Shown piece by piece: positions 1 through 64,000 of a stretch of DNA of 64,000 nucleotides. Position 1 is the stretch's first letter. Every line of letters begins with the position of its first letter. Under the pieces are notes generated by a model, which did no database searches, was not told the origin of the DNA, and saw only the letters and a list, made by a program, of their open reading frames with translations. Location: the IMG/VR virus record IMGVR_UViG_3300047157_000186. One strand, written 5' to 3'. Origin of the DNA: a virus. Lineage: Duplodnaviria; Caudoviricetes. The position numbers were made by a program, and so were the translations under genes.

Positions 1-1
1 A

Positions 2-883
2 CAAATCTATAAGTTTTTCCCTGAACGTGAAAATTCTACATATGCAAAGAGTGTAAAATGGGTAATGCCAAAAATTGAAGCATTTCATTTTGATGGTAAT
101 CATATAGCGTCAAACAATTTTAAATTTGCTGACACAAAATATTATGGAATTAATTTTTCCAAAAAAGAAAAGAATTACTTAGAATTTAGGTATATTGGTG
201 GAGCTGATTATGAGAAAAAATCAGATGATATTCTTTATTTAACTGAAAGATTTTTAATGCAAATGTGGAATTCGTGTAATGACTCCAGGTTTAATGATGA
301 GAATAAAATAGAATTACAGAGAATTTTAAATAAAAATAAACCTATCTCAGATATACTAAAGGACTACTCTAAGGTATCTGAACATTATCCCGACATAACT
401 ATATTGGTAGATTTAGTAGATAACCCAGTCATTATTAAATTGCAATGGGAAAGGTTTAAGAATAGAGTAGTAGATCTTATAGTAAATGGATCTATGACTG
501 CCGGCTTAATTAATTATGATTCTAATTATGGAGCCACACAAATAAAAGATGGAAAGTTTCCAACTGTTTATCAATTAGAAGATTTTGAATTTATAGATTG
601 TGAAATAGCTGGGAATGTAACTAATTCTAGTTTTTATGGGTGTGAAATAACTGGGTCTGCTATCATGTATGGTAGTTTATACAAAGGCACTAAGGTAAAA
701 GAATCAAAAGTAGAATCTAGTTATACACATGGTAGTTGTGAATTAATAAACTGTTATGTTGCGGGTAGAGATACTATGTTTAAAGGTAAAATGATTGGAG
801 GTATATTCAGAGAGGGTTTCAAAACAAAAGATGCCAGATTTGAAGATACTGAGATTGTTGTAAGTAAAAAAATAAGAGAATAA
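2..883 (+). CDS. Putative amidoligase (COOH-NH2 ligase type 2)-like protein with C-terminal beta-helix-like repeats; 5'-truncated
   Basis: Frame is open from base 2 (QIYKFFPERENSTYAKSVKWVMP...), so the gene runs off the left edge. Motifs YAKSVK, KYYGINFSK and YLEFRYIGGADY resemble phage amidoligases; the C-terminus has FIDCEI/FYGCEI-type repeats. Confidence 0.6.
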   Translation, partial: QIYKFFPERENSTYAKSVKWVMPKIEAFHFDGNHIASNNFKFADTKYYGINFSKKEKNYLEFRYIGGADYEKKSDDILYLTERFLMQMWNSCNDSRFNDENKIELQRILNKNKPISDILKDYSKVSEHYPDITILVDLVDNPVIIKLQWERFKNRVVDLIVNGSMTAGLINYDSNYGATQIKDGKFPTVYQLEDFEFIDCEIAGNVTNSSFYGCEITGSAIMYGSLYKGTKVKESKVESSYTHGSCELINCYVAGRDTMFKGKMIGGIFREGFKTKDARFEDTEIVVSKKIRE

Positions 884-884
884 A

Positions 885-1727
885 ATGAGTGAAATTAGAA
901 GCGGTTCAAACCAAGATTTAACTTCTGGTAGAAATTTCGATCCAAATTGTCTAAATACTTTTTTAGAAGAAATAGGTGATGATATTACTGGGGCATGTAT
1001 GGTACCTATTAATTTGCCACAAAAAGAGATTGTTAATATAATTAAAAGAGCCAAAAAATGGTTTTATAAAAAATATGAATATTCTGTAAAAGAAAATTTA
1101 TACCATATTCCAAATAGTGTATTTAGTACATCACACTTTAAAAGCCACAGAGCACTTACGTTGCCTGGGCCAAGTGCAGACGGAGGTGGAGGTGTATATT
1201 CAGTATATGGTTTATATGACTTAGCTTCAGGTTGGAATGGAGGCGGAGGCGGAATGGATGTGAGATTCCAAGGTGGTTCTGACTTTTCAATGGAGCGAAT
1301 GTTATTTAGAGGAATGTATGAAGGTTCTGGTATGGCTGAAGCCGCAGAAGAACTACAGTATTATGTATTGAACGCTTCTATGGCAGATTTGTCTAGACAA
1401 ATACTTGAAAACCCTATTTCATTTCATTATTCTAGTTTAACTGGAGAATTAAAATTTATGGGTGATACACCAAAGGGTGATGTTATTTTAGAGATATATG
1501 AAACTATCCCTGATTGTGCATTATATTCAGATGAAATATTCTTTAGATATGTGAGTGCAAAAATAAAACAATCTATTGGTTCTAAATTAGCAATTTTTAA
1601 ATTTGCCCTTCCTGGTAATGTTGATTTTGATTATGATGCCATTAAAAGTATGGGTGATGATGAGCTATCAGAGATTAACGAAGAGATTCAAGGAGACGAA
1701 GGTGTTGATTGGATGATGCATTCATAA
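885..1727 (+). CDS. Neck / head-tail adaptor protein, T4 gp13-like
   Basis: N-terminal IKRAKKWFY and C-terminal KLAIFKFALPGNVDFDYDAIKSMGDDEL resemble gp13 (KF..LPGGV.LNG..I...A..E); lies at the head of a structural operon. Confidence 0.65.
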   Translation: MSEIRSGSNQDLTSGRNFDPNCLNTFLEEIGDDITGACMVPINLPQKEIVNIIKRAKKWFYKKYEYSVKENLYHIPNSVFSTSHFKSHRALTLPGPSADGGGGVYSVYGLYDLASGWNGGGGGMDVRFQGGSDFSMERMLFRGMYEGSGMAEAAEELQYYVLNASMADLSRQILENPISFHYSSLTGELKFMGDTPKGDVILEIYETIPDCALYSDEIFFRYVSAKIKQSIGSKLAIFKFALPGNVDFDYDAIKSMGDDELSEINEEIQGDEGVDWMMHS

Positions 1728-1736
1728 ATAAAAGAA

Positions 1737-1744
1737 GATAAATA
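1737..1744 (+). promoter_or_regulatory. Late-type promoter motif GATAAATA
   Basis: Recurring GATA(T/A)ATA motif immediately upstream of the ATG at 1750. Confidence 0.45.
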
Positions 1745-1749
1745 AATAA

Positions 1750-2106
1750 ATGGAATTATATATAAAATATCCTAGCGATCCTAATTACGACGAAGATCAA
1801 GTTCAGACTAATGGTGAAATAGAAATGTTGATCACACAGATTCAAACAATTTTATTCACTAATAGTGGTGAAGTTATGGGGGATCATAAGTTTGGATGTG
1901 ATTTAGAAACACTTATATATGATTTCAATTCTAGTGAACATAATATTAAATCAGTGATAGTAGATCAGATTAATGCATATTGCCCATTAGCATCAAAATA
2001 CAATGTTCAAGTGAACATTGACTTTGTTCGAGGTGAAGTTAGAGATATTGCGTTCATAGATATTACGATAGATAGTAGATATGCTATAAAAATAAGCATG
2101 CTATAA
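1750..2106 (+). CDS. gp25: Baseplate wedge subunit, gp25/GPW-like
   Basis: 118 aa; ILFTNSGEVMGDHKFGCDLETLIYDF matches the gp25 family pattern (L.T..GER...P.FG..L...LF); next to a gp6-like gene. Confidence 0.8.
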   Translation: MELYIKYPSDPNYDEDQVQTNGEIEMLITQIQTILFTNSGEVMGDHKFGCDLETLIYDFNSSEHNIKSVIVDQINAYCPLASKYNVQVNIDFVRGEVRDIAFIDITIDSRYAIKISML

Positions 2107-2123
2107 AAAAGTATACATAAATA

Positions 2124-3953
2124 ATGGCAGAATTAAAATTTTTAAGTACAATTAGAACGGGAGCAGAGTCTATTAAGGCTGATGCTAGAACTTATATTTC
2201 TAGGGTATACAATAGAGCTAACACTTTGTTTACTTTAGCTTCACCGTTTGCACAAATAATAGCTGTACTATCAGAAATGATGGATCTTATTATGTATTAT
2301 ATTGAGGATTCTGTAGTAGAACAAAACATATATACTGCACAGCAACCAGAATCAATATATGGTATGTCAAGATTGACAGGTCATGATGCGACAAGAGGAT
2401 TTGCTTCTACTGGTGAAATTATATTTAGATGGAAACCTGGTGCTGATATGGCAAAAATAGCAGGAAGTTTATTAAATATTAATGGTAGATCAGAAATTAA
2501 ATTTGATGCTAACGGAATGACGTATACTTTATTAAATTCTGTTGAATTATTTAAATTAGAAAAAACAAATTATAATGCATTTAAAAGTGCAATAATTCAA
2601 GGTAAATTTGAATCACAAACTGTGACTTCTAATGGTGAAAAATTACAATCATTTAACATTAATACTGGTGGAATCACTGATCATAGTAAAGTTACTGTAA
2701 GTGTTAATGGTGAGCAATGGACAAAGCATGAATCTCTTTATGATCTATTATCTGATGAGAAAGCATATTTAATTAAAACTGGTATTAGCGGAGGTTTAGA
2801 TCTTTATTTTGGAAATGGAAGTTTTGGAATGGTGCCACCAAATGGTGCTAGTATTAAAGTGGAATATGTAAAACATTCTGGAATTGCTGGTAATTTAGAT
2901 GATTCACCTGATCTAACTATTAAGTGGGATGCAACTGGTTATGATTCTAATGGAACAGAACATGATTTAAATGAATTCTTAGATGTAACTGTTACTTCAT
3001 CTCCAAAAATGGGTAGTGATAGAGAGAATACTCAATTTACAAAAATAATGACACCACTTGCAAGTAAATCATTTGTATTAGCTACACCTGATAACTATGA
3101 ATACTTTTTGTCAAGATATAATATGTTTTCTTACATAGATGCATATAACACTACTGACGATCAATATTTAGATGATGATAATGTTATTTATATTTTTGCG
3201 GTGCCAGATGTTAATAAAAAATTAGCTAAAAATCAAGATTACTTTACTGTACCACAAGAAGAAATGTTCTTTGATCAAGGTGAGTATGATGCAATGCATA
3301 AGGTTTTAGAAGATAGCGGCCAACAAATGGTAACAACTGAAGTTGTTTTTGTTAAGCCACAGATAAGAAAATATAGTATTGATATTAATATTAGATTCTT
3401 TGAAGGTTATACTAAGGATGAAATTTACACAGCTGTAAGAGAGAGAATGTCAACATACTTATTAAATATAACAAGAAGAGATAAACTGCCTAAGTCTGAT
3501 ATTATTTATATCTTAGAAGAAGTAGCAGGTATTGACGCTGTAAATGTTAGGTTCATTTCAGAGACAGAAGAAACAGCAAGAAGACTTGGTTATTATGAAT
3601 CAATTACTACTACCGTGGTTCCACAAGAACCAGTAACACTGGAAACTGTAGGAAATGGAAAACAAAAATATGTTTTCTTTAAGAAAATAGAGGATGTAAA
3701 GGTGGTTCCAGTTGATGAAAATACTGTTATTCCTCCTAAGGTAAAAGGATTAGATCAGTGGGGTGATATTATAATGGAAAAAGAAGAAGTTGCTGTTTTT
3801 AGAGGCGGATGGTTAGATAGAGATGGTGACGTTATGGAAGATGATGTGTTAATTAACGCTGAAGCTGCGGTAAGTATAAACTTTGAAGCAGATCCTGTGC
3901 CTAGAACAATATACACTAGAGTACAAGCTGGAAATAGAAAGGCACTTAAATAA
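2124..3953 (+). CDS. gp6: Baseplate wedge protein, T4 gp6 / baseplate J-like
   Basis: 609 aa; AQQPESIYGMSRLTGH, LYFGNGSFGMVPPNGASIKVEY and VLATPDNYEYFL are gp6-like segments; follows gp25. Confidence 0.75.
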   Translation: MAELKFLSTIRTGAESIKADARTYISRVYNRANTLFTLASPFAQIIAVLSEMMDLIMYYIEDSVVEQNIYTAQQPESIYGMSRLTGHDATRGFASTGEIIFRWKPGADMAKIAGSLLNINGRSEIKFDANGMTYTLLNSVELFKLEKTNYNAFKSAIIQGKFESQTVTSNGEKLQSFNINTGGITDHSKVTVSVNGEQWTKHESLYDLLSDEKAYLIKTGISGGLDLYFGNGSFGMVPPNGASIKVEYVKHSGIAGNLDDSPDLTIKWDATGYDSNGTEHDLNEFLDVTVTSSPKMGSDRENTQFTKIMTPLASKSFVLATPDNYEYFLSRYNMFSYIDAYNTTDDQYLDDDNVIYIFAVPDVNKKLAKNQDYFTVPQEEMFFDQGEYDAMHKVLEDSGQQMVTTEVVFVKPQIRKYSIDINIRFFEGYTKDEIYTAVRERMSTYLLNITRRDKLPKSDIIYILEEVAGIDAVNVRFISETEETARRLGYYESITTTVVPQEPVTLETVGNGKQKYVFFKKIEDVKVVPVDENTVIPPKVKGLDQWGDIIMEKEEVAVFRGGWLDRDGDVMEDDVLINAEAAVSINFEADPVPRTIYTRVQAGNRKALK

Positions 3954-4237
3954 TGGGTTTATTTACAAATTTATTTAACTATAGACAACGTAGAAGATAT
4001 GATTCTGCTAAATCTAGAAAGGATGATAGATTACACACGGGATTTAACTACGATGATGAGTTGGCTCCAGGAGAATTTATTAGTAAGTCTTTGTCTGGTC
4101 ACATTCAAAGAAATCAAACTATGCAACATTTTTTAATATTCTTAGATGACGCATTAAAGAATTTATTAAAGGGTGCAAGATATTTAAATAATTTTAAAAA
4201 TTACACCGTTGACGAAAACACAAAGAAAACTAAATAA
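3953..4237 (+). CDS. Small baseplate-associated hypothetical protein
   Basis: 94-aa ORF coupled on both sides by TAATG stop/start overlaps. Confidence 0.55.
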   Translation: MGLFTNLFNYRQRRRYDSAKSRKDDRLHTGFNYDDELAPGEFISKSLSGHIQRNQTMQHFLIFLDDALKNLLKGARYLNNFKNYTVDENTKKTK

Positions 4238-6981
4238 TGTACGATAATTTAAGATTTTTTAAAGGATTAGAATATGATTTAAACTTCGTAAAGGATAACT
4301 CTGATGTTTATCAGGGAACTGTGCATTTATCTGAGGTTTCTGCTGGTTTATATGAAACTATTAATTTATTTATATTAGAAGAGTGTGAATTATTCGGAGA
4401 CCCTATTATAAATTTCCCAGTATCTGAAACACCAGATAACGATAAATTTATATTTGAATGGAGTGAAGATACTAGATTTGGTAGTAAAGATATTACACTA
4501 TATAATATAGATCATTCTGGAAATCTTCCAGTAATTAAAGAATTAAAATCTCAAACTATTGATCTAATAGATTTTAGTAAAGTTGCGGTATTTAATGATG
4601 GTACTAAGGCGTTGTGGGAACAAGATAGTACCGCTATTCAAATTAATATAGCGTTAAATTCATTAAAAGCTGGACCACATGTTAGAAACTTGCACATTTA
4701 TCATAGCGCAGCGGGTGTAAAAACACTTATAGCAGATATTGAAGTTTATGGTGAAGTAGTTGCTGAAGATGAAAGAACCAAAATTCTTCTTCAAAACTTT
4801 GGAGCTACATTAGATGAATCTGATTTTATGTTATTTAAAGATCATGACATTAGTGAAATGTCACCTGATTATAAATTACTGAATAAGAAAAGAAAGGAAT
4901 TACTTTTAGAATTACACAACATAAAACCATTTGTTGGTACATATAAAGCAATATTGAATGCAATAGATTTCTTTGGTTATGACAAAATAACACTTAAGGA
5001 ATATTGGTTAAATGTTAATAATTCTGTTAAGAACTTTGGTAAATTATTTGCAGTTCCAGTTCCTAACTCTTCTGTTAGGGGTGAAAACACTAGAAAGAAA
5101 TTAGCGTTTAAACTGCCTTCTAGTACAATGAAAAAAACTAGTAAGTTTAGTCTTGTATATAGATTAAACGAGCCGAATGGAACATTTGATCATTGGGATA
5201 TTCCTAATGTTGATGAGGTTTTTGATTATACACCAGAAGAAGTACTTATTAAACTATATGGTTTAAAGGCAAAGTTACAAAAAGATTATTTACCGCTTCA
5301 AGCAAAAATTATAGATATTACTGCCGAAGGAGATTACTTCTCTCAAAGAAATATAAATGTATGGAATATTCAAAATGGCATTGATTTCTTTAGTGAAGGA
5401 CATGATATTAAGTTTAATGTATTTCCTAACGATAGACAGTTATTTATAGAAGATATGTCAATGGTTTTAAAACCATCGCTTAATCAAGATGATGATTCTA
5501 ATAACTATAATTTATTCTTAAATACTAAAAGCGGACAAGAACATACATTAACCCCAAATAATAGAACAGAATTAAAGAGTATATTTAGAGAGTTTTATGA
5601 AACATATCATAATCAAGAATTATATTCTTATAACCCTAACATTCCAATTGGATGTCCTGTATTATTAGACGGTACAGAATCATTTGATGATATTTGGGAT
5701 GAAGCTAAATTTACTTGGGAAGATGCTCACAATCCAAACGATACTTTGTTAATTACATGGAACGATTGGTGGAAAGCATGGGTTTATGAAATAGAATGGA
5801 TTATTACAAGTAAAAATAAAGGGTATGATCAGACTTATAGGGGTGCGATAGATGATTATTTGATTCTTCCATTGATATTACCACATGATGACATATATAC
5901 TGTCGAGATGAGAACATATGATCTCTTTGGGCACAGATCTCATTATAGAATGAAAGATCTAATAGATGTAAAACTTAAAAATCTAGAATTATACGGTATT
6001 TATAAGTGGTTAGAAGATGATTCATGGGATAATAAAAATCTACCGTGGCAAAAATCAGGTGGTTATTGGAATCAACCTCAAGATAATGTAACAACTATCG
6101 ATGATGATATTGCTACTCTTTATTTAACATTAGATAGAGCAAATTACATTCACTTTGAAGAAGATCAAGGAGTTAGATTTTCAACTGTTAGTAGGTATTT
6201 AGATATTTATTCTGAAACTGCATATAGTGAAACTACTGGACCATATACATGGGACGAATCAACGTTTGATTGGAAAGACACTGAGCATTTAGCGTGGCAT
6301 TTCATGAGAGTTGGACCTGATTTAACTTCAAGTTTCAAAATAAATGATATACAACAAGGTGATACCTTAGTAATAACACATAAAGATCCAAAAACTGGAG
6401 AAATAAGCACAGGATCTCATCAAATAGTTAATGCTACACCAACCACGTTTAATGATGTAAATGGTTGGACTCAAATAATGAATGAATTACAACAAAGTGA
6501 AGACTATGTTATTAGTAAATTTAATTATAACGCAATATTTGAAGATTCTGACGATAATGATGTAAGTGATGTTTTTAAATTCATATTGGTTGTAGGAAAA
6601 GAATACTCAAAAACTTATGATTTTGAAGACGCTTCGATAATAAAAATTAATAATTCATCAAACGCTAATATTAGCGGTGAAATTCACGTACAACATTACA
6701 ATCCAACATGGGACGACACCAGAGTATTTAATGATTATGCAGAGGTTGAAAGATCTACACATGTTACATTTTCAACAGATATTTCTAGATTCCCTGGAAG
6801 TAAAAATGCTAAATGGACTATCACAAATATAACTAACCCAAAAATCACTGATATATACTATAATAATATGTGGCTTACATATATCTTTAAAGAACCTGGG
6901 TACTACAATATTCAGCTAGAAACTGAAGATACAAATGGAAATAAAAACCTTGTAAATAGGAACATGTTAAAAGTAAAATAA
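4237..6981 (+). CDS. Large structural (probable baseplate) protein with C-terminal PKD/Ig-like segment
   Basis: 914 aa; KPFVGTYKAILNAIDFFGY resembles baseplate wedge/gp7-type segments; C-terminal YIFKEPGYYNIQLETEDTNGN is PKD-like; structural context. Confidence 0.55.
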   Translation: MYDNLRFFKGLEYDLNFVKDNSDVYQGTVHLSEVSAGLYETINLFILEECELFGDPIINFPVSETPDNDKFIFEWSEDTRFGSKDITLYNIDHSGNLPVIKELKSQTIDLIDFSKVAVFNDGTKALWEQDSTAIQINIALNSLKAGPHVRNLHIYHSAAGVKTLIADIEVYGEVVAEDERTKILLQNFGATLDESDFMLFKDHDISEMSPDYKLLNKKRKELLLELHNIKPFVGTYKAILNAIDFFGYDKITLKEYWLNVNNSVKNFGKLFAVPVPNSSVRGENTRKKLAFKLPSSTMKKTSKFSLVYRLNEPNGTFDHWDIPNVDEVFDYTPEEVLIKLYGLKAKLQKDYLPLQAKIIDITAEGDYFSQRNINVWNIQNGIDFFSEGHDIKFNVFPNDRQLFIEDMSMVLKPSLNQDDDSNNYNLFLNTKSGQEHTLTPNNRTELKSIFREFYETYHNQELYSYNPNIPIGCPVLLDGTESFDDIWDEAKFTWEDAHNPNDTLLITWNDWWKAWVYEIEWIITSKNKGYDQTYRGAIDDYLILPLILPHDDIYTVEMRTYDLFGHRSHYRMKDLIDVKLKNLELYGIYKWLEDDSWDNKNLPWQKSGGYWNQPQDNVTTIDDDIATLYLTLDRANYIHFEEDQGVRFSTVSRYLDIYSETAYSETTGPYTWDESTFDWKDTEHLAWHFMRVGPDLTSSFKINDIQQGDTLVITHKDPKTGEISTGSHQIVNATPTTFNDVNGWTQIMNELQQSEDYVISKFNYNAIFEDSDDNDVSDVFKFILVVGKEYSKTYDFEDASIIKINNSSNANISGEIHVQHYNPTWDDTRVFNDYAEVERSTHVTFSTDISRFPGSKNAKWTITNITNPKITDIYYNNMWLTYIFKEPGYYNIQLETEDTNGNKNLVNRNMLKVK

Positions 6982-6995
6982 TAAAAACAATAAAA

Positions 6996-7562
6996 ATGGC
7001 AAACATTACTGAAATTTTAGGAACTGATTCAGTTTCTTCATCGAGACCGATCATCAATAGCAACTTTGAGTTGTTAAATGATGAGTTAGCATCTGTTACG
7101 GCCTTGTTAAACCCAACTACCTTAATTTTAAGTGGAGTCGCTAGCGTATCTACTTCATCGTTAACTGTTACACAGAACGGTGCTAACTTATTATTAGTAA
7201 ATAATTTAGGTGCCGCGTTTAACACTGCTGCAATTTTTAATTCATCTGTAAAATTAGATGGAGATTTAGTAAAAAGCGGAGTCTTAGGAACTGCTGCTAC
7301 ACCAACAACACAAGTTACACCAGTTTCAATAACTGCGGTTACTTACTTTATTGATAGTCACTTTACATTACCAGAAGCGGTAGATGGACAAGAGGTAACA
7401 ATTATTAATGTTGACGGTAGTTCTAAATCTGTGTTATCAGGTACAGGAGCTACTTTAGGTGCTACATCTATTACACTCGAAGGATTAAACTCAACAGTTA
7501 CATTAAGATGTTTTGATAATAAATGGTATATTATCTCATCGCACAACACAACAATAGTATAA
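6996..7562 (+). CDS. Short fibre/appendage-like structural protein
   Basis: 188 aa, Ser/Thr/Gly-rich; N-terminal EILGTDSVSSSRPIINSNFELL is similar to the N-terminus of the 21394 fibre. Confidence 0.5.
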   Translation: MANITEILGTDSVSSSRPIINSNFELLNDELASVTALLNPTTLILSGVASVSTSSLTVTQNGANLLLVNNLGAAFNTAAIFNSSVKLDGDLVKSGVLGTAATPTTQVTPVSITAVTYFIDSHFTLPEAVDGQEVTIINVDGSSKSVLSGTGATLGATSITLEGLNSTVTLRCFDNKWYIISSHNTTIV

Positions 7563-7580
7563 ACAAAACTTAAAGAATAG

Positions 7581-9518
7581 ATGGCAACTCCTCTAGTTAG
7601 AATACCGCAGCCAATGGGCGGCACAATGTATGCTTTCGCATCTTCTGCGAGAGACATGACTAGGGCTTTTAATAGTTCAGATTTAAATTTTGAGTTTAGT
7701 AAATACGCTTTATTAGATCTTCCAGATTTTACTGATTCTGTTAATGGCTCTAACACAATAGATTTTGAATTAAATCTTAAACAACCTTCAGGTGATGCAT
7801 ATGTTGCTGGAATGCCTAATGTGGATTTTGCACAAACATTCCAAAATTATGCGCTTAACTTAGAAGAGCTGTTATTAAAAGACGATGATTATGATCCAAT
7901 AATATTACAATCAGATTCTGAAAAGATATTTTTTAAATGGTTAAGTTCTTTGGGTGCAGTAGATTTTATTGCAGCTGATTCTAACCAGACACTTGTTGGT
8001 AATTATACCGAAAAAGTTAATGGTACGTTTGCTAGTGATAACTACGATAGAGTTGTTAAATATTTAGGAACAATAGATGCTGAAAACGATGTTGCATATC
8101 AAGGTAACACGTATCATGAAGTCTATATTAATGTACCTACTTCAGTAGGTTATACTCCGACTGTTTTATTTAAACCAACAAATTATAATACGACTGCAAC
8201 AAAATTATATGCAAGTGATTATGTAGAGGGCAGAGAGGCACAATTACACCCTGATCCAAACATAAACATGAATACTGTTGTTGATGAATATACGTCAAGT
8301 AGTGGAGCTTATTATAATATTCAAACTAATGCTACTAACAGTGTTGGAATTAATTTCGATGCAACTGCATATGAAGAAATTAATAATGACGTTGAAGTAG
8401 AATCACTATTAGATTTTGCTAAAAAGGGACAAAGGTTTACATTTAATGCCATTCTTGTATACTATGATATTTATAGCGAATCTATTTCTGCGAATAGAGC
8501 AACTAACTTATATGGAATATTAATTTTAGATGATATACAAGATGCTTATGGACCTGGTTCTAAAATTAACGAACAAATTAAATTTAAACCAAACGAGGTT
8601 ACAGGTTTAAATGGTAATGCATTTTCTTTAAAATTAAATCTTAAATTTAATTCTTCATTAGATAATGTTGGTGTAGAAACAAGTGTAAATGATTTTACAA
8701 CTTTCTCTATGGATTTATTCATGGACACAACAACTGCTCTTGAAAATGCAACTGAATTGTTAATACAAGCTAATAATAGATATGCTGCTATTGTAGAAAG
8801 ATTAGATTCTATAGAAAATATTGTTTCTTCTACTGAAGACACAACTGCTTTATCACAAAAGGTTCAAGTATTAGAAGATGATTTTCAAAGTAGTTCTCTT
8901 CAATTAGCGGATTCAAATTCTCTTTTAGAATTAATAACAAAGGCACATACTAAAATTAATTCTTTAATTGATGGAACTATTCCAGTAGAATTACAATACA
9001 ATACAGATATTATATTTGCTGGAAAGGGTACAGAAGTTGATAAAACTATTCCTAATAAAATTAAAATTGACAGTACAGTTGACGGTTATACATTAAATAG
9101 CCCATACTTGTGGAATATAGCAGCAAGAACAATCGCTACTAAATTATCTACAACAGAGCAATTTGATGCAGGTGTAGCAGGGAATGGATCTTCTAAGTTT
9201 GCAATTTGGTCTAGACTTGAAGAATTTTCAAACAGATTAAGTTTAAAAGGATTATTCTCATCTGAGCCTGAAAGTGACCTTAATATATACATTGACGATA
9301 GTTTAGTTTCGTGGAAAAACGGACAAACTTTCAAAATTACATTTGATGAAATAAATATGTCAGGAAATAATATTAAATTTTGGACAAACTCAGTTGGAGG
9401 TTTTGATCAATTAATATTTAATGTTGACTCAACTCAATTAATAACAAATAAACCATATATTGAATTAGTGTGTATTGATTACACTAACTATCAATTTGAA
9501 GCCGATATTTTAAGATAA
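7581..9518 (+). CDS. Hypothetical virion structural protein
   Basis: 645-aa uninterrupted ORF with a coiled-coil segment, inside the structural operon. Confidence 0.5.
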   Translation: MATPLVRIPQPMGGTMYAFASSARDMTRAFNSSDLNFEFSKYALLDLPDFTDSVNGSNTIDFELNLKQPSGDAYVAGMPNVDFAQTFQNYALNLEELLLKDDDYDPIILQSDSEKIFFKWLSSLGAVDFIAADSNQTLVGNYTEKVNGTFASDNYDRVVKYLGTIDAENDVAYQGNTYHEVYINVPTSVGYTPTVLFKPTNYNTTATKLYASDYVEGREAQLHPDPNINMNTVVDEYTSSSGAYYNIQTNATNSVGINFDATAYEEINNDVEVESLLDFAKKGQRFTFNAILVYYDIYSESISANRATNLYGILILDDIQDAYGPGSKINEQIKFKPNEVTGLNGNAFSLKLNLKFNSSLDNVGVETSVNDFTTFSMDLFMDTTTALENATELLIQANNRYAAIVERLDSIENIVSSTEDTTALSQKVQVLEDDFQSSSLQLADSNSLLELITKAHTKINSLIDGTIPVELQYNTDIIFAGKGTEVDKTIPNKIKIDSTVDGYTLNSPYLWNIAARTIATKLSTTEQFDAGVAGNGSSKFAIWSRLEEFSNRLSLKGLFSSEPESDLNIYIDDSLVSWKNGQTFKITFDEINMSGNNIKFWTNSVGGFDQLIFNVDSTQLITNKPYIELVCIDYTNYQFEADILR

Positions 9519-9519
9519 T

Positions 9520-12500
9520 ATGAATACTAATAACTCTATTTCTAATTCGCTCAAGAAACTACTTGAAATTAATTCAAATTCTTTAAAGACATTTGAAAGA
9601 ATCAATGAGGCGATAACTACAGATCAAAAGGATGTACCTCTTGAATTGCTAACTGAAGACGGAACTAAAACTGTTTATGTGCCTTCCTTTGGTTACATGA
9701 AAAGAGAATTAGAAAGATTAGATGTTAATTTAAAATCTTTAGCAGGTTTAGGAAAAGGAAATACTAGGATTAAATTACCAGACGGTACTTACCAAAGTAT
9801 TATTACAACACGATTAAAAACTCCTGCAAATGACATAACTAGTTTTGTTAGACCAGTTAATTTTGGTACAAAACCTAACTATTTCTTTGAAGACTTTTTA
9901 AATCCTTTACTTACAACTAGTATTAATGTTAGTGGACAAATTCCAAATGAAACTGAAAGAGTTTTAGTAAAACGAATTTTATTTGATTCTACAAGTGCAG
10001 TCACTGTTGAATATTTTAACACTAATTTTAAAAACAAAGAAAACCTAGATTATAATACTGTAATTAGAGATATTGCAAATAATAGTTTAACATACATACT
10101 AGATGAAGATACTCGTGATCTTCCATATAGAACTGCACAATTTACTGGTAAATTTGATGTATTAAAAATTAGTAATTCTAAAAGAGAAGTTTTAGTCGAT
10201 GGCGTTACTAAAAAGAAAGCTATAAAATTATACACTATAGATTCTTTAACATATTCTGATTCTAATAAAGATCTAAAAGATACTGAAGCACTTAAGGTTG
10301 GAGATGAATTAATGGTTCAAAGCGGTGCTAGAAATACTAGATATAAAATAACTAGAATCGATGGTTCGGCTAATCAGGTTGAATTATTAATAGTAGAAGG
10401 ATATGAATCTATTAAGATCGGAGCCAATCAACTGGGCATATATAAAAACGATGAGGCCAACTTAAGCATAGATATTAATGTAGGATTTAATGAAAGAGCA
10501 TTAGTTTTTGTTAAAGCTATAGATTCAGATTCTAAAATATTGGCAGAAAATTGGTCACCTGGTATTGGATTTTATTCAAACGAATTAACATTAATCCAAG
10601 CTGATGGGTCATCAATTAGATTAGATGATTATTACAAAGCAGAAGTTGCTGATTTTGGGAAATATATTACAGCACTTAAAGAAGATGCTATCCCTCCAGC
10701 AGCACAAGGTATTACACCTGATGCTCCTTCTTTAAACAATAACAACTTTAAAGTAGTTCAAATTAATTCTCATTTGACGGCTAACGATACTGCTGATAAA
10801 ATTAAGAAGCTATCTGCTGATAAAATTAATGTAGAAGAGAAGATTAAGAAATTAGATGAAACTATAGTTAAAAAACGTTCTGAAATTTCTACTAAAAAAT
10901 ATGAATCTTCGATACAACAAGATAAAGATAAAAATGAATTAAACTCACTTATTACAGAGAGAACAAGTGAAACTAGTTTATACAATAGTATTGTAAATCA
11001 AATTCAATCATTAGCTTCTGGAAGCAATGCACCAAAAATTGCCCCTAAGTATAGGGTTAGAGGATTCTGGGAAATTCCAGTGGCAAAGAAAGTTGCTGAT
11101 ACATTAGATCAAAACATTGTTAGATTTGTTGTACAATATAGATACTTGTCAACTAGCGGAAAAGCAAGTGAAGTTACTCAACTACCGTTTACTGATGGAA
11201 CAAGAGAAAAAACAGCAGTCTTTTCTAACTGGAATGAAATGGAAACTAAAGTTAGATCTAGATATAGAAACTCGATCACTAGAAAATTTGAGTGGAAAGA
11301 TAGTTTAGTAGAGGATGCACAAGAGGTAAACTTTAACCAACTAGATCTTGCAATTAACGAAGGTGAATTAGTTGAAATTAGAGTTAAATCAGTATCTGAA
11401 GCTGGATATCCTGCAAACCCAATATATTCTGATTGGTCAGAATCAATTACAATTGATTTTCCTATTACAGAAATCGATACTACTAATGTTGACGCATTGT
11501 TAATGTCAAATGCGGCTGAAACAGCATCCGTTAAAATATCACAAGAACTTACCTCTAAAGGTGTGTTTACACATATTGATGATTCATTTAGTGCTAACGA
11601 AAAATATTATGCACATAACGCAACATCAATTGCATCAGGATTCTTATCAGCTGAACAAAAACCAATCTCAGTATATGATAAAATTGCTGAGTTAGAATTA
11701 CAAATTTCAGAGCTTAAGGGTACGGTAGAAGTTGAAATAGGTGAATTAGTTGTTAAAATAATGGATGAGGACGGTACAATTACCGTTATTAACAATGACA
11801 CCAAAAACCAAATATTTGCTGGTTATTATACAGATGAGGTTGCAAGTCTTACTGTTAAAAAAGGTCACATTGTTACAAAGACGTTTAAACTTCTATTAGA
11901 AAACACAAAAGCTACTAAACTTGAATTAGTTTCAAGATTAGTTGGAGATAGAAACTTACCAGCATATAGATCTAGTGCATCAGGTACTAGTATTGCTGAT
12001 AATGGGTTTGGTGTAAAATTAAATGATTTAGGAGTTGCTGACACCGATAATAAAATTTCGTCAGACAATTATTACACATCTGAAGGTAAATACGATTTAG
12101 TTCCTATTCAGTTTCAAAATATAAGTACATCTTCTATTAATTCTTATGATTTATTAGCTGAAGCACCGTATCAATCAGCACAAAGACGTGGTCAATTTGT
12201 TTATTCTAGATTTATGGATGTTTCAAATCAAAATCCGCTATATGTTACTGAATCATTACTTGGTAGTGGGTCGGTAGATTTTAATAGTTATGAATATGGT
12301 TTAGGGTATGCTATTTTTGAAGGTGATTCAAGTGCAATTAACATTAAAGCATCAACAGGTAACGGTGATTCGGTAGATTTCATATGGACTGGAACGTTCG
12401 GTACACATGGTAATTCTACAAATGCAGACTTAAGTGGAGGTTTTCAATCTGACAAAATAGATGTATGTAGTGTTGGAACTATAGGTGCTGCGAATTATAA

Positions 12501-13236
12501 TAATGGTTTATATCTTCACAAGGATCATCCTGATTTAGAGAACATATATTCATCATATGTTGAAGCTGTGCCTAATTCAAGTAGTGTTTCAGACGCGGAT
12601 CAAAAAGATAATTTACAAGATGTTGTAGATAATGCACTTTATACAATGCCGATTCCTTCTACATATGCAACTGGAACAACGTTTGTTTATAACAATCCAT
12701 TAATAGGAAATAGCTTTTCATCTCCACTGGTGGATGCAGTTAAAGCTACAAAACAATTAGCGTTTCAAAAAACTGATAATAATTTCATCAAATCGGGCGA
12801 CAGAACATTTAAAATGTCATTTGATGCAAATGACCAATTTCTTTTAGGTGGACGCTCATGTGGTGCATTCTTATTTTTATCGCCTATTAATTTAGATACT
12901 TTAAAAGTTGAAGGTGATGCTAAACAAAGTAGAAAAAGTATTAAAAAGAAAGTCGGTACTTTAGACAGTTCTAGCGCTCTTTCAGTTGATATTATATTCC
13001 AATATAGAATGACTGATTATTTTGGTAACGATCCTGATTCTGATATCGGTAGAGTAGGTGGTCAAGCTAAATTAAGATTCCCAAATCTTACATACACTAA
13101 GAAAATAGGATTAGATATTTTTGACAAATATGATCAACAATTCTCATTTGATTTAGAAGTGTTTGCTAAATATAGAGCTAAAGGTAAAAACTTAAATTCT
13201 ATTAGAGCTGCGAAGCTAACTAGATTCGCTAGATAA
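9520..13236 (+). CDS. Large hypothetical virion protein with coiled coil and FN3/Ig-like segment
   Basis: 1238 aa; heptad region near 10.8-11.0 kb; YRVRGFWEIP...EIRVKSVSEAGYP is FN3-like. Confidence 0.5.
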   Translation: MNTNNSISNSLKKLLEINSNSLKTFERINEAITTDQKDVPLELLTEDGTKTVYVPSFGYMKRELERLDVNLKSLAGLGKGNTRIKLPDGTYQSIITTRLKTPANDITSFVRPVNFGTKPNYFFEDFLNPLLTTSINVSGQIPNETERVLVKRILFDSTSAVTVEYFNTNFKNKENLDYNTVIRDIANNSLTYILDEDTRDLPYRTAQFTGKFDVLKISNSKREVLVDGVTKKKAIKLYTIDSLTYSDSNKDLKDTEALKVGDELMVQSGARNTRYKITRIDGSANQVELLIVEGYESIKIGANQLGIYKNDEANLSIDINVGFNERALVFVKAIDSDSKILAENWSPGIGFYSNELTLIQADGSSIRLDDYYKAEVADFGKYITALKEDAIPPAAQGITPDAPSLNNNNFKVVQINSHLTANDTADKIKKLSADKINVEEKIKKLDETIVKKRSEISTKKYESSIQQDKDKNELNSLITERTSETSLYNSIVNQIQSLASGSNAPKIAPKYRVRGFWEIPVAKKVADTLDQNIVRFVVQYRYLSTSGKASEVTQLPFTDGTREKTAVFSNWNEMETKVRSRYRNSITRKFEWKDSLVEDAQEVNFNQLDLAINEGELVEIRVKSVSEAGYPANPIYSDWSESITIDFPITEIDTTNVDALLMSNAAETASVKISQELTSKGVFTHIDDSFSANEKYYAHNATSIASGFLSAEQKPISVYDKIAELELQISELKGTVEVEIGELVVKIMDEDGTITVINNDTKNQIFAGYYTDEVASLTVKKGHIVTKTFKLLLENTKATKLELVSRLVGDRNLPAYRSSASGTSIADNGFGVKLNDLGVADTDNKISSDNYYTSEGKYDLVPIQFQNISTSSINSYDLLAEAPYQSAQRRGQFVYSRFMDVSNQNPLYVTESLLGSGSVDFNSYEYGLGYAIFEGDSSAINIKASTGNGDSVDFIWTGTFGTHGNSTNADLSGGFQSDKIDVCSVGTIGAANYNNGLYLHKDHPDLENIYSSYVEAVPNSSSVSDADQKDNLQDVVDNALYTMPIPSTYATGTTFVYNNPLIGNSFSSPLVDAVKATKQLAFQKTDNNFIKSGDRTFKMSFDANDQFLLGGRSCGAFLFLSPINLDTLKVEGDAKQSRKSIKKKVGTLDSSSALSVDIIFQYRMTDYFGNDPDSDIGRVGGQAKLRFPNLTYTKKIGLDIFDKYDQQFSFDLEVFAKYRAKGKNLNSIRAAKLTRFAR

Positions 13237-13261
13237 ACCACAACATACGATAGTCTATAAT
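13234..13261 (+). promoter_or_regulatory. Bipartite promoter TAAAC-N17-TATAAT
   Basis: Same spacing as the other copies of this motif in the window; intergenic upstream of 13317. Confidence 0.45.
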
Positions 13262-13268
13262 AAATCTG

Positions 13269-13279
13269 GATATATAATA
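13269..13279 (+). promoter_or_regulatory. Late-type promoter motif GATATATAATA
   Basis: Intergenic, upstream of the 2691-aa gene; the exact 11-mer recurs at 21329, 27579, 28720, 33164, 41747 and 42880. Confidence 0.55.
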
Positions 13280-13316
13280 CAGACAAAAGTATTGTATGCA
13301 AAAAAGATTTTAATAG

Positions 13317-16300
13317 ATGTCACAAATTACATTAAGAAATTCTAATACGGGAGCAGATCCAGCCAATGGAGCTAATAGTTTATGTTTTAGTGGCCTAGAT
13401 GGTATATTAGATTTATATTACACTGGTACATTAACTGCAAATGGTGGAAGTTCAGCCACAGGAACAATATTAAATACCGATAGTGCTAACCCCACTCCAT
13501 GGGATGGACAGAATAAATTGTACATTGATGAGTTAGGTTGTAATATATTAAGAATATCCAGTGCCGGTGAAGTAATGGAGTTATTTTCAAATGACACGGG
13601 TACAGGTGTGCCAGTGTGTACTCCTGTAATTACTGTAACAGGTCCTAATCTTATTGATGATCACTTAGAAGGTACAGTATATACTGACCAAGGTGCTACT
13701 TTAGAGGAAGAGTGCCCATCTGGTGGTAGTATAACGGTAACAGGTGTACCCGATGGCATGACAGTTGGAAATTATACTATAACATATACATATCCTAACG
13801 CAGTAGATAAAATTAGAACTGTAAATGTGGTTCCAGCTCCGACACCAGTTCCACCAACAGCAACGCCTGTGCCAACACCCGTGCCAGATACAACGCCTCC
13901 GGTAATATCGCTTACTGGAAATGCTATAATAACTATCGAGGTAGATCCATCTTTTACAGGTCCATATATTGAAGATGGTGCTACGGCATTGGATGATGTA
14001 GATAATGACATTTCATCGCTCATAGTAATTGGAAATTTAAATAATGTAGATCCAACTAACGTTGGCGTTTACACGATTACATATAATGTTAGTGATACCG
14101 CAGGAAATCCCGCAGTTGAAGTTACTAGAGAAATTCAAGTTGTAGATACTACAATACCTGTAATTGTACTTCAAGGGGATAATCCTTTAAACATTAATAT
14201 TGGTGCTGCATATAGTGAACCTGGTTTCGCCGCAACTGATAATTATGACGACAATGCAACTCTTACTGGTGCTGTAGTTGTAGGAGGTGATACTGTGGAT
14301 AACTCAACAGTTGGTCAATATAATATAACATATAATGTAACTGATTCAAGTAATAATAATGCAGTAGAGGTAATTCGCGTTGTTAATGTAAACGACACTT
14401 CAGCTCCAATTCCAGAAAACGAGACATATGATGTGGCTTGGAATGCAACGCTCGCTATTATATTAGAAGCTTCAGATAACGTAGATTCTTCTGGTAGTTT
14501 AACATATACTATAGTAGATCAGCCAACTAAGGGACAATTAAATGCAGATGGAGGTGATCTCTTTACATATACTCACACTGCAACAGTATACGGACAAGAT
14601 TCTTTTACTTTTACAGCGACTGATTCAGAAGGGAACGTTTCTCTTCCTGGCACAATAACAATAAATCCAATAAACAGTGCACCTGTTTTAACAGATCCTG
14701 GATCAATACAATTACAACAAAATTCAAGCGTTGTATTTAATGTTGGTATACAGGATGCTGATGGCGACGCAATAACAATTATTGAAGATACTGCTGTTTC
14801 AAATGGTACAATTCAACTTATACAAACGTCTAGCAACTTAGAGGTAACATATACACCTAATCTTGGTCATTTTGGTGGAGACACATGGGTCATCATAGGT
14901 GAGGATAGTAAATCAGAGCAATCAATTCCACTAACTATTAACTTTGCTATTGAGGCCGTTCCGTATTTTGAAATGGATGCTTCATCATTTGGTAGTGATC
15001 CAGATGCCATGTGTATTGCACCTAAAACTACAAATGTTTACGGTGGAACAACATACGCAAATAATGTTAGTGAATTATCAATAGGTGATACGGTTTATTA
15101 TGATCAAAATTTAACTAATAAAGTTACAAGACCTAGTAATACTGCAATATACATAAAGGTTTCTGATTCTAGTAAAACCAGAGTATTAGGTATTAATGCC
15201 AATGGAGCAATTACAAGTATTAAAGAATGTGAAAGTAATGCTAATTCTGTATTTACACCAGTTAGATATGCAAGTAGTGAAAACGCATTCTGTGATAATG
15301 ATGTACAAATCACAAATCTTTGGTATAATGATGATGGAAGTGGTTCAAAAACTTTACTTGAATTAGTAAACGGTTTTGTAAATGTATTTTCTAACGAATA
15401 TGACTCAGATTTATTTACTGTTACTAATACAGTACAGAGTTCTATAGAAAGCGGAGTTTATGGAGATGTAGATATTACTTTGAATAAATTTTATAAAAGA
15501 TCATCTATTAATACATGGGGAGAAAACAATGAGGCAAACTCAGGTGGGTTTGATTTTGAGTGTGAGGAAGAAGTGCCACAGGAAACGTTTCCAATAACTG
15601 TTCAGTATTTACCAAACTTTGAGGATCCAAATTTAAATGAATTTTGTGCGGGTCAAATTGATAATGAACTCACAAATGTTACTCTATGGTTTAGTAGAGA
15701 TTTAGGTGCGTCAGCAATTAGTAACTTGTTAGAATTAGCACAGTCAAATATTGCCATATACAAATCTCAATTAGGTGCACAATCACAAGATCCTTTAGAT
15801 TTATTTGAATCTAACATATTTGCACAAGGTGGTGACGGACATTTAGCGTGGGATAATCTTGGTGATGGTAAAAATTTAAATTGGTATGGATATGATATTA
15901 ATAATAGGCTAGTTGTTGGAACTGATATTGTAAGTTGGGGCTCGTGTTCAACATATAATGATAGACCTGAGATTAATGGTCTAAATGATATAACAAGTGG
16001 TAATAATGATGTAAATATGTTTTACGCATTCTACTCTTATATGCCTGAAATAGAAGGACCCGAAGGTAGTGATCAAAATGATTCAGAAGATATATTTTGG
16101 CCAATATATGTAATAGATGGTCTACATACGATTAGTTCAGGAGACACTGGTAGTTATATAAAAGATTTTATAGATAATTTAACGATAGGAAATGTAGTTA
16201 CATCTAATAACACTGGAGAATGTTTGGCATATGTTTCTAATATTGTAGCCGAAGACATAGATGATGCTGTATTATTACTAAAAAATAATTTATTAGATTC

Positions 16301-19300
16301 TAGGCAAAGGCCAGTTGTTTCTAGTGGAATTCAACTAGGTTTTGCTAGTGAAGAGGTTATTAAGGTTTATGAAGATTCCGAAGCTACTAAATGTGTTCTC
16401 GGTAATGAAGCTGAAATTATTAGTACATACACGTTCCCGTTTGTTAGTGATTATGATTCTGTTAAAGCAGGTCCAAATTTTAACACAGAAACTAATTACA
16501 AGTTAGATAATGTCGCCAAGCCTTTATTAAGAACTAATCCTAAATTATCTGGAAATATAAAAATAGTTACAGATTCTAGCGGTACAGTATATTTAGAGAG
16601 TATAAATGCAAGTGAAAAACTAGCAGGAATAAAGTACAAAAAACATCCTATTAATCCAAATGGAAATTACGCTAAAGATGTGGCTTCTTTTTTTAGAGCC
16701 ACTGGAACTCCATCTGATTTAATTTATTTAACTAAAAGGGCTAATTCTGATTTAACGGTTCATGATTCTTATAATAAACAAGTAGAAGAGGAATATCAAT
16801 ATGGAACAACTTATAATTATTCTAAAAATTATGATGAAGGCTATAAAATGTTTGCACCTATATGGGCAGATAACAATATGCCAAATAATTTTGTAATATT
16901 TAAAGTAAAAGATCCTAGTCTATTGGATTCTACTCATACAAATAGTAGTAATGCTGAAAGAATTTCCAGTATGTTGAAAAATGCTGAGATAATTAAATCA
17001 TTTGATTTATCAAAAGAATCAGATTTAGGAAAATATATCAGAACTCATGTACAACAGGAAACTTTCCCTAAAGCACCTTTAACTGTTTCGTTTAATAAAA
17101 ATGAAAATACTAATTACAACGGTATAGATTTAAAATCGGGTGAATTAACAAGTAAGGGCGAATATATTTACAAGGATTTTGTAGAAACTGACAAACCTCT
17201 TATTGAGGCTAATGATTTTATAACTGATGGTTTTAAAAGAAACGACATGTTATGTGCCAATTTATTGAATTTAGAATTCTTATTCGATGATGATAGTGGA
17301 GCAGATTATAGTGTTAGTAGATATTTTGGATTATATGTTGACACAATAGATTCGGGTGTAGGTGAGATTAGTTCTATTAATAATAACAATGTAATTACTT
17401 TTGGTAAAATTGATTCATTAGTTGATAGTACAAATCCAGTTACGGCAATCCCTAGTTATAAACAAATGTCTACATCACCAACTTTAGGTTACGTGAAGAT
17501 AAATGATATTTTCTATAAGATATCAAACACTGGTCTTTATGATCCATTTAAGTTAGAGGTTAAAGTAGACGGTGATAATGAAATTATATCAAATACTATA
17601 GGTATTTCACATGTTGGTAGATCTGTCAATTTAACCAGAAATGAAGATCAAGGTTTTGATTTTGTTAAAATGACAATAATAGGAACACCTGATGGTGCTG
17701 ATAAAATAGCGGTATTAGAATCAAGAGAAGAATCATACAAGTTTACGTTTGTTAAACACACACCTGGAGAACTAATTAATATTGAAATAGAAGACAATGG
17801 TGTGATATCTAATTTGTTTAATAATGATGTACAATTAGGTGTTGATTTTGAGACTACTGCAGCTAACATTATAACTACACCAAAAGATGCAAACTTAAAT
17901 ATTACATTTGATTATAATACTAAATCTGTAATTATAACCGAAATCAAAACAAATTTAGGTGATCTTAACATGAGAATCACGGGTGCTATTAGTTCTATTG
18001 TTAGGGTTGATCAACTTCAGTCTAATGTTAATTTACAAGACAGAACATATGTTTCTAATTACACATTACCAAAGGGTACTTATAAAGGACAGCAGTTTTC
18101 TAATCAAGGGACTACAGGTGATATAGCATCCGCGTTGGCATCTGCAATACATGATGATGATAGTGAATTAGATTCGTATAACGTAGGTTCAGACATTTTT
18201 GTAAAAACAAAGATACCTGGTTATAGATTAAATCAACATGTTATATTGGTTAACAAAGAGAACGTTACTGATTTTATCAAAGTAGAAAATGAAGATTTAA
18301 ATAATATACTAAATCTTAAAGAAAGTAGTAATTCTATAAAAGAAAATTGGAGATCTCATTATTTAAGTGGTGGTAACACACGTAATAGATCAGTGTTTGT
18401 TGATAATACTACTTTAAGTGAAATATCTACCGGAGATTATTTAGAAACCAATTATGAGGGTATTTACAATAAGGTATTAGATATTGTTGAAGATATTGAT
18501 TCTATTGATTCTACTAAATCTAAAATAATATTATCTTTAGATTCAGATATTAATGATGGAGAAACAAGAGTTTTTAATAATAATATAGTACATGTTGGTT
18601 TATTCTCAGCATATAATCTATATGATATGGATTTTGATTTTTATGACACTTCAAATTCTGATCTAAAAGAGTTATCTTTAGAAACTAGAGAGAATATAAA
18701 TTACGAACCATATGAAAATGCTATATTAAACATAGATCCAATTACTTCTGAGTTTAATTCAGTATTAGCTGCGAGTGACATATTTGATGATAATTATGCA
18801 TTAGAGCCGATTGATTATTTTTCTAATTTATCCGGAATATTATCTGAAGAAACTATAGATGAAGAGTTATCTGAAAATATTACAAGTGAATTTGATAGAC
18901 TAAAAGAAAACGAGTTAAAAGAATTTGCTACTAAATCTAGAGTAGTTCCTAATATTAACAAATGGGTTTTAAAAGATTCATTAAATATTAAAGAACAGCC
19001 ATATTATTTGAATATTAATGAAGCCTTTGGTAGAACTAATTTCTCCCCTGATTTAAGTGCGGTCGGTCGTAGTAAAAACGATATGACACATGAATGGTTT
19101 TATATGGATAAAAATCCAAAGTATTTAAGATATGATGAATTAAACCAAGGATTTTCATATGTAAACTTCATTGAAGATTTTGAATTAACATCTGATTTAT
19201 TTAAAAGTACTAAAAACAATTACTTTGATAAATTTATGATTTCTGAAGGATTTGAAAAAAATCTAAATAAAGAAGATCTCGATTCTATATTTCAAAAATT

Positions 19301-21392
19301 CGGAGAGTACACAGAGGGTTACTTAAATCCTGATGATATTAATAATACATTCTTTAAAACAGAATTAAAGAAGAAATATACGTTGATAGATGGCGGTGAT
19401 ACAAATGCGTTTGCTAACACTATATTTAAGGGTTTAAAGGTTGTATTAAAAAATAGAAAGGAATTTGCCAATAAAACTGCACTTGATTTTGTTAAAAGTA
19501 GTGAGTTTAATGGTTATAAATTTAGTGTTTTATTAAAGACAAATACAGATACTGAAACCAATGATATAGAGTTTGAGGTTATTCAAAATAAGAAGTTTAA
19601 ATTTGTAATATTTTTTATCACAATGAATCTTAGTGATTATTGGGTAAAAGGAAATATGAATAGAAAATTGTTATATGAACTAAATCATAAAATAGTATAT
19701 GATCATACTAATGAAGATTATATTTATGCTAATACGTCATTTGACGGTGCATTGAATTGGAATCAAGCTGATTTTTCAGGGGATTTACCATATACAATAG
19801 ATGGCATTACACATATTGATGGAAGTACACCTAAGTTTGATGATCAAATTTTATTGGGAGAGAATGGATTATATGGTGAGGTTTTAATGGATTTATATCC
19901 TGAAACACCTGGAAATACAATTTATAAGTTTTCAATTTATACAGTAGAAGATGATAATTCAATTAAAGTACAAGGGAAACCTGTAAACGTAAATGATCCA
20001 TATGATGTTTTAGATGTTGAGTTTTTACCTAACTATTTACAAAGTAAAATAAAGTATTACTATAAGGACGGAGGTACAAACATACACAAAGCTCTTCTAG
20101 AAAAGTTATCTATTAACAGTGTTGCTGAAATGATAAACTTAAATGATGATAGTGTTAAGTATACTACGGTAGAAGAAAATGGAGAAATAAATGCAAATAG
20201 ATTTACTATTAATTTTGAAGATGGAAATGAAATTGTAAAATATGCAACACTTTCTGTAGAAGAAGATAATGATAAACCGAAAAGTTTTAAATTGTTTAAA
20301 GGTATTATTGGTTATAATTTAATTAAATCAAGTGAGGCTGAATATTATCCATTCTTAATAAGACACAGTGGATCATATACTGTAGGATTTAAACCAGTTG
20401 TTACATTTACTGACATGTATGCTCATTTTAAATCTAATAGAGTACAAGCCACTGTAGATAACAGAGAGTCTGTATTTGAGTCATTTTTATACAAACATGC
20501 CATGAATAACTCATATGAATTAAAAACTGCCAAATCATATTATAATAGATATAATAGATGTGGTACTACGTTCAATGTAGGTCTTATTATAGATAATGAT
20601 ATACATGATTCTAATTGGGGCATTATAAAAAATCATTTTTATCATAAAGTAAATGAAATAAATCCAAACGGTATTACCAAACTCTCAGAATCTTCTGATA
20701 AATTACCATTGTACCCTCGTATTAATGAAATCGCTATTTCTAAAAAAGATGTAAACGTATTTAGATCTTCATGGGATGCAAATTATTATACTAGAGCATT
20801 ATCAGGTGGAAAATCTGAAGATATACCAGGTACATTAGATAATACAGAGGAAAAATCTTATCTTGGATCTACTACGATGAAGATTAAAAACGAGTATGAT
20901 GTTACTTCTTTTACATATGAAAATGTAGATAGTCAAGAAGATTTAGATTTTATTTTAAAGAATGGTATAAATAAGGCTGAAGTAACTGTATTTGAGGATG
21001 AAAAACAAATAGTTGCAGATTTTTATATTACTGATGCTGCTACTAGATTACTAAGAAATGACGGAGTGTTTGATGTAATAAATAAGTATGTGAATGCTGA
21101 AGATTCAGCTGGGGATAAAACAACTTTGATCGATGACGCAAATTTCTATATTAATAATAATATTATTGAAAAATTTGTAGTAGATTCTATATCGTTATAT
21201 ACTAGAGACTTTAAAGGAAGACCTTCATCAATAATAAATATAGGTGAAGATATTCGTGCTGGTGGGTTTACACCAGACAACAATTTTAGATTTAAATCTC
21301 ATAAACAAAAGCCTATGAATTTTAGATTGATATATAATAAAAGATTAGGATATTCTTACGACATTAAACCTATGATAAAAATAAAGTCATAA
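13317..21392 (+). CDS. Giant virion protein: DUF5011-type Ig-like repeats, cadherin/Big_9-like repeats and Pro-Thr linker fused to a long phage structural region
   Basis: 2691 aa. Repeats such as DTTPPVISLTG...GATALDDVD...VGVYTITYNVSDTAGN (about three copies) and TYTIVDQPTKGQL...TYT...GQDSFTFTATD (two copies) are recognisable bacterial-adhesin Ig folds. Confidence 0.7.
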   Translation: MSQITLRNSNTGADPANGANSLCFSGLDGILDLYYTGTLTANGGSSATGTILNTDSANPTPWDGQNKLYIDELGCNILRISSAGEVMELFSNDTGTGVPVCTPVITVTGPNLIDDHLEGTVYTDQGATLEEECPSGGSITVTGVPDGMTVGNYTITYTYPNAVDKIRTVNVVPAPTPVPPTATPVPTPVPDTTPPVISLTGNAIITIEVDPSFTGPYIEDGATALDDVDNDISSLIVIGNLNNVDPTNVGVYTITYNVSDTAGNPAVEVTREIQVVDTTIPVIVLQGDNPLNINIGAAYSEPGFAATDNYDDNATLTGAVVVGGDTVDNSTVGQYNITYNVTDSSNNNAVEVIRVVNVNDTSAPIPENETYDVAWNATLAIILEASDNVDSSGSLTYTIVDQPTKGQLNADGGDLFTYTHTATVYGQDSFTFTATDSEGNVSLPGTITINPINSAPVLTDPGSIQLQQNSSVVFNVGIQDADGDAITIIEDTAVSNGTIQLIQTSSNLEVTYTPNLGHFGGDTWVIIGEDSKSEQSIPLTINFAIEAVPYFEMDASSFGSDPDAMCIAPKTTNVYGGTTYANNVSELSIGDTVYYDQNLTNKVTRPSNTAIYIKVSDSSKTRVLGINANGAITSIKECESNANSVFTPVRYASSENAFCDNDVQITNLWYNDDGSGSKTLLELVNGFVNVFSNEYDSDLFTVTNTVQSSIESGVYGDVDITLNKFYKRSSINTWGENNEANSGGFDFECEEEVPQETFPITVQYLPNFEDPNLNEFCAGQIDNELTNVTLWFSRDLGASAISNLLELAQSNIAIYKSQLGAQSQDPLDLFESNIFAQGGDGHLAWDNLGDGKNLNWYGYDINNRLVVGTDIVSWGSCSTYNDRPEINGLNDITSGNNDVNMFYAFYSYMPEIEGPEGSDQNDSEDIFWPIYVIDGLHTISSGDTGSYIKDFIDNLTIGNVVTSNNTGECLAYVSNIVAEDIDDAVLLLKNNLLDSRQRPVVSSGIQLGFASEEVIKVYEDSEATKCVLGNEAEIISTYTFPFVSDYDSVKAGPNFNTETNYKLDNVAKPLLRTNPKLSGNIKIVTDSSGTVYLESINASEKLAGIKYKKHPINPNGNYAKDVASFFRATGTPSDLIYLTKRANSDLTVHDSYNKQVEEEYQYGTTYNYSKNYDEGYKMFAPIWADNNMPNNFVIFKVKDPSLLDSTHTNSSNAERISSMLKNAEIIKSFDLSKESDLGKYIRTHVQQETFPKAPLTVSFNKNENTNYNGIDLKSGELTSKGEYIYKDFVETDKPLIEANDFITDGFKRNDMLCANLLNLEFLFDDDSGADYSVSRYFGLYVDTIDSGVGEISSINNNNVITFGKIDSLVDSTNPVTAIPSYKQMSTSPTLGYVKINDIFYKISNTGLYDPFKLEVKVDGDNEIISNTIGISHVGRSVNLTRNEDQGFDFVKMTIIGTPDGADKIAVLESREESYKFTFVKHTPGELINIEIEDNGVISNLFNNDVQLGVDFETTAANIITTPKDANLNITFDYNTKSVIITEIKTNLGDLNMRITGAISSIVRVDQLQSNVNLQDRTYVSNYTLPKGTYKGQQFSNQGTTGDIASALASAIHDDDSELDSYNVGSDIFVKTKIPGYRLNQHVILVNKENVTDFIKVENEDLNNILNLKESSNSIKENWRSHYLSGGNTRNRSVFVDNTTLSEISTGDYLETNYEGIYNKVLDIVEDIDSIDSTKSKIILSLDSDINDGETRVFNNNIVHVGLFSAYNLYDMDFDFYDTSNSDLKELSLETRENINYEPYENAILNIDPITSEFNSVLAASDIFDDNYALEPIDYFSNLSGILSEETIDEELSENITSEFDRLKENELKEFATKSRVVPNINKWVLKDSLNIKEQPYYLNINEAFGRTNFSPDLSAVGRSKNDMTHEWFYMDKNPKYLRYDELNQGFSYVNFIEDFELTSDLFKSTKNNYFDKFMISEGFEKNLNKEDLDSIFQKFGEYTEGYLNPDDINNTFFKTELKKKYTLIDGGDTNAFANTIFKGLKVVLKNRKEFANKTALDFVKSSEFNGYKFSVLLKTNTDTETNDIEFEVIQNKKFKFVIFFITMNLSDYWVKGNMNRKLLYELNHKIVYDHTNEDYIYANTSFDGALNWNQADFSGDLPYTIDGITHIDGSTPKFDDQILLGENGLYGEVLMDLYPETPGNTIYKFSIYTVEDDNSIKVQGKPVNVNDPYDVLDVEFLPNYLQSKIKYYYKDGGTNIHKALLEKLSINSVAEMINLNDDSVKYTTVEENGEINANRFTINFEDGNEIVKYATLSVEEDNDKPKSFKLFKGIIGYNLIKSSEAEYYPFLIRHSGSYTVGFKPVVTFTDMYAHFKSNRVQATVDNRESVFESFLYKHAMNNSYELKTAKSYYNRYNRCGTTFNVGLIIDNDIHDSNWGIIKNHFYHKVNEINPNGITKLSESSDKLPLYPRINEIAISKKDVNVFRSSWDANYYTRALSGGKSEDIPGTLDNTEEKSYLGSTTMKIKNEYDVTSFTYENVDSQEDLDFILKNGINKAEVTVFEDEKQIVADFYITDAATRLLRNDGVFDVINKYVNAEDSAGDKTTLIDDANFYINNNIIEKFVVDSISLYTRDFKGRPSSIINIGEDIRAGGFTPDNNFRFKSHKQKPMNFRLIYNKRLGYSYDIKPMIKIKS
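21329..21339 (+). promoter_or_regulatory. Late-type promoter motif embedded in the 3' end of the giant gene
   Basis: Exact GATATATAATA about 55 bp upstream of the ATG at 21394. Confidence 0.4.
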
Positions 21393-21393
21393 A

Positions 21394-22734
21394 ATGGCAA
21401 TTAACATTCAAGAGATACTACACCCGAGTGATTCGAACTCTATTAAGTTTGAAAAAATCAACTATAACTTTGACCAAATATTGGCAAATGGAGGTGGACC
21501 TGTCGGTCCCAAGGGACAAAAAGGAGATCAAGGTCAAGTTGGTTCTACTGGACAAAAAGGAGAAAAAGGTGAGATTGGTAATACTGGTTTAAAAGGAGAT
21601 TCAGGGGCAACTGATAGTCCATGGTATAAAGTTGAATTAGATGCTAATTCAGATGGCCAAAATGAGGTTACTATTCTAAAACCAAAAAGAGGAACTGATT
21701 TACAACTTCCTATAATTTGGTTAGGGGATTCTACATTTGAAGAAGATTCTAATGACGGTGATATTTCAACAAATGCAAGATTAACAATAGCAACCGATGG
21801 TGTTTTTGCAAATTATCTAAAATTATTTCATGACTCTGTTCATGGTTTAGTATTAACTAGTGAAGAAAGTGGAGCTTATAAAAGATTTGCTTTTAAAAAT
21901 AATTTTGGTAGCAGTAACATAGAGTTCGGCGCAACTACTAATAAGATATCTTTAGTTGCTACAAGTTCTAATGCTTATTTTCAAGGTGAAGGCGTAACAA
22001 TTAAAACAACTGGATCAAATAACCTTAGTTTAGAAACTTCTGGTAATGGTATATTGGATGTAGATATAAATGCTGAATTTAAAGGTTACGTAAGGTTGCC
22101 TTATGGTGGAACTGGACAAAGACCATTAAATCCACAAGTAGGTATGATAAGATTTAATAGTGATTTAGATATCGCTGAAGCTTATTATTACAACGGTGGT
22201 TCACCAGAGTGGAGAGAATTGTGTACAGATTGTGGTAGCGGAGTAGCAGATAGTATTGGAATTATAGGTGGAAACATTGATGCATATGCTGATGGAAGTC
22301 CAGTAGTAACTGACACTATTTCTATTGGAGGTGGAAACATTAATGCAAATAGTGACGGGTCACCAAGTTCAAGTGTGCCTAATCCGACTGCAACACCAAA
22401 TCCAACGGCACAACCAACCCCAGCCCCAACTAGTGGATCGGGTAGTGGTTCGGGACCAAATCCAACTGCAACGCCAACTAGTGGATCAGGCAGTGGATCA
22501 GGGCCAAATCCAACTGCAACGCCAACTAGTGGATCAGGCAGTGGATCAGGGCCAAATCCAACTGCAACGCCAACTAGTGGTGGTGGTTCAGGAACAGGAT
22601 CAGGAACAGGTTCAGGTGGTGATAACGAAATTATCGAAGATGATGGTGAAAGCTTAGGCGGAGGAGGAACTAGTTCGGGAACTGGAAGCGGAGGAACTAG
22701 CTCTGGAACAGGTTCGGGAACTAATAGTTATTAA
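21394..22734 (+). CDS. Collagen-repeat tail fibre-like protein with Pro/Thr/Gly/Ser-rich C-terminus
   Basis: G-X-Y run GPVGPKGQKGDQGQVGSTGQKGEKGEIGNTGLKGDSG; fibre motif LPYGGTGQRPLNPQVGMIRFNSD; low-complexity tail. Confidence 0.7.
   Translation: MAINIQEILHPSDSNSIKFEKINYNFDQILANGGGPVGPKGQKGDQGQVGSTGQKGEKGEIGNTGLKGDSGATDSPWYKVELDANSDGQNEVTILKPKRGTDLQLPIIWLGDSTFEEDSNDGDISTNARLTIATDGVFANYLKLFHDSVHGLVLTSEESGAYKRFAFKNNFGSSNIEFGATTNKISLVATSSNAYFQGEGVTIKTTGSNNLSLETSGNGILDVDINAEFKGYVRLPYGGTGQRPLNPQVGMIRFNSDLDIAEAYYYNGGSPEWRELCTDCGSGVADSIGIIGGNIDAYADGSPVVTDTISIGGGNINANSDGSPSSSVPNPTATPNPTAQPTPAPTSGSGSGSGPNPTATPTSGSGSGSGPNPTATPTSGSGSGSGPNPTATPTSGGGSGTGSGTGSGGDNEIIEDDGESLGGGGTSSGTGSGGTSSGTGSGTNSY
22456..22580 (+). 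repeat. 48-bp coding tandem repeat (2.6 copies) encoding PNPTATPTSGSGSGSG
   Basis: CCAAATCCAACTGCAACGCCAACTAGTGGATCAGGCAGTGGATCAGGG at 22456 and 22504, partial copy at 22552. Confidence 0.9.
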
Positions 22735-22745
22735 AATAAAAACAA

Positions 22746-22753
22746 GATAAATA
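22746..22753 (+). promoter_or_regulatory. Late-type promoter motif GATAAATA
   Basis: Intergenic, upstream of 22773. Confidence 0.45.
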
Positions 22754-22772
22754 TAAAAACATAAATAATAAA

Positions 22773-24137
22773 ATGAGCTACGATTATACAAGAACTGTCT
22801 CAATTACACCGGTAAGTACATCCTATTCATGGGATGCTACTCCTAATTGGATTACTATAACAAGAGTTTCTGTTAACTCCGATGACTGGACAATTACACT
22901 TCAAGAAAACACAGGTGATGCACGTAGTGCGACACTTACTGTTAGACATGCTAATTCAACAACGGTTGACACTATAACTGTGAATCAAGCTGAGGGTGTA
23001 GGTGTGCCTGATCCAACTGCAACGCCAGTTCCGACTTCGGTTCCGACTGCAACGCCAGCTCCGACGAACGTACCAAATCCAACGCCAGTTCCACCAACTG
23101 CAACGCCAGTTCCACCAACTGCAACGCCAGTTCCAACTGTTCAACCAACACCTGGTCCAAACCCAACGTTTACATTTGCAACTAATACAACGTCTGGTAA
23201 TAGATTTATATTTGCACCTAGTAGTCTTAATACTGATGTATCATATACAATCGTAGCAGATGGTAACACTAGTCCAGCTGCGCCAAGTAATTTTAGTACC
23301 AATGGTGTTAGTGGTTCAAATCAAACTGGACCAACTGTAACAAACAATTCGAACGTATTTACTGGAACTTATAGGTTTACAAAAACTTTTTCACCAATTG
23401 CTGATCTGAATGTTAACTGTACAGTAAGTGCACCATATGGCACATCAGATACTTGGTATTGTACGCTTGAAGCAGATTCAGGTCCTAAAAATACAGCTAC
23501 GCCAAGTCCAACTAATAGTTCAGGCTCTGGTTCAGGTTCGGGACCAACTGCAACACCAATTCCTAATCCAACTGCAACACCAGTTCCATCTTCAACGCCA
23601 TCGTATAGTGGCGGAGGCGGCGGAGGCGGATGTCACGTAGCTGGAGAATTACTTACGTTAGCTAATGGTGAAACTAAATTAGTAGAAGATGTAGTTGTAG
23701 GAGATAACTTATTATCTGTTAATTTTGATGGATTTAGTTTAGATGGAGAGTGGAAATCATGGAAAAGAAGAGAAGAAACTCTTGGATCTGTGTATACAAA
23801 CACGACTGTTACTAATGTTACTGTTTTAGAATTCGATAAATATTATGACTTCAATAATGGATTATTAAAAATCACAGAAGAACATCCTGTCCTAGTAAAA
23901 GATACTGTAGGAGATATTTACTTCAAACAAGTAAGAGATATTGTTAATTCTGATTGGCTCTTAAATGAAGACAATGAATGGGTAGATATTACATCTATAG
24001 AATTGATAGCGGTACCTGAGAGATTTACAACATATTCCTTTAACGTAGAAGAAGCTGATGTTTATTTTGCAAATGGTATAATAGTACACAATGTTGAGGA
24101 TCTTGAAGAGGATCGCGAAAAACAATTTATGCAATAA
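22773..24137 (+). CDS. BACON/Ig-like + Pro-Thr linker protein with C-terminal Hint (intein-like) domain
   Basis: N-terminal WDATPNWITIT...ITLQENTGDARSATLTVR...ITVNQA is BACON-like; PTATPVP repeats; C-terminal CHVAGELLTLANG...YSFNVEEADVYFANGIIVHN. Confidence 0.75.
   Translation: MSYDYTRTVSITPVSTSYSWDATPNWITITRVSVNSDDWTITLQENTGDARSATLTVRHANSTTVDTITVNQAEGVGVPDPTATPVPTSVPTATPAPTNVPNPTPVPPTATPVPPTATPVPTVQPTPGPNPTFTFATNTTSGNRFIFAPSSLNTDVSYTIVADGNTSPAAPSNFSTNGVSGSNQTGPTVTNNSNVFTGTYRFTKTFSPIADLNVNCTVSAPYGTSDTWYCTLEADSGPKNTATPSPTNSSGSGSGSGPTATPIPNPTATPVPSSTPSYSGGGGGGGCHVAGELLTLANGETKLVEDVVVGDNLLSVNFDGFSLDGEWKSWKRREETLGSVYTNTTVTNVTVLEFDKYYDFNNGLLKITEEHPVLVKDTVGDIYFKQVRDIVNSDWLLNEDNEWVDITSIELIAVPERFTTYSFNVEEADVYFANGIIVHNVEDLEEDREKQFMQ
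23080..23135 (+). repeat. 21-bp coding tandem repeat (2.7 copies) encoding PTATPVP
   Basis: CAACGCCAGTTCCACCAACTG at 23080 and 23101, partial copy at 23122. Confidence 0.85.
23631..24092 (+). other. Hint (Hedgehog/intein) autoprocessing domain, about 154 aa, no endonuclease
   Basis: Block A Cys (TGT at 23631) after a poly-Gly run; block B-like KITEEHPVLV; block F/G YSFNVE...YFANGIIVHN (His-Asn at 24087-24092). Confidence 0.85.
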
Positions 24138-24941
24138 ATGAGTATTATAAATAAAATTATTAGTAATAAGAACACCCTCACTTTTGTGTTGGGTGCTCTT
24201 TTTGTTTTAATGTTTTTAAAACAATGTGACAGTATATCTTCTTTGAAACAAGACGTTAAATTAGCACAAGAAGATGCTGGTAGACAACTTAATAATTTTA
24301 AAGCGGCTCAAGATTCTGTTACTATATTAAGAAATGATAATGGTGATCAGCTTGCTCAGATTAGATCTTATGAATTTGATTTATCAAATATGGAATCTAG
24401 CCAAACTAAGTTGACTAAAAAATATAAGAAAGTGCTAGCACTTAATGATGACTTAAAAGAAGTTAACTCATTAATTTCGGCTAACCTAGAAATTACAGAT
24501 AGTTTAGATGTAACTACTACAACTGAGACCATTGACACAACAACTACTAAAGTTACGTTTGCATCATCAGAAGATTTTGGTAATGGTAACTCTAGAAAAC
24601 TAACAGGGTTTTCTACCTTTAAATATGAATTTGAAAAATTTAAAGTATTGGAAACTAAGTTTGAATTGACACAAACTTTAAGTTTAATGGCTGCAATTGA
24701 GAACGTAAATGGAGCCGATAGATTAAAGTTATCGACAAGCTATCCTGGATTAGAGATTAAAGATATTGAAAATATAAACTTAGTTAATAGCAGATTAAAT
24801 AGAAAAGACCAAAAGAAATCTAGATGGCTAGTTGGTTTTGGTGTTGGATATGGAATTAATTTAAACAATAACCAAGTGATTAGTACTGGACCATCTATTG
24901 GTGTAGGACTTTATTGGTCACCTAAATTTTTACAATTTTAA
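24138..24941 (+). CDS. Membrane-anchored coiled-coil protein, possible spanin-like lysis/envelope protein
   Basis: N-terminal hydrophobic helix TLTFVLGALFVLMFL followed by KQC, a long coiled coil, and a C-terminal Gly/aromatic beta-strand segment ending in Phe. Confidence 0.45.
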   Translation: MSIINKIISNKNTLTFVLGALFVLMFLKQCDSISSLKQDVKLAQEDAGRQLNNFKAAQDSVTILRNDNGDQLAQIRSYEFDLSNMESSQTKLTKKYKKVLALNDDLKEVNSLISANLEITDSLDVTTTTETIDTTTTKVTFASSEDFGNGNSRKLTGFSTFKYEFEKFKVLETKFELTQTLSLMAAIENVNGADRLKLSTSYPGLEIKDIENINLVNSRLNRKDQKKSRWLVGFGVGYGINLNNNQVISTGPSIGVGLYWSPKFLQF

Positions 24942-24944
24942 AAC

Positions 24945-27009
24945 ATGGCTCAATCAAGCAGATATTTTTACTTAGATTCAAGATATTTTATTAGAATTTA
25001 TTTATCATGACCAAGGAAATCCTTCTAAATATCAAATAGAAGTTGACGATAATGGTAGTGAGGTAAAATTCTTAGACACAGTAAAAGGAATTACTTCAGA
25101 AAAAAGACACTTAATTAATGAATTAGGTAGTGCTGTTGTAAACTTTGATGTAACAGAAACTTCAGGATATTTATCAGTTGAAAACTTTGCATCAAGAACT
25201 TTACTTTTACAAAACGGAAAAACTTATAAATTTAATTTAAGTTTATTAACAGATCCTAGTTTATTTCAAATCAGTGGAGCTTTAGGGATATACTCTTATT
25301 CTGATGTAACTAAGATTGCTCAATTTACACCTAATCAAAATGGGATAATTGAATATTCTTACGAAGGTTTAATTGGAGGTAAAATAATAGTAGACACAAG
25401 AGCAAATCCATTATTTGCAAATCCAGATGAAAATACAGGAAACGATATTAATCAAACTATTGGAAGATATCACGCTATAAAATCTGGTAATACTGGTACT
25501 AAATATGCACTACTAGGCTATGATTCGACAGGAGATTATGAAATGTTTAATTACGTTAATAATAACGTTGAGTGGGCCGGTGGAAATGAAACTGATCTTT
25601 TAAACAACCAAACTAATGCAACTGCAAATATTAATTATATCAAATACGATAGTATTAGGTTACATCTTAGAAGTGGGTATAGTTTTGCTGCCAGAGGATA
25701 TGAAGGGTTTTTATTCGAAATAGCAACTAAAAGAAATTCAGGTGTCAGGAACAATTTAACACAATTAGTATACTTAAATACTAGTAACTATGAATACGCT
25801 AATCCTAAACCTTTTATTTTAGGTGAGACATTATATAGTAAATTTATTGATATTAAAATTCCTACTCTTGTAGAACAGAATGAAGAGTTTAATGATTTAT
25901 TTTATGGAGATGGAAGTGTAGGTTCTAGTGATTTAGATCCAACTTCTAATTATGAAATGACATTTAAATTAATAGATACATTACAAACTATTAATGGATT
26001 TGATTATTTCCTTACAGGTGAAGAGAATAGTTTTACTATTTCTAGAGAAGATGAATTTCAAGATTTTACTGTGGTAGTAGAAGATGCTACTGATGGTGAT
26101 TACTTTAAGATATACGGAGAAAAAGATAATTCTATAGGAGCCTTTGAAGCGTACATACTAAATCAAATAACTAAGACTTCAGATGATATAGTTGTAATGT
26201 TTGATGTTGATGTTTTCGAAACTATAGGAAGTGTTGATATTAAAACATTCCAAACATCGTATACACAATATGAAGATTTCAATACACCTATTGTTTTTAG
26301 ACCAGTGATTATTAATAGTAATACTGCTTCTAGTTTTTCAGTAGATGTAACTATGAGAATTTGGAATCAAACTGATAATACACAAATAGTAAAAAGAGCT
26401 AGTTTAACTTTAACACAGGCTGCAAAGTATGGTAAAAGATTAAACAAGTTAAAAATTAATTCCCCAAATCAGTTAACTGAAGTTTATAATGTTTTACCTG
26501 AATTATCTTCTAATAAAATTATAGAAGGAATATTCACAGACAACTTGCCTAAAAGTATAAAATATGTTCCTACATTTATAGAAAGACACAATGTTATTGC
26601 ATCAAAATCAAAAATAGTGTTTGATTCTTCTAATGAAAATATAATGACACAGAGTATTACTGAGGTAGATACTTCTGAGTTTGTGAATGAAACTAAACTA
26701 AATATTGATATACCTCCATTTACTTCATATTATAAATTTGTGATTGCTAAAAGAAAAGGTGATGATGTAGAATTTATTTCTTTTACAAATGCAGAAAATG
26801 TAATATTAACATTCGGTGATGGAAAACAAAAATTAAAATTTAATCATATATCAAACAAGGATATTGATATGGGTGAAGGTGAAGTTTTGTTTAAAATAAG
26901 TGAAGCTAATGCTAATACTATTAGAGGTATGAAAAACAATAAGTTTTATATTAGTGTTAATAATGGCATTGACGAGAATATGATCATGTCTGGTAAATTT
27001 AAGAAATAA
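24945..27009 (+). CDS. Hypothetical structural protein (about 690 aa), one apparent +1 frameshift near 24981
   Basis: ATG at 24945 (MAQSSRYFYLDS). The frame of the 25543 ORF is open back to about 24982 (DILLEFIYHDQGNPSK...), so one extra A joins the two parts. Confidence 0.6.
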
Positions 27010-27018
27010 TAAAAAACA

Positions 27019-27573
27019 ATGATCTTAAATAGTAGAAATAATTCATTCGACTTTAGGTTTCCTAGAGGATTTGTACCTAAAGAAGTTGCTGATAAATATA
27101 AAAAATATATTAATAATGTGCCAGGTGGTTTATTATCTGAACCTGTAGATTTTATAAATTATAGCATTCAAGGTATTAATATACCTGGTGTTTCTTTTAA
27201 TCCGTTAACACAAGAAGATAATGACGGTTCTATAAGATATCACAGGGGTGCTATTCCAATACAAAACACAATTAATAGAGAATTTACAGTTAGTATGCAA
27301 TTACTAGATGGGTTTATTAATTATTGGATTATGATGGATACACTTTTATGGTATTACGCTAGATCTACTAAGCAATCTCATATAGAATCTCCATTAACTT
27401 TAAGAATATTAGATGCAGAAGGAGCATCAGTAGCATATATGGAATTCACAGATTGTATCATGAACTCTATTAATGAATTAAATTTAAATTTTGCAGAAAA
27501 CGTTGCATCTTTTCAAACATTTGAAGTTACGTTCTTTTATAATAGATTAAACCTTAGATTAGAATTAGAATAA
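27019..27573 (+). CDS. Tail-tube-fold protein (T4 gp3 tail completion / gp19-like)
   Basis: 184 aa; YSIQGINIPGVS and YMEFTDCIMNSINELNLNF...TFEVTFFY match the tube/terminator family pattern. Confidence 0.6.
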   Translation: MILNSRNNSFDFRFPRGFVPKEVADKYKKYINNVPGGLLSEPVDFINYSIQGINIPGVSFNPLTQEDNDGSIRYHRGAIPIQNTINREFTVSMQLLDGFINYWIMMDTLLWYYARSTKQSHIESPLTLRILDAEGASVAYMEFTDCIMNSINELNLNFAENVASFQTFEVTFFYNRLNLRLELE

Positions 27574-27578
27574 AATAA

Positions 27579-27589
27579 GATATATAATA
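27579..27589 (+). promoter_or_regulatory. Late-type promoter motif GATATATAATA
   Basis: Immediately upstream of the ATG at 27591. Confidence 0.5.
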
Positions 27590-27590
27590 C

Positions 27591-27959
27591 ATGAAAACAT
27601 TTAATACATATTTAATTGAAAACGCTGTTAACGAACAGGATTTGGAACTTATTAATGAAGGTCTTCAAGAAACTTGGACTCCGGAGTTAGAAGAGAAAAT
27701 AGATGCAGCATTAGAATCTTTTGCTTCAGAATATCAAAATGAAGATGGTTCTTATGATATTGAGAGACTTAATGAAGAGATGACTAATGAAGGTTTCTTT
27801 GGATCAATTATTGGTGGACTTACCGGTTTTGCTTTAGGGAAATCTATTGGTAAAATGCTAGCAAAAGTTCTTGGTATTCAAAAAGGTGTGTTTTACGATT
27901 TATTAACTTCTAGACTTGTAGGTGCCGCATTAGGTGCAGCTCTAGGTAAAAAACTGTAA
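27591..27959 (+). CDS. Putative internal virion protein with capsid-targeting-like N-terminus and Gly-rich hydrophobic C-terminal helices
   Basis: N-terminus MKTFNTYLIE resembles the T4 IP capsid-targeting sequence MKTYQEFIAE; C-terminus GFFGSIIGGLTGFALGKSIG...VGAALGAALG. Confidence 0.5.
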   Translation: MKTFNTYLIENAVNEQDLELINEGLQETWTPELEEKIDAALESFASEYQNEDGSYDIERLNEEMTNEGFFGSIIGGLTGFALGKSIGKMLAKVLGIQKGVFYDLLTSRLVGAALGAALGKKL

Positions 27960-28610
27960 ATGAATTACTTAGCAGTAGATTTTTCTTTAAATTCTCCAGG
28001 TTTAGCCATATATAATGATAAAAAAAAGAGTTATCATTTTATTAGTTACATAAAACCAAAAACAGGAACTAAAGCAGAACAAAGACTTCAAGAAGAGATT
28101 TCTTTATTAGAAGATGTTACTTTAGTTAATCAACCTGATTTTACAAACAATGAATCTTTCTCAAGTGCCGAACTCTTAAAGGTAAAGAGATATGATAAAA
28201 TGGCTGATGATTTAATCAACCTAATATTACAAAATTCTTTTGAAGGTGATGGTTTCACTATAGCATTTGAAGGTACTTCTTATGGTTCTAAGATGGGAAC
28301 TAATAATATGATTGACATGGCAGCAGGAGCCGCAATCTTAAAGCTTAAACTTTTAAAGACCTTAAATCCAGAAGATTTACTTACTGTTGCTCCTACCACA
28401 ATTAAGAAGTTTGCAGGTAAAGGTAATATGAATAAACTACAATTATTTGAAGCTTACCAAAAAAATGTGAACGAAGACCAAATCTTGGCTAAAAGCCCTT
28501 TGTGGAAAATAGTTAAAGACCTAGAAATTGGGAAGAAGATCCCGAAGCCTTTGGATGACTTAGTTGACGCTTATTTTCTCGCAGCATACGTTTCAAACCT
28601 CCAAGCCTAA
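27960..28610 (+). CDS. RuvC-like Holliday junction resolvase / RNase H-fold nuclease
   Basis: Acidic triad pattern LAVDFSLNSPG, IAFEG, DDLVDAYFLA, plus VAPTTIKKFAGKGNMNK. Confidence 0.75.
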   Translation: MNYLAVDFSLNSPGLAIYNDKKKSYHFISYIKPKTGTKAEQRLQEEISLLEDVTLVNQPDFTNNESFSSAELLKVKRYDKMADDLINLILQNSFEGDGFTIAFEGTSYGSKMGTNNMIDMAAGAAILKLKLLKTLNPEDLLTVAPTTIKKFAGKGNMNKLQLFEAYQKNVNEDQILAKSPLWKIVKDLEIGKKIPKPLDDLVDAYFLAAYVSNLQA

Positions 28611-28636
28611 TCTAACTTCTGGCTTAACTAACATTT

Positions 28637-28666
28637 GTTATATGCACTTGCCGAAAAACTGTTTCA
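28637..28666 (-). promoter_or_regulatory. Reverse-strand promoter-like TGAAAC-N18-TATAAC pointing into the RuvC-like gene
   Basis: Reverse complement reads TGAAACAGTTTTTCGGCAAGTGCATATAAC. Confidence 0.35.
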
Positions 28667-28701
28667 TTTTATTTTAAAAAAAATTAAAATTAATCCCAGG
28701 T

Positions 28702-28730
28702 GAAACAAATTAAAGGTTAGATATATAATA
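28702..28730 (+). promoter_or_regulatory. Compound promoter: GAAAC-N17-TATAAT overlapping GATATATAATA
   Basis: Both recurring motifs coincide upstream of the small ORF at 28757. Confidence 0.55.
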
Positions 28731-28756
28731 AGTATAATAACAAAAGTATTAATTAC

Positions 28757-28927
28757 ATGTTAGTTACAACAGATTACCTTCGTTTATTAAGCATCCTACA
28801 AAAAATGGTGATAGCGAACCAGCTTACTGAAAAGCAAGCGTCAGAGTTACTTCACAAATCAGGACTGATTAAGTTAAAGGAGAATAAATGGAAGGAACCT
28901 TCTGGAGCAATCTTAACAATTAATTGA
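28757..28927 (+). CDS. Small hypothetical protein (56 aa)
   Basis: MLVTTDYLRLLSILQKMVIANQLTEKQASELLHKSGLIKLKENKWKEPSGAILTIN; below the ORF-track cutoff; lies directly downstream of a promoter motif. Confidence 0.5.
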   Translation: MLVTTDYLRLLSILQKMVIANQLTEKQASELLHKSGLIKLKENKWKEPSGAILTIN

Positions 28928-28953
28928 AACTATTTATTATTATACAATATAAG
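28926..28953 (+). promoter_or_regulatory. Bipartite promoter GAAAC-N17-TATAAG
   Basis: Upstream of the SSB gene; conserved 17-nt spacer. Confidence 0.5.
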
Positions 28954-29016
28954 GAAACGAAAGAACATTAAAGTAATTTCAAGGTATTAACAAAACAAAC
29001 TAAACAATTTAAAGGT

Positions 29017-29939
29017 ATGAGTGATTCATTTGACATTTTTAACTTGGGCGTGGAAGACGTAGAAACGCACCAAGTGAAAGCAAGTAGTTCTACTAACGAA
29101 GATCTACAAACCAACAGCAGACGATGGTAAAGACGGAACTTACAAAGCATTAATACGTTTTGTGCCAAATCCAGAAAACCCTCGTAATTCCCTAATCCAA
29201 AAATATGTACACTGGTTAACAAACTCTAGTGGCGATGGTAAATTAGTTGATTCTCCAGCAACAATCGGAGAAAAATGCCCTATCGCAGATGTATTCTGGA
29301 AGTTGCGTAAATCAGATTCAGCTGTAGATAGAAAATCTTCAGATAAACTAAAAAGACGCCAACAGTACTATTCTTTAGTAAAGATCGTAAAAGATCCACA
29401 AAATCCAGAACTAGAAGGTACTTACAAAGTATTTAAATTTGGATATAAAATTAAAGAAAAGATAGACGCAGAATTAAAACCAAACTTTGGTGAGCCAACA
29501 CAAGTATTCGACCTATTCGAAGGTAAGAACTTTGAGTTAGTTATCACTAGACAAGGTGAATATAATAACTACGATAATCTAAATTTTCTTCTAGTAAGTC
29601 AGCTATTATTATGGGCGATGCTCCAGCAGAAAGTAGTAAAGAAACTATGACTACTATCAAAGAAGAGTTAGAAGCAGCTCCTTCATTAAAAGGATATGAT
29701 TATCAAAGCATGGGACGAAGATACAAGATCATTTGTAAATGATGTATTAAGAATGTATCTTAATCCGGGTGATTCTATTGCATCGAGTGACATCAAGTGC
29801 TCCAAAGGCAGCAACTAAAACTGCAACAGCAGTAAAAGAAAAACCAGCGGCAGCACCAGTGACTTCAACGTCGGAATCAACTTCAAGTGTATCAACAGAT
29901 GATGATCTAGATTCTTTCTTGAATGACCTCGACATCTAA
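29017..29939 (+). CDS. gp32: Single-stranded DNA-binding protein, T4 gp32-like (apparent frameshifts)
   Basis: YKPTADDGKDGTYKALIRFVPNP, CPI and VFKFGYKIKEKI, with an acidic C-terminal tail DDDLDSFLNDLDI; pieces lie in different frames with breaks near 29100 and 29580-29710. Confidence 0.8.
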
Positions 29940-31005
29940 TAACAATATAGAACTTACTGAAGAGCTTAAAGGATAAAATAAGATATGCACTTAACAAGTA
30001 GTATCTCAAATACATTCTACTCCTAATAAGAAGCTACTAAAGGACATGCATGGGCGAATAACCTGTGCATGTCCTTATTGTGGTGATTCTCACTGAAGAC
30101 GATACCAAGAAAAGAGGTAATATATTTTGGGATACACTACAGTATCATTGTTATAATTGTAGTTATCATACTAATCTATATTCTTTTTTAAAAGATCATG
30201 ATGTTAAGATGCCTAACATCTAATGACTCTTTTATGGTTATCGACTATATCAAACAAAATAAAATACAGGTAAACCCAGAGTCTGTATTGAAACACCAGG
30301 CGCTAGAAAAGATACATAATCTAGCAATTGATGTTGAAGAATTCAAGAAACATTTTAAAGCTAAAGTAATAGAACCAGGTGATTGGATTTGGTTTCAATT
30401 AAAGATAGGTTATTACATAAAAAATCTGAAGAATTTCTATATTCAGATAAAGAGTTTCGTTTTGGATTCTTAAATATAGTACAGATGGTAAAATTATAGG
30501 TGCACAACCAGTAGAATGAAAGGGTATGGGACAGAGATATTTAACTTATGATTTGCCAAAATTATATGAAGAAATGGGTAAGCCATTAGAAATGAGCAAT
30601 GAGGAACTAAACACACTTGCAAAGATATCAACACTTTTTGGAATTATGCAATTAAATTTCCAAAGACCAGTAACAATGTTCGAAGGTCCTTTAGATGCTA
30701 AAGTTTATGCATAACTCGTTGGCCTTAGCAACTGCAGGTAGATCAACTGATGAATTTGATGAGATACCAACTGTAGGTATATGTTTGATAATGACGCAAC
30801 GGGTAAAAAGAAAATGGCAGAAAAGTTAAAGAAAGGCAGACCCGTTTTTATGTGGTCTAAATTTCTTAGCGAAAATAAACTAGATACATATAATATTAAG
30901 GATCTAAATGATTTAATATTGAAGTGTTTTGAGCTTAAAATCGATGCTCACAAAAAGATCGATAATTATTTCACTTCTAATCAATTAGATTTATGGTATG
31001 TATAG
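29923..31005 (+). CDS. gp61: DNA primase, T4 gp61-like (multiple apparent frameshifts)
   Basis: Zn-finger CACPYCGDS...KKRGN, TOPRIM-like MFEGPLDA, MFDNDATG and KDLND in successive frames. Confidence 0.75.
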
Positions 31006-31214
31006 AAACGATTAACAACATGGTTGAGGATAACTTTGATGAGTTCCAAAAAGACAGTGATAGATTTAAGGGTATGAAACTTTTGATAGATTTCAAGCCA
31101 TTAGATCTTAGCGTCAATTCTCCAGAAATGGAAATGCCAAAACCTAAATTTAAGAAGAGGCAAATAACATCAAAATTTATTAAACCAAATCCTAACAAGA
31201 AATCATTATTTTAA
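30993..31214 (+). CDS. Hypothetical protein
   Basis: 73-aa ORF between primase and UvsY; no recognisable motif. Confidence 0.4.
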   Translation: MVCIETINNMVEDNFDEFQKDSDRFKGMKLLIDFKPLDLSVNSPEMEMPKPKFKKRQITSKFIKPNPNKKSLF

Positions 31215-31215
31215 T

Positions 31216-31638
31216 ATGACTAAAGAAAACATACTAGCATTAGACGGAAAAGTTAAGTAGACAAAGAACTGAGTGGACAAACAATATAAAAAAGTTGGCA
31301 CAGAGTTTGAGAAACTTAAATTTAATGGAAGAAACAATTGCTGAAGTTTTATCTTCGCGTCAATCTCTAGTAGAACAAATGCATATTTAAATATGAAAGT
31401 AAAAGAACAAAAAGCAAAAGTAGCTATTAGATATAGAGAAGCCTATATTAGATACTATGAATATGATTATAAACTCGGTGAAAAACAAAAAGAAAGATTT
31501 ATAGAGACAGACTTAGCAGACGAAAACATGATATTGTCTCATCTAGAAAATCAAGTTGAGTTTTTTAAAGATTCGGTAAAAACCCTAGATAATATGGGAT
31601 TTGCCATTCGTAATAGACTAGCATTAAAAGATCTATAA
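31216..31638 (+). CDS. uvsY: Recombination mediator UvsY-like (frameshifted 5' part)
   Basis: C-terminal VEFFKDSVKTLDNMGFAIRNRL resembles UvsY (..L..I..RGF.IKNAI); directly upstream of UvsW as in T4-like phages. Confidence 0.55.
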
Positions 31639-31663
31639 CGAAAAATAAAAATGCTCTAACAAT

Positions 31664-33172
31664 GTGGAGCTTAGTTTAACTGAAAATAAACAGTTGCTAC
31701 GTATTGATGAAGCAACTGAATTAGAACTGGAACAACTCAATATTTCTTTAAATAGAAGAATTGATTCATGGCGATTTAATCCTTTGGTTAAAAAGGGTTT
31801 ATGGGATGGATATGTTTCATATATAAAAGATGATAAATGGATTCCTTCAGGATTATGGAGAGAAGTCATGCAGATATGTAAAGAATATAAATTTGAGTTT
31901 AAACTCAATGGTATTACTGACATGTTTGATACCAATATTAATCAAGAAAAATTTACAAAATGGGCTTTAGACTTTTTCGAAAAGTCAGAGATAACTCCAA
32001 GAGATTATCAAATAGAGGCAGCATTTAATATACTAAAATTTAGAAGATGCTTAAGTGAGCTTGCAACTTCTGCGGGTAAAACACTGATATCATTCTTAAC
32101 AGTATCATATTTACTAGAACAACAAAAAGCAAAAAAGATTTTATTTATTGTACCCAATGTATCATTAGTTGTACAAGCGAGTGAAGATTTTCTAGACTAT
32201 AATTATAGAAATGCAATAGATATTAAGGTACAGCAAATATACAGTGGTCAAAAATTAAGGCCAGGTAGGAATGTTATTATTGGAACATATCAATCACTTG
32301 TTAAAAAAGATAAAGCATATTTTGCAGAATTTGATGCAGTAATTGTTGATGAAACACACAAAGCAAAATCAGCCTCTATTAAAACTATTTTACAAAAGTG
32401 TATTAATGCAGATTATAAATATGGTTTATCTGGAACTATTCCAAAAGAAGGCACATTAGATAGATTAACACTAATGGCATATACTGGTCCATTAATTACA
32501 GAAATAAGTGCACATTATTTACAAAACGAAGGGCATATAGCAGGTTGTAAAGTAAAGGTAATTAAAATGGACTATGCACCTCAATCTACAAAAGACGCAT
32601 TTAGAGAAATGTCCCAGAATAGATATGAAAGTAAAGACGTTTTTAAATTTGAGCAAAACTATGTGATCAATTCACCTGGAAGACTTAATTTTATAACAAG
32701 TATTATCTCCAGGGTTAAGGGTAATAGTTTAGTTCTTTTTCATAGAATTGAACATGGTAAAAAAATATATGAAAAACTCAGACAAGAGAGTGATAAATCT
32801 GTTTATTATGTTGATGGTGGAATTGATAAAGATATTAGGGAAGAACACAAAAAGAAAATGGAAGCTGGAAACCAAGTCGTCATTGTCGCTTCATATGGTA
32901 CATTCTCAACTGGTATATCCATCAAGAAAATCCACAACATATTCTTCACAGAATCATTTAAATCGGAAGTAATTATTAGACAATCTATCGGTAGAGGTTT
33001 AAGGCAACATAGCTCTAAAGACTCGGTCAATATTATAGATTTTGTAGATGATTTAAGTTCTCCTGATTGGGACAACTATCTAATAAGACACTCCAAAGAA
33101 AGACAAAGGATCTACAAGGAACAGAAGTTTAAGTATGATATAAAAAATGTAGATTTTGAAGGAGATATATAA
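31664..33172 (+). CDS. uvsW: SF2 DNA helicase UvsW
   Basis: PRDYQ Q-motif, ATSAGKT Walker A, IVDETH, GLSGT, QSIGRGLR. Confidence 0.92.
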   Translation: MELSLTENKQLLRIDEATELELEQLNISLNRRIDSWRFNPLVKKGLWDGYVSYIKDDKWIPSGLWREVMQICKEYKFEFKLNGITDMFDTNINQEKFTKWALDFFEKSEITPRDYQIEAAFNILKFRRCLSELATSAGKTLISFLTVSYLLEQQKAKKILFIVPNVSLVVQASEDFLDYNYRNAIDIKVQQIYSGQKLRPGRNVIIGTYQSLVKKDKAYFAEFDAVIVDETHKAKSASIKTILQKCINADYKYGLSGTIPKEGTLDRLTLMAYTGPLITEISAHYLQNEGHIAGCKVKVIKMDYAPQSTKDAFREMSQNRYESKDVFKFEQNYVINSPGRLNFITSIISRVKGNSLVLFHRIEHGKKIYEKLRQESDKSVYYVDGGIDKDIREEHKKKMEAGNQVVIVASYGTFSTGISIKKIHNIFFTESFKSEVIIRQSIGRGLRQHSSKDSVNIIDFVDDLSSPDWDNYLIRHSKERQRIYKEQKFKYDIKNVDFEGDI

Positions 33173-33174
33173 TA
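33164..33174 (+). promoter_or_regulatory. Late-type promoter motif GATATATAATA
   Basis: Overlaps the uvsW stop codon, upstream of the internal-protein array. Confidence 0.5.
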
Positions 33175-33205
33175 AAATAATAACATACAAAAAAATAACA
33201 ACACT

Positions 33206-35503
33206 ATGTATAAATTAAAATCTTTTGATCAGTTTTCTACTGAATCACAAATCAATAGATCTAGACAAGTAGAAGAAGAAAACTCTACTAAAAGAAGTAC
33301 TGAAGCAGAAACATATAAAAATTTACTTGGTGAATTTAAAGTTACTTCTATCAAAGAATTAACTGAAGAGCAAAGAATCGAATTTTTTACTAAGTTAAGA
33401 GGCGCTGAGATTAACGAAGCAACTGTTTTAATTGAAGAAGGAACTAGAGGACAAATTGGTAAAATCGATAAAAAAGGAAATATCACTTCTGTATATATGC
33501 ATTATGATTCATATCCTGAAAACATATTACCTATTATAACTTCAACTTTTAAAGATGGTAAAAATGTAGATTTTATTCTTAAGAATGGAGACAGTTCGGG
33601 TTTAGATAAAGATGTTAAGAAGATTAATTTCTACGGGAACTTTACAGCGTCTAAGGGTAAAATTGCTAATATATCTAAATATCTAAGGGATGTTGCTGAT
33701 GGCGGCGGCGCTGAATTCGTATACTTATGGGATGAAGCCAACAAAGAATGGTTAATGGCAGACATTTACGGTAAAGGATATGATGATGTTTACCCAGCGT
33801 TTGAATCTTTAACTACTTCAGTAAATGAAGCTATTTCAGTTCAATATAAAAGAGACGCAAAAAAAGTTTTAACAGTTTATAAAAATTTATTTACTAAGAA
33901 ACTAACAGATTTTGGTGCAATGGACAAAGTAGGTACATTAGGTTGTATTAAGTATCTTTTTGAAGAAGCGATGACAGATGCTAATTTCCACAGAGAGAAA
34001 GTTATATCTAAGAATATTAAAGGTAGAATAGGTTCATTTGAATTAAAAGTAGCAGGTTTAGGTAATCACTTTTTAACAATAGGTGCTACTACTACAAAAA
34101 GAATTTTAGATAAACATTATAGTGACCTTGCAAATGCAGCTGGTTGGTCAGGAATCGGAATTGTTGAAGGTACTGCTCTTTATTTAGAGAGTATTAAAGA
34201 AGAAGCTTCAGGTCAAGCTTTATTAAATGCGTTTAACATGTTTGAGTCATTTGCGTATGACGAAGGAGATGCTATCAATGAGAAATCATATGATAAAAAG
34301 TCTTTAATGAAAGCTATGAAAGCAGATGATGGCATGATTCAATTAGGAAATGGACAAGAGTATGTTATTTATGCATATGGTAATGGCAACGATAACAATG
34401 ATGATATGTGGGGAGATAAAACAATCTTTGGATTAGATCAAGACGGAGAAGAACATGAGATTAAATATTCTGACATTGTAAGTTATAATGAAGCTACTGT
34501 AGTAATGGATGCAATGGATCCTAAATCAAAGATACTTAAAAAACTTTTAAAGAAACATAACGTTAAAATGAAAGTTTTAGATCCTAGTGGACCAAGTGGT
34601 TGGCCAGAGGTTGAAATGACAGGTTCAAGAGAAGATCTGCAAGCAGTTTTAGCATCTGAAGATGGTTGGGACGACGCTGGTCTAGAAGAATATATTGAAG
34701 AATCAGTAGTTACTGAATCACACCCAAAATGTTCAAATAAAAAAGGACATGCATACAAAGAAATTGACAAAGACGGAACTGTAGAATGTGAATATTGTGG
34801 TTTAAGAAATTCATTAAGCGAATCAGGGGTTACTGAAGCTAAATTTGTTAAAGAGTTTGACGAGGCTGTTTTAAAAGCAACTACACAAGAAGAGGTTCTT
34901 GAAATTTATCCAAACGCAGAATTCTTTATTGGCAAATCAGATCATTTCTTTGGAGAGTTTGATGAAAATTTATTCTTTAAAGCATATTATACCAAAGGAC
35001 AAAAAGAATTTGAAATCAAGTCAATTTATTCTGAAAAAAACAGTAACTATGTTCACTTATATAATGAATCAGTAGTTACTGAAGCTAAAGGCTTTAAAAA
35101 CACAACAGATTTCGAAAAATTCTTAATAGAAATTGATGGAATGGGAGAAGCTCAAATTAAAAAGATAATGGGTAAAGATTATATCGATACTCCTGGTTAT
35201 TATCAAGATGAAAAAGATGATTATGATGATGTGGAAGATTTTATGAGATCTAATATGGGCACTTCAGAATTTGAAAAACTTGAATCATGGTGGGAAAGCA
35301 ACGTTGCAGAATCAGTAGTTACTGAAGCTGAAGTTAATTCAGATGAAGAATTTGAAGAATATGCGGTAACTGTTTTACAAAAAGCATTTGGAGAAGATTT
35401 TGACGAAGCTAAATCTAAAAAAGTTATAGACGGTATTTTATCTAAAGCAGATGGAGATTATGGTACTGCAGTTGGTATGCTAACTAGCTCGTTAGGACAA
35501 TAA
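33206..35503 (+). CDS. Putative internal-head polyprotein: capsid-targeting-like leader plus modules separated by x-x-E / ESVVTE sites
   Basis: MYKLKSFDQFSTE leader; repeated EINE, SVNE, AINE, SYNE and four ES(V/G)VTE junctions. Confidence 0.6.
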   Translation: MYKLKSFDQFSTESQINRSRQVEEENSTKRSTEAETYKNLLGEFKVTSIKELTEEQRIEFFTKLRGAEINEATVLIEEGTRGQIGKIDKKGNITSVYMHYDSYPENILPIITSTFKDGKNVDFILKNGDSSGLDKDVKKINFYGNFTASKGKIANISKYLRDVADGGGAEFVYLWDEANKEWLMADIYGKGYDDVYPAFESLTTSVNEAISVQYKRDAKKVLTVYKNLFTKKLTDFGAMDKVGTLGCIKYLFEEAMTDANFHREKVISKNIKGRIGSFELKVAGLGNHFLTIGATTTKRILDKHYSDLANAAGWSGIGIVEGTALYLESIKEEASGQALLNAFNMFESFAYDEGDAINEKSYDKKSLMKAMKADDGMIQLGNGQEYVIYAYGNGNDNNDDMWGDKTIFGLDQDGEEHEIKYSDIVSYNEATVVMDAMDPKSKILKKLLKKHNVKMKVLDPSGPSGWPEVEMTGSREDLQAVLASEDGWDDAGLEEYIEESVVTESHPKCSNKKGHAYKEIDKDGTVECEYCGLRNSLSESGVTEAKFVKEFDEAVLKATTQEEVLEIYPNAEFFIGKSDHFFGEFDENLFFKAYYTKGQKEFEIKSIYSEKNSNYVHLYNESVVTEAKGFKNTTDFEKFLIEIDGMGEAQIKKIMGKDYIDTPGYYQDEKDDYDDVEDFMRSNMGTSEFEKLESWWESNVAESVVTEAEVNSDEEFEEYAVTVLQKAFGEDFDEAKSKKVIDGILSKADGDYGTAVGMLTSSLGQ
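34700..35326 (+). repeat. Dispersed 18-bp repeat GAATCAGTAGTTACTGAA (ESVVTE linker)
   Basis: Identical copies at 34700-34717, 35066-35083 and 35309-35326; variant GAATCAGGGGTTACTGAA at 34820-34837; flanking modules are unrelated. Confidence 0.9.
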
Positions 35504-35511
35504 TAAAATAA

Positions 35512-35519
35512 GATAAATA
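35512..35519 (+). promoter_or_regulatory. Late-type promoter motif GATAAATA
   Basis: Immediately upstream of 35524. Confidence 0.45.
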
Positions 35520-35523
35520 CCTT

Positions 35524-36798
35524 ATGAAGATCTTTACTAATTTCAATGAATTTATAACTGAGAGTGTACGTACTAGTACAACTGAGTCCCTTATTTTAGA
35601 AGGTGGAGCAGCGGGCCATATGTCACATCCATTTGATGAAAAAGATTTAACATTCGGTGACTTTAAAAAAATTGTTGAAGCTGGTCTTCAAGGAGAATTA
35701 AACTTTGAAGAGGTTGCAACAGAAAAAACAGACGGCCAAAATTTATTTGCCACCGTAAGAAACGGAGTTACTCTATTTTCTAGAAATAAAGGCCAATTAA
35801 TTAGCCCAGTCGATTTAGCCGGTATTATAAAAATGTTTGAACAGCATGAAGTTCCCTTAGTAAGAGAAACATACGTGTTTGCTGCTAAAGACCTAAATGA
35901 AGCTCTTCCAAAGATGAAGGATCAGTCTATATTTAATGAAGGTAAGAACTTTATTAATATGGAATTAATTTACTCTAAGAATCCTAATGTTATTTATTAT
36001 GAAAGAGATGTTTTACAATTCCATGATATTAAGGAAACTGATGGAAATGGAAATATTATTGGAGAGCAAAAAATAGCAGGAGAGCTGGTTTCCGCATTAA
36101 AAGAAGTTGATGCTGATGTTCAAAAAACATTTACAATAATTCCCCCTCAAATATTAAAATTAGGAAAAGATATTGATTTCGAAAAAAATCAATCTAAATT
36201 CATCAAAAAGATTGAAGCACTAAGAGATCGTTATGGTTTATTAGATACTGATTCAGTTTCAAGATATCACGAAATGTGGTGGAGAGAAACTATAGATAGA
36301 AACTTTCCAGATACAGAACAAGATTATAAAGAAGGTTTATTATTAAGATGGGCTTATGGTGATAAGAAGACTTTAAACATGAGATCTTTAGACAAATCGT
36401 TAGGTAAAGATAAAGCATCTCTTATTAAGAAATTTGACAAAGAAGATGTTAAAAAGAAATATAAAGAAAACATTAGACCGTTTGAAGATTTATTCTTAGA
36501 ACTAGGATCTATAATTCTTAAAAATGCTTCTAATTTTGTAGCAGCAAATCCAGACAAGGAAATGCAAAGATTACATAATCAAATAAGAACAGAAGCTGAA
36601 GCTATTAAAAAAACCGGAGGTGAAGCTCAAATTGCAAGAGTAGAAGCTGAACTTGCCAGATTAGATAGAATTGGAGGAATAGAATCTATTATACCAACTG
36701 AAGGAATAGTTTTTGTGTACAAAGGAAAAACAATGAAATTAACAGGTACGTTTGCAGCCATTAATCAATTAATGGGTATCATAAAATACGGAAGATAA
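35524..36798 (+). CDS. RNA-ligase-fold (covalent nucleotidyltransferase) protein, DUF6267-like, with capsid-targeting-like leader
   Basis: Leader MKIFTNFNEFITE; EGGAAGHMSHPFD; motif I TEKTDGQN, III NMELI, IV TEGIVF, V MKLTG. Confidence 0.6.
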   Translation: MKIFTNFNEFITESVRTSTTESLILEGGAAGHMSHPFDEKDLTFGDFKKIVEAGLQGELNFEEVATEKTDGQNLFATVRNGVTLFSRNKGQLISPVDLAGIIKMFEQHEVPLVRETYVFAAKDLNEALPKMKDQSIFNEGKNFINMELIYSKNPNVIYYERDVLQFHDIKETDGNGNIIGEQKIAGELVSALKEVDADVQKTFTIIPPQILKLGKDIDFEKNQSKFIKKIEALRDRYGLLDTDSVSRYHEMWWRETIDRNFPDTEQDYKEGLLLRWAYGDKKTLNMRSLDKSLGKDKASLIKKFDKEDVKKKYKENIRPFEDLFLELGSIILKNASNFVAANPDKEMQRLHNQIRTEAEAIKKTGGEAQIARVEAELARLDRIGGIESIIPTEGIVFVYKGKTMKLTGTFAAINQLMGIIKYGR

Positions 36799-38645
36799 TG
36801 GCATTACAAAATTTAAGAACATATTTTCAATCAACTAACATTAATGACTTTAATTCAATGTTGAAATTAACATGTGTTGTATCGGAAAAAATACAAGCAT
36901 CTTCGTTTCATGTTAAAAGTACTAGTACCGGTTATGAATATTTTAAAAGCGGTTCTAAACATAAAATGGATAAAGTAGATAGAACTATGGTAAGATACTA
37001 TGAAAATGGTATTAATTACTTTAAGGCTATTCCTAAAGATGTAAAAGAAGATATGCCACATGATTGGAAATTCGGATTTGACTACATGATAGACAACAAA
37101 ACAGTAGATATCGAATACGAAAGTCTTCCTAAAAACCATCTAATACTAACACACATACAAATATTAAATCCTAAAAACCCTACACAAATTAAAAAAGTTA
37201 TTAGAGATCCACAGATCTTAAATAAGTGGGCAGAATTATTAGGGGTACAAAAACCACCTGTTATATTTCAAGGAGTTTTACAATCAAATCAAAAAGATGA
37301 CTTAATTAGATTACTAGAACTTTCTGATTCTGATTTTAAAATCAAATTCAAAGATCAATCTTTTACAAGAGCCATATTTAATATATTCAACATAGGTCTT
37401 AATAATCCAACTTTAAATTCTAATTTAGATAATGACATAGACGGTTTAATAGTAAACTTCTATGAAGGTAAAAATCCAAAAAGTTTTAAACTTGAAAGAT
37501 TTGACAGAAAGGATATTCAAAAAAGAGAGCCATCTGACATGTATCAGATCGCTATATTAGATTTAGTAGAGTATATTACAGAGTTTAATCTTGAAGAAAT
37601 TTCTTTAGAATCAGAAGATTCAGCAGAAAGATATATTGAATTAATTTCACACATCTTCAATGCATACATTGAAAAGAATGCTTCTAAATATGTAGGAGCT
37701 AGCTTTAATTCTGCAGATTTTTCAGAAAACAAAGGTTTTAAATTAAACCCAGCCTTTATCACAAATGAAAAAACACTATCATTAATACAAAATAAAGTTT
37801 TATCAGAATTGTATAAAATAGCTTTAGGTAGTTTTAGAAAAAAGAGAAACAAAGAAACAGATATTATTAATAAAGATTTAATGTCACAGATCAATGAAAT
37901 AGTTGATAGTATAGATGCAATAGTAATGGCAAAAACAAATGAAAATGATGTTCTTAATTTTAAATCATATTTGTTAAATCAAAAATTACAATATAATGAA
38001 TCTCCTGTTTTAGAAGCGTTAAAGGTAGATTATCCAGAACACGGTAAGAAATTAGTAAATATGTTTGTTGGTAGATTCCAGCCCTTTACATTGGGTCATG
38101 CTAAAGTAGTTGAAACTATTCATAAGCAAAATGGCCACCCGGTTGTAATCTTATTAGTAAAAGCCAAGAACAAGAAAAAAGAAGATGCATTTAAGAGACC
38201 TTATGATGAGGAAACTCAAGTTGAAATGATCAATAGATTAAAATCTAAATATCCAATTGAAGAAGTTTTCGTAATTCCAACAGGTGGTATTGACACTATG
38301 TTTAATGCAATGAGGCCAAAATATGAACCAGTATTATGGGGAACCGGAAGCGATAGAATGAAAACTTATGGATTTCAAGTAGATAAACCAGAATATAGAG
38401 AAGATCTTGGTGTTAGAACTGATTTTGGACTTTATGAAATACCAAGAACTGGTAAGAATATATCAGCAACACAAGTAAGAAACGCAATGTTAGATGGCGA
38501 TGAGAAGCTATTTAAGAAGCTAACGCCTAAGCCAGTACATGATATGTATAATGAATTAAAATCTAAACTGGAAGATTCTATGGGGGTTTTAGAAGAGGCT
38601 GAAATAGCAACATTAACATTCGATCAATTTATCAAGAATATATAA
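36798..38645 (+). CDS. Degenerate ligase-fold domain fused to HIGH-type (cytidylyl/NMN adenylyl-transferase-like) nucleotidyltransferase
   Basis: N-terminal VSEKIQAS, DIDGLIV, SFKLE; C-terminal FVGRFQPFTLGH, WGTGSDR, ISATQVR; translationally coupled to the upstream gene. Confidence 0.65.
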   Translation: MALQNLRTYFQSTNINDFNSMLKLTCVVSEKIQASSFHVKSTSTGYEYFKSGSKHKMDKVDRTMVRYYENGINYFKAIPKDVKEDMPHDWKFGFDYMIDNKTVDIEYESLPKNHLILTHIQILNPKNPTQIKKVIRDPQILNKWAELLGVQKPPVIFQGVLQSNQKDDLIRLLELSDSDFKIKFKDQSFTRAIFNIFNIGLNNPTLNSNLDNDIDGLIVNFYEGKNPKSFKLERFDRKDIQKREPSDMYQIAILDLVEYITEFNLEEISLESEDSAERYIELISHIFNAYIEKNASKYVGASFNSADFSENKGFKLNPAFITNEKTLSLIQNKVLSELYKIALGSFRKKRNKETDIINKDLMSQINEIVDSIDAIVMAKTNENDVLNFKSYLLNQKLQYNESPVLEALKVDYPEHGKKLVNMFVGRFQPFTLGHAKVVETIHKQNGHPVVILLVKAKNKKKEDAFKRPYDEETQVEMINRLKSKYPIEEVFVIPTGGIDTMFNAMRPKYEPVLWGTGSDRMKTYGFQVDKPEYREDLGVRTDFGLYEIPRTGKNISATQVRNAMLDGDEKLFKKLTPKPVHDMYNELKSKLEDSMGVLEEAEIATLTFDQFIKNI

Positions 38646-38667
38646 TAAAAAACAATAATATTATCAC

Positions 38668-40269
38668 ATGGATATTAACGAAGAACCATTAGAAGAAAGA
38701 AACATCACAGTTAAGAGAAAATATACTGAAAACCATCCTGCAAAAACTGTTGGTAAAGCAGCTAAAATTAGAAATAAAGTATTAGAAGCTATTAAAGATG
38801 GTAAAATTTCCCAAGAAGAATTTAAAAGTATTGTTAAGGAAATGACAACTGATTCTACAAGATGGTTAAGAAGAAACACACCATATTTTAATGTAAGCGA
38901 AGATGGTATCTCTCTTTCTAAAACAGGTATGAGAATCTTAAAATCAATTACTCCATCAACAGAAGTTACACTTAATGAAAAGGCAACTCCTTTTAAAATT
39001 GCAAATGCAATGGCAGAAGAAATGTTTGGAGAATTTGGAGTAGCAACTTTAGATTACGATGATTTAACTAGAGTGATAGATATTAAAAAAGCAGATAAAT
39101 TATCTAAAAAGTATGGAGAAAATAGTTTTATGTCATTAACTGAAATAGACATGGAAGAGCTTTTGAATAAAAATCCAAAATTAGTAAAAGAAAATACATC
39201 AAATATAAAAATGGAAACACCAAAAAACAAAACAATATTTATTTATGAAAGCTTTAGTGAATTCGTAAATTCATTATCTAACGAATTAGTTACTGAAGCA
39301 TTTGGTTCACAAAGACTTGCTGAGCTATTTAGAGGAAAATCTGGTAAATTAGACAAACACTTAGCAAGCGCATTTTATGGTTCTACTAAAGTAGCATTAG
39401 ATAAAGTACAAGATGAAGATCTTATTACTACTGATCCACAAACCGCATATAAAGCAAAACAATCAAATTCTATTATTTTCTATATTTCAGACAATGAAAA
39501 AGAAAATCCACATGCACCTTATGATGCATATCAAGGCAATAAAGTTATTCCAGGTGGAGGTTATTTATTAGCTGTTACTTCTGGTGGTAATAAATTCTAT
39601 GATCAAGTTTGGTCTTCATCTAGTAGATATGGCCGCTCAAAAAACAGGGATAGAAATCTTAAACAAGTAGATAATAACCCAACAGATTCAATAGGTATTG
39701 GTAAAAAATACAAAGGATGGGATGCAACTGGACTTTATAACGTAAAGAGAATTGCAGAAGTTGCGGATAGAGCTATTGTCATTAATGTTGATTTATTACA
39801 ACAAAAGTATTCAACTGTAAACAAAAGAAATGATAGACACGCTGCAAAATCAGGAGCTACAGCATTTAAATCACATGATGATTTTAAATCTGAAAACAAG
39901 AAAAGATACGAAACTATTTTAGCGAACAACGCAGCTAAATTACCACTAGATAAAATGGTCTCGGATGCAATTGACGAATTAACTGCACAAATTCAAAATG
40001 GATTAAAAAAAGGTGAGAAAACCAAATATGGTGAAATCATGATCGGAACAAACAAAAGAGGATCTGTTGTTAAATTAAGAGATGCTTCTAATCACATGTC
40101 AAATATATTAGATGACTATTCTAGATATTGTGATTATGTTAGACAAGGTGAAGAATCTAAAGAAAGATATGGTTCAGCTGAGAGTTGGTACGAAAGAGAA
40201 ACTAAAAACTACGCTAAGAATATCAAAGATAGAATTAATAAAATCAAAACCTTCGATTACGCTTGGTAA
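38668..40269 (+). CDS. Putative internal-head protein; C-terminal half paralogous to 41775
   Basis: Internal YESFSEFVNSLSNE and LVTE sites; KVALDKVQDEDLITT...IIFYISDNEKENP aligns with the 41775 protein. Confidence 0.55.
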   Translation: MDINEEPLEERNITVKRKYTENHPAKTVGKAAKIRNKVLEAIKDGKISQEEFKSIVKEMTTDSTRWLRRNTPYFNVSEDGISLSKTGMRILKSITPSTEVTLNEKATPFKIANAMAEEMFGEFGVATLDYDDLTRVIDIKKADKLSKKYGENSFMSLTEIDMEELLNKNPKLVKENTSNIKMETPKNKTIFIYESFSEFVNSLSNELVTEAFGSQRLAELFRGKSGKLDKHLASAFYGSTKVALDKVQDEDLITTDPQTAYKAKQSNSIIFYISDNEKENPHAPYDAYQGNKVIPGGGYLLAVTSGGNKFYDQVWSSSSRYGRSKNRDRNLKQVDNNPTDSIGIGKKYKGWDATGLYNVKRIAEVADRAIVINVDLLQQKYSTVNKRNDRHAAKSGATAFKSHDDFKSENKKRYETILANNAAKLPLDKMVSDAIDELTAQIQNGLKKGEKTKYGEIMIGTNKRGSVVKLRDASNHMSNILDDYSRYCDYVRQGEESKERYGSAESWYERETKNYAKNIKDRINKIKTFDYAW

Positions 40270-40289
40270 TCAAAAAAACATTTATAAAA

Positions 40290-40607
40290 ATGAAACGCAT
40301 ACCAACATTTGAGTCATTTGTAAATGAGTATTCTACAATCGTAGAAACTACGAAAATGCTCAAGGCCTTAAAGAAGGTAGTAAAGAAAGCAGATTCTTTT
40401 GAAGAAATCGGTGAAGAACTAGAAGATCTTGACTATAAAAAAGAATATCAATGGGAATTAGTTAAAGACGGTTCATATCCAGTATATGTGATTACGTATT
40501 TATCAGGTACTCGCCATGGTATAGCAGATCCAAAATTCTGGGAAAATAGTGCAGACATTGAAGAGACTATTGGTGATGTGGCTATTGGCTGGATCCTGAC
40601 TAAATAA
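40290..40607 (+). CDS. Putative internal-head protein
   Basis: True start is likely ATG 40290, giving leader MKRIPTFESFVNE. Confidence 0.55.
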   Translation: MKRIPTFESFVNEYSTIVETTKMLKALKKVVKKADSFEEIGEELEDLDYKKEYQWELVKDGSYPVYVITYLSGTRHGIADPKFWENSADIEETIGDVAIGWILTK

Positions 40608-40637
40608 CTCTAACTAAAAATAAAAACATTTATAAAA

Positions 40638-41294
40638 ATGAAACATATTAAATTACTTGAATCTTTTTTAAATGAATCAATTTCTTTTAATAAAAAAGGA
40701 ATTAAAGTTAAACTAGAAGACAAACTTAGACTTGCCAAAATAGCAGTAGAAAAATGGGGAGATTCATATAGCGGAGTTTTAAACGACGTTGAATCTATTT
40801 TAAAATCAGGCAAATTACCAAGTTATAAAGAACCATTAATGGTACAAGGTGATACTGCAAAAGATTCTTATGATATATTTCAAGGAAGAAATGCTGTAAA
40901 ACTTGCAGAAGCTATTTCTAAAGTAATTAAGAAATATAAGAAATATGAAATTGAACAATCTTCAGTTCCTGCAGCAGGTGGATGGTCAGGTACAATGAGA
41001 TCTACTGTTGGCGGCAAAATTGAAGGAAGAGCAAACTTTAATCCAGGAGGTAGAAGAACATTTTTAATCGCAGTTACATGTGGCGGTGGAATTGACTCAA
41101 AGGTTAAAGATAAAATGTTTCAAGAAATTTACGAATTAATGTTTGTATTAGATGAATATAATTCATCAGACGGCGGAATTATGTTTGATCATTCATCAGG
41201 TACTAATTATAGTACAATTGGATTAGCAAACTCAAGCTATTCTTTTAATAATGGAACAGCTAACAGTTTAATAGATATAATGAACAATCACTAA
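40638..41294 (+). CDS. Putative internal-head protein
   Basis: Leader MKHIKLLESFLNE. Confidence 0.55.
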   Translation: MKHIKLLESFLNESISFNKKGIKVKLEDKLRLAKIAVEKWGDSYSGVLNDVESILKSGKLPSYKEPLMVQGDTAKDSYDIFQGRNAVKLAEAISKVIKKYKKYEIEQSSVPAAGGWSGTMRSTVGGKIEGRANFNPGGRRTFLIAVTCGGGIDSKVKDKMFQEIYELMFVLDEYNSSDGGIMFDHSSGTNYSTIGLANSSYSFNNGTANSLIDIMNNH

Positions 41295-41295
41295 A

Positions 41296-41739
41296 ATGAA
41301 GCACGTAAAGTTATTTAAACAATATATTAATGAGAAAATAGAATATTCATATTCTACGGTTAATGGTAAAAAGATAGAATCTTCATGGTCAGGTAGTGCA
41401 GATTCCCTTAAAGATTTTATCAAACTAATAAAAGGGATACCTGAAACTTTACAATCTATTAAAGTTCAAACTGGAACTAGTTCTTTTAATCCAGAATCAA
41501 CAGAAATCAATGGACCATTTAATTCTTCTAAAATAAATAAAATAATTAAATTAGTCAAAGACGCAGATAAATCATTTGGTAAACAAGATGAAAAAATACA
41601 CACGTATTTGTTATCGTCTTATTATGGGGCAGGTGGTAAAAACCACAACTCTGATCCTGCATATATTTCATATAGAACTGAACGTAGCGATAATTTTGGA
41701 AAAGCAATGTCATCAGGAAAGCACGGATCATTAGATTGA
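41296..41739 (+). CDS. Putative internal-head protein
   Basis: Leader MKHVKLFKQYINE. Confidence 0.55.
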   Translation: MKHVKLFKQYINEKIEYSYSTVNGKKIESSWSGSADSLKDFIKLIKGIPETLQSIKVQTGTSSFNPESTEINGPFNSSKINKIIKLVKDADKSFGKQDEKIHTYLLSSYYGAGGKNHNSDPAYISYRTERSDNFGKAMSSGKHGSLD

Positions 41740-41746
41740 TTTTAAA

Positions 41747-41757
41747 GATATATAATA
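41747..41757 (+). promoter_or_regulatory. Late-type promoter motif in a duplicated promoter/start cassette
   Basis: GATTTTAAAGATATATAATAAAAAC is shared with 42871-42895. Confidence 0.55.
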
Positions 41758-41774
41758 AAAACAAAACAATTAAA

Positions 41775-42836
41775 ATGGCAAAAATGAAACACGTAAAATT
41801 ATTTGAAGCATTTGTAGCTTCACAGAAATTAAACGAGGCATTTAGCTCACAAATACTTAGAGATTTATTCAACGGAGGTGGTGTACACAGTACATTGCCT
41901 AAAGCAGTATATGGTAAAACTAAAATAGCACTAGATAAAATACAAGATGATGATTTAATTGTAACAACACCAAAGGACGCGTATGACGCTAAAGGTAAAA
42001 ACACAATTACTTTCTACATTTCTGATAACGAAAAGGTTAACCCATACGCAGATCCCGAGTCATCGAAAAGCGATCAAATTATCCCAGGAAATGAATACGT
42101 GCTGTGTGTTGCTGATGAAAATAATAAATTCTTTATCGATAGAAGTTTATCTTACAAAGATCTTCCTAAACACCAAAGAATGTCAGGAAAATATCTTAGT
42201 CCTAGGAGTTTAGCAACAGATAAGAAAAGAGGCGAAGAAACTATAGGTATTAATAAGACAAATAAAGGATATCAAGGAACTGGTCTTATTAGTGTAAAAA
42301 GAATCGTAGATGTTGCAGATAGAGCTGTTATCATTGATGTTGATTCATTACAGCAAAGATATTCGACAATAGACAAGATAGAACAGAGAGATTCTGAAAA
42401 AGTTGGAGCCATTGCATATAAAAACGATAGAGACTTTAAATCTGAGAACTTAAAAAGATATGAAGACATTTTACAGGCCGGTGCTACTAAACTTCCTTTA
42501 GGTAAAATGGTTAAGGATGCTATTGATGATTTAACTGAGCAAATTAAAGATGGTATAAAAGAATTTGGAAAGGTAGGAAAGGATGATAATGTTACTATAG
42601 GTAGTGCATCAAACGGCAAAGAAGTGACAATTTCACATGCATCTAGTCATATGTCAAGAATTCTTAGTATTTTCAGAAAGTACCAATATAGTATTGACGG
42701 TCAAAAAAAATCAAAAGATAAATATGGAGATGCACCAACATGGTATGATGAGGATATCTTGAAACATGCACACGAACTTAAGATTGAAATACAAAGGATA
42801 GAAGATTTCGATTATGCATACCGATATGGGTATTAG
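41775..42836 (+). CDS. Putative internal-head protein; paralog of the 38668 C-terminal half
   Basis: Start is likely ATG 41775 (MAKMKHVKLFEAFVASQKLNE). Confidence 0.55.
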   Translation: MAKMKHVKLFEAFVASQKLNEAFSSQILRDLFNGGGVHSTLPKAVYGKTKIALDKIQDDDLIVTTPKDAYDAKGKNTITFYISDNEKVNPYADPESSKSDQIIPGNEYVLCVADENNKFFIDRSLSYKDLPKHQRMSGKYLSPRSLATDKKRGEETIGINKTNKGYQGTGLISVKRIVDVADRAVIIDVDSLQQRYSTIDKIEQRDSEKVGAIAYKNDRDFKSENLKRYEDILQAGATKLPLGKMVKDAIDDLTEQIKDGIKEFGKVGKDDNVTIGSASNGKEVTISHASSHMSRILSIFRKYQYSIDGQKKSKDKYGDAPTWYDEDILKHAHELKIEIQRIEDFDYAYRYGY

Positions 42837-42879
42837 TCCTTTCTTGTAATCATAAAAATAAAACAAACAAGATTTTAAA

Positions 42880-42890
42880 GATATATAATA
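42880..42890 (+). promoter_or_regulatory. Late-type promoter motif in a duplicated promoter/start cassette
   Basis: Exact GATATATAATA upstream of 42919. Confidence 0.55.
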
Positions 42891-42918
42891 AAAACAATTA
42901 AAATAAAAAACAATTAAA

Positions 42919-44112
42919 ATGGCAAAAATATTTTACGTAGTAGAAAAAGCAGGTGATTACACTCAGTGTAATTTCTTTAAAACAGAAAAAGAAGCGTTAG
43001 CTTATGGTATTTCAGAATTTCCAGATTTCGACATGTTCGATGAACCAAGGGAAGATCTAGAAGATGACGCATGGTTCCATGGAGATAAACTAGAATTTAA
43101 AAAAGGAATCTTATTTTCTTTTGAAGAAGGTAGTGCTTATGTAGAGGCATACGACGAAGATGAAGCTAGAGAATATTGTTCTGATGACATTATGAGCGAT
43201 GGAGCAGCTATCTTCTTTGACGGCTTTACAAAAGGCATGTATGGTTACTTAGGTAACGGTGCAGACGGTAAAGGCAGAAAATGGGACTGGGACGGAGGTC
43301 GTTTTAACGAATCTAAAATTACAAAAACAACTTTGAAACATGTAAAATTATTCGAAGCATTTGTAGCTTCACAGAAGCTAAACGAAGGCTGGAACGGCCC
43401 AATAATAGACGGATTTGAAGAACTTCTCAATACAGGTATCGGAGTTGAAAAAGCTTATGACCAAATGAAGAAATCCGGAGTTCTTAAAGGATTAGAAACT
43501 GAGTTTAATGGCTATTTACTTAGAATCAAAACCGGTTTCAAAGGCTATGAATATACGTCTATTAATATATGGGATAAAGAAAACGTGAAGAAAGCAGAAG
43601 AAACTCATCAAAAGGAGCATGGTTTTCCATTAGATACGGAGAAAAGCTCCACGATATTAAATAGTTATGAAGATGGAAAAGGGGGATGGTCAATTTACGG
43701 AGGCCAGTGGAGCAAACCTAATAAAAATAAAGCTAAAAAATATAAGGTTAGTGATTTTACGCCTTTATCAGATAGTGGAGACGACGGCCTAGGTGGTGAT
43801 GAAGCAGACTCTAAATGGGAGCCAGTGTTAGACGCATTCGGTGTGTCATATCTAGACGATCTAGTTTGGTTAGGTGAATACTTCCCTGAAACAGTAGAGG
43901 AAAAAGGTAGATTGGTTAAATCTTTTTCACTAGGCGGTTTTGGTGATGAAGACCCACATGGTGATGCCGACGTTTCGATATATAAGTGGAAGGGTATGTT
44001 ATTGGGATGGCATGACGATGACTATAGATATTCTGCTACATTATGTAGAGCCAAAGATGTTGTAAAATTAGCTAGTCTTCTAGAAGATGATGAAAGTCTT
44101 GACATATACTAA
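42919..44112 (+). CDS. Two-module acidic protein with an internal capsid-targeting-like motif
   Basis: LKHVKLFEAFVASQKLNE at 43333-43386 duplicates the 41784 leader. Confidence 0.55.
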   Translation: MAKIFYVVEKAGDYTQCNFFKTEKEALAYGISEFPDFDMFDEPREDLEDDAWFHGDKLEFKKGILFSFEEGSAYVEAYDEDEAREYCSDDIMSDGAAIFFDGFTKGMYGYLGNGADGKGRKWDWDGGRFNESKITKTTLKHVKLFEAFVASQKLNEGWNGPIIDGFEELLNTGIGVEKAYDQMKKSGVLKGLETEFNGYLLRIKTGFKGYEYTSINIWDKENVKKAEETHQKEHGFPLDTEKSSTILNSYEDGKGGWSIYGGQWSKPNKNKAKKYKVSDFTPLSDSGDDGLGGDEADSKWEPVLDAFGVSYLDDLVWLGEYFPETVEEKGRLVKSFSLGGFGDEDPHGDADVSIYKWKGMLLGWHDDDYRYSATLCRAKDVVKLASLLEDDESLDIY

Positions 44113-44134
44113 TCTATAAAATCAAAAACTAACT

Positions 44135-44563
44135 ATGAAGCACTTAAAATTATTTGAACAATTTCTTAACGAAGCAAGATTAAAAGAAGGCAGAGACGAA
44201 GCATTAGCTAACGCTATTCTTGCATACTTTTATGCAGTTGAAGGAACACCAGAAGGTGACGCTGTACAGGCATTACCGGGAAATCCAATTAGATCTAACG
44301 GATCAGTACATGAGCAAGATGGTTTATCTGCATGGGGAAAAGACGTTGTAAAAAGTTTATCAGGCGCTAGAAGATGCCCTTCTGACTTTATGATGGGTAA
44401 CGTTATAACAATAGCAGCCAATAATGGTAACTCATATTACTTTGATGGTTCTGATTTTGTAGAAGGAGATAAAACTATTATTAGTAGAATTGATAAAATA
44501 AAAAAGAGAGAATTTATCGATGAGCTTATTAAGTTAAAGATCATTGAAACTCCAAAATATTAA
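44135..44563 (+). CDS. Putative internal-head protein
   Basis: Leader MKHLKLFEQFLNE. Confidence 0.55.
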   Translation: MKHLKLFEQFLNEARLKEGRDEALANAILAYFYAVEGTPEGDAVQALPGNPIRSNGSVHEQDGLSAWGKDVVKSLSGARRCPSDFMMGNVITIAANNGNSYYFDGSDFVEGDKTIISRIDKIKKREFIDELIKLKIIETPKY

Positions 44564-44565
44564 TC

Positions 44566-44940
44566 ATGCCTAGTACTTCAGTTGCACAACAAAAATTAAT
44601 GGGAATGGCTTACGCTTTAAAAAAAGGTGAACTAGATCCTAAAGATGCTAGCGCCGAAGTACAAGAATTAGCAGATTCAATGACGCTTAAACAACTTAAA
44701 GATTTTGCAAGTACAAAGCACGATGGACTTCCACAATATGTAGAAGAAAACATTGGAATAGCTAATGTTTCTGGAATGGGACCAATCGTATTACCTGGAA
44801 ATGGAACTTTAGGTTCAGGTGATGTACCTGCAGGGCAAGGTGATGCAGAAGAAGAATATAAGAAAAAGAAAAAGAGAAAGATGAAATATTTAAAAACATT
44901 TGAAGCATTTTCTTTTGACATAGTTAAGAAACGTAAATAA
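44566..44940 (+). CDS. DUF3008-like protein with C-terminal capsid-targeting-like motif
   Basis: MPSTSVAQQKLMGMAYALKKGE...MTLKQLKDFASTKHDGLP matches the DUF3008 pattern as recalled; ends KMKYLKTFEAF. Confidence 0.55.
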   Translation: MPSTSVAQQKLMGMAYALKKGELDPKDASAEVQELADSMTLKQLKDFASTKHDGLPQYVEENIGIANVSGMGPIVLPGNGTLGSGDVPAGQGDAEEEYKKKKKRKMKYLKTFEAFSFDIVKKRK

Positions 44941-44965
44941 TTGTTCGTAACTTATTAAAATAATT

Positions 44966-44996
44966 AGCCAAACATTTTTTTGTTTGGCTTTTTTTT
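44966..44996 (+). terminator. Intrinsic terminator closing the internal-protein array
   Basis: Stem AGCCAAACA / TGTTTGGCT with a T6 loop, followed by a T run. Confidence 0.75.
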
Positions 44997-45049
44997 GGTA
45001 TATTAGTAGTATACTAATCGAGGTTAATACCTCATAAAACAATTAAAAC

Positions 45050-45268
45050 ATGAGTAATCCACACCATGAACACCAGTTATTTCTTAACAAAACGAGACAT
45101 GGATCAGTAAGAGCATCCAGATATCCTAATGGCTACACGCCAAAGATCGAATATTATCAAGCCCAATTGTCAATTGCAGTTGATAGTCTTGATGTAGAAC
45201 AAATAAAATATTTCACTACCAAGTTAGAATGGTTTATAAAACGACAAGCCGAAAATAAACTATATTAA
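45050..45268 (+). CDS. Hypothetical protein
   Basis: 72-aa ORF with the A-rich start context (AAAACAATTAAAACATG) typical of this genome. Confidence 0.5.
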   Translation: MSNPHHEHQLFLNKTRHGSVRASRYPNGYTPKIEYYQAQLSIAVDSLDVEQIKYFTTKLEWFIKRQAENKLY

Positions 45269-45388
45269 TACAAGTTCACCAGTGATCTGTAACACAGCAA
45301 TGAATCTGATCACAGTAATATATGATTAAGTAATCATCAATCATGGGTGTATCTCTATGTTGCACCAGAATTAAACCGAATATATAAT

Positions 45389-45416
45389 TAAACAAATTTA
45401 AGTTTGTGTGTATAAC
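45389..45416 (+). promoter_or_regulatory. Bipartite promoter TAAAC-N17-TATAAC
   Basis: Upstream of the candidate DNA-modification cluster. Confidence 0.5.
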
Positions 45417-45431
45417 TATTAAACGTTTTAT

Positions 45432-45740
45432 ATGTCTAAAAAGAAAACAAATATCCTATCTGAAGCTAACGAAATAGTAAACAATCGCTCAGAAGAAAAA
45501 TCACGTCAATATGGACCATTCGAAGAAGGTATGCGAAGAGCAGCTATGATTTTCAATGGCATGACAGGTAAAGAACTAAACGGCTCAGATATGTATGCTG
45601 CACTCGTGGCACTTAAACTAAGTCGACACTCTTATAACTATAAACAAGACAATCTATTAGATGCAGTTGCATATTTAGGTGCACTAGATAACTATGTTGA
45701 AAAGCACGGTTATAAAGACAATGAAGATCCAATAAAATAA
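45432..45740 (+). CDS. DUF6378-like / all-alpha dNTP pyrophosphohydrolase-like protein
   Basis: ILSEANEIVNNR...QYGPFEE...ALVALKLSR...DNLLDAVAY matches the DUF6378 pattern (IL.EA..IV.G.R...YG...KLAR...DS..D.AGY). Confidence 0.65.
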   Translation: MSKKKTNILSEANEIVNNRSEEKSRQYGPFEEGMRRAAMIFNGMTGKELNGSDMYAALVALKLSRHSYNYKQDNLLDAVAYLGALDNYVEKHGYKDNEDPIK

Positions 45741-45743
45741 ATT

Positions 45744-46805
45744 ATGACAGAACTAACATTTTTTACAGAAAAGGAAACCGACAAATCGATTAGGGTAGGT
45801 ATATGTGCACTAGTTGGTAAGATTAGCCCTAAAATCTCATCACATAAAGGCGCATGGGCTCATATGCTATGTAATCAATTACAAAATGCAGGGTATTCTA
45901 ATGCCGAAGTAATCACATCTAATCAAACCGATTGGAACGACTATGATGCAATTCTCATTGATCACGGTATGGAATTTAAAGGCACGTTTAATATTTTTGG
46001 AGGCTCTAACGATGATTTATATCATCAACTCATGAGGTTATTTTCCCCCGTTAAAAAATATTCCCTACACCATGATATGCCAGATATTGGTAATCTGATT
46101 CAAACTAGGCTTAAAGCAGGAACTGATTTATTTAAAACACTTGAAACTAGAATTGAAGAAGCAACAGAATTGTGTACGAATATACAAAGAGTAGATCATG
46201 TAGATAAAACAGAAAAACTATGTTTTGGCGATAGTCACTCTTTTGGAATGTATCAAGCTGGTTATATGTGTCAGCGACATGATGGACTAACAATGCACGG
46301 TGCACTAAAAAGAGGTTTACAAAGTTATGTATATCCTTGGATTAAAAGCTTAACAGTTTATATGGGTAATATTGATGTGAGACATCATTTGATGAGACAA
46401 TCTAATCCATCTGATTCTGTAAAAACATTACTAAAAAGATATGAAGAAGAACTTATAGGTTTAGGTATTAGTGATATTGAAATAGTAAATGTGTTACCTA
46501 TTGAAAACGAAAGTAGACCATTACCAAAAACAGGCTATTATAAAGGAACGCCATTTGCTGGAACATGGTCAGAACGCAATGCTCTTGTGAATCAAATCAA
46601 TTTAGGTATTGATGATATGGCTAAAAGAAATAACTGGAAAGTTTATAAACACCCGGAAGTTTATTTTAATGCAAAAGAAGAATTAACATTCGATGTTATG
46701 GAAAAGCCTAAATCTGTTCATATTTCTAGAGAGTATTACAGATGGAATATGGAAACAAATCAACCAAATAAAAATTTAATTAAACAAACACTATCCTTAT
46801 TTTAA
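45744..46805 (+). CDS. Two-domain protein with C-terminal SGNH/GDSL hydrolase-like fold
   Basis: Block I CFGDSHS, block III-like MGNIDVRHH, block V-like KSVHIS. Confidence 0.5.
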   Translation: MTELTFFTEKETDKSIRVGICALVGKISPKISSHKGAWAHMLCNQLQNAGYSNAEVITSNQTDWNDYDAILIDHGMEFKGTFNIFGGSNDDLYHQLMRLFSPVKKYSLHHDMPDIGNLIQTRLKAGTDLFKTLETRIEEATELCTNIQRVDHVDKTEKLCFGDSHSFGMYQAGYMCQRHDGLTMHGALKRGLQSYVYPWIKSLTVYMGNIDVRHHLMRQSNPSDSVKTLLKRYEEELIGLGISDIEIVNVLPIENESRPLPKTGYYKGTPFAGTWSERNALVNQINLGIDDMAKRNNWKVYKHPEVYFNAKEELTFDVMEKPKSVHISREYYRWNMETNQPNKNLIKQTLSLF

Positions 46806-46808
46806 TAT

Positions 46809-46964
46809 ATGAAAAAATATAAAATTAAAATCACACCATATCACGCAGCAGATGCATCGTACGTTTTAGAATTAGAAACAGAAAATCTTGAGTGGTCCAT
46901 GGAACAATACCAAAGAAATAGAGATCCTCTTAAATGGGAAATATTAGAAGAAAATGCAGATTAA
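46809..46964 (+). CDS. Small hypothetical protein (51 aa)
   Basis: MKKYKIKITPYHAADASYVLELETENLEWSMEQYQRNRDPLKWEILEENAD fills the gap and overlaps the next start. Confidence 0.5.
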   Translation: MKKYKIKITPYHAADASYVLELETENLEWSMEQYQRNRDPLKWEILEENAD

Positions 46965-48167
46965 AACCACAAAATATTATGATGAATTCATCAGATATTA
47001 TAACTTAGCTTTAAAGCAACAAGAACTTTCTAATTTAGGAATGGTTCCTCATGTTGAAAGCGGCATGAATGACCCATTAATGGAACACATTGAATTATAT
47101 GATGTTGTAGAAAGAAAATATGCAGGTTTTAGTCAAATCGTAAATGATTGCTTTTATGGATGGACAGATAAACATCCATACTGGGAGCACATGCAAGCAG
47201 GTAAAATTTACCCTCAAAGAGAAGAGGTTGCAAAAAATTGGACTAGTCGACAGGATGTTTTTGGATTAGAAGAATGGCTTTATATTTTATTTTACATAGA
47301 GTATGTGGCTCTGCAATTAATTACGCAACTAAACCATCGGGATATCACAATACAATCTTATTTGATTTATATGACTGTGATACTATTGAAGATATGTGTG
47401 AAAAGGTAAAATATCATCCAACACCATTTTATACTTCAGTAGGATATCAATTTCCGGCTTTTCCAAAACCACCTAAGCCAAATGTTAACGAAGATTCATT
47501 CGTAGGCATGTCTAATTTTACTGAACCAGAATATGTGTATAAAAGAGGCGGAGATTATTTCTTATGTGAATTTGCACCAAGAATGGCCAGAGATATGGCA
47601 AACTTCTTAAGAACAGATGGTAAAAAAGATTTAAGAGAATTAGGTGAATGGATGTTTAAGTGGAATGCCGACAATGGCTTAAGAGCTTATAGATTCCAGT
47701 ATGCTGCAGTTATTGCAGATGTATGTGACTGGTATCCAGAATTTATGAATAGAGAATCGATGTTCTATTATGGCACTAACGCAGTAGAATGTATTGGTTA
47801 TCTTGCAGATCCTGTAGAAAAGAAGGGTAAGAAGTCTGAAGAGTTTTTAGATGCAGTAATGACAAAGATTTATGAAGATACAGGATCACTTCCATATAAT
47901 GCAGAAGATGTAGCATGTGACTTTATTAGATGGATAGAAAACTATATAAAACCAGGACCTGATTATGCACATATAAATATGGACACTTTGTGGAATTCAT
48001 CCTCTATTAAAGATCATCCATACGGTAGACAAAAGGCTATGTTAGATCTAGGTTTAGTAAAAACATTTAATGATATGACTCAATTTCCATCTGATGACAA
48101 AGTTTTACAAAGCGCAGGAGTATCAGTTGAAGAGTATAAAAAAATGAATGAAGATTATGGAAACTGA
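46954..48167 (+). CDS. aGPT-Pplase / amino-acid:DNA transferase-like protein 1 (one apparent frameshift near 47290)
   Basis: ORFs 46954-47409 and 47274-48167 join through a T-homopolymer slip (EWLY.FILHRVCGS). N-terminal DPLMEHIELYDVVER and C-terminal NAEDVACDFIRW (E-x3-C-x-F) fit the family. Confidence 0.5.
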
Positions 48168-49254
48168 TATTAAAGAAAGAAAAAAAGAAAACAAAAATAT
48201 GAGTGTACTATTTACATTTGACGATGATCCACATTACGATCATGAAAACATAACGTATAGTGGAACAAACACGGATATTAAATTTAAAAAGAAAAAACCA
48301 GCTGAGAGTTGGATGAAAGATTGGACTGAAGAAGAAAGATTGGCTAAGTTCTTTGAATTTTGTACTGCGTTTGATAAAAGAGAAGATCAATTACTTTTAG
48401 AAGATTATCAAATATTTTCTCATAGATTACACTGGCATGAACATCCATATTGTTATATGATGCAACATGAAACTGATCTAGAAAAATTACTTTATTATAC
48501 AATAGTCTTCTCATTTTCTAACGAACATTGGGGAACTATAACAAGATTAATAAAAGAAGGAGAAGAAAAAACTAGAGAACATTTTGTAGAAAATAGACAT
48601 GCTAGAAATGATTTATTTCAAATCTATTATCCCAAAGGTACAAAAGTTAAAGATTGGTTAATTGAAGGACCTAAGAAAGCGGCTAAAGATATGGTGCATA
48701 TTCTTAAAGATCTCGAAAGACCTTATACAATGATGGAGTTTGCTAAACTATTAGAAGCTTATTTTAAAGAACATCAAGGATTTAGATCACCCTTATATCC
48801 ATGTAAAAACACAGCAAGATATGTTGCAATGAGTAGGCCCGATCTTGTTGATCCCGAATCTATTTTATTTGGTGGAACTGGACACTTTGATGGTATGCAA
48901 CAAATATTTGGAGGAGTTAACTTAAATGGTAAAGTAAAATATTCAATAGATGATAATGGTCAGTTTGTCGCAGAAAACAAACATGCCGAAGAATGGATTA
49001 GACAAATGGATTTATTAGTAAATCATCCAAATAATCCAATGGAAAGTCAAAAGTATTTAAACGTAGAAGATAAAACATGTTTCTTCTATAAGCATATTGC
49101 AATTAGTCATGGAATAAAATCACCAACAAAAAGAATTCCATATACATGGATATTTGACGGAGATTTTAATTTAGCTAAACATCCTACTAAAGAAATTTTA
49201 GTTAATGCTAATACGACAAAATATTTATGGGGTAGAGAATATCCAAACGAGTAA
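48148..49254 (+). CDS. aGPT-Pplase / amino-acid:DNA transferase-like protein 2
   Basis: DQLLLEDYQIFSHRLHW, SPLYPCKNTARYVAM and C-terminal NVEDKTCFFYKH (E-x3-C-x-F). Confidence 0.5.
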   Translation: MKIMETDIKERKKENKNMSVLFTFDDDPHYDHENITYSGTNTDIKFKKKKPAESWMKDWTEEERLAKFFEFCTAFDKREDQLLLEDYQIFSHRLHWHEHPYCYMMQHETDLEKLLYYTIVFSFSNEHWGTITRLIKEGEEKTREHFVENRHARNDLFQIYYPKGTKVKDWLIEGPKKAAKDMVHILKDLERPYTMMEFAKLLEAYFKEHQGFRSPLYPCKNTARYVAMSRPDLVDPESILFGGTGHFDGMQQIFGGVNLNGKVKYSIDDNGQFVAENKHAEEWIRQMDLLVNHPNNPMESQKYLNVEDKTCFFYKHIAISHGIKSPTKRIPYTWIFDGDFNLAKHPTKEILVNANTTKYLWGREYPNE

Positions 49255-49258
49255 AATA

Positions 49259-49927
49259 ATGAAGATGAAAAATAAGGCAGAAGACGCATGGCAGATCCTA
49301 AGGATCCAAGGAGAATTCACAAAGGGTTTTGATACATTTAATGAATTAAAAGGACCTTGTATTTCTGTATTTGGTAGTGCAAGAACCTTGAGTACTAATA
49401 AAATTTATAAAGAAGCAGAAAAACTAGGTAAACTCTTAGTAGAAGCTGGATTTGGTGTTATTACTGGTGGAGGTCCTGGTATTATGGAGGCTGCTAACAA
49501 AGGTGCTCATAATGCAGGTGGAAAAAGTATCGGTGTCGGTATTGAATTACCGTTCGAGGCTAGTATGAATGAATATGTAGATCTTGGAGTAGAGAATAGA
49601 TATTTCTTTACTCGTAAAGTAATGTTCCTAAAATACTCACAGGGGTTTGTGATATTCCCAGGTGGCGTCGGCACTCTCGATGAGCTATTTGAGGCCATCA
49701 CCCTTGCACAATGTGGACATAATGTAAAATATCCAATAGTTCTTGTAGGTAAAAAATACTGGAGCGGACTTATTGATTGGATGCAAGATACGTTATGGAC
49801 TAACGGTGCAATTAGTCAAGAAGACTTTGATTTATTTAGAGTTGTCGATACCGCAGAAGAAGCCGTAGAAAAAATTACAGATTATCATAACAAATATAAA
49901 GATAATAATTCAAAAACAAACTTTTAA
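49259..49927 (+). CDS. LOG family (TIGR00730-type) nucleotide monophosphate phosphoribohydrolase
   Basis: ISVFGSAR, ITGGGPGIMEAANKGA, YFFTRKVMFLKYSQGFVIFPGGVGTLDELFE. Confidence 0.9.
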   Translation: MKMKNKAEDAWQILRIQGEFTKGFDTFNELKGPCISVFGSARTLSTNKIYKEAEKLGKLLVEAGFGVITGGGPGIMEAANKGAHNAGGKSIGVGIELPFEASMNEYVDLGVENRYFFTRKVMFLKYSQGFVIFPGGVGTLDELFEAITLAQCGHNVKYPIVLVGKKYWSGLIDWMQDTLWTNGAISQEDFDLFRVVDTAEEAVEKITDYHNKYKDNNSKTNF

Positions 49928-49929
49928 AT

Positions 49930-50826
49930 ATGGCTCACAATAAACACACGACAAGCACGATGAATCAAGATTTAAATCTTATGATGCCAAATAGACAAGC
50001 ATGGTTAGATTTAGCAGGAGATTGGCAAGATCCATTAGATGATCCAATTATTGTGAATCATGAGGGATTTAATGTAGTGAGAGATGATATGATGGGTTTT
50101 GGATCTAAATGTAGATTTGGAGATATATTAGTACAAAAGGCACCAACAGATACACTAGTATATGTACAGCCCAGATTTGGATTTGCAGGAATTTCTCTTG
50201 CGTATTTAGCAAAAAAATATAATAAAAAATTGGTACTGTTTATGCCATCGGGTAAAGTAATATCAGATCACCAAGCTATATGTATTGAAAGAGGTGCTAT
50301 TGCTAAATTTAGAAGAATAGCGGCAATGCCTAATTTAAATAGAATTGCAAAACAATGGGCAGAAGATAACAATGCTACATTTATTCCTTTAGGTTTAAAA
50401 CATGAATTGGTAACCGCTGCTGCAGTAAAAGTTGCATATGATGTAGCAGAAAAACATGGATATCCAGAAGAAGTATGGTCAGCAATATCAACTGGAGTTT
50501 TACAACGCTCTTTACAAATTGCATGGCCAGATGCTGAATTTAATGCAGTTGCAGTTTCTAGAAATATTCAAAATGGTGAATTAGGTAGAGCTAAAGTTTG
50601 GTCTCATCCTAAGGCATTTGCATCAGATGTAAAACCAGAATTTGCTCCCCCATTCCCATCAGCAATGAACTATGATGCAAAAGCTTGGGAATTTATGGTT
50701 AAGCACGGAAATCAAGGAGCTTGGTTTTGGAATGTAGGTGGACAACCTTACCCAGAATCAGAAGAAACTAAAGAAAAAACAAACTCTAAAAGAGAATGGG
50801 GAGAAGTTTTAGAAATGGACTTATAA
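49930..50826 (+). CDS. PLP-dependent enzyme, fold type II (tryptophan synthase beta / cysteine synthase / ACC deaminase-like)
   Basis: VVRDDMMGFGSKCR (Schiff-base Lys), AGISLAYLAKKYNKKLVLFM, phosphate loop VWSAISTGV, FWNVG. Confidence 0.8.
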   Translation: MAHNKHTTSTMNQDLNLMMPNRQAWLDLAGDWQDPLDDPIIVNHEGFNVVRDDMMGFGSKCRFGDILVQKAPTDTLVYVQPRFGFAGISLAYLAKKYNKKLVLFMPSGKVISDHQAICIERGAIAKFRRIAAMPNLNRIAKQWAEDNNATFIPLGLKHELVTAAAVKVAYDVAEKHGYPEEVWSAISTGVLQRSLQIAWPDAEFNAVAVSRNIQNGELGRAKVWSHPKAFASDVKPEFAPPFPSAMNYDAKAWEFMVKHGNQGAWFWNVGGQPYPESEETKEKTNSKREWGEVLEMDL

Positions 50827-50831
50827 AAACT

Positions 50832-50859
50832 GAAACTTTAAATCAAACTATCATATTAA
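50832..50859 (+). promoter_or_regulatory. Bipartite promoter variant GAAAC-N17-TATTAA
   Basis: Upstream of the dUTPase-like gene and polymerase part A. Confidence 0.4.
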
Positions 50860-50878
50860 TAATATAACAAATTAAATT

Positions 50879-51346
50879 ATGGCAAACATTGACAACGAAT
50901 GTAAGGATTTAGAAGTAAAAGATTTTTACGACAAATCAACAACACACTTATCAGATATCATGGAAAACCAAAAAAAGATGCAAGAGCAAACTTATGGTAT
51001 TAATTTCGATGATATGACAATTAGAGAGATTATGGATTTCTGGCATGTTAACACACACTCACTAATGGATGAAGTTCATGAAATGACAGATGCTCTTGGT
51101 GGAATTAAAGATGGTAGTGGAAACGCAGTATGGAAATACTGGAAAAAAGACTTTACGAAATATAATACATTAAAAATTTCTGATATGTCTGAAGGAGATA
51201 AGAAAGAATTGTATATGGAATGGGTAGATATTCTACACTTCTTTATTAATTATGCATCTTCAATCGGTTTAGACGCTAAGACTGCATATAATTACTACTT
51301 CGCAAAAGCAGAAGAGAACGTTAACCGTCAGAAAAATAATTATTAA
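50879..51346 (+). CDS. All-alpha NTP pyrophosphatase (dimeric dUTPase / T4 gp56 dCTPase / MazG-like)
   Basis: DEVHEMTDAL, WKYWKK and ELYMEWVDILHFF fit the ExxE...ExxD pattern. Confidence 0.8.
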   Translation: MANIDNECKDLEVKDFYDKSTTHLSDIMENQKKMQEQTYGINFDDMTIREIMDFWHVNTHSLMDEVHEMTDALGGIKDGSGNAVWKYWKKDFTKYNTLKISDMSEGDKKELYMEWVDILHFFINYASSIGLDAKTAYNYYFAKAEENVNRQKNNY

Positions 51347-52749
51347 TGCTATTAGATATAGAACAAACCAGTAATGAGTTAATTATATCTTACTATAATA
51401 AAGAAGGTAAAGTCTCATTCAAAAGATATGGTGTAAATCAATTTCAGAATTGGGTAGTCACTAAAGAAACAGACAAATACAAAGACAAAACATATAGAAA
51501 CTGGGACGATCGTCCACTTAAAAGAGGTTTCGCTAAATCATTTAATAAATTTAGTTTATTATATTTCATGGATTCTTTGCCAGAAGAAGACAAGGAAGAA
51601 ATATATGAATTCAATATGCCAAGAACATACTTTGTCGATATTGAAACAGAAATAGTAGACGGCTTTCCAAAACCAGAAGAAGCTAAAAGTAGAATCCTAT
51701 CATTTTCCATTATCACACCCGAGCGCAAAGCAATCGTATTAGGTTTAGAAGATATGCCACATGATAAAGTGAAAAAGATCAATGATGATACTAATGAATA
51801 CTTAAAAAATTACGATCAAGACTGGGAATTCTCATATCATAAGTTTGATAATGAGTATAATATGTTATATACATTCCTTCATAAGTTTTTACCTAAATTC
51901 CCAATGATGACAGGATGGAACTTTATAAACTATGACTGGCAGTATATAGTAAACAGATGTAAAAGATTACAAATCGACCTGAACGATGTGGCTATTACTG
52001 GATCACTTGATAGAAATGATAGCAGACCGCTTCACATGGGTATTCTTGATTATATGCAATTATATGATAAATATGATCGTTCAGTTGCAGTAAAAGAATC
52101 AAACTCATTAGATTTTGTTTCAGGTGCAGTATTAGATATTAATAAAATTAAATATAGTGGATCATTACAAGATTTATATGAAAATGATTTTACTAAATAT
52201 ATTTATTATAATGTAATCGATTCATGTTTAGTATACTATATTGATCAACAATTAAGATCGATGGAAGTTCTTTTAACATTGGCAACTATTACCAGAATGC
52301 CTCTCTATAAAGCTTCTTCACCTGTGGCTATTACAGAATCTTTGTTGGCAAGAAAATTAGCTGAAACTAATAAGAAAATAGGCGTAGAATATGGAAAGGC
52401 AGATTCTCTTAAAGAAGGTAAATTTGAAGGTGCATTTGTAAAGCAACCAATTGTTGGGTATTATTCTGGAGTAAGTGCATTTGATTTCGCTTCGCTATAT
52501 CCATCAATAATGAGACAGTTTAATATTTCACCAGAATCTTTTATTGAACAGGTAACTGAACCTGAAATTAATGAAAGAAGAAAAGATGAGAATGTAATTG
52601 TTTGTGAGAACGGCGTTGTCTATAAAAAGGAAGATTCAATCTTAAAAAAGATTTTAAGTGATTTATATTCCCAAAGAAAAGATTACAAAAAGACGTCATA
52701 TGCGTATTATGAGAAGGCATATGAACTAGAAAAAAAAATAAAAAAATAA
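51346..52749 (+). CDS. gp43A: Family B DNA polymerase, N-terminal part (3'-5' exonuclease + motif A)
   Basis: ExoI FVDIETE, ExoII GWNFINYD, ExoIII YNVID, motif A FDFASLYPS; ends after the first fingers helix (LYSQRKDYKK); lacks motifs B and C. Confidence 0.9.
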   Translation: MLLDIEQTSNELIISYYNKEGKVSFKRYGVNQFQNWVVTKETDKYKDKTYRNWDDRPLKRGFAKSFNKFSLLYFMDSLPEEDKEEIYEFNMPRTYFVDIETEIVDGFPKPEEAKSRILSFSIITPERKAIVLGLEDMPHDKVKKINDDTNEYLKNYDQDWEFSYHKFDNEYNMLYTFLHKFLPKFPMMTGWNFINYDWQYIVNRCKRLQIDLNDVAITGSLDRNDSRPLHMGILDYMQLYDKYDRSVAVKESNSLDFVSGAVLDINKIKYSGSLQDLYENDFTKYIYYNVIDSCLVYYIDQQLRSMEVLLTLATITRMPLYKASSPVAITESLLARKLAETNKKIGVEYGKADSLKEGKFEGAFVKQPIVGYYSGVSAFDFASLYPSIMRQFNISPESFIEQVTEPEINERRKDENVIVCENGVVYKKEDSILKKILSDLYSQRKDYKKTSYAYYEKAYELEKKIKK

Positions 52750-52757
52750 TTTAACAA

Positions 52758-52786
52758 GAGACTAGTAATTCAACTGATATATAAAT
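52758..52786 (+). promoter_or_regulatory. Promoter-like GAGAC-N17-TATAAA overlapping GATATATA
   Basis: Intergenic upstream of nrdB; one mismatch to the GAAAC box. Confidence 0.35.
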
Positions 52787-52806
52787 TACTAAAAATAAAC
52801 AACAAT

Positions 52807-53787
52807 ATGAATAAGAACATCTTTTCACCTAGAGTCAACATTTTACCTTATGAGTACCCACAGTTATTGGCATACAAAGATGCTATTAGACATTCATATT
52901 GGATTCACACTGAATTTAATTTTACAACAGACATAGATGATTTTAAAACTAAAGTTTCTGATTCAGAAAGAGAAGTTATTAAAAGAGCTATGCTTGCGAT
53001 TGCTCAAATAGAGGTTAATGTAAAAACTTTTTGGGCTGATCTATATAAGAGAATGCCTATTACAGAAGTAGGTGACGTGGGTATGACATTTGCAGAATCT
53101 GAAGTAAGACACAAAGATGCTTACGCACAATTACTTAGAGTCTTAGGATTAGAAAAAGAATTTCAAAATGTTGTAGAGATACCTGCAATAAAAGATAGAA
53201 TATCTTATTTAAAAAAATATTTAGACGGGACGAGATCTAGAGATGATAAAATGTATACTAAATCAGTATTGTTGTTTTCTTTATTTATAGAGCATGTTAG
53301 TCTATTTAGCCAATTTCTAATTATGATGTCATTTAACAAAGAGAAAAATCTATTCAAGGGTATTTCTAATGTAGTTGAAGCAACATCTAAAGAAGAAGAA
53401 ATTCATGGTAATTTTGGATCTGAAATTATCAACATTATTAAATCTGAAAACCCAGAATGGTTTGATGAAGAATTTGAACAACTTATTGATTCTGCATGTA
53501 AAAAAGCATATGCTGCGGAAGTTAAAATTCTAGATTGGATTTTTGAAAAAGGAGAATTAGAATTCCTTTCTAAAAAAACCATTGAAAACTTCATACAGAA
53601 TAGATTTAATAATTCATTAACAAGAATAGGAATGAAGCCTGTGTTCGACGTTGACCTTAGTGAAATTGAAAAAACATTATGGTTTGATGTAGAAATCACA
53701 GCAACAAAAGAAGGAGACTTCTTTTACAAGAAACAAGTTGACTACAACAAGAAGAGTAAGTCAATTACAGAAGACGATTTATTTTAA
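52807..53787 (+). CDS. nrdB: Ribonucleotide reductase class I beta subunit (NrdBi / class Id-like)
   Basis: QIEVNVK, ESEVRHKDAY, FIEHVSLFSQF, SKEEEIHG metal ligands; the first ligand is Glu. Confidence 0.92.
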   Translation: MNKNIFSPRVNILPYEYPQLLAYKDAIRHSYWIHTEFNFTTDIDDFKTKVSDSEREVIKRAMLAIAQIEVNVKTFWADLYKRMPITEVGDVGMTFAESEVRHKDAYAQLLRVLGLEKEFQNVVEIPAIKDRISYLKKYLDGTRSRDDKMYTKSVLLFSLFIEHVSLFSQFLIMMSFNKEKNLFKGISNVVEATSKEEEIHGNFGSEIINIIKSENPEWFDEEFEQLIDSACKKAYAAEVKILDWIFEKGELEFLSKKTIENFIQNRFNNSLTRIGMKPVFDVDLSEIEKTLWFDVEITATKEGDFFYKKQVDYNKKSKSITEDDLF

Positions 53788-53808
53788 ACTAATTAAAGAT
53801 TTTACAAT

Positions 53809-55488
53809 ATGAAAGAAGCCGGAACACCTCTCGCAGAGAAACCTGTCGCGATTAAAAGCGATGAAACAAGACCAAAATATTATTGGTTAAATGATGACAG
53901 TAGATTATTTTTATCACGAGGATACATCACTGAAACACCAGAACAACGAATCAAAGACATTGCAAACACCGCAGAAAAGTATTTAAAAGTTGAAGGATTT
54001 GCAAAGAAATTTGAAGATTACATGGCAAGAGGTTTTTACAGTATGTCCACTCCGGTTTGGATTAACTTCGGTAAAGATAAAGGTCTTCCTATAAGTTGTT
54101 ACGGTTCTAATGTAGATGACACATTAGATAGTATTTTAAATGGCTCGAGAGAAATTGGCATGATGTCAAAATACGGAGGAGGAACTTCTATTTATTTAGG
54201 AAACATTAGAGAAAGAGGTGCTACTATTTCTACAGGAGGAACAGCAGATGGACCAGTACACTACGCTAGAATGTATGACACGACAGTTGATGTATGTAAA
54301 CAATCAGAAGCAAGAAGAGGAGCATGCGCAGCATGGTTACCAGTAGAACATAATGATATTTTAGAATTTTTAGAAATAGGCACAGAAGGAAATCCTATTC
54401 AAAATCTACAATATGGTGTTACAGTTACTGATCAATGGATTCAGGAAATGAAAGATGGTGATGCAGCTAAACGTAAAATTTGGGCTAAAGTTATTCAGAG
54501 AAGAAATGAATTTGGCTATCCTTACATTATGTTCAAAGATAACTCAAATAATAATTCTCCCTACAAAGAATTAGGTTTAGAAATTACAGCATCAAACCTG
54601 TGTTCAGAAATTCAACTACCAACAGATTCATTTAATTCATTTGTATGTTGTTTAGGTTCTATTAACCTATTACATTGGGACGAATTAAAAGATACAGATG
54701 CAATTGAAACGTATACTTTATTTTTAAATGCAGTAATGGATGAATTCGTAAAAAAATCTTATAATTTACCAGGAATGGCAAGAGCTCATAGATTTGCTGA
54801 GCAACATAGAGCACTTGGAGTTGGCGTTTTAGGATATCATTCTTATTTTCAATCTAAAAGAGTTGCATTTGAATCATTAGAGGCAAAACAATTAAATCAC
54901 CAAATATTTAAAACTCTTAAAGAAAGAACAGAAGAAGCATCTAAGTGGTTACATGACGAAAAAGGATATAAATCATTAAGAAATGGATTTGCTAATACAA
55001 CATTAATTGCAATTGCACCAACCAAATCAAGTTCATTTATTCACGGAGCAGTAAGCATGGGTATTGAGCCAATTAAATCTAATTACTTTATTAAAGATTT
55101 AGCTAAATCAAAAACAATTTATAAAAATCCATTCTTAGAAGAAGAATTAGAAAAATATGGACTAAACACACCTGCTGTATGGGACGAAATTTTAAAGAAA
55201 GATGGAAGCGTACAGCACTTAGACTTTCCTACTAAAGAAGTATTTAAATCATTTATTGAAATTTCTCCAAGTGAATTAATATTACAGGCTGGACAGAGAC
55301 AAGAATTTATTGATCAATCACAATCACTAAATTTAATGATTCACCCAAGCGTTTCAGCAAAAGATATTAATAAACTTTATTTAAATGCACATGAATCTGG
55401 TGTTAAAACACTATACTATCAATTTAGTCAGAGTTCAGCACAATCATTTTCTAGAAATATTTTAGAATGTGCTTCATGTGAAGGTTAA
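53809..55488 (+). CDS. nrdA: Ribonucleotide reductase class I alpha subunit, short form without ATP cone
   Basis: PISCY, SNLCSEI (NxCxE), IAPTKSSS, TLYY and C-terminal CASC. Confidence 0.93.
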   Translation: MKEAGTPLAEKPVAIKSDETRPKYYWLNDDSRLFLSRGYITETPEQRIKDIANTAEKYLKVEGFAKKFEDYMARGFYSMSTPVWINFGKDKGLPISCYGSNVDDTLDSILNGSREIGMMSKYGGGTSIYLGNIRERGATISTGGTADGPVHYARMYDTTVDVCKQSEARRGACAAWLPVEHNDILEFLEIGTEGNPIQNLQYGVTVTDQWIQEMKDGDAAKRKIWAKVIQRRNEFGYPYIMFKDNSNNNSPYKELGLEITASNLCSEIQLPTDSFNSFVCCLGSINLLHWDELKDTDAIETYTLFLNAVMDEFVKKSYNLPGMARAHRFAEQHRALGVGVLGYHSYFQSKRVAFESLEAKQLNHQIFKTLKERTEEASKWLHDEKGYKSLRNGFANTTLIAIAPTKSSSFIHGAVSMGIEPIKSNYFIKDLAKSKTIYKNPFLEEELEKYGLNTPAVWDEILKKDGSVQHLDFPTKEVFKSFIEISPSELILQAGQRQEFIDQSQSLNLMIHPSVSAKDINKLYLNAHESGVKTLYYQFSQSSAQSFSRNILECASCEG

Positions 55489-55544
55489 AAATTCCGGTGG
55501 TATGAAACAAGACCACATTTTAGGACCGTTTTAGTTAACGGGTT

Positions 55545-55582
55545 GGGCAGAGAAGTTTCGCTACTATCTCTGCCCTTTTTTT
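55545..55582 (+). terminator. Intrinsic terminator after nrdA
   Basis: GC-rich stem GGGCAGAGA / TCTCTGCCC followed by T7. Confidence 0.85.
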
Positions 55583-55596
55583 GTTCATTAATTATT

Positions 55597-55624
55597 GAAA
55601 CTATTTCAAATAACTCGGTATAAT
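55597..55624 (+). promoter_or_regulatory. Bipartite promoter GAAAC-N17-TATAAT
   Basis: Directly after the terminator, upstream of the clamp-like gene and polymerase part B. Confidence 0.6.
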
Positions 55625-55656
55625 ATTCAAATATCATTATCTAAAAATAACAAATT

Positions 55657-56400
55657 ATGAAATTAAAAATTGATCGCATTGACCAACATGCACTAACAGA
55701 GTTTATCAATCGTGTTAAACTTATCGACTCTTTCATTTATATGAAAATTAAAGAGGGACAAATCCACTCAACTGTTTATCTACCACAAAGAGATGCCGTA
55801 AAGCACCACTCTATCGCAGCAGATAAAATCTTTCAAGTAAGTGAATGGCCAGACACTGATAAAGAAATGAAAATTGCATTCTTTGAAGGTAACAAAGTTA
55901 TTGAAGCAATTAAGCATTTTGATCATGACGCAATTAAAGGTGAATTGGAATTTATTGAAAACGATGAAGAATTCGTTGCATCTACATTACGTATATTCAA
56001 TGACGAATTAGAAATTACACTTTCTTGTTCAGAGCCTTCATTAGGATTTAAAGATCTTTCACAAGATCAACGTGATGCAATCTTTGCAAGATCAGATTCT
56101 AAATTTGATTTTACACTTGATACACATTCTATTGGTAAAGTTAAAAACCTATTCTCACTTGATAAAGATGAAACATTCGGTATCAATTCAGACGTGCAAG
56201 GAATCAATGTAAATGGAAAATCATTTAACGTAGTTCTTAATCCTGATACAAGCGGAAATGGTAACGTTACTGTTTACAAAAAGTATTTAAATTTATTAGA
56301 CAAAGAAGAGCAAACGGTATATGTGTCAGACTCGAAGGTTGTATTTGAATCAAACGATTCAGAAACTTTATTGACAATCTCAACTTGCCAAACTGCATAA
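55657..56400 (+). CDS. Probable sliding clamp (gp45/PCNA-like)
   Basis: 247 aa, acidic, two-domain alpha/beta pattern and clamp-like size, coupled to the polymerase; no diagnostic motif seen. Confidence 0.45.
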   Translation: MKLKIDRIDQHALTEFINRVKLIDSFIYMKIKEGQIHSTVYLPQRDAVKHHSIAADKIFQVSEWPDTDKEMKIAFFEGNKVIEAIKHFDHDAIKGELEFIENDEEFVASTLRIFNDELEITLSCSEPSLGFKDLSQDQRDAIFARSDSKFDFTLDTHSIGKVKNLFSLDKDETFGINSDVQGINVNGKSFNVVLNPDTSGNGNVTVYKKYLNLLDKEEQTVYVSDSKVVFESNDSETLLTISTCQTA

Positions 56401-56403
56401 TAA

Positions 56404-57613
56404 ATGACAATAGAAGAGTTAGAACAAAAATCAATTGAACAACTTACAGATGATGAGGCAAAGCTGCTTGTAGACCACTACAAGCAGCTGTCTGCCAAAT
56501 TCACAGCATATGAGCAAGCTGTTAAGTTAACTCTTAACTCTATTTATGGAGCATTTGGTAATAAGTGGTTCCACTTTTTTAATCTTGACATTGCTGAATC
56601 AATTACTAAACAAGGTAAGAATGCAATTCTTTATTCCGAAACAATTCTTAACAAATACGTTAATGATTTTTGGCACAAAGATACTGCAGTACATGATAAA
56701 TTCAACATCAAAGTAAAGGGTAAAATTGAAAAACCCGCAGTAATTTATATTGATACCGATTCATGTTATGTACAGTTTCAAGATTTATATGAATCTATAA
56801 TTTGGCCAGACGAAGATAAAAAATTACCGATTGATGAATTTATTTTAGCGTTTTATGCATTTAGATTAAAAGATTACATATCTAAAACCATGGAAAAATA
56901 CGCAGAGAAAAGAAACACAGATAATTTCTTATTCTTTGAATTAGAATCATTAGCGTATAATGGTATTTGGATGTCTAAAAAGAAATACATTCAAAATCTA
57001 GCATGGGATGATAAACTAGAAGTAACTGAACGCCAATCCTTCATTAAAAAAGGTAAAAACTATTGGATTTGACACAATTCAATCTTCAACTCCTAAGTTT
57101 GCTAGAGAGAAGTTAGTAGAAGCACTTAGAATTTTATTCTCATCAGAGATTCAACCATCAGCAAAAGAATTACAACAGCTTGTTGAGTTTATGAAGCAAT
57201 GTAAAAAAGAATTTAAATTAGCAGACATTGACGATATCGCTTTTAATAAAAGAACAAATAATATTGACAAATATATTATTGATGATCAAGAAGAATTACA
57301 AATAGGTTTAAAATGTCCAGCTAATGTAAAAGCCGCAGGATATTATAATTATATTTTAAATAACAATAAAAAATATAAAAACAAATATAAACTTATTGCT
57401 AATGGTGAAAAACTTAAAATATACAATTGTATAGGATCAATTAGTGAAGTATATGCTTTTATGCCAAACGAACATCCTTATGAAATAGCACCTAAAGTAG
57501 ATTACGATACTCAATTTGAGAAGGCAATGATTGATCCTCTTAATAGAGTACTCACAGCAATAGGTTTACAAACACTAGATACTAATCTAATATATGCTTC
57601 GGCATTATTTTAA
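56404..57613 (+). CDS. gp43B: Family B DNA polymerase, C-terminal part (motifs B, C, thumb); apparent frameshifts near 57040-57190
   Basis: Motif B QAVKLTLNSIYGAFGN, motif C YIDTDS, SKKKY; continues in the 57191-57613 ORF (KAAGYYN...DYDTQFEKAMIDPL). Confidence 0.88.
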
Positions 57614-57624
57614 AAAACATTATT

Positions 57625-57783
57625 ATGAATACACCAACATTTTACGAAACAATTAAAAGTTTAATAAAGCAATATCCTAATGACATGGAATTAGGAAGCG
57701 CAGTTAGACATTTAGATTGGAAAATTGAAGAATCAAATCAAAAAGATCCAAATCAATTAGAAATACAATTTCCAAATAATTAA
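57625..57783 (+). CDS. Small hypothetical protein (52 aa)
   Basis: MNTPTFYETIKSLIKQYPNDMELGSAVRHLDWKIEE...; fills the gap with a good start context. Confidence 0.5.
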   Translation: MNTPTFYETIKSLIKQYPNDMELGSAVRHLDWKIEESNQKDPNQLEIQFPNN

Positions 57784-57786
57784 TAC

Positions 57787-57984
57787 ATGGACATTAAGTT
57801 AACTCCAAAACAACAAGAACATGTTGATGCATATAATGTGATTCTTAATAGAATAAATGGTATTCAATTAAAAATTGATAAACTTAAGGACGAAGCAGCT
57901 GAAGCTCTTGCTGAATTAAATAGACTTAGAAGAGAAGAGCAGTTGATGTTTCCAGAAAATAACACAGAAGAAACAAACGATTAG
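57787..57984 (+). CDS. Small coiled-coil hypothetical protein
   Basis: 65 aa with a heptad pattern. Confidence 0.5.
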   Translation: MDIKLTPKQQEHVDAYNVILNRINGIQLKIDKLKDEAAEALAELNRLRREEQLMFPENNTEETND

Positions 57985-57997
57985 TTTGTGGTATAAT
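57970..57997 (+). promoter_or_regulatory. Bipartite promoter GAAAC-N17-TATAAT
   Basis: Upstream of the recombinase gene. Confidence 0.6.
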
Positions 57998-58016
57998 ATA
58001 AAAACAACAATAACAC

Positions 58017-59126
58017 ATGGCAAAGAAAGATTTTAGTTTTGACGATATAAACGCAGAGTTAAAGGCATTAAATCCTATGGGATCAATTATGGCAGACTCA
58101 ACCTTTAGTGAAGTTACAGAGTGGATCGACACTGGTAATTATCATTTAAACGCATGTGTTAGTGGTTCACTATTTGGTGGATGGCCAAACAATAGAACAT
58201 GTTCAATTGCAGGACCTTCAGGAACTGGTAAAACATTCTTAGTATTGAACTCAGTAAAAAGAGCAATTGATATGGGATATAATGTGATCTATTATGATAG
58301 TGAAGCTGCAGTAGATAAAGATCAGATGGAAAAGTTTGGTATTGATGTTACTAAAGTAAATTATCAACCAATTAACACTGTTCAAGAATTTAGAACATCA
58401 GTTACTACATTAACTAGCTAAAATGCAAGAAATCAAAAGAATGGTGGTAAAACTCCAAAAGTCATGATGATTCTTAGATTCTGCTGGTAACTTAGCAACA
58501 CAAAAAGAAATTGATGATGCTAAAATCAGGTTCTGAAAAAGCAGATATGACAAGATCTAAGGTTTTAAAATCTATTTTTAGAATTATTATGACGCCATTG
58601 GCAGATCTTAAGATACCATTTATTTTTACTAATCACACATATCAAACTCAAGATTTTATATCAAGACAAGTAGCTGGTGGTGGAACTGGACCAGAATATG
58701 CAGCATCAATTGTTCTATTCTTAGGAAAGGCACAACTTAAAGAATCTAGTGGTGAAAAAGCTGGTATTATTGTAACTGCTAAACCAAATAAGAATCGTTT
58801 TGCAAAACCACATAATATTAAATTCCACTTACACTTTACAGAAGGTATGAACAGATATGTTGGGTTAGAACAATATATTGATTGGGAAGAAATTGGTATT
58901 ACAAAAGGTGTTATTGAAAAGGGTGAAAAGATTCCTAAGAAGACTGCAAGAAATTGGATCTGTAAACATTTAGATGAGTCAGTACCTAATAAAGAGTTCT
59001 TTCAGAAAAAGTATTTACAAAAGAAGTACTTAGAAAATTGAAGCAAGAATAGAACACGTGTTCAATTATAATACTGAAGAAAGAGAAATTGATTTAGAAG
59101 AAATACTAGAAACAGATGCAGATTAA
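58017..59126 (+). CDS. uvsX: RecA/UvsX-family recombinase (apparent frameshifts)
   Basis: IDTGNYHLN, Walker A GPSGTGKT, YYDSEAA, LDSAGN, FTNHTYQ, GGGTGPEYAAS, KNRF. Confidence 0.88.
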
Positions 59127-59431
59127 TGAGGATAAGTCTGCCTATAAAATACGTATTAGGTATAGAAAAGGACTTACCAAATTATCCAAGTGCATTTGAT
59201 ATATTATTAGCTGAAATTAAATTATGTGTCAGAATGCCCGACAGACATAAGGGTAACTTTACTTTACATGCTTTAAAAACATATAGGTTTCCAGAAACAG
59301 AAGAAAATCATTTATTAAAATCTATTAATGAGTTAATGGAATTAGGATTTGTAGAAGAATTAAATACTGAGAAGGTAAAGAATCTTGGAAAATCAAAACT
59401 AACCCATTCGAATGATAGTAGTAATAGATAA
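59126..59431 (+). CDS. Hypothetical protein (possibly winged-helix-like; 3' end uncertain)
   Basis: 101-aa ORF coupled to the recombinase stop codon. Confidence 0.4.
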   Translation: MRISLPIKYVLGIEKDLPNYPSAFDILLAEIKLCVRMPDRHKGNFTLHALKTYRFPETEENHLLKSINELMELGFVEELNTEKVKNLGKSKLTHSNDSSNR

Positions 59432-59956
59432 TTTCATTAAAGACCAAGATTTGTTAAGAGATATATCAAATGATATAAATTTCTTTTCAGATCCTGGTGT
59501 TTATTACTGGTGGGATGGTTGGTGGAACGGTGAAGCTAAGTCACTAAAAAAGATTAATAGAACATATTTGGGCAGATAATTGCCCACTTAGTGAAGCTAT
59601 AGCAATTAGAGGTTTTGAATATTGGACAGGTATTCAAACGGCAGATCCAAATATGGGATTTGAAAATAATTTAGGAGGTCATTTCGATAAAGATGAAGAA
59701 CTTTTTGAAAAAACAGGAAAATTAGTAACGCCTTCAATGGGAACTGTATATTATCCAGAACAAGACAGAGTTTGAAGGTGGTATGTTAGAAATTTACAGT
59801 GAAGGTGAAGATAATCCACCAGAGGTAGTGTATGCTAAACCAAATAGATTAGTAATTTTTGATGCAGGTAAATATGTGCATTCAGTTAGACCAGTTACTA
59901 AAGGTACTAGAAAGGCCATCGCTATTAATTTATGGGAACATTACCTTATTAGGTAA
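59412..59956 (+). CDS. 2OG-Fe(II) oxygenase, prolyl-hydroxylase-like (apparent frameshifts)
   Basis: MIVVIDNFIKD start; GFEYW, GHFDKDE (HxD), NRLVIFD, VHSVRPVTKGTRKAIAINLW (distal His and Arg) across frames. Confidence 0.7.
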
Positions 59957-59999
59957 ACAAAACAATATTTCCATAGAAGGATAAAGTAATAAACAATAT

Positions 60000-61310
60000 A
60001 TGCAATTCGGACAAGACTTTGAAAAAATATTCTTTAGATTATCATTAGTTAAAAGCCTAAGTATCTACAAAGCTATTAAAACAACTTTTATACATCAGAA
60101 GAAATTGATATTTAAGTTTTTTAGCTAATAAATTCTATGCTAAATTTAATGAAACTCCAACTAAAGATCAATTAGTTATTAGTTCAAAGATCATGAAAAA
60201 GCAAAAGAAAAAATCACAGAAGATATTTTAGATCTAGTATTTGATGTAGACTTAGATCAATACGACGAAGAGTGGTTAACTACTACTGCAGAATCATGGA
60301 TTAAATGGAGAACTTTTGAATACTCTAATAGATACTATTGAATTTATTAAAACTACAAGGTAACACCTGAAAATGTAGAGCATTGTTACCAAAAGTTAAA
60401 GGGTCTTATTAATGATAGAAATAATTTATCATTTAATTCTGATTTAGGTCTTGATTTCTTTGAAGTAGATTCACATGATCAAAAAGAATACAGAGAAAGT
60501 AAGTACTGGATATAACTTTTTAGATAGAATGTTAGGTGGTGGTTATGACAAAGGAGGTAATTTAATTGTATATGCAGGTGAACAAAACATTGGTAAATCA
60601 ATATACTTAGCAAATGATGCAGCCAACTTTGTTAAAATGGGAACTAACACTGTAGTATTACTGCAGAAATGGCAGCTCATAAATTTGTAAAAGAATAGGT
60701 TCAAATCTTCTTAATATTAATATTAATGACTATGCTGATAAAGCTAAAAACAAAGATCATATTAAGCGTAGATTAGAAACTGTTGGTGATGGATTTACTC
60801 CACCTGGTTCAACTATTCGTTAAACAATTTCCAACATCACAGGCAACAGTATTAGATATTGAAGCTTATGTTAATCAAATAGAAGAAGAGCGTACAAATA
60901 AAAGTTGGTGCAGTTGTTATTGACTATATTAACATTCTTAGCTAATTACAGAAATCAAAATACGGAAAATACTTATATGAAGATCAAGCAAATTGCAGAA
61001 GATCTTAGAGCTATGGGTATTCGTAATAATTGGTTAATTGTAACAGCAACACAAATAAACAGAAATGGCTATAATTCTTCAGATATTTCAATGACAGACG
61101 TTGCAGAATCTGCAGGTCTTTCACATACAGCTGATGTAATGTTAGGTATTATTCAAGATGATCTTAATGCGAGCTAACCAAGAATATTGGTTAAAGGTTC
61201 TTAAAAATTAGAGATGGTGAAGGTAAAGGAACTAAATGTAAATTAAATATTAATTGGAATTACATGAGGTTAATCGAAACCGAAGAAATTACTAACTCAA
61301 ACTTACATAA
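60000..61310 (+). CDS. gp41: Replicative DNA helicase, T4 gp41/DnaB-like (multiple apparent frameshifts)
   Basis: STGYNFLDRMLGGG, Walker A AGEQNIGKS, IDYINIL, TATQINR, AESAGLSHTAD. Confidence 0.85.
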
Positions 61311-61324
61311 AAATAAATATAATT

Positions 61325-61765
61325 ATGGCAAAAAACGATAAAATTTTTAATAATAGTTTTGACACACCAGACATTTGAGTTTGGTAATATTAATTTTGAA
61401 TTAGATCCTAACGTAAAAGATAATAAAGACGAAGAAGATAAAATTCATTTGAATGATCGCCAGAAAATACACATGATTAATTGAACTGTTTCTAGATTTA
61501 AAGTTTTTAATGAAGTAGATGATTTAGGAAGATGTAATACTCTTAAAAAGGCAGACATTAATGAGTATATACGGATATATCATAGATGAAATGGCAGCTA
61601 AAAATAGCTAATATAGATTTATTTAGCGAATTATGTGTATATTTTGATATTAATCCTACAAAATTTTATAGTTCTCTTTCTAATGTATATAAAGAAGATC
61701 TTAATTCAAGAATTAGATAACAAAACAGGTATTTTAGAAAAGAAGAACATTAAAAATTATTTTAA
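61325..61765 (+). CDS. Hypothetical protein (frameshifted)
   Basis: ATG at 61325 with a typical start context; the reading frame is broken by indels before the next gene. Confidence 0.35.
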
Positions 61766-62878
61766 ATGATTGAACCCAAAGTAATTGGGCAAGGTGCCAA
61801 TCGAGTATGGGTTCTTGGAGATTTACACTTTGGTGTAAGAGCAAATTCTATAGAGTGGCTAGATATTCAAAAAGACTTCTTCGAAGAAGTATTTATCCCT
61901 ACATTAAAGAAACATGTACAACCTGGTGATGTCCTAGTACAAGTAGGAGATACCTTTGATAATAGACAATCTATTAATATTAAAGTATTAAATTACGCAG
62001 TAATCTATTTGAAAGACTAGGTGAAATTTTACCAGTTCATGTAATATGTGGTAATCATGATATATGGGCTAAGAAGTCAAATGATATAACATCGATCGAT
62101 AGTTTAAAATGGATTCCTAATGTTCAGATTTATAAAGAACCAGAGTTATTAAATTGGTCTGGTAAGAAAATATTAATGATGCCATGGAGAAGAGATGCAG
62201 AACATGAAACAGAAACTCTAGCAGATTACCCACAAGCAGATATTGTATATTGTCACTCTGAAGTTAGAGGTATTTACCTTAATGCTAAAGTTAAGAATGA
62301 ACACGGTACAGATTCTAATATTTATGACAAGTATACAAGAGTTTACTAGTGGACATATTCACTTTAGACAAGAGCGTGGTAAATTATTAATGGTTGGAAC
62401 TCCATATCAATTAACAAGATCAGATCGCTAATAATACAAAGGGTTTTGATCTTGTAGATTTAAAACATATGGAAGAACATTTTTGAGAATGACGTTTCAC
62501 CCTAAATTCTTAAATACAATATTATAGCAACTATATGACATTCCATTAGGTCACATTTAAAACAAATAAAAATAATTTTGTAGATTTATTTGTACCTTCT
62601 ACAAATAGCTACAACAAATGCGTTAAGCCAATTAATCAACAAAATTCAAAATATTAGTAGAAAATTAGAACCAAATATTTATCAAGAAGAAAACTACATT
62701 GATAAAGATTTTTATGACATAATGAAGATAGAAGAAATGTATAAGAATTACAATATCCTTAAATTTATGTAACATGTATGTTGATAGTATAAATGATGAT
62801 GAGGAAACCAAAAAACTAAAGAGCAAGTTAAAACAATTGTACACTCAATGTGCATATAACTACGATACAGAAATATGA
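61766..62878 (+). CDS. gp47: Mre11/SbcD-like recombination nuclease, T4 gp47-like (frameshifted)
   Basis: LGDLHFG, VGDTFD, CGNHD, SGHIH metallophosphoesterase motifs. Confidence 0.88.
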
Positions 62879-64000
62879 GAATAGATTTTATAGAATTTAA
62901 GAACTTTGCTTCTTATGGAAATCAACTACAAAGAATAGAATTTGATCCAGAACAATCAAAGTTATTTTTAACACTTGGTAAAAATGGTGATGGTAAAACT
63001 ACTATCGCAAATGCAATTATATATGCGCTTTATGGTAAAGTTGAAGGTGTAAAACTTTCAGATCTACCAAATAGAATTAATAAAGAACTGCATGTTAAGA
63101 TTGGTTTAACATGTGGGCCACTATGATGATAGAAATAGAAAGAGGTTTACTACCTAATAAGATTTAGTGTAAAATTAAATGGAGTTGAGTTTGATAAAGC
63201 AGGTAAAAAATCTGTACAAGATTATTTAGAAGAAGAGGTATTTGGTATTCCATATCATGTATTTAAAAACATAATTATTATTATCAGTAAATGATTTTAA
63301 ATCATTTTTAACAATGTCTAATCAAGATAAAAAACAAATCATTGATAAATGTTTGGTTTCTCTATTCTTAATGATATGCAAATGTCAAATAAAGACTGAA
63401 CGAGAGATATTAAAATGGACATTGATTCTTATGAAGCTGAATTAAATGAAATAATGAATTCAATTGGATCGGTTAAGGTAAACTAAATACTTTATTAGAA
63501 GAATCTAACACTGCAAAAATAAATCTAAAATAGAGAATTAAAAGATAATTTAGTAGCTCTTCATGAAAGTGTATTAGATATTGAAGCAATCGTACAACAA
63601 AGAAGAGGGTGCAATGAAAACCTTCAATACTCAATATAACGAAAAGAACTGATGCATGGAGATATTAAAAGAGAAATAGATTATCTAAATAAGAAAGTTA
63701 AAGTTATATGAAAGTGGTCATTGTCCAACATGTGAAACACAGTTAGATAGTGAATGGCATTTAGAACAAAAAGAACACTTTTGTACTAAAATAGAAGAAG
63801 ACACATTGAGTATTAAATCACTCAAGGAGGCATTAGATTCTATAAAATCTAATATTTCAAAATTAAGAAGCGAAAAAGGTGATATAGAAAGTAAAACATC
63901 AGATATCAAATATAGTATGAAATCTTTTAAATCAGAACTTCTTAAAATAAAAGAAACGCCTGATGATTCTCAATTTGAACATCTTAAAAATTTAATAAAG
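62875..64000 (+). CDS. gp46: Rad50/SbcC-like ATPase, T4 gp46-like (frameshifted, 3'-truncated)
   Basis: FKNFASYGN, Walker A GKNGDGKTT, coiled coil and zinc hook CPTC near 63720. Confidence 0.88.

Follow-up and report, generated by a model that had tools for sequence, protein, structure and literature searches.

T4 internal proteins undergo a single cut beside the capsid-targeting sequence (CTS) MKTYQEFIAE (PMC8442874), and T4-like proteases cleave after Glu (PMC10052503, PMC5694885). Like the protein described here, the T-even internal proteins (IPI, IPII, IPIII, and Alt) carry a short N-terminal leader, MK..(Y/F)..F(I/L/V)xE, which in those phages is cut after the Glu by an S77 protease (PMC8442874, PMC5694885). 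The cargo of the T-even internal protein loci is, as in our case, unrelated outside the leader, and its repertoire changes quickly and differs between strains (PMC3012670, PMC12373910). Modular shuffling has been associated with conserved sequences on either side of these genes (Repoila 1994, as cited in PMC2839356). Giant phages contain many head-internal proteins and a T4-like protease that recognizes a three-residue motif and cuts after Glu, with some substrates cut multiple times (PMC10052503, PMC5694885); the protease of SPN3US favors A-x-E, a Val at P4, and a Ser at P1' (PMC10052503, PMC5694885). For polyvalent proteins, delivery along with the DNA is predicted, and processing to separate units has been suggested (PMC5512222).

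The locus studied here combines a T4-like leader with a repeated linker in a single gene. The window, a 64,000-nucleotide stretch of viral DNA, contains an ORF on the plus strand (33206..35503) for an acidic protein of 765 aa (pI 4.7), consisting of a leader and about nine modules; all features given below lie on the same strand. The 18-mer GAATCAGTAGTTACTGAA occurs in three exact copies (34700, 35066, and 35309) and a two-mismatch copy, GAATCAGGGGTTACTGAA, at 34820, and this observation is confirmed. The four copies are in frame within the single ORF, encode ESVVTE three times and ESGVTE once, and separate segments of 34, 76, 75, and 58 aa, so the copies and module lengths claimed in the original prediction were all reproduced at their positions. 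The three downstream copies lengthen to 21 nt (…GAAGCT). By chance, only 0.13 matches would be expected, and none of 100 shuffles reached four.

Junctions across the ORF end in [V/I/L]-[T/N]-Glu, with the full hexapeptide E-S-V-V-T-E in the C-terminal half. The N-terminal leader, MYKLKSFDQFSTE (33206..33244; followed by Ser), resembles the T4 CTS, a likeness judged by eye without a statistical model, and at least eight ORFs in the window start with a similar leader. It is followed by a segment (aa 14–71, 33245..33418; module cluster 3) that is conserved at the N-termini of homologues, a module resembling phrog_1987 (aa 72–208, 33419..33829; cluster 2; E 1.9e-10), which groups small phage proteins without an assigned function, and a module beginning AISVQYKRDAKK… (aa 209–359, 33830..34282). 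The next module (aa 360–429, 34283..34492) is swapped for an unrelated one in P0011 and P0016, and module M (aa 430–498, 34493..34699) is phrog_5922-like (E 9e-5) and related to a module E found in a relative. Comparison of homologue architectures places module junctions at EINE|A (aa 68–71), SVNE|A (aa 205–208), AINE|K (aa 356–359), and SYNE|A (aa 426–429), which bears out four of the upstream boundaries first proposed; the fifth, LIEE, falls within a conserved domain and finds no support.

Linker 1 (34700..34717, exact) leads into module C (34 aa, 34718..34819), which is zinc-ribbon-like (CxxxxxxH…CxxC) with a weak, sub-cut-off match to zf-CHCC (E 0.004). Linker 2 (ESGVTE, two mismatches, 34820..34837) separates it from module D (76 aa, 34838..35065), a compact alpha+beta domain. 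Exact copies of ESVVTE, linker 3 (35066..35083) and linker 4 (35309..35326), enclose the helical module F (75 aa, 35084..35308), and module A (58 aa, 35327..35503), a three-helix module that is the commonest of all, closes the protein together with the stop codon. Structures were predicted with AF2 from alignments A3 and A4, the MAFFT alignments A1 and A2 having been discarded because unrelated modules were stacked in them. Modules D, F, and A are modeled confidently (pLDDT 82–96; 89–96 for D), whereas module C forms small beta hairpins (pLDDT 52–69). The intervening linkers are low-confidence stretches, including residues 497–509 around linker 1 and, with pLDDT below 50, aa 537–541 at linker 2 and aa 703–705 at linker 4. 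The segments fold independently in these models and also occur alone or in other proteins, in agreement with their initial reading as separate modules. Their pI ranges from 4.1 to 5.2. Pfam returned only the sub-threshold zf-CHCC match and PHROGs two families of unknown function; Foldseek against PDB found nothing at E <= 0.001 for either model, the PDB sequence search gave no match at E <= 0.1 for either protein, and the ESM Atlas yielded only unnamed viral clusters or no usable match. With no recognizable function found in any of these searches, the designation of the modules as "effectors" finds no backing.

Modules are shuffled at the linkers. The 120 homologues display 67 module orders built from 46 module clusters, and 10 module pairs are found in both orders. 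Module A alone has 20 kinds of left neighbor and 143 distinct upstream contexts, and 18 proteins (cluster C) contain module C. The module at aa 209–359 is preceded by a full linker, ESIINE|A, in P0085 and P0101, and in P0230 ESTVTE|A and then module A come after it. Between the window and L017 (99% nucleotide identity), an exact 243-bp indel with its left edge at linker 3 and its right edge at linker 4 amounts to one linker together with module F. The two alignment segments (HSPs) overlap by a 25-bp repeat, which puts the indel junction inside the repeat; this fits homology-driven recombination or slippage and not site-specific cassette capture. The F-less form is present in two assemblies (L016 and L017) and the F-bearing form in L008–L015 and one run contig, with each allele present in several samples. 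In a relative of ~90% identity (L055), module F has been exchanged for module E with linkers 3 and 4 as the exact boundaries, and module M is missing (P0006/L055). The homology of L054 to the window starts at 34486, i.e., at the SYNE|A junction; a chimeric assembly is possible in principle for L054, yet the shared junction is only ~10 nt. Contigs from four marine runs contained no joints and no indels, but because rare variants are invisible in contigs this result does not count against polymorphism. Module gain, loss, and reordering exactly at the linker, as foreseen in the original prediction, are thus found among the orthologues, in the 67 orders of the 120 homologues, the L017 indel, and the L055 replacement.

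The modules belong to a pool shared with stand-alone genes, in which leader and linker are interchangeable. The C-terminal 261 aa of the ORF match 575 clusters (50%-identity representatives) of 73–1111 aa, at any position in the protein. The stand-alone gene P0239 consists of MRHIKLYEEFFSELNE|A and module A, and P0247 of MKNFLTFESFINE|A and module F; in such genes the leader (…F..F[ILV]NE) takes the linker's place immediately before the identical module start. Module D is stand-alone or otherwise placed in P0229, P0173, and P0169, and in P0007 the leader is located within a fused ORF. The final three residues of the linker are those of the N-terminal leader, and …h-x-E precedes module D in 51/54, module F in 55/59, and module A in 133/143 distinct contexts. 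A sister contig (G001) encodes a second polyprotein with the same 18-mer and other modules.

The linker is conserved at synonymous sites. Codon comparison of 45 distinct linkers from 30 loci revealed strong preferences for TCA (40/45, background 37%), GTA (38/40, background 35%), GTT (29/31, background 60%), and ACT (25/25, background 55%). Between diverged orthologues the same codon was retained at 85% of linker positions (52/61) versus ~55% (274/497) of identical S/V/T residues elsewhere. Given the codon usage of the gene family itself, simple arithmetic puts the chance that three independent ESVVTE-coding copies are identical letter for letter at ~1e-3. In the wider lineage, three ~235-kb genomes each contain the 18-mer seven times on one strand, with none in the controls. 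Homogenization of linkers within genes is weakly significant (p = 0.013, with non-independent genomes). The identical synonymous positions pointed out at the outset are not due to codon bias and persist across diverged genomes.

The identical 765-aa protein occurs on at least 23 metagenome contigs, and at least 13 marine or seawater studies have runs that contain the gene stretch of the ORF. Searches of the INPHARED phage records with the ORF (blastn and tblastn) gave no match, and the neighboring UvsW has its top match in an uncultured 462-kb phage (56%), which together indicate that the phage has no cultured relative. The ORF lies among replication genes, with the UvsW helicase upstream, and outside the head module. 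A late-promoter-like motif, GATATATAATAA (33164..33175, plus strand), stands 42 nt upstream of the start codon. The shorter form [GA]ATATATA is found 13 times on the plus strand of the window and 0 times on the minus strand, and 10 of the 13 sit 12–65 nt before gene starts, including this ORF and the large ORFs at 13317 and 21394. On the best reading of these sequence features, the source would be an uncultured marine T4-like giant phage and the polyprotein would be expressed late.

A prohead protease is encoded in the same lineage. The related contig G003 (L044), whose orthologue of the 765-aa protein has ESVVTE linkers, encodes a Peptidase_S77 domain above the cut-off (E 1.3e-13). The gene order in G003 is a T4-type portal, a 113-aa ORF starting MKKVRLYEDFIAE|D, the S77 protease, which has an acidic tail fused to it, and the major capsid protein (MANLINE|S). 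The three ~235-kb genomes were recovered via their own S77 protease copy, 83% identical to that of G003. The protease is thus seen in relatives whose orthologue of the 765-aa protein is ~42% identical. Searches for S77 in G001, G002, G004, G005, and G006, and for gp23 in G001–G005, found none; all of these are fragments. Because the linker and leader have the same end and are interchangeable, the lineage has an S77 protease, and a late-type promoter motif precedes the gene, it is plausible that a prohead protease cuts at the linker and that a single leader brings the entire chain into the head. The repeats, the modular build, the breakpoints at linkers, and the synonymous-site conservation are demonstrated by the sequences, and head targeting, cleavage, packaging or delivery, and what the modules do are inferred.

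Our preferred reading, toward which we lean with modest conviction, is a leader-targeted, head-internal polyprotein that is cut after each linker Glu and whose cassettes are shuffled by homologous recombination at the linker. The precursor would be a string of about nine small, independently folding modules behind a T4 CTS-like leader that takes the whole chain to the prohead core. There, a T4-type (S77) prohead protease would cleave on the C-terminal side of the Glu in the leader and in every linker, as T4 gp21 does after the CTS, releasing a set of small acidic proteins within the head that are probably delivered along with the DNA. The 18–25 bp of identical linker would act as a homology patch, at which recombination or slippage may delete, insert, replace, or reorder modules in frame; such shuffling would therefore give each strain its own module set, drawn from a pool common to polyproteins and stand-alone leader genes. 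Against a role as head cargo stand the location of the ORF beside replication genes and the acidity of its modules, in contrast to the basic T4 internal proteins.

The same location would suit an uncleaved multidomain ("polyvalent"-type) protein, one functional chain, packaged or not, in which ESVVTE is a conserved flexible or structural linker and a recombination junction; phages and plasmids both have known examples of single-chain delivery with variable architectures (Iyer et al. 2017, PMC5512222). We regard this alternative as unlikely, though with a real chance of being right. A mere spacer could do without a conserved hexapeptide or an invariant Glu, whereas here the leader ends as the linker does and substitutes for it at the same module start in stand-alone genes, and the linker motif matches the after-Glu specificity of T4-type proteases. 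Cleavage is shared by a different account, in which the chain is a sacrificial prohead-core or scaffold-like protein, targeted and cut at the linkers, and its small acidic pieces, like T4 gp22, gp67, and gp68, are expelled or stay inside as inert peptides and are not delivered effectors. The chain is acidic throughout (pI 4.7), a property it has in common with scaffold proteins and with the tail of the protease ORF in G003, and most T4 core proteins are degraded and exit the head (PMC8442874, PMC5694885). However, rapid turnover, strain-specific sets, and stand-alone leader copies look like arms-race cargo, of which the T-even internal proteins are an example (PMC3012670, PMC12373910), and unlike a conserved assembly factor, and folded domains of 8–9 kDa would be unlikely to exit via shell pores; this account seems to us distinctly improbable.

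The nucleotide conservation of the linker could also reflect a separate nucleic-acid signal, such as a nuclease or recombinase site, an RNA hairpin, or off-frame stops, instead of homology-driven recombination. Synonymous choices complete a perfect 6+6 palindrome (TCAGTA-GT-TACTGA) in the 18-mer, which can form a small hairpin (−3.8 kcal/mol), and by eye ESVVTE, ESVVNE, and ESVINE retain stops in both other sense frames. The frequent variants ESVVNE and ESVINE nevertheless break the palindrome and the hairpin yet retain TCA/GTA/GTT, no recombinase or nuclease is tied to the site, and the indel junction is a simple repeat overlap, all of which leave such a signal very improbable. An RNA hairpin as the cause was rejected specifically, since it is weak (z-scores of only about −1 to −2.3) and disappears in the N-variants. 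An AT-rich genome with strong codon bias, known from metagenome assemblies, invites an explanation by chance, codon bias, or assembly artefact, the probability of which is close to nil. It is refuted by the expectation of 0.13 matches, by the codon counts, with codon bias alone giving ~1e-3 for three identical copies, and by the occurrence of the same ORF on many independent contigs and runs, with both alleles of the module F indel in several samples.

If the leader-targeted, linker-cleaved polyprotein is the correct reading, it would extend the T4 internal-protein paradigm (leader-addressed, protease-released, and injected) to a polyprotein format, in which one six-residue element is both a protein-processing site and a DNA recombination handle. 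A wider proposal, possible but on balance doubtful, is that abundant marine giant phages load the capsid from a combinatorial library, in which dozens of in-frame cassettes would share one leader address and prohead-protease release at one linker, DNA-identical because the linker doubles as a recombination site for co-infecting phages, i.e., a coding-embedded shuffling of injected anti-host proteins. The leader-targeted polyprotein reading, if correct, would also explain the quick diversification of virion cargo in giant phages, and a leader or linker ending in [VIL][TN]E would be a simple rule for telling which proteins of uncultured marine phages are packaged. Small domains of novel fold, in their hundreds, would then be candidate injected anti-defense or host-takeover factors, and the linker could offer a natural design for bringing several proteins into T4-type capsids from a single gene.

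Multi-core precursors, such as those of cyanobactins (PatE-type RiPPs) and of plant orbitides (linusorbs), place variable cassettes between conserved recognition flanks and thereby generate combinatorial variation. Their cassettes are 6–10 residues long and are handled by dedicated enzymes, whereas the modules here are folded domains within the structural context of a phage, so the likeness is an analogy only; for linusorbs, precursor repeats are mentioned in PMC13365257. The "integron-like" character claimed in the original prediction is likewise reduced to an analogy. Integrons employ a site-specific integrase acting on structured attC-type sites, whereas the linker is an 18–25 bp in-frame coding repeat with plain repeat overlap at the indel, and the 6+6 palindrome is absent from its common variants. 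In phiKZ-like giant phages (SPN3US gp53/gp54, 201phi2-1, and phiKZ), ejection or inner-body proteins are processed by a gp21-like protease, and the multiple cuts chop the long N-terminal propeptide of a single mature protein, unlike the arrangement proposed here. To our knowledge, neither a string of interchangeable folded modules nor a nucleotide-conserved linker has been described in these phages. No sequence similarity of the ORF to their ejection or inner-body proteins was found in Pfam, PHROGs, or INPHARED (tblastn).

Polyvalent proteins (Iyer, Burroughs, Anand, de Souza, and Aravind 2017) combine 2–15 unrelated domains in variable architectures, as does the present family with about nine modules and 67 orders among 120 homologues. 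They are defined by conflict or enzymatic domains and an embedded peptidase (MPTase), none of which was recognized here with Pfam, PHROGs, or PDB; in contrast, the modules here are 34–150 aa, and processing would occur in trans, by the prohead protease at the repeated linker. Compared with the T-even internal proteins, the modules are acidic and not basic, and cleavage and packaging are predicted from sequence. The format differs as well, with many modules fused in one frame, internal copies of the presumed cleavage motif between them, and the homology patch located within the coding sequence, in the linker itself, and not in an intergenic promoter/leader region.

The exact 18-mer GAATCAGTAGTTACTGAA lies on the + strand of the window at 34700, 35066 and 35309, with a two-mismatch copy at 34820, confirming the repeat described in the original prediction. 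By chance, 0.13 matches are expected, and four copies were reached in 0 of 100 shuffles. All four copies are in frame within one ORF (33206-35503, + strand, 765 aa) and translate to ESVVTE three times and ESGVTE once, and the repeat measures 21 nt in the last three copies. Arithmetic from the codon usage of the gene family puts the letter-identity of three independent ESVVTE-coding copies at about 1 in a thousand. The intervening segments, modules C, D, F and A, are 34, 76, 75 and 58 aa long, as predicted.

Relatives of the gene differ by whole modules exactly at these linkers. In locus L017, on the 65-kb sister contig G001, identity to the ORF is 99.2% across nt 1-1885 and 98.5% across nt 2104-2298, and because the 25-bp overlap of the two alignments on the subject is the repeat, the two sequences are separated by a clean 243-bp indel comprising module F and one linker. 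Two assemblies (L016 and L017), each from a different sample, have the F-less form, and the F-bearing form is present in L008-L015 and one run contig; both forms are real. In the more distant locus L055 (about 84-94% identical), F has been replaced by the unrelated module E in a swap bounded precisely by the end of linker 3 (35085) and the start of linker 4 (35309). This locus also lacks module M, and identity drops stepwise at the breakpoints from 93.6% to 87.4% to 83.8%. Homology of locus L054 to the window begins at 34486, the SYNE/A junction (the slash marks the position after Glu), with a different leader and domain upstream; this locus could be a chimeric assembly, but the junction it shares with the window spans only about 10 nt. 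Among the 5.8 billion proteins searched, homologues of 420-902 aa number more than 1,200; the best 120 were split at the junction motif and their pieces clustered. The pieces form 46 module clusters, and the 120 proteins show 67 different architectures, in which the order is constant for the first three N-terminal segments and variable for all downstream ones, the C-terminal module A has 20 kinds of left neighbour, and both orders are found for ten module pairs. An invariant order, which would have counted against the prediction, is clearly absent, and the anticipated gain, loss and reordering of modules at the nucleotide-conserved linker is thus established with high confidence.

The segments between linkers are real modules. 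Searching exhaustively by HMMER with the last 261 aa of the ORF gave 575 clusters (50% identity; 73-1111 aa), among which single modules occur at any position in the protein. Stand-alone genes consist of MRHIKLYEEFFSELNE/A and then module A (P0239) or MKNFLTFESFINE/A and then module F (P0247), two proteins (P0217 and P0219) have a leader followed by two linker-joined modules, and P0007 carries the leader MKNLETLESFINE/A midway in a fused ORF. A hydrophobic-x-Glu motif directly precedes module D in 51 of 54 distinct contexts, F in 55 of 59 and A in 133 of 143. Leader and linker are therefore interchangeable right before the same first module residue. AlphaFold2 models, built on clean alignments of each region, are in line with the modular reading, predicting a confident alpha+beta domain for D (pLDDT 89-96), helical folds for F and A (pLDDT 82-92), a less confident, small zinc-ribbon-like hairpin for C, and pLDDT below 50 at the linkers. 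Searches for fold and family matches in Pfam, PHROGs, PDB (fold and sequence) and the ESM Atlas gave no function for the modules. G001 also encodes a second polyprotein (C1:~3950-6774; leader MSNFNDFL…) with other modules and the linkers ESVVTE, ESIVAE, ESVVTE and ESVVNE, written in the same nucleotides; its modules recur together with modules of the studied ORF in the proteins P0130, P0179, P0189 and P0195.

The linker is conserved as DNA. In 45 distinct linkers taken from 30 non-identical loci, Ser is TCA in 40/45 (37% in the background usage of the same genes), the first Val is GTA in 38/40 (35%), the second Val is GTT in 29/31 (60%) and Thr is ACT in 25/25 (55%). Between orthologues of 43-74% protein identity, the same codon was kept at 52/61 linker positions (85%) vs 274/497 identical Ser, Val and Thr positions elsewhere (55%). 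The same 18-mer links different modules in the second polyprotein of G001, and three ~235-kb genomes from the wider lineage each have seven copies of it, all on one strand, with 0 in controls. One alternative is selection on a hairpin, as the 18-mer (34700-34717 and its copies) contains the perfect 6+6 palindrome TCAGTA-GT-TACTGA; the hairpin is weak, however, and both it and the palindrome are absent from ESVVNE variants. Another is the retention of off-frame stop codons, since stops in both other sense frames (TAG and TGA in the 18-mer) are kept, judged by eye, in ESVVTE, ESVVNE and ESVINE. We favor homogenization by recombination, combined with the mobility of only those cassettes that carry the consensus linker. 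Linkers differ by 1.81 within a gene vs 2.19 between genomes (permutation p = 0.013), and this slightly greater likeness within genes is only suggestive because some of the genomes are close kin.

The window is AT-rich (31% GC) and derives from a T4-like phage, with a UvsW-type helicase just upstream of the ORF and gp32 nearby, the latter called on near-identical contigs. The top match of the UvsW neighbor in phage records is an uncultured 462-kb phage (56% identity), and the ORF itself had no match among these records. The gene is common in the sea: the identical protein is present on at least 23 contigs, and at least 13 marine or seawater studies include runs that contain this stretch of the gene. 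The window is 99.6% identical over 22 kb to the metagenome contig L008, from which the ORF differs by no indels. About 22 of 23 gap positions, mostly single bases, are concentrated at 28987-31381 (2.4 kb), where they fragment both gp32, which is 306 aa long in L008, and the 360-aa gene after it, reflecting either a poor-quality assembly patch or real decay.

At least eight ORFs in the window, the studied one included, begin with an MK..K.F..F[ILV][NT]E-type leader. The T4 late promoter is TATAAATA. The motif GATATATAATAA, 42 nt upstream of the studied ORF, is a candidate late promoter of this lineage: its 8-mer core occurs 13 times on the + strand and 0 times on the - strand, and 10 of these 13 are positioned 12-65 nt ahead of a gene start, including the starts of the large ORFs at 13317 and 21394 and of leader-bearing genes. 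Written as GATATATAATA(A/C), it is found at 13269, 21329, 27579, 28720, 33164, 38637, 41747, 42880, 45379 and 52776 (all +). The next gene (35524-36798, +) encodes a 424-aa protein that begins with MKIFTNFNEFITE/S as its leader, has an EKTDG motif recalling nucleotidyl-transferase (ligase) motif I, and had no match in Pfam, PHROG or PDB; should the leader act as a capsid-targeting signal, the protein would represent a packaged enzyme. The gene that follows (36798-38645, +) encodes a 615-aa protein whose C-terminal domain is cytidylyltransferase-like (NMNAT-type); because this gene lacks its own late-promoter motif, it is probably co-transcribed with the polyprotein.

L044, an orthologue with ESVVTE linkers, lies on the related contig G003, whose head module was read on L053 and on L061, the protease of L061 being 100% identical to that of G003. 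This module comprises, in this order, a T4 portal (Pfam E 3e-70), a 113-aa ORF starting MKKVRLYEDFIAE/DA, a protease of the Peptidase_S77 family (match above the cut-off) with a long acidic tail fused to it, the major capsid protein and a Lys-rich 515-aa ORF starting MDKFEKWLEVINE/E. The tail of this fused ORF (L061:8001-10163) is ~550 aa, extremely acidic and repeat-rich, possibly making a protease-scaffold fusion, and the MANLINE/S start of the capsid protein (L061:10378-11763) points to a very short propeptide that has the same motif at its end. Cleavage by T4-type prohead proteases takes place after Glu; the SPN3US enzyme favors A-x-E, P4 Val and P1' Ser, and makes several cuts in some substrates (PMC10052503, PMC5694885). 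With Ala or Ser after it, the linker E-S-V-V-T-E fits this pattern, and its last three residues are those of the leaders. The prohead protease would cleave the polyprotein at the linkers, and the products would be delivered via the head. On this indirect evidence, it is the best-supported mechanism, and we consider the full model somewhat more probable than its negation.

In the literature searched, we found no in-frame fused cargo modules separated by an internal leader cleavage motif, no nucleotide-level conservation of such a linker and no cassette exchange mapped to one. The likeness to an integron, part of the original prediction, is an analogy only because the junctions look homology-driven. 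The closest system is the T-even internal proteins, unrelated cargo proteins that have only the capsid-targeting sequence (CTS) in common. In T4 this sequence is MKTYQEFIAE, and internal proteins are cut once beside it (PMC8442874); the fast-changing T-even repertoire counters host restriction (PMC3012670, PMC12373910), and conserved sequences flanking the internal-protein genes have been implicated in shuffling (Repoila 1994, as cited in PMC2839356). Processing at multiple sites is a feature of phiKZ-like ejection proteins, and the concept of many domains in one delivered chain is that of the polyvalent proteins (Iyer et al., PMC5512222).

Follow-up and report, generated by a model that had tools for sequence, protein, structure and literature searches.

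A probable two-subunit T4-type DNA polymerase with ribonucleotide reductase and sliding clamp genes between its halves in an uncultured marine phage

The T4-type family-B DNA polymerase described here is divided between two genes, polA and polB, which are separated by the genes for ribonucleotide reductase and a sliding clamp; the polB ATG at 56404 lies 3,654 nt past the polA stop. The window, that is the whole 64,000-nucleotide stretch of the virus record IMGVR_UViG_3300047157_000186 (Duplodnaviria; Caudoviricetes) which was analysed, derives from an uncultured marine T4-like jumbo phage. We consider it very likely that the two genes specify a genuine two-subunit replicative polymerase, that the arrangement is a local permutation, and that the break in polB at 57035 is an assembly error. 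The order polA - nrdB - nrdA - clamp - polB is present in all 63 related IMG/VR contigs which reach both genes, and the split order proposed in the initial annotation, with the reductase genes and the clamp between the halves, is upheld. Across these contigs polA specifies 466-475 and polB 400-402 amino acids, with a gap of 3,654-5,772 nt between the two genes and 2-7 nt between the clamp gene and polB. The features are listed in Table 1.

Table 1. Features of the split polymerase region (window coordinates)
Feature	Position	Strand	Remarks
MazG/dUTPase-like NTP pyrophosphohydrolase gene	50879..51346	+	phrog_173, E 2e-13
polA	51346..52749	+	N-terminal subunit of the probable split family-B DNA polymerase, 467 aa
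nrdB, class I ribonucleotide reductase small subunit	52807..53787	+	PF00268, E 8e-58; phrog_86
nrdA, ribonucleotide reductase large subunit	53809..55488	+	PF02867, E 2e-96; phrog_84, E 3e-143
Three-hairpin RNA element	55496..55582	+	directly 3' of nrdA; conserved; sequence and fold
Intrinsic terminator	hairpin 3 (55545-55575) and T run (55576-55582, T7)	+	GGGCAGAGA...TCTCTGCCC
Sigma70-like promoter, TTGAAA-18-TATAAT	55595..55624	+	11/12 matches; ahead of the clamp-polB unit
Sliding clamp gene, 247 aa	55657..56400	+	gp45/PCNA-like two-domain fold (predicted structure)
polB	56404..57613	+	C-terminal subunit of the probable split polymerase; 402 aa in relatives
Extra A	57035	+	polB frameshift; without counterpart in relatives L013 and L014

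An N-terminal domain and a 3'-5' exonuclease are present in the polA product, as are palm motif A and fingers helix N, which bears the RKxxK motif. A Pfam scan matched this product to PF03104 and PF00136, and phrog_2062, the PHROG of N-terminal polymerase halves, matches over its whole length (E 6e-81). It aligns with residues 84-488 of RB69 gp43, leaving 17 further polA residues beyond, and D98/E100, N192..D197, Y288..D292 and D380..Y385 are invariant in the alignment of its relatives. These matches bear out the original description of polA as an exonuclease plus motif A ending after the first fingers helix. In the polB product fingers helix P bears motif B (KLTLNSIYG); palm motif C (YIDTDS), the sequence KKKY, the thumb and a C-terminal ...IYASALF tail are also present. 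This product too matches PF00136, is covered by phrog_1918 via its positions 5-195 and 243-370, and aligns with RB69 gp43 residues 552-714 and 724-818; T4 gp43 was also aligned with the halves. The first gene thus encodes the family-B motifs Exo I-III and A, and the second encodes motifs B and C, KKxY and the thumb. The polB tail is hydrophobic and conserved (...NLIYASALF here and ...NLIYSSSLF in LR756500; compare ...ASLFDMFDF in the RB69-like enzyme); it resembles the clamp-binding tail of RB69 gp43 and is a putative clamp contact.

Both halves are under strong purifying selection, with dN/dS values of ca. 0.06 (polA) and 0.07 (polB), which are rough figures because dS is saturated, and the catalytic motifs of both are invariant among 29 diverged sequences. 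These observations argue against the view that the halves are decaying relics, with replication performed by an intact PolB or a polymerase of another family encoded elsewhere. That view draws on the frameshift of polB in the window, and on the room for a second, intact polymerase in a genome of ca. 280 kb when the related contigs are 45-61% complete. The frameshift is, however, missing from all relatives and from four public runs. A search for an intact polB elsewhere, called for in the initial annotation, found none in the 64-kb window or in five related contigs of 140-176 kb (45-61% complete by CheckV). Furthermore, 113 of the 123 complete nearest representatives are stand-alone C-halves, the other ten being unsplit, and decay would not yield such dominance. 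We regard the relic explanation as highly unlikely.

In the window polB is read as two ORFs, 56404-57072 and then frame +1 up to 57613, because an extra A at 57035 shifts the frame. The polB of the initial annotation therefore stands as regards motifs B and C and a start 3.65 kb after polA, and fails as a single ORF in the window; the frameshift was absent from that description. A single frame of 400-402 aa is found in all 60 related contigs holding the whole gene, and the contigs of two DNA and two RNA public runs were reported to leave out the A at full depth. The window has ca. 66 indel columns of its own between 57035 and 62750, the first being 57035 itself, and none within 50239-57034; private single-base indels past 57035 also break uvsX and downstream genes. 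The extra A is most likely a sequencing or assembly error, to judge from these comparisons. A biological break, either a third split or a programmed +1 frameshift regulating polB, would fit the fact that the two ORFs jointly span the whole C-half. It is nevertheless most improbable, the A being private to the window and the first of dozens of private single-base indels, at a site without a slippery run (CGCCAATCC vs CGCCATCC).

The cut falls between fingers helices N and P (ca. RB69 residues 500-515): in the alignment the last polA residue corresponds to RB69-like residue 505 and the first of polB to 506. The polymerases of Aeromonas phage 25, Acinetobacter phage 133, Vibrio phage PVA8 and LR756500 are cut at RB69-like positions 508-514, so that the gp43A/gp43B split of T4-like phages, which the initial annotation had mentioned, affects the same fingertip loop. 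That annotation also saw extra charged helical extensions at both new termini. The helices are present, and they are the normal fingertip helices of T4-type enzymes: the distance from the RKxxK motif to the motif-B lysine is 59 residues, within the range of 35-69 in seven unsplit relatives, and compares with 73 in an RB69-like enzyme and 72 in LR756500, whose polymerase is split. The notion of added extensions was consequently dropped.

Each gene is an independent cistron with its own start and stop, and neither an intein nor an intron joins them (ORFs in the 63 contigs). As noted from the start, the new termini lack intein motifs: the Pfam scan matched no Hint or intein family in either half, and the RB69 alignment leaves no room for an intein, with no unaccounted residues at the polA end or the polB start. 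Neither an N-intein after the first extein nor a C-intein before the second, the arrangement of split-intein "fractured genes", was found. In a distant relative, LR756500, this region does contain an intein-like interruption as well as homing endonuclease genes, which might suggest that the halves are joined into one chain after translation by a split intein, or by RNA trans-splicing. With all fingertip residues accounted for, no intein family in either half, and separate start and stop codons for both genes in all relatives, we judge such joining extremely improbable.

Structure prediction of polA with polB gave an ipSAE of 0.79, against 0.00 for the best of three controls; among solved complexes 58 of 80 attain the mark used, and among mismatched pairs 2 of 110. 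Contacts agreed to at least 94% between runs, with partner pLDDT of at least 83. This result is to be taken as likeness rather than binding, because the model may remember the solved single-chain gp43 structures of RB69 and T4. The predicted interface is mostly a shared palm sheet (polA 360-394 with polB 111-126 and 170-193), to which antiparallel fingers helices are added. A two-subunit PolB cut at the fingertip, as originally proposed, is retained; its reassembly through an extended coiled coil is not, since the tip is of ordinary length and the interface lies mostly in the palm. In the enzyme that we envisage, polA would supply the N-terminal and proofreading exonuclease domains, palm motif A and the first helix of the fingers, and polB would add the second helix, which bears motif B, together with palm motif C, the thumb and the hydrophobic tail. 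Translated separately, the two would come together as an obligate heterodimer, each giving strands to one palm sheet and one helix to the fingers hairpin. We infer that this heterodimer is active by analogy, experimental proof coming from other split PolBs only.

That the halves stand apart through a chimeric assembly or misjoined junctions is a practically negligible prospect: sequence quality is poor in the 3' part of the window, as the private indel columns after 57035 attest, but the absence of such indels within 50239-57034, the identical order of 63 contigs drawn from many samples, an independent seawater DNA contig bridging 52500-58004 with four mismatches and one gap, and public runs from 20 studies which contain at least half of the stretch's sampled words (ca. 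90% in 14 DNA runs) all speak against it. The contiguity check proposed at the outset has therefore disclosed no misassembly at the junctions. Megablast of the region against the phage collection gave no match.

The MazG-like gene, whose 3' end overlaps the start of polA, is the conserved left neighbour of polA in related contigs. The reductase genes between the halves belong to class I, with PF00268 in the small subunit and PF02867 plus PF00317 in the large one, the last at 24.2 bits and hence under its 28-bit cut-off. In most relatives the nrdB slot holds a different reductase type, 28% identical.

The initial annotation spoke of a clamp-like gene between the halves, and this has been substantiated at the level of fold. 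The AlphaFold2 model (pLDDT 73.8; residues 159-205 of low confidence) is predicted to contain two tandem clamp domains of the beta-alpha-beta-beta-beta type. In a Foldseek search against the PDB all of the top 50 matches were sliding clamps, PCNA or beta (probability 1.0; TM 0.55-0.64), and a language-model search with the 247-aa protein likewise led to gp45 and PCNA clusters. At the sequence level no Pfam or PHROG family was matched at E ≤ 0.01, including PF02916 and PF09116 (gp45) and PF00705 and PF02747 (PCNA), and the gene product is a clamp by predicted fold only. Five related contigs yielded no canonical gp45 with PF09116, a result which says little because this family misses the clamp of the window as well. 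One stop codon (TAA) separates the clamp gene from the polB ATG. Clamp homologs also lie upstream of polB in LR756500 (37% identity, with a 169-aa ORF intervening) and in the related locus L099 (probability 99.9, with a 61-aa ORF intervening); the 319-aa gene preceding polB in L100 has no detectable clamp homology.

Between nrdA and the clamp gene lie the terminator and promoter which had been noted in the initial annotation and which are conserved. In the first two hairpins of the RNA element seven of 11 pairs stay paired through two-sided changes, and the third occurs as 17 distinct fully paired stems among 31 sequences, 30 of which have the T-rich tail. No Rfam family was matched by the element in the window or at six more distant loci, and this structured RNA/terminator is a candidate new RNA motif. 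Among the relatives, the promoter motif TGAAAC-N16-18-TAnAAT is located 17-33 nt before the clamp ATG in all 50 distinct upstream regions, and 48 of the 50 have a terminator-like hairpin; only four sites in the 64-kb window match the motif. RNA contigs from two metatranscriptomes, which possibly contain DNA, end at 55523/55526 and resume at 55658/55700, a weak hint of two units. Their depth is 7-10 over the nrd genes vs 27-36 over clamp-polB in both, although such depths are a poor measure. From the consensus motifs, their conservation and the RNA contig ends we infer that polA and polB are carried on separate transcripts, and the two halves may thus be regulated independently. The upstream unit would comprise polA with MazG, nrdB and nrdA and end at the conserved terminator; in the next, the sigma70-like promoter would serve the sliding clamp gene and polB, the latter probably being translationally coupled to the clamp gene immediately before it.

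An unsplit relative, P0123 (contig Ga0116249_10002535, locus L097), possesses a single polymerase of 869 aa in the order MazG - nrdB - nrdA - NUDIX - clamp - pol - uvsX. This PolB is 43% identical to polA and 49% to polB, and has the same neighbouring genes. It is one gene located after the clamp, whereas in the split form the 5' 1.4 kb are found between MazG and nrdB; the MazG homolog of L097 (40% identity) lies directly upstream of nrdB and not of a polA. Since the two arrangements differ only in the place of the 5' half of the polymerase gene, a local permutation is indicated and not an insertion of mobile DNA. On the evidence of gene order, therefore, genes that were already neighbours have been permuted, rather than an operon inserted into the polymerase gene. 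This reading was missed in the initial annotation. The gene context of P0129, P0124 and P0135 comes from mostly short contigs.

In a quick FastTree of C-halves each of the ten unsplit representatives is nested singly among split ones. With an unsplit RB69-like outgroup the tree calls for 11 changes between the split and unsplit states, a number no better than with shuffled labels. Parsimony would favour an old split and repeated re-fusions thereafter; the synteny shared with T4 (clamp ... pol ... uvsX) would favour an unsplit ancestor.

Splits into gp43A and gp43B have been described in phages: Aeromonas phages 25, 31, 44RR and 65 have a T4-type PolB in two cistrons (Petrov et al. 2006 and 2010, as cited in PMC3061061; annotation of DQ529280). 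The cut affects the same fingertip loop (RB69-like ca. 512 there, ca. 505 here), the N-gene holding exonuclease and motif A and the C-gene the thumb with motifs B and C, and neither system uses an intein. The Aeromonas cistrons directly adjoin, or have no more than a short untranslated spacer, a homing endonuclease gene and an intron between them; here, in contrast, 3.65 kb of core genes (reductase and clamp) and a terminator/promoter pair intervene, and polA is only 25% identical to 43A of Aeromonas phage 25. In Acinetobacter phage 133 (HM114315) 43A and 43B are cut in the same loop and are likewise not adjacent, lying 2.9 kb apart. Its spacer consists of eight small, mostly hypothetical ORFs instead of a reductase operon, and its clamp, clamp loader and regA occupy the T4 position upstream of 43A, whereas our clamp gene directly precedes the C-half. 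Vibrio phage PVA8 (Schizotequatrovirus) has halves of 496 and 366 aa, again cut in this loop, but a small ORF and an HNH endonuclease gene on the opposite strand lie between them, which looks like a recent mobile-element event. The PolB of Pyrococcus furiosus engineered with a cut near the fingertip is fully active; fragments produced separately can reconstitute it, and the C-fragment depends on the N-fragment for folding (PMC3061061). This split is artificial and bicistronic with coupled translation, and the archaeal fingertip is much shorter (PMC3061061). Our literature search found the known gp43A/43B cases and no description of the arrangement in this clade; the "moraphage" paper lists two polymerase VOGs and does not mention a split.

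The fingertip split itself is already known in T4-like phages; what is added here is that a large uncultured clade has it as a rule. Natural splits of replicative polymerases reveal where the enzyme tolerates cutting while still working. Split gp43 has hitherto been viewed as a peculiarity seen in a handful of cultured T4-like phages and brought about by mobile-element insertions, but among the uncultured T4-like and jumbo phages of one large, mostly aquatic clade the two-gene form is the common state. The halves of a polymerase can occupy different transcription units, with the C-half remaining linked to the sliding clamp gene. PolB trees or completeness checks which expect one gene of ca. 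900 aa will miscount such phages, and this affects annotation and marker-gene surveys. It is conceivable, though we think it rather unlikely, that the split is used and not merely tolerated, such that the catalytic enzyme forms only while both of two differently controlled units are expressed. If so, polA would be made together with the dNTP-supply genes (MazG, nrdB and nrdA), and polB, with its putative clamp-binding tail, would be expressed at a constant ratio to the clamp from a promoter of its own. Gene order would then set the timing and stoichiometry of holoenzyme assembly, and the dominance of the split form together with the clamp-polB pairing, which extends to ca. 40% identity, would reflect selection.

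The family-B DNA polymerase (PolB) of this phage is a two-gene enzyme of the known fingertip-split kind and, judged from its sequence, the split is real and conserved. An IMG/VR scan recovered 302 related loci, the best 80 of which were retained (polA identity 76-100%); among these, all 63 contigs reaching both halves carry the order polA - nrdB - nrdA - clamp - polB - uvsX, which bears out the initial annotation of a polymerase in two separate genes with nrdB, nrdA and a clamp between them. In these contigs polA measures 466-475 aa and polB, wherever complete, 400-402 aa, the halves are 3,654-5,772 nt apart, and the clamp gene is spaced 2-7 nt from polB. Contiguity across the halves also holds, one public DNA contig bridging 52500-58004 with 4 mismatches. 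At least half of the sampled words of the stretch are present in 20 runs from 20 studies (ca. 90% in 14 DNA runs, 67-81% in six metatranscriptomes).

Features of the split polymerase region, with related elements on other contigs
Feature	Position	Strand	Remarks
MazG-like gene	50879-51346	+	
polA	51346-52749	+	PolB exonuclease and polymerase Pfam families; phrog_2062 over full length
nrdB	52807-53787	+	Clear class I ribonucleotide reductase gene
nrdA	53809-55488	+	Clear class I ribonucleotide reductase gene
Intergenic stretch between nrdA and 247-aa gene		+	
Three-hairpin RNA element	55496-55582		Conserved; last hairpin is the terminator
247-aa gene	55657-56400	+	Sliding-clamp fold
Polymerase C-half, first ORF	56404-57072	+	Matches phrog_1918 positions 5-195
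Polymerase C-half, second ORF	57191-57613	+	Matches phrog_1918 positions 243-370
uvsX	58017-59041	+	Broken in window; after C-half ORFs
Distant RNA-signature copy, locus L130	~905		
Distant RNA-signature copy, locus L132	~8683		
Distant RNA-signature copy, locus L160		-	
Distant RNA-signature copy, locus L170	~2879		
Distant RNA-signature copy, locus L102	~7330		
Distant RNA-signature copy, locus L108		-	
Separate ~250-aa ORF, contig G003	147884-148330		
Separate ~250-aa ORF, contig G006	121087-121503		
Separate ~250-aa ORF, contig G005	12088-12495		

The families phrog_2062 and phrog_1918 comprise stand-alone N-terminal and C-terminal halves, respectively. Aligned to solved structures, polA covers residues 84-488 of RB69 gp43 plus 17 residues beyond, and the C-half covers 552-714 and 724-818. 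The exonuclease and polymerase motif residues are all invariant in both halves, and dN/dS is approximately 0.06-0.07 for each gene, with dS saturated. No intact PolB was found in the window, where tblastn with an RB69-like polymerase revealed just polA and the C-half pieces, nor in five related contigs of 140-176 kb which possess both halves; the CheckV completeness of the latter (45-61%) suggests a jumbo genome of roughly 280 kb.

A third polymerase fragment, as implied by a second break at 57035, was rejected. The two C-half ORFs of the window are in different frames, and the window has an extra A at 57035 (CGCCAATCC versus CGCCATCC in its two nearest relatives, where polB is a single 402-aa frame). 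This base is left out at full depth in contigs of two seawater DNA runs and two metatranscriptomes, in which the uvsX indels are likewise reverted. Relative to the same two relatives there are 0 private indel columns in 50239-57034 and about 66 in 57035-62750; these single-base indels also disrupt uvsX and the genes after it, break the short ORFs after 59 kb, and affect the final ~7 kb of the window. By these comparisons the quality of the window is low in its 3' part and the true polB is a 402-aa gene, the breaks in uvsX and in the ORFs after 59 kb being errors of the window and not of the phage itself. Several private indels of 57035-62750 are contradicted by public runs, and any finding in that part should be treated with caution.

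The cut was placed by aligning the polA C-terminus and the polB N-terminus to the RB69-like enzyme (903 aa), in which they correspond to residues 505 and 506. The annotated split polymerases of Aeromonas phage 25, Acinetobacter phage 133 and Vibrio phage PVA8 are cut at 508-514, in the same fingertip loop. This class of polymerase is already described in the literature: fingertip splits with ORFs 2 bp to 3 kb apart are reported for phages 133, 44RR, 31, 25 and 65 (Petrov et al. 2006, 2010, as cited in PMC3061061), and a Pfu polymerase split close to the fingertip keeps full activity and can be reassembled from its parts (PMC3061061). Counted from the RKxxK motif of helix N to the motif-B lysine, the fingertip has 59 residues in polA/polB, 35-69 in seven unsplit relatives, 73 in the RB69-like enzyme and 72 in the split polymerase of LR756500, a distantly related 462-kb phage. 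Compared with the nearest unsplit relative, which has 46 residues here, the split enzyme is longer only by about 13 residues at the N-terminus of polB. Since this length is comparable to that of unsplit relatives, the termini belong to the normal, hypervariable fingertip; they are no coiled-coil handles attached to it, and the extra helical extensions and extended coiled coil initially proposed to join the halves are not supported.

Prediction of the polA + polB complex gave an ipSAE of 0.79 versus 0.00 for the best of three controls, passing a mark that 58 of 80 solved complexes attained, as did 2 of 110 mismatched pairs; at least 94% of contacts are shared between runs, with a partner pLDDT of at least 83. 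In the model the halves meet mainly at the shared palm (polA 360-394 with polB 111-126 and 170-193), and also through the antiparallel fingers helices (polA 433-465 with polB 11-50). As solved single-chain structures of gp43 exist, the score may reflect these structures, and of the reassembly first suggested the model supports likeness to the intact fold, not binding.

A ribonucleotide reductase (RNR) pair is always present between polA and the clamp, in two very different types (loci L030-L092). Some contigs have a pair at least 90% identical to that of the window, and in most relatives the slot holds a different one (nrdB 28% and nrdA 39% identical); nrdA is at times followed by inserted additional genes of 0.1-2 kb. 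From the sequences, this variation looks as though cassettes had been exchanged at a fixed position. No family matched the 247-aa gene, which is predicted to specify a two-domain sliding clamp, the best 50 PDB matches all being PCNA or beta clamps. Clamp homologues are located just upstream of polB in LR756500 (37% identity, a 169-aa ORF between) and in a lineage whose polB is just 41% identical (hhalign probability 99.9, a 61-aa ORF between). The conserved hydrophobic tail at the C-terminus of polB resembles the one with which RB69 gp43 binds its clamp.

Downstream of nrdA, TTGAAA-18-TATAAT comes after a GC-rich hairpin and its T7 run. In relatives, TGAAAC-N16-18-TAnAAT lies 17-33 nt before the clamp ATG in 50 of 50 distinct upstream regions, with a terminator-like hairpin ahead of it in 48. 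The promoter motif has four sites only within the 64-kb window; of the three besides that before the clamp, two (TGAAAC-N-TATAAT), at 28666 (-) and 28701 (+), form a back-to-back divergent pair, and the third (52362) is inside polA. The polA-bearing unit may start where a terminator (44966-44989) is followed by a promoter-like site (45180-45209). RNA contigs in two metatranscriptomes from different studies end at 55523 and 55526, within the three-hairpin element, and resume at 55658 and 55700, while DNA contigs are continuous across 55523-55700; these ends hint weakly at two separate transcripts.

The three-hairpin element is located after nrdA of both RNR types, beginning ~8 nt past the stop codon in the window and about 25-45 nt in relatives. 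Its single-stranded TTAGGACCG is invariant, its loops TAGTT and (G)TTCGCTACT are conserved, and no Rfam family matches it. Compensatory changes occur in 7 of 11 pairs of hairpins 1 and 2, and for hairpin 3 the 31 sequences include 17 different stems, each fully paired. The element is a candidate new RNA, either regulatory or derived from the 3' UTR. Distant copies of its signature (CTTAGGACCG ... CGG ... TTCGCTAC), some continuing ...AAAGTGAGC, were observed in other IMG/VR phage contigs; as nrdA is undetectable beside the six tabulated copies, the motif may extend beyond the polA/polB clade.

LR756500 has the derived order too, with a stand-alone 472-aa polA and, further on, the clamp and then polB; between polA and clamp are a homing endonuclease gene, an interrupted nrdA and other genes. 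This region (LR756500.1, 13416-24491, and locus L003) is full of mobile elements: the 647-aa homing endonuclease gene directly follows polA, an unknown gene separates the two pieces of nrdA, and polB is interrupted right after motif C (YIDTDS), its remainder lying 2.2 kb further on. The position directly after motif C is a classic intein site. Elsewhere, the separate ~250-aa ORF of three related contigs has a weak match to the PolB profile, confined to its exonuclease part (positions 112-226, E 1e-6 to 3e-9), and may be a stand-alone exonuclease.

When polB was queried against 1.84 billion representatives, the best 150 matches comprised 113 stand-alone C-halves starting at the fingertip, 10 unsplit forms and 27 fragments. 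Among the 113, 34 (475-770 aa; within P0122-P0261) have an insertion, mostly directly after motif C, or a C-terminal extension; in about two thirds of these the insertion starts after residue ~119-121, as an intein would, and the rest are extended by about 180-200 aa. The third-best match is an unsplit 869-aa relative, 43% identical to polA and 49% to polB, whose contig reads MazG - nrdB - nrdA - NUDIX - clamp - pol - uvsX - dnaB. By comparison, the sole difference of the split form is that the 5' 1.4 kb of pol lies between MazG and nrdB; the arrangement is thus a permutation of existing neighbours and not an insertion of foreign DNA. In a quick tree of C-halves the unsplit forms occur one by one, dispersed among the split, which would be compatible with change in either direction. 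The gene arrangement itself, with an RNR operon, terminator, promoter and clamp between the polymerase halves, is new and widespread, and its genetic origin is different.
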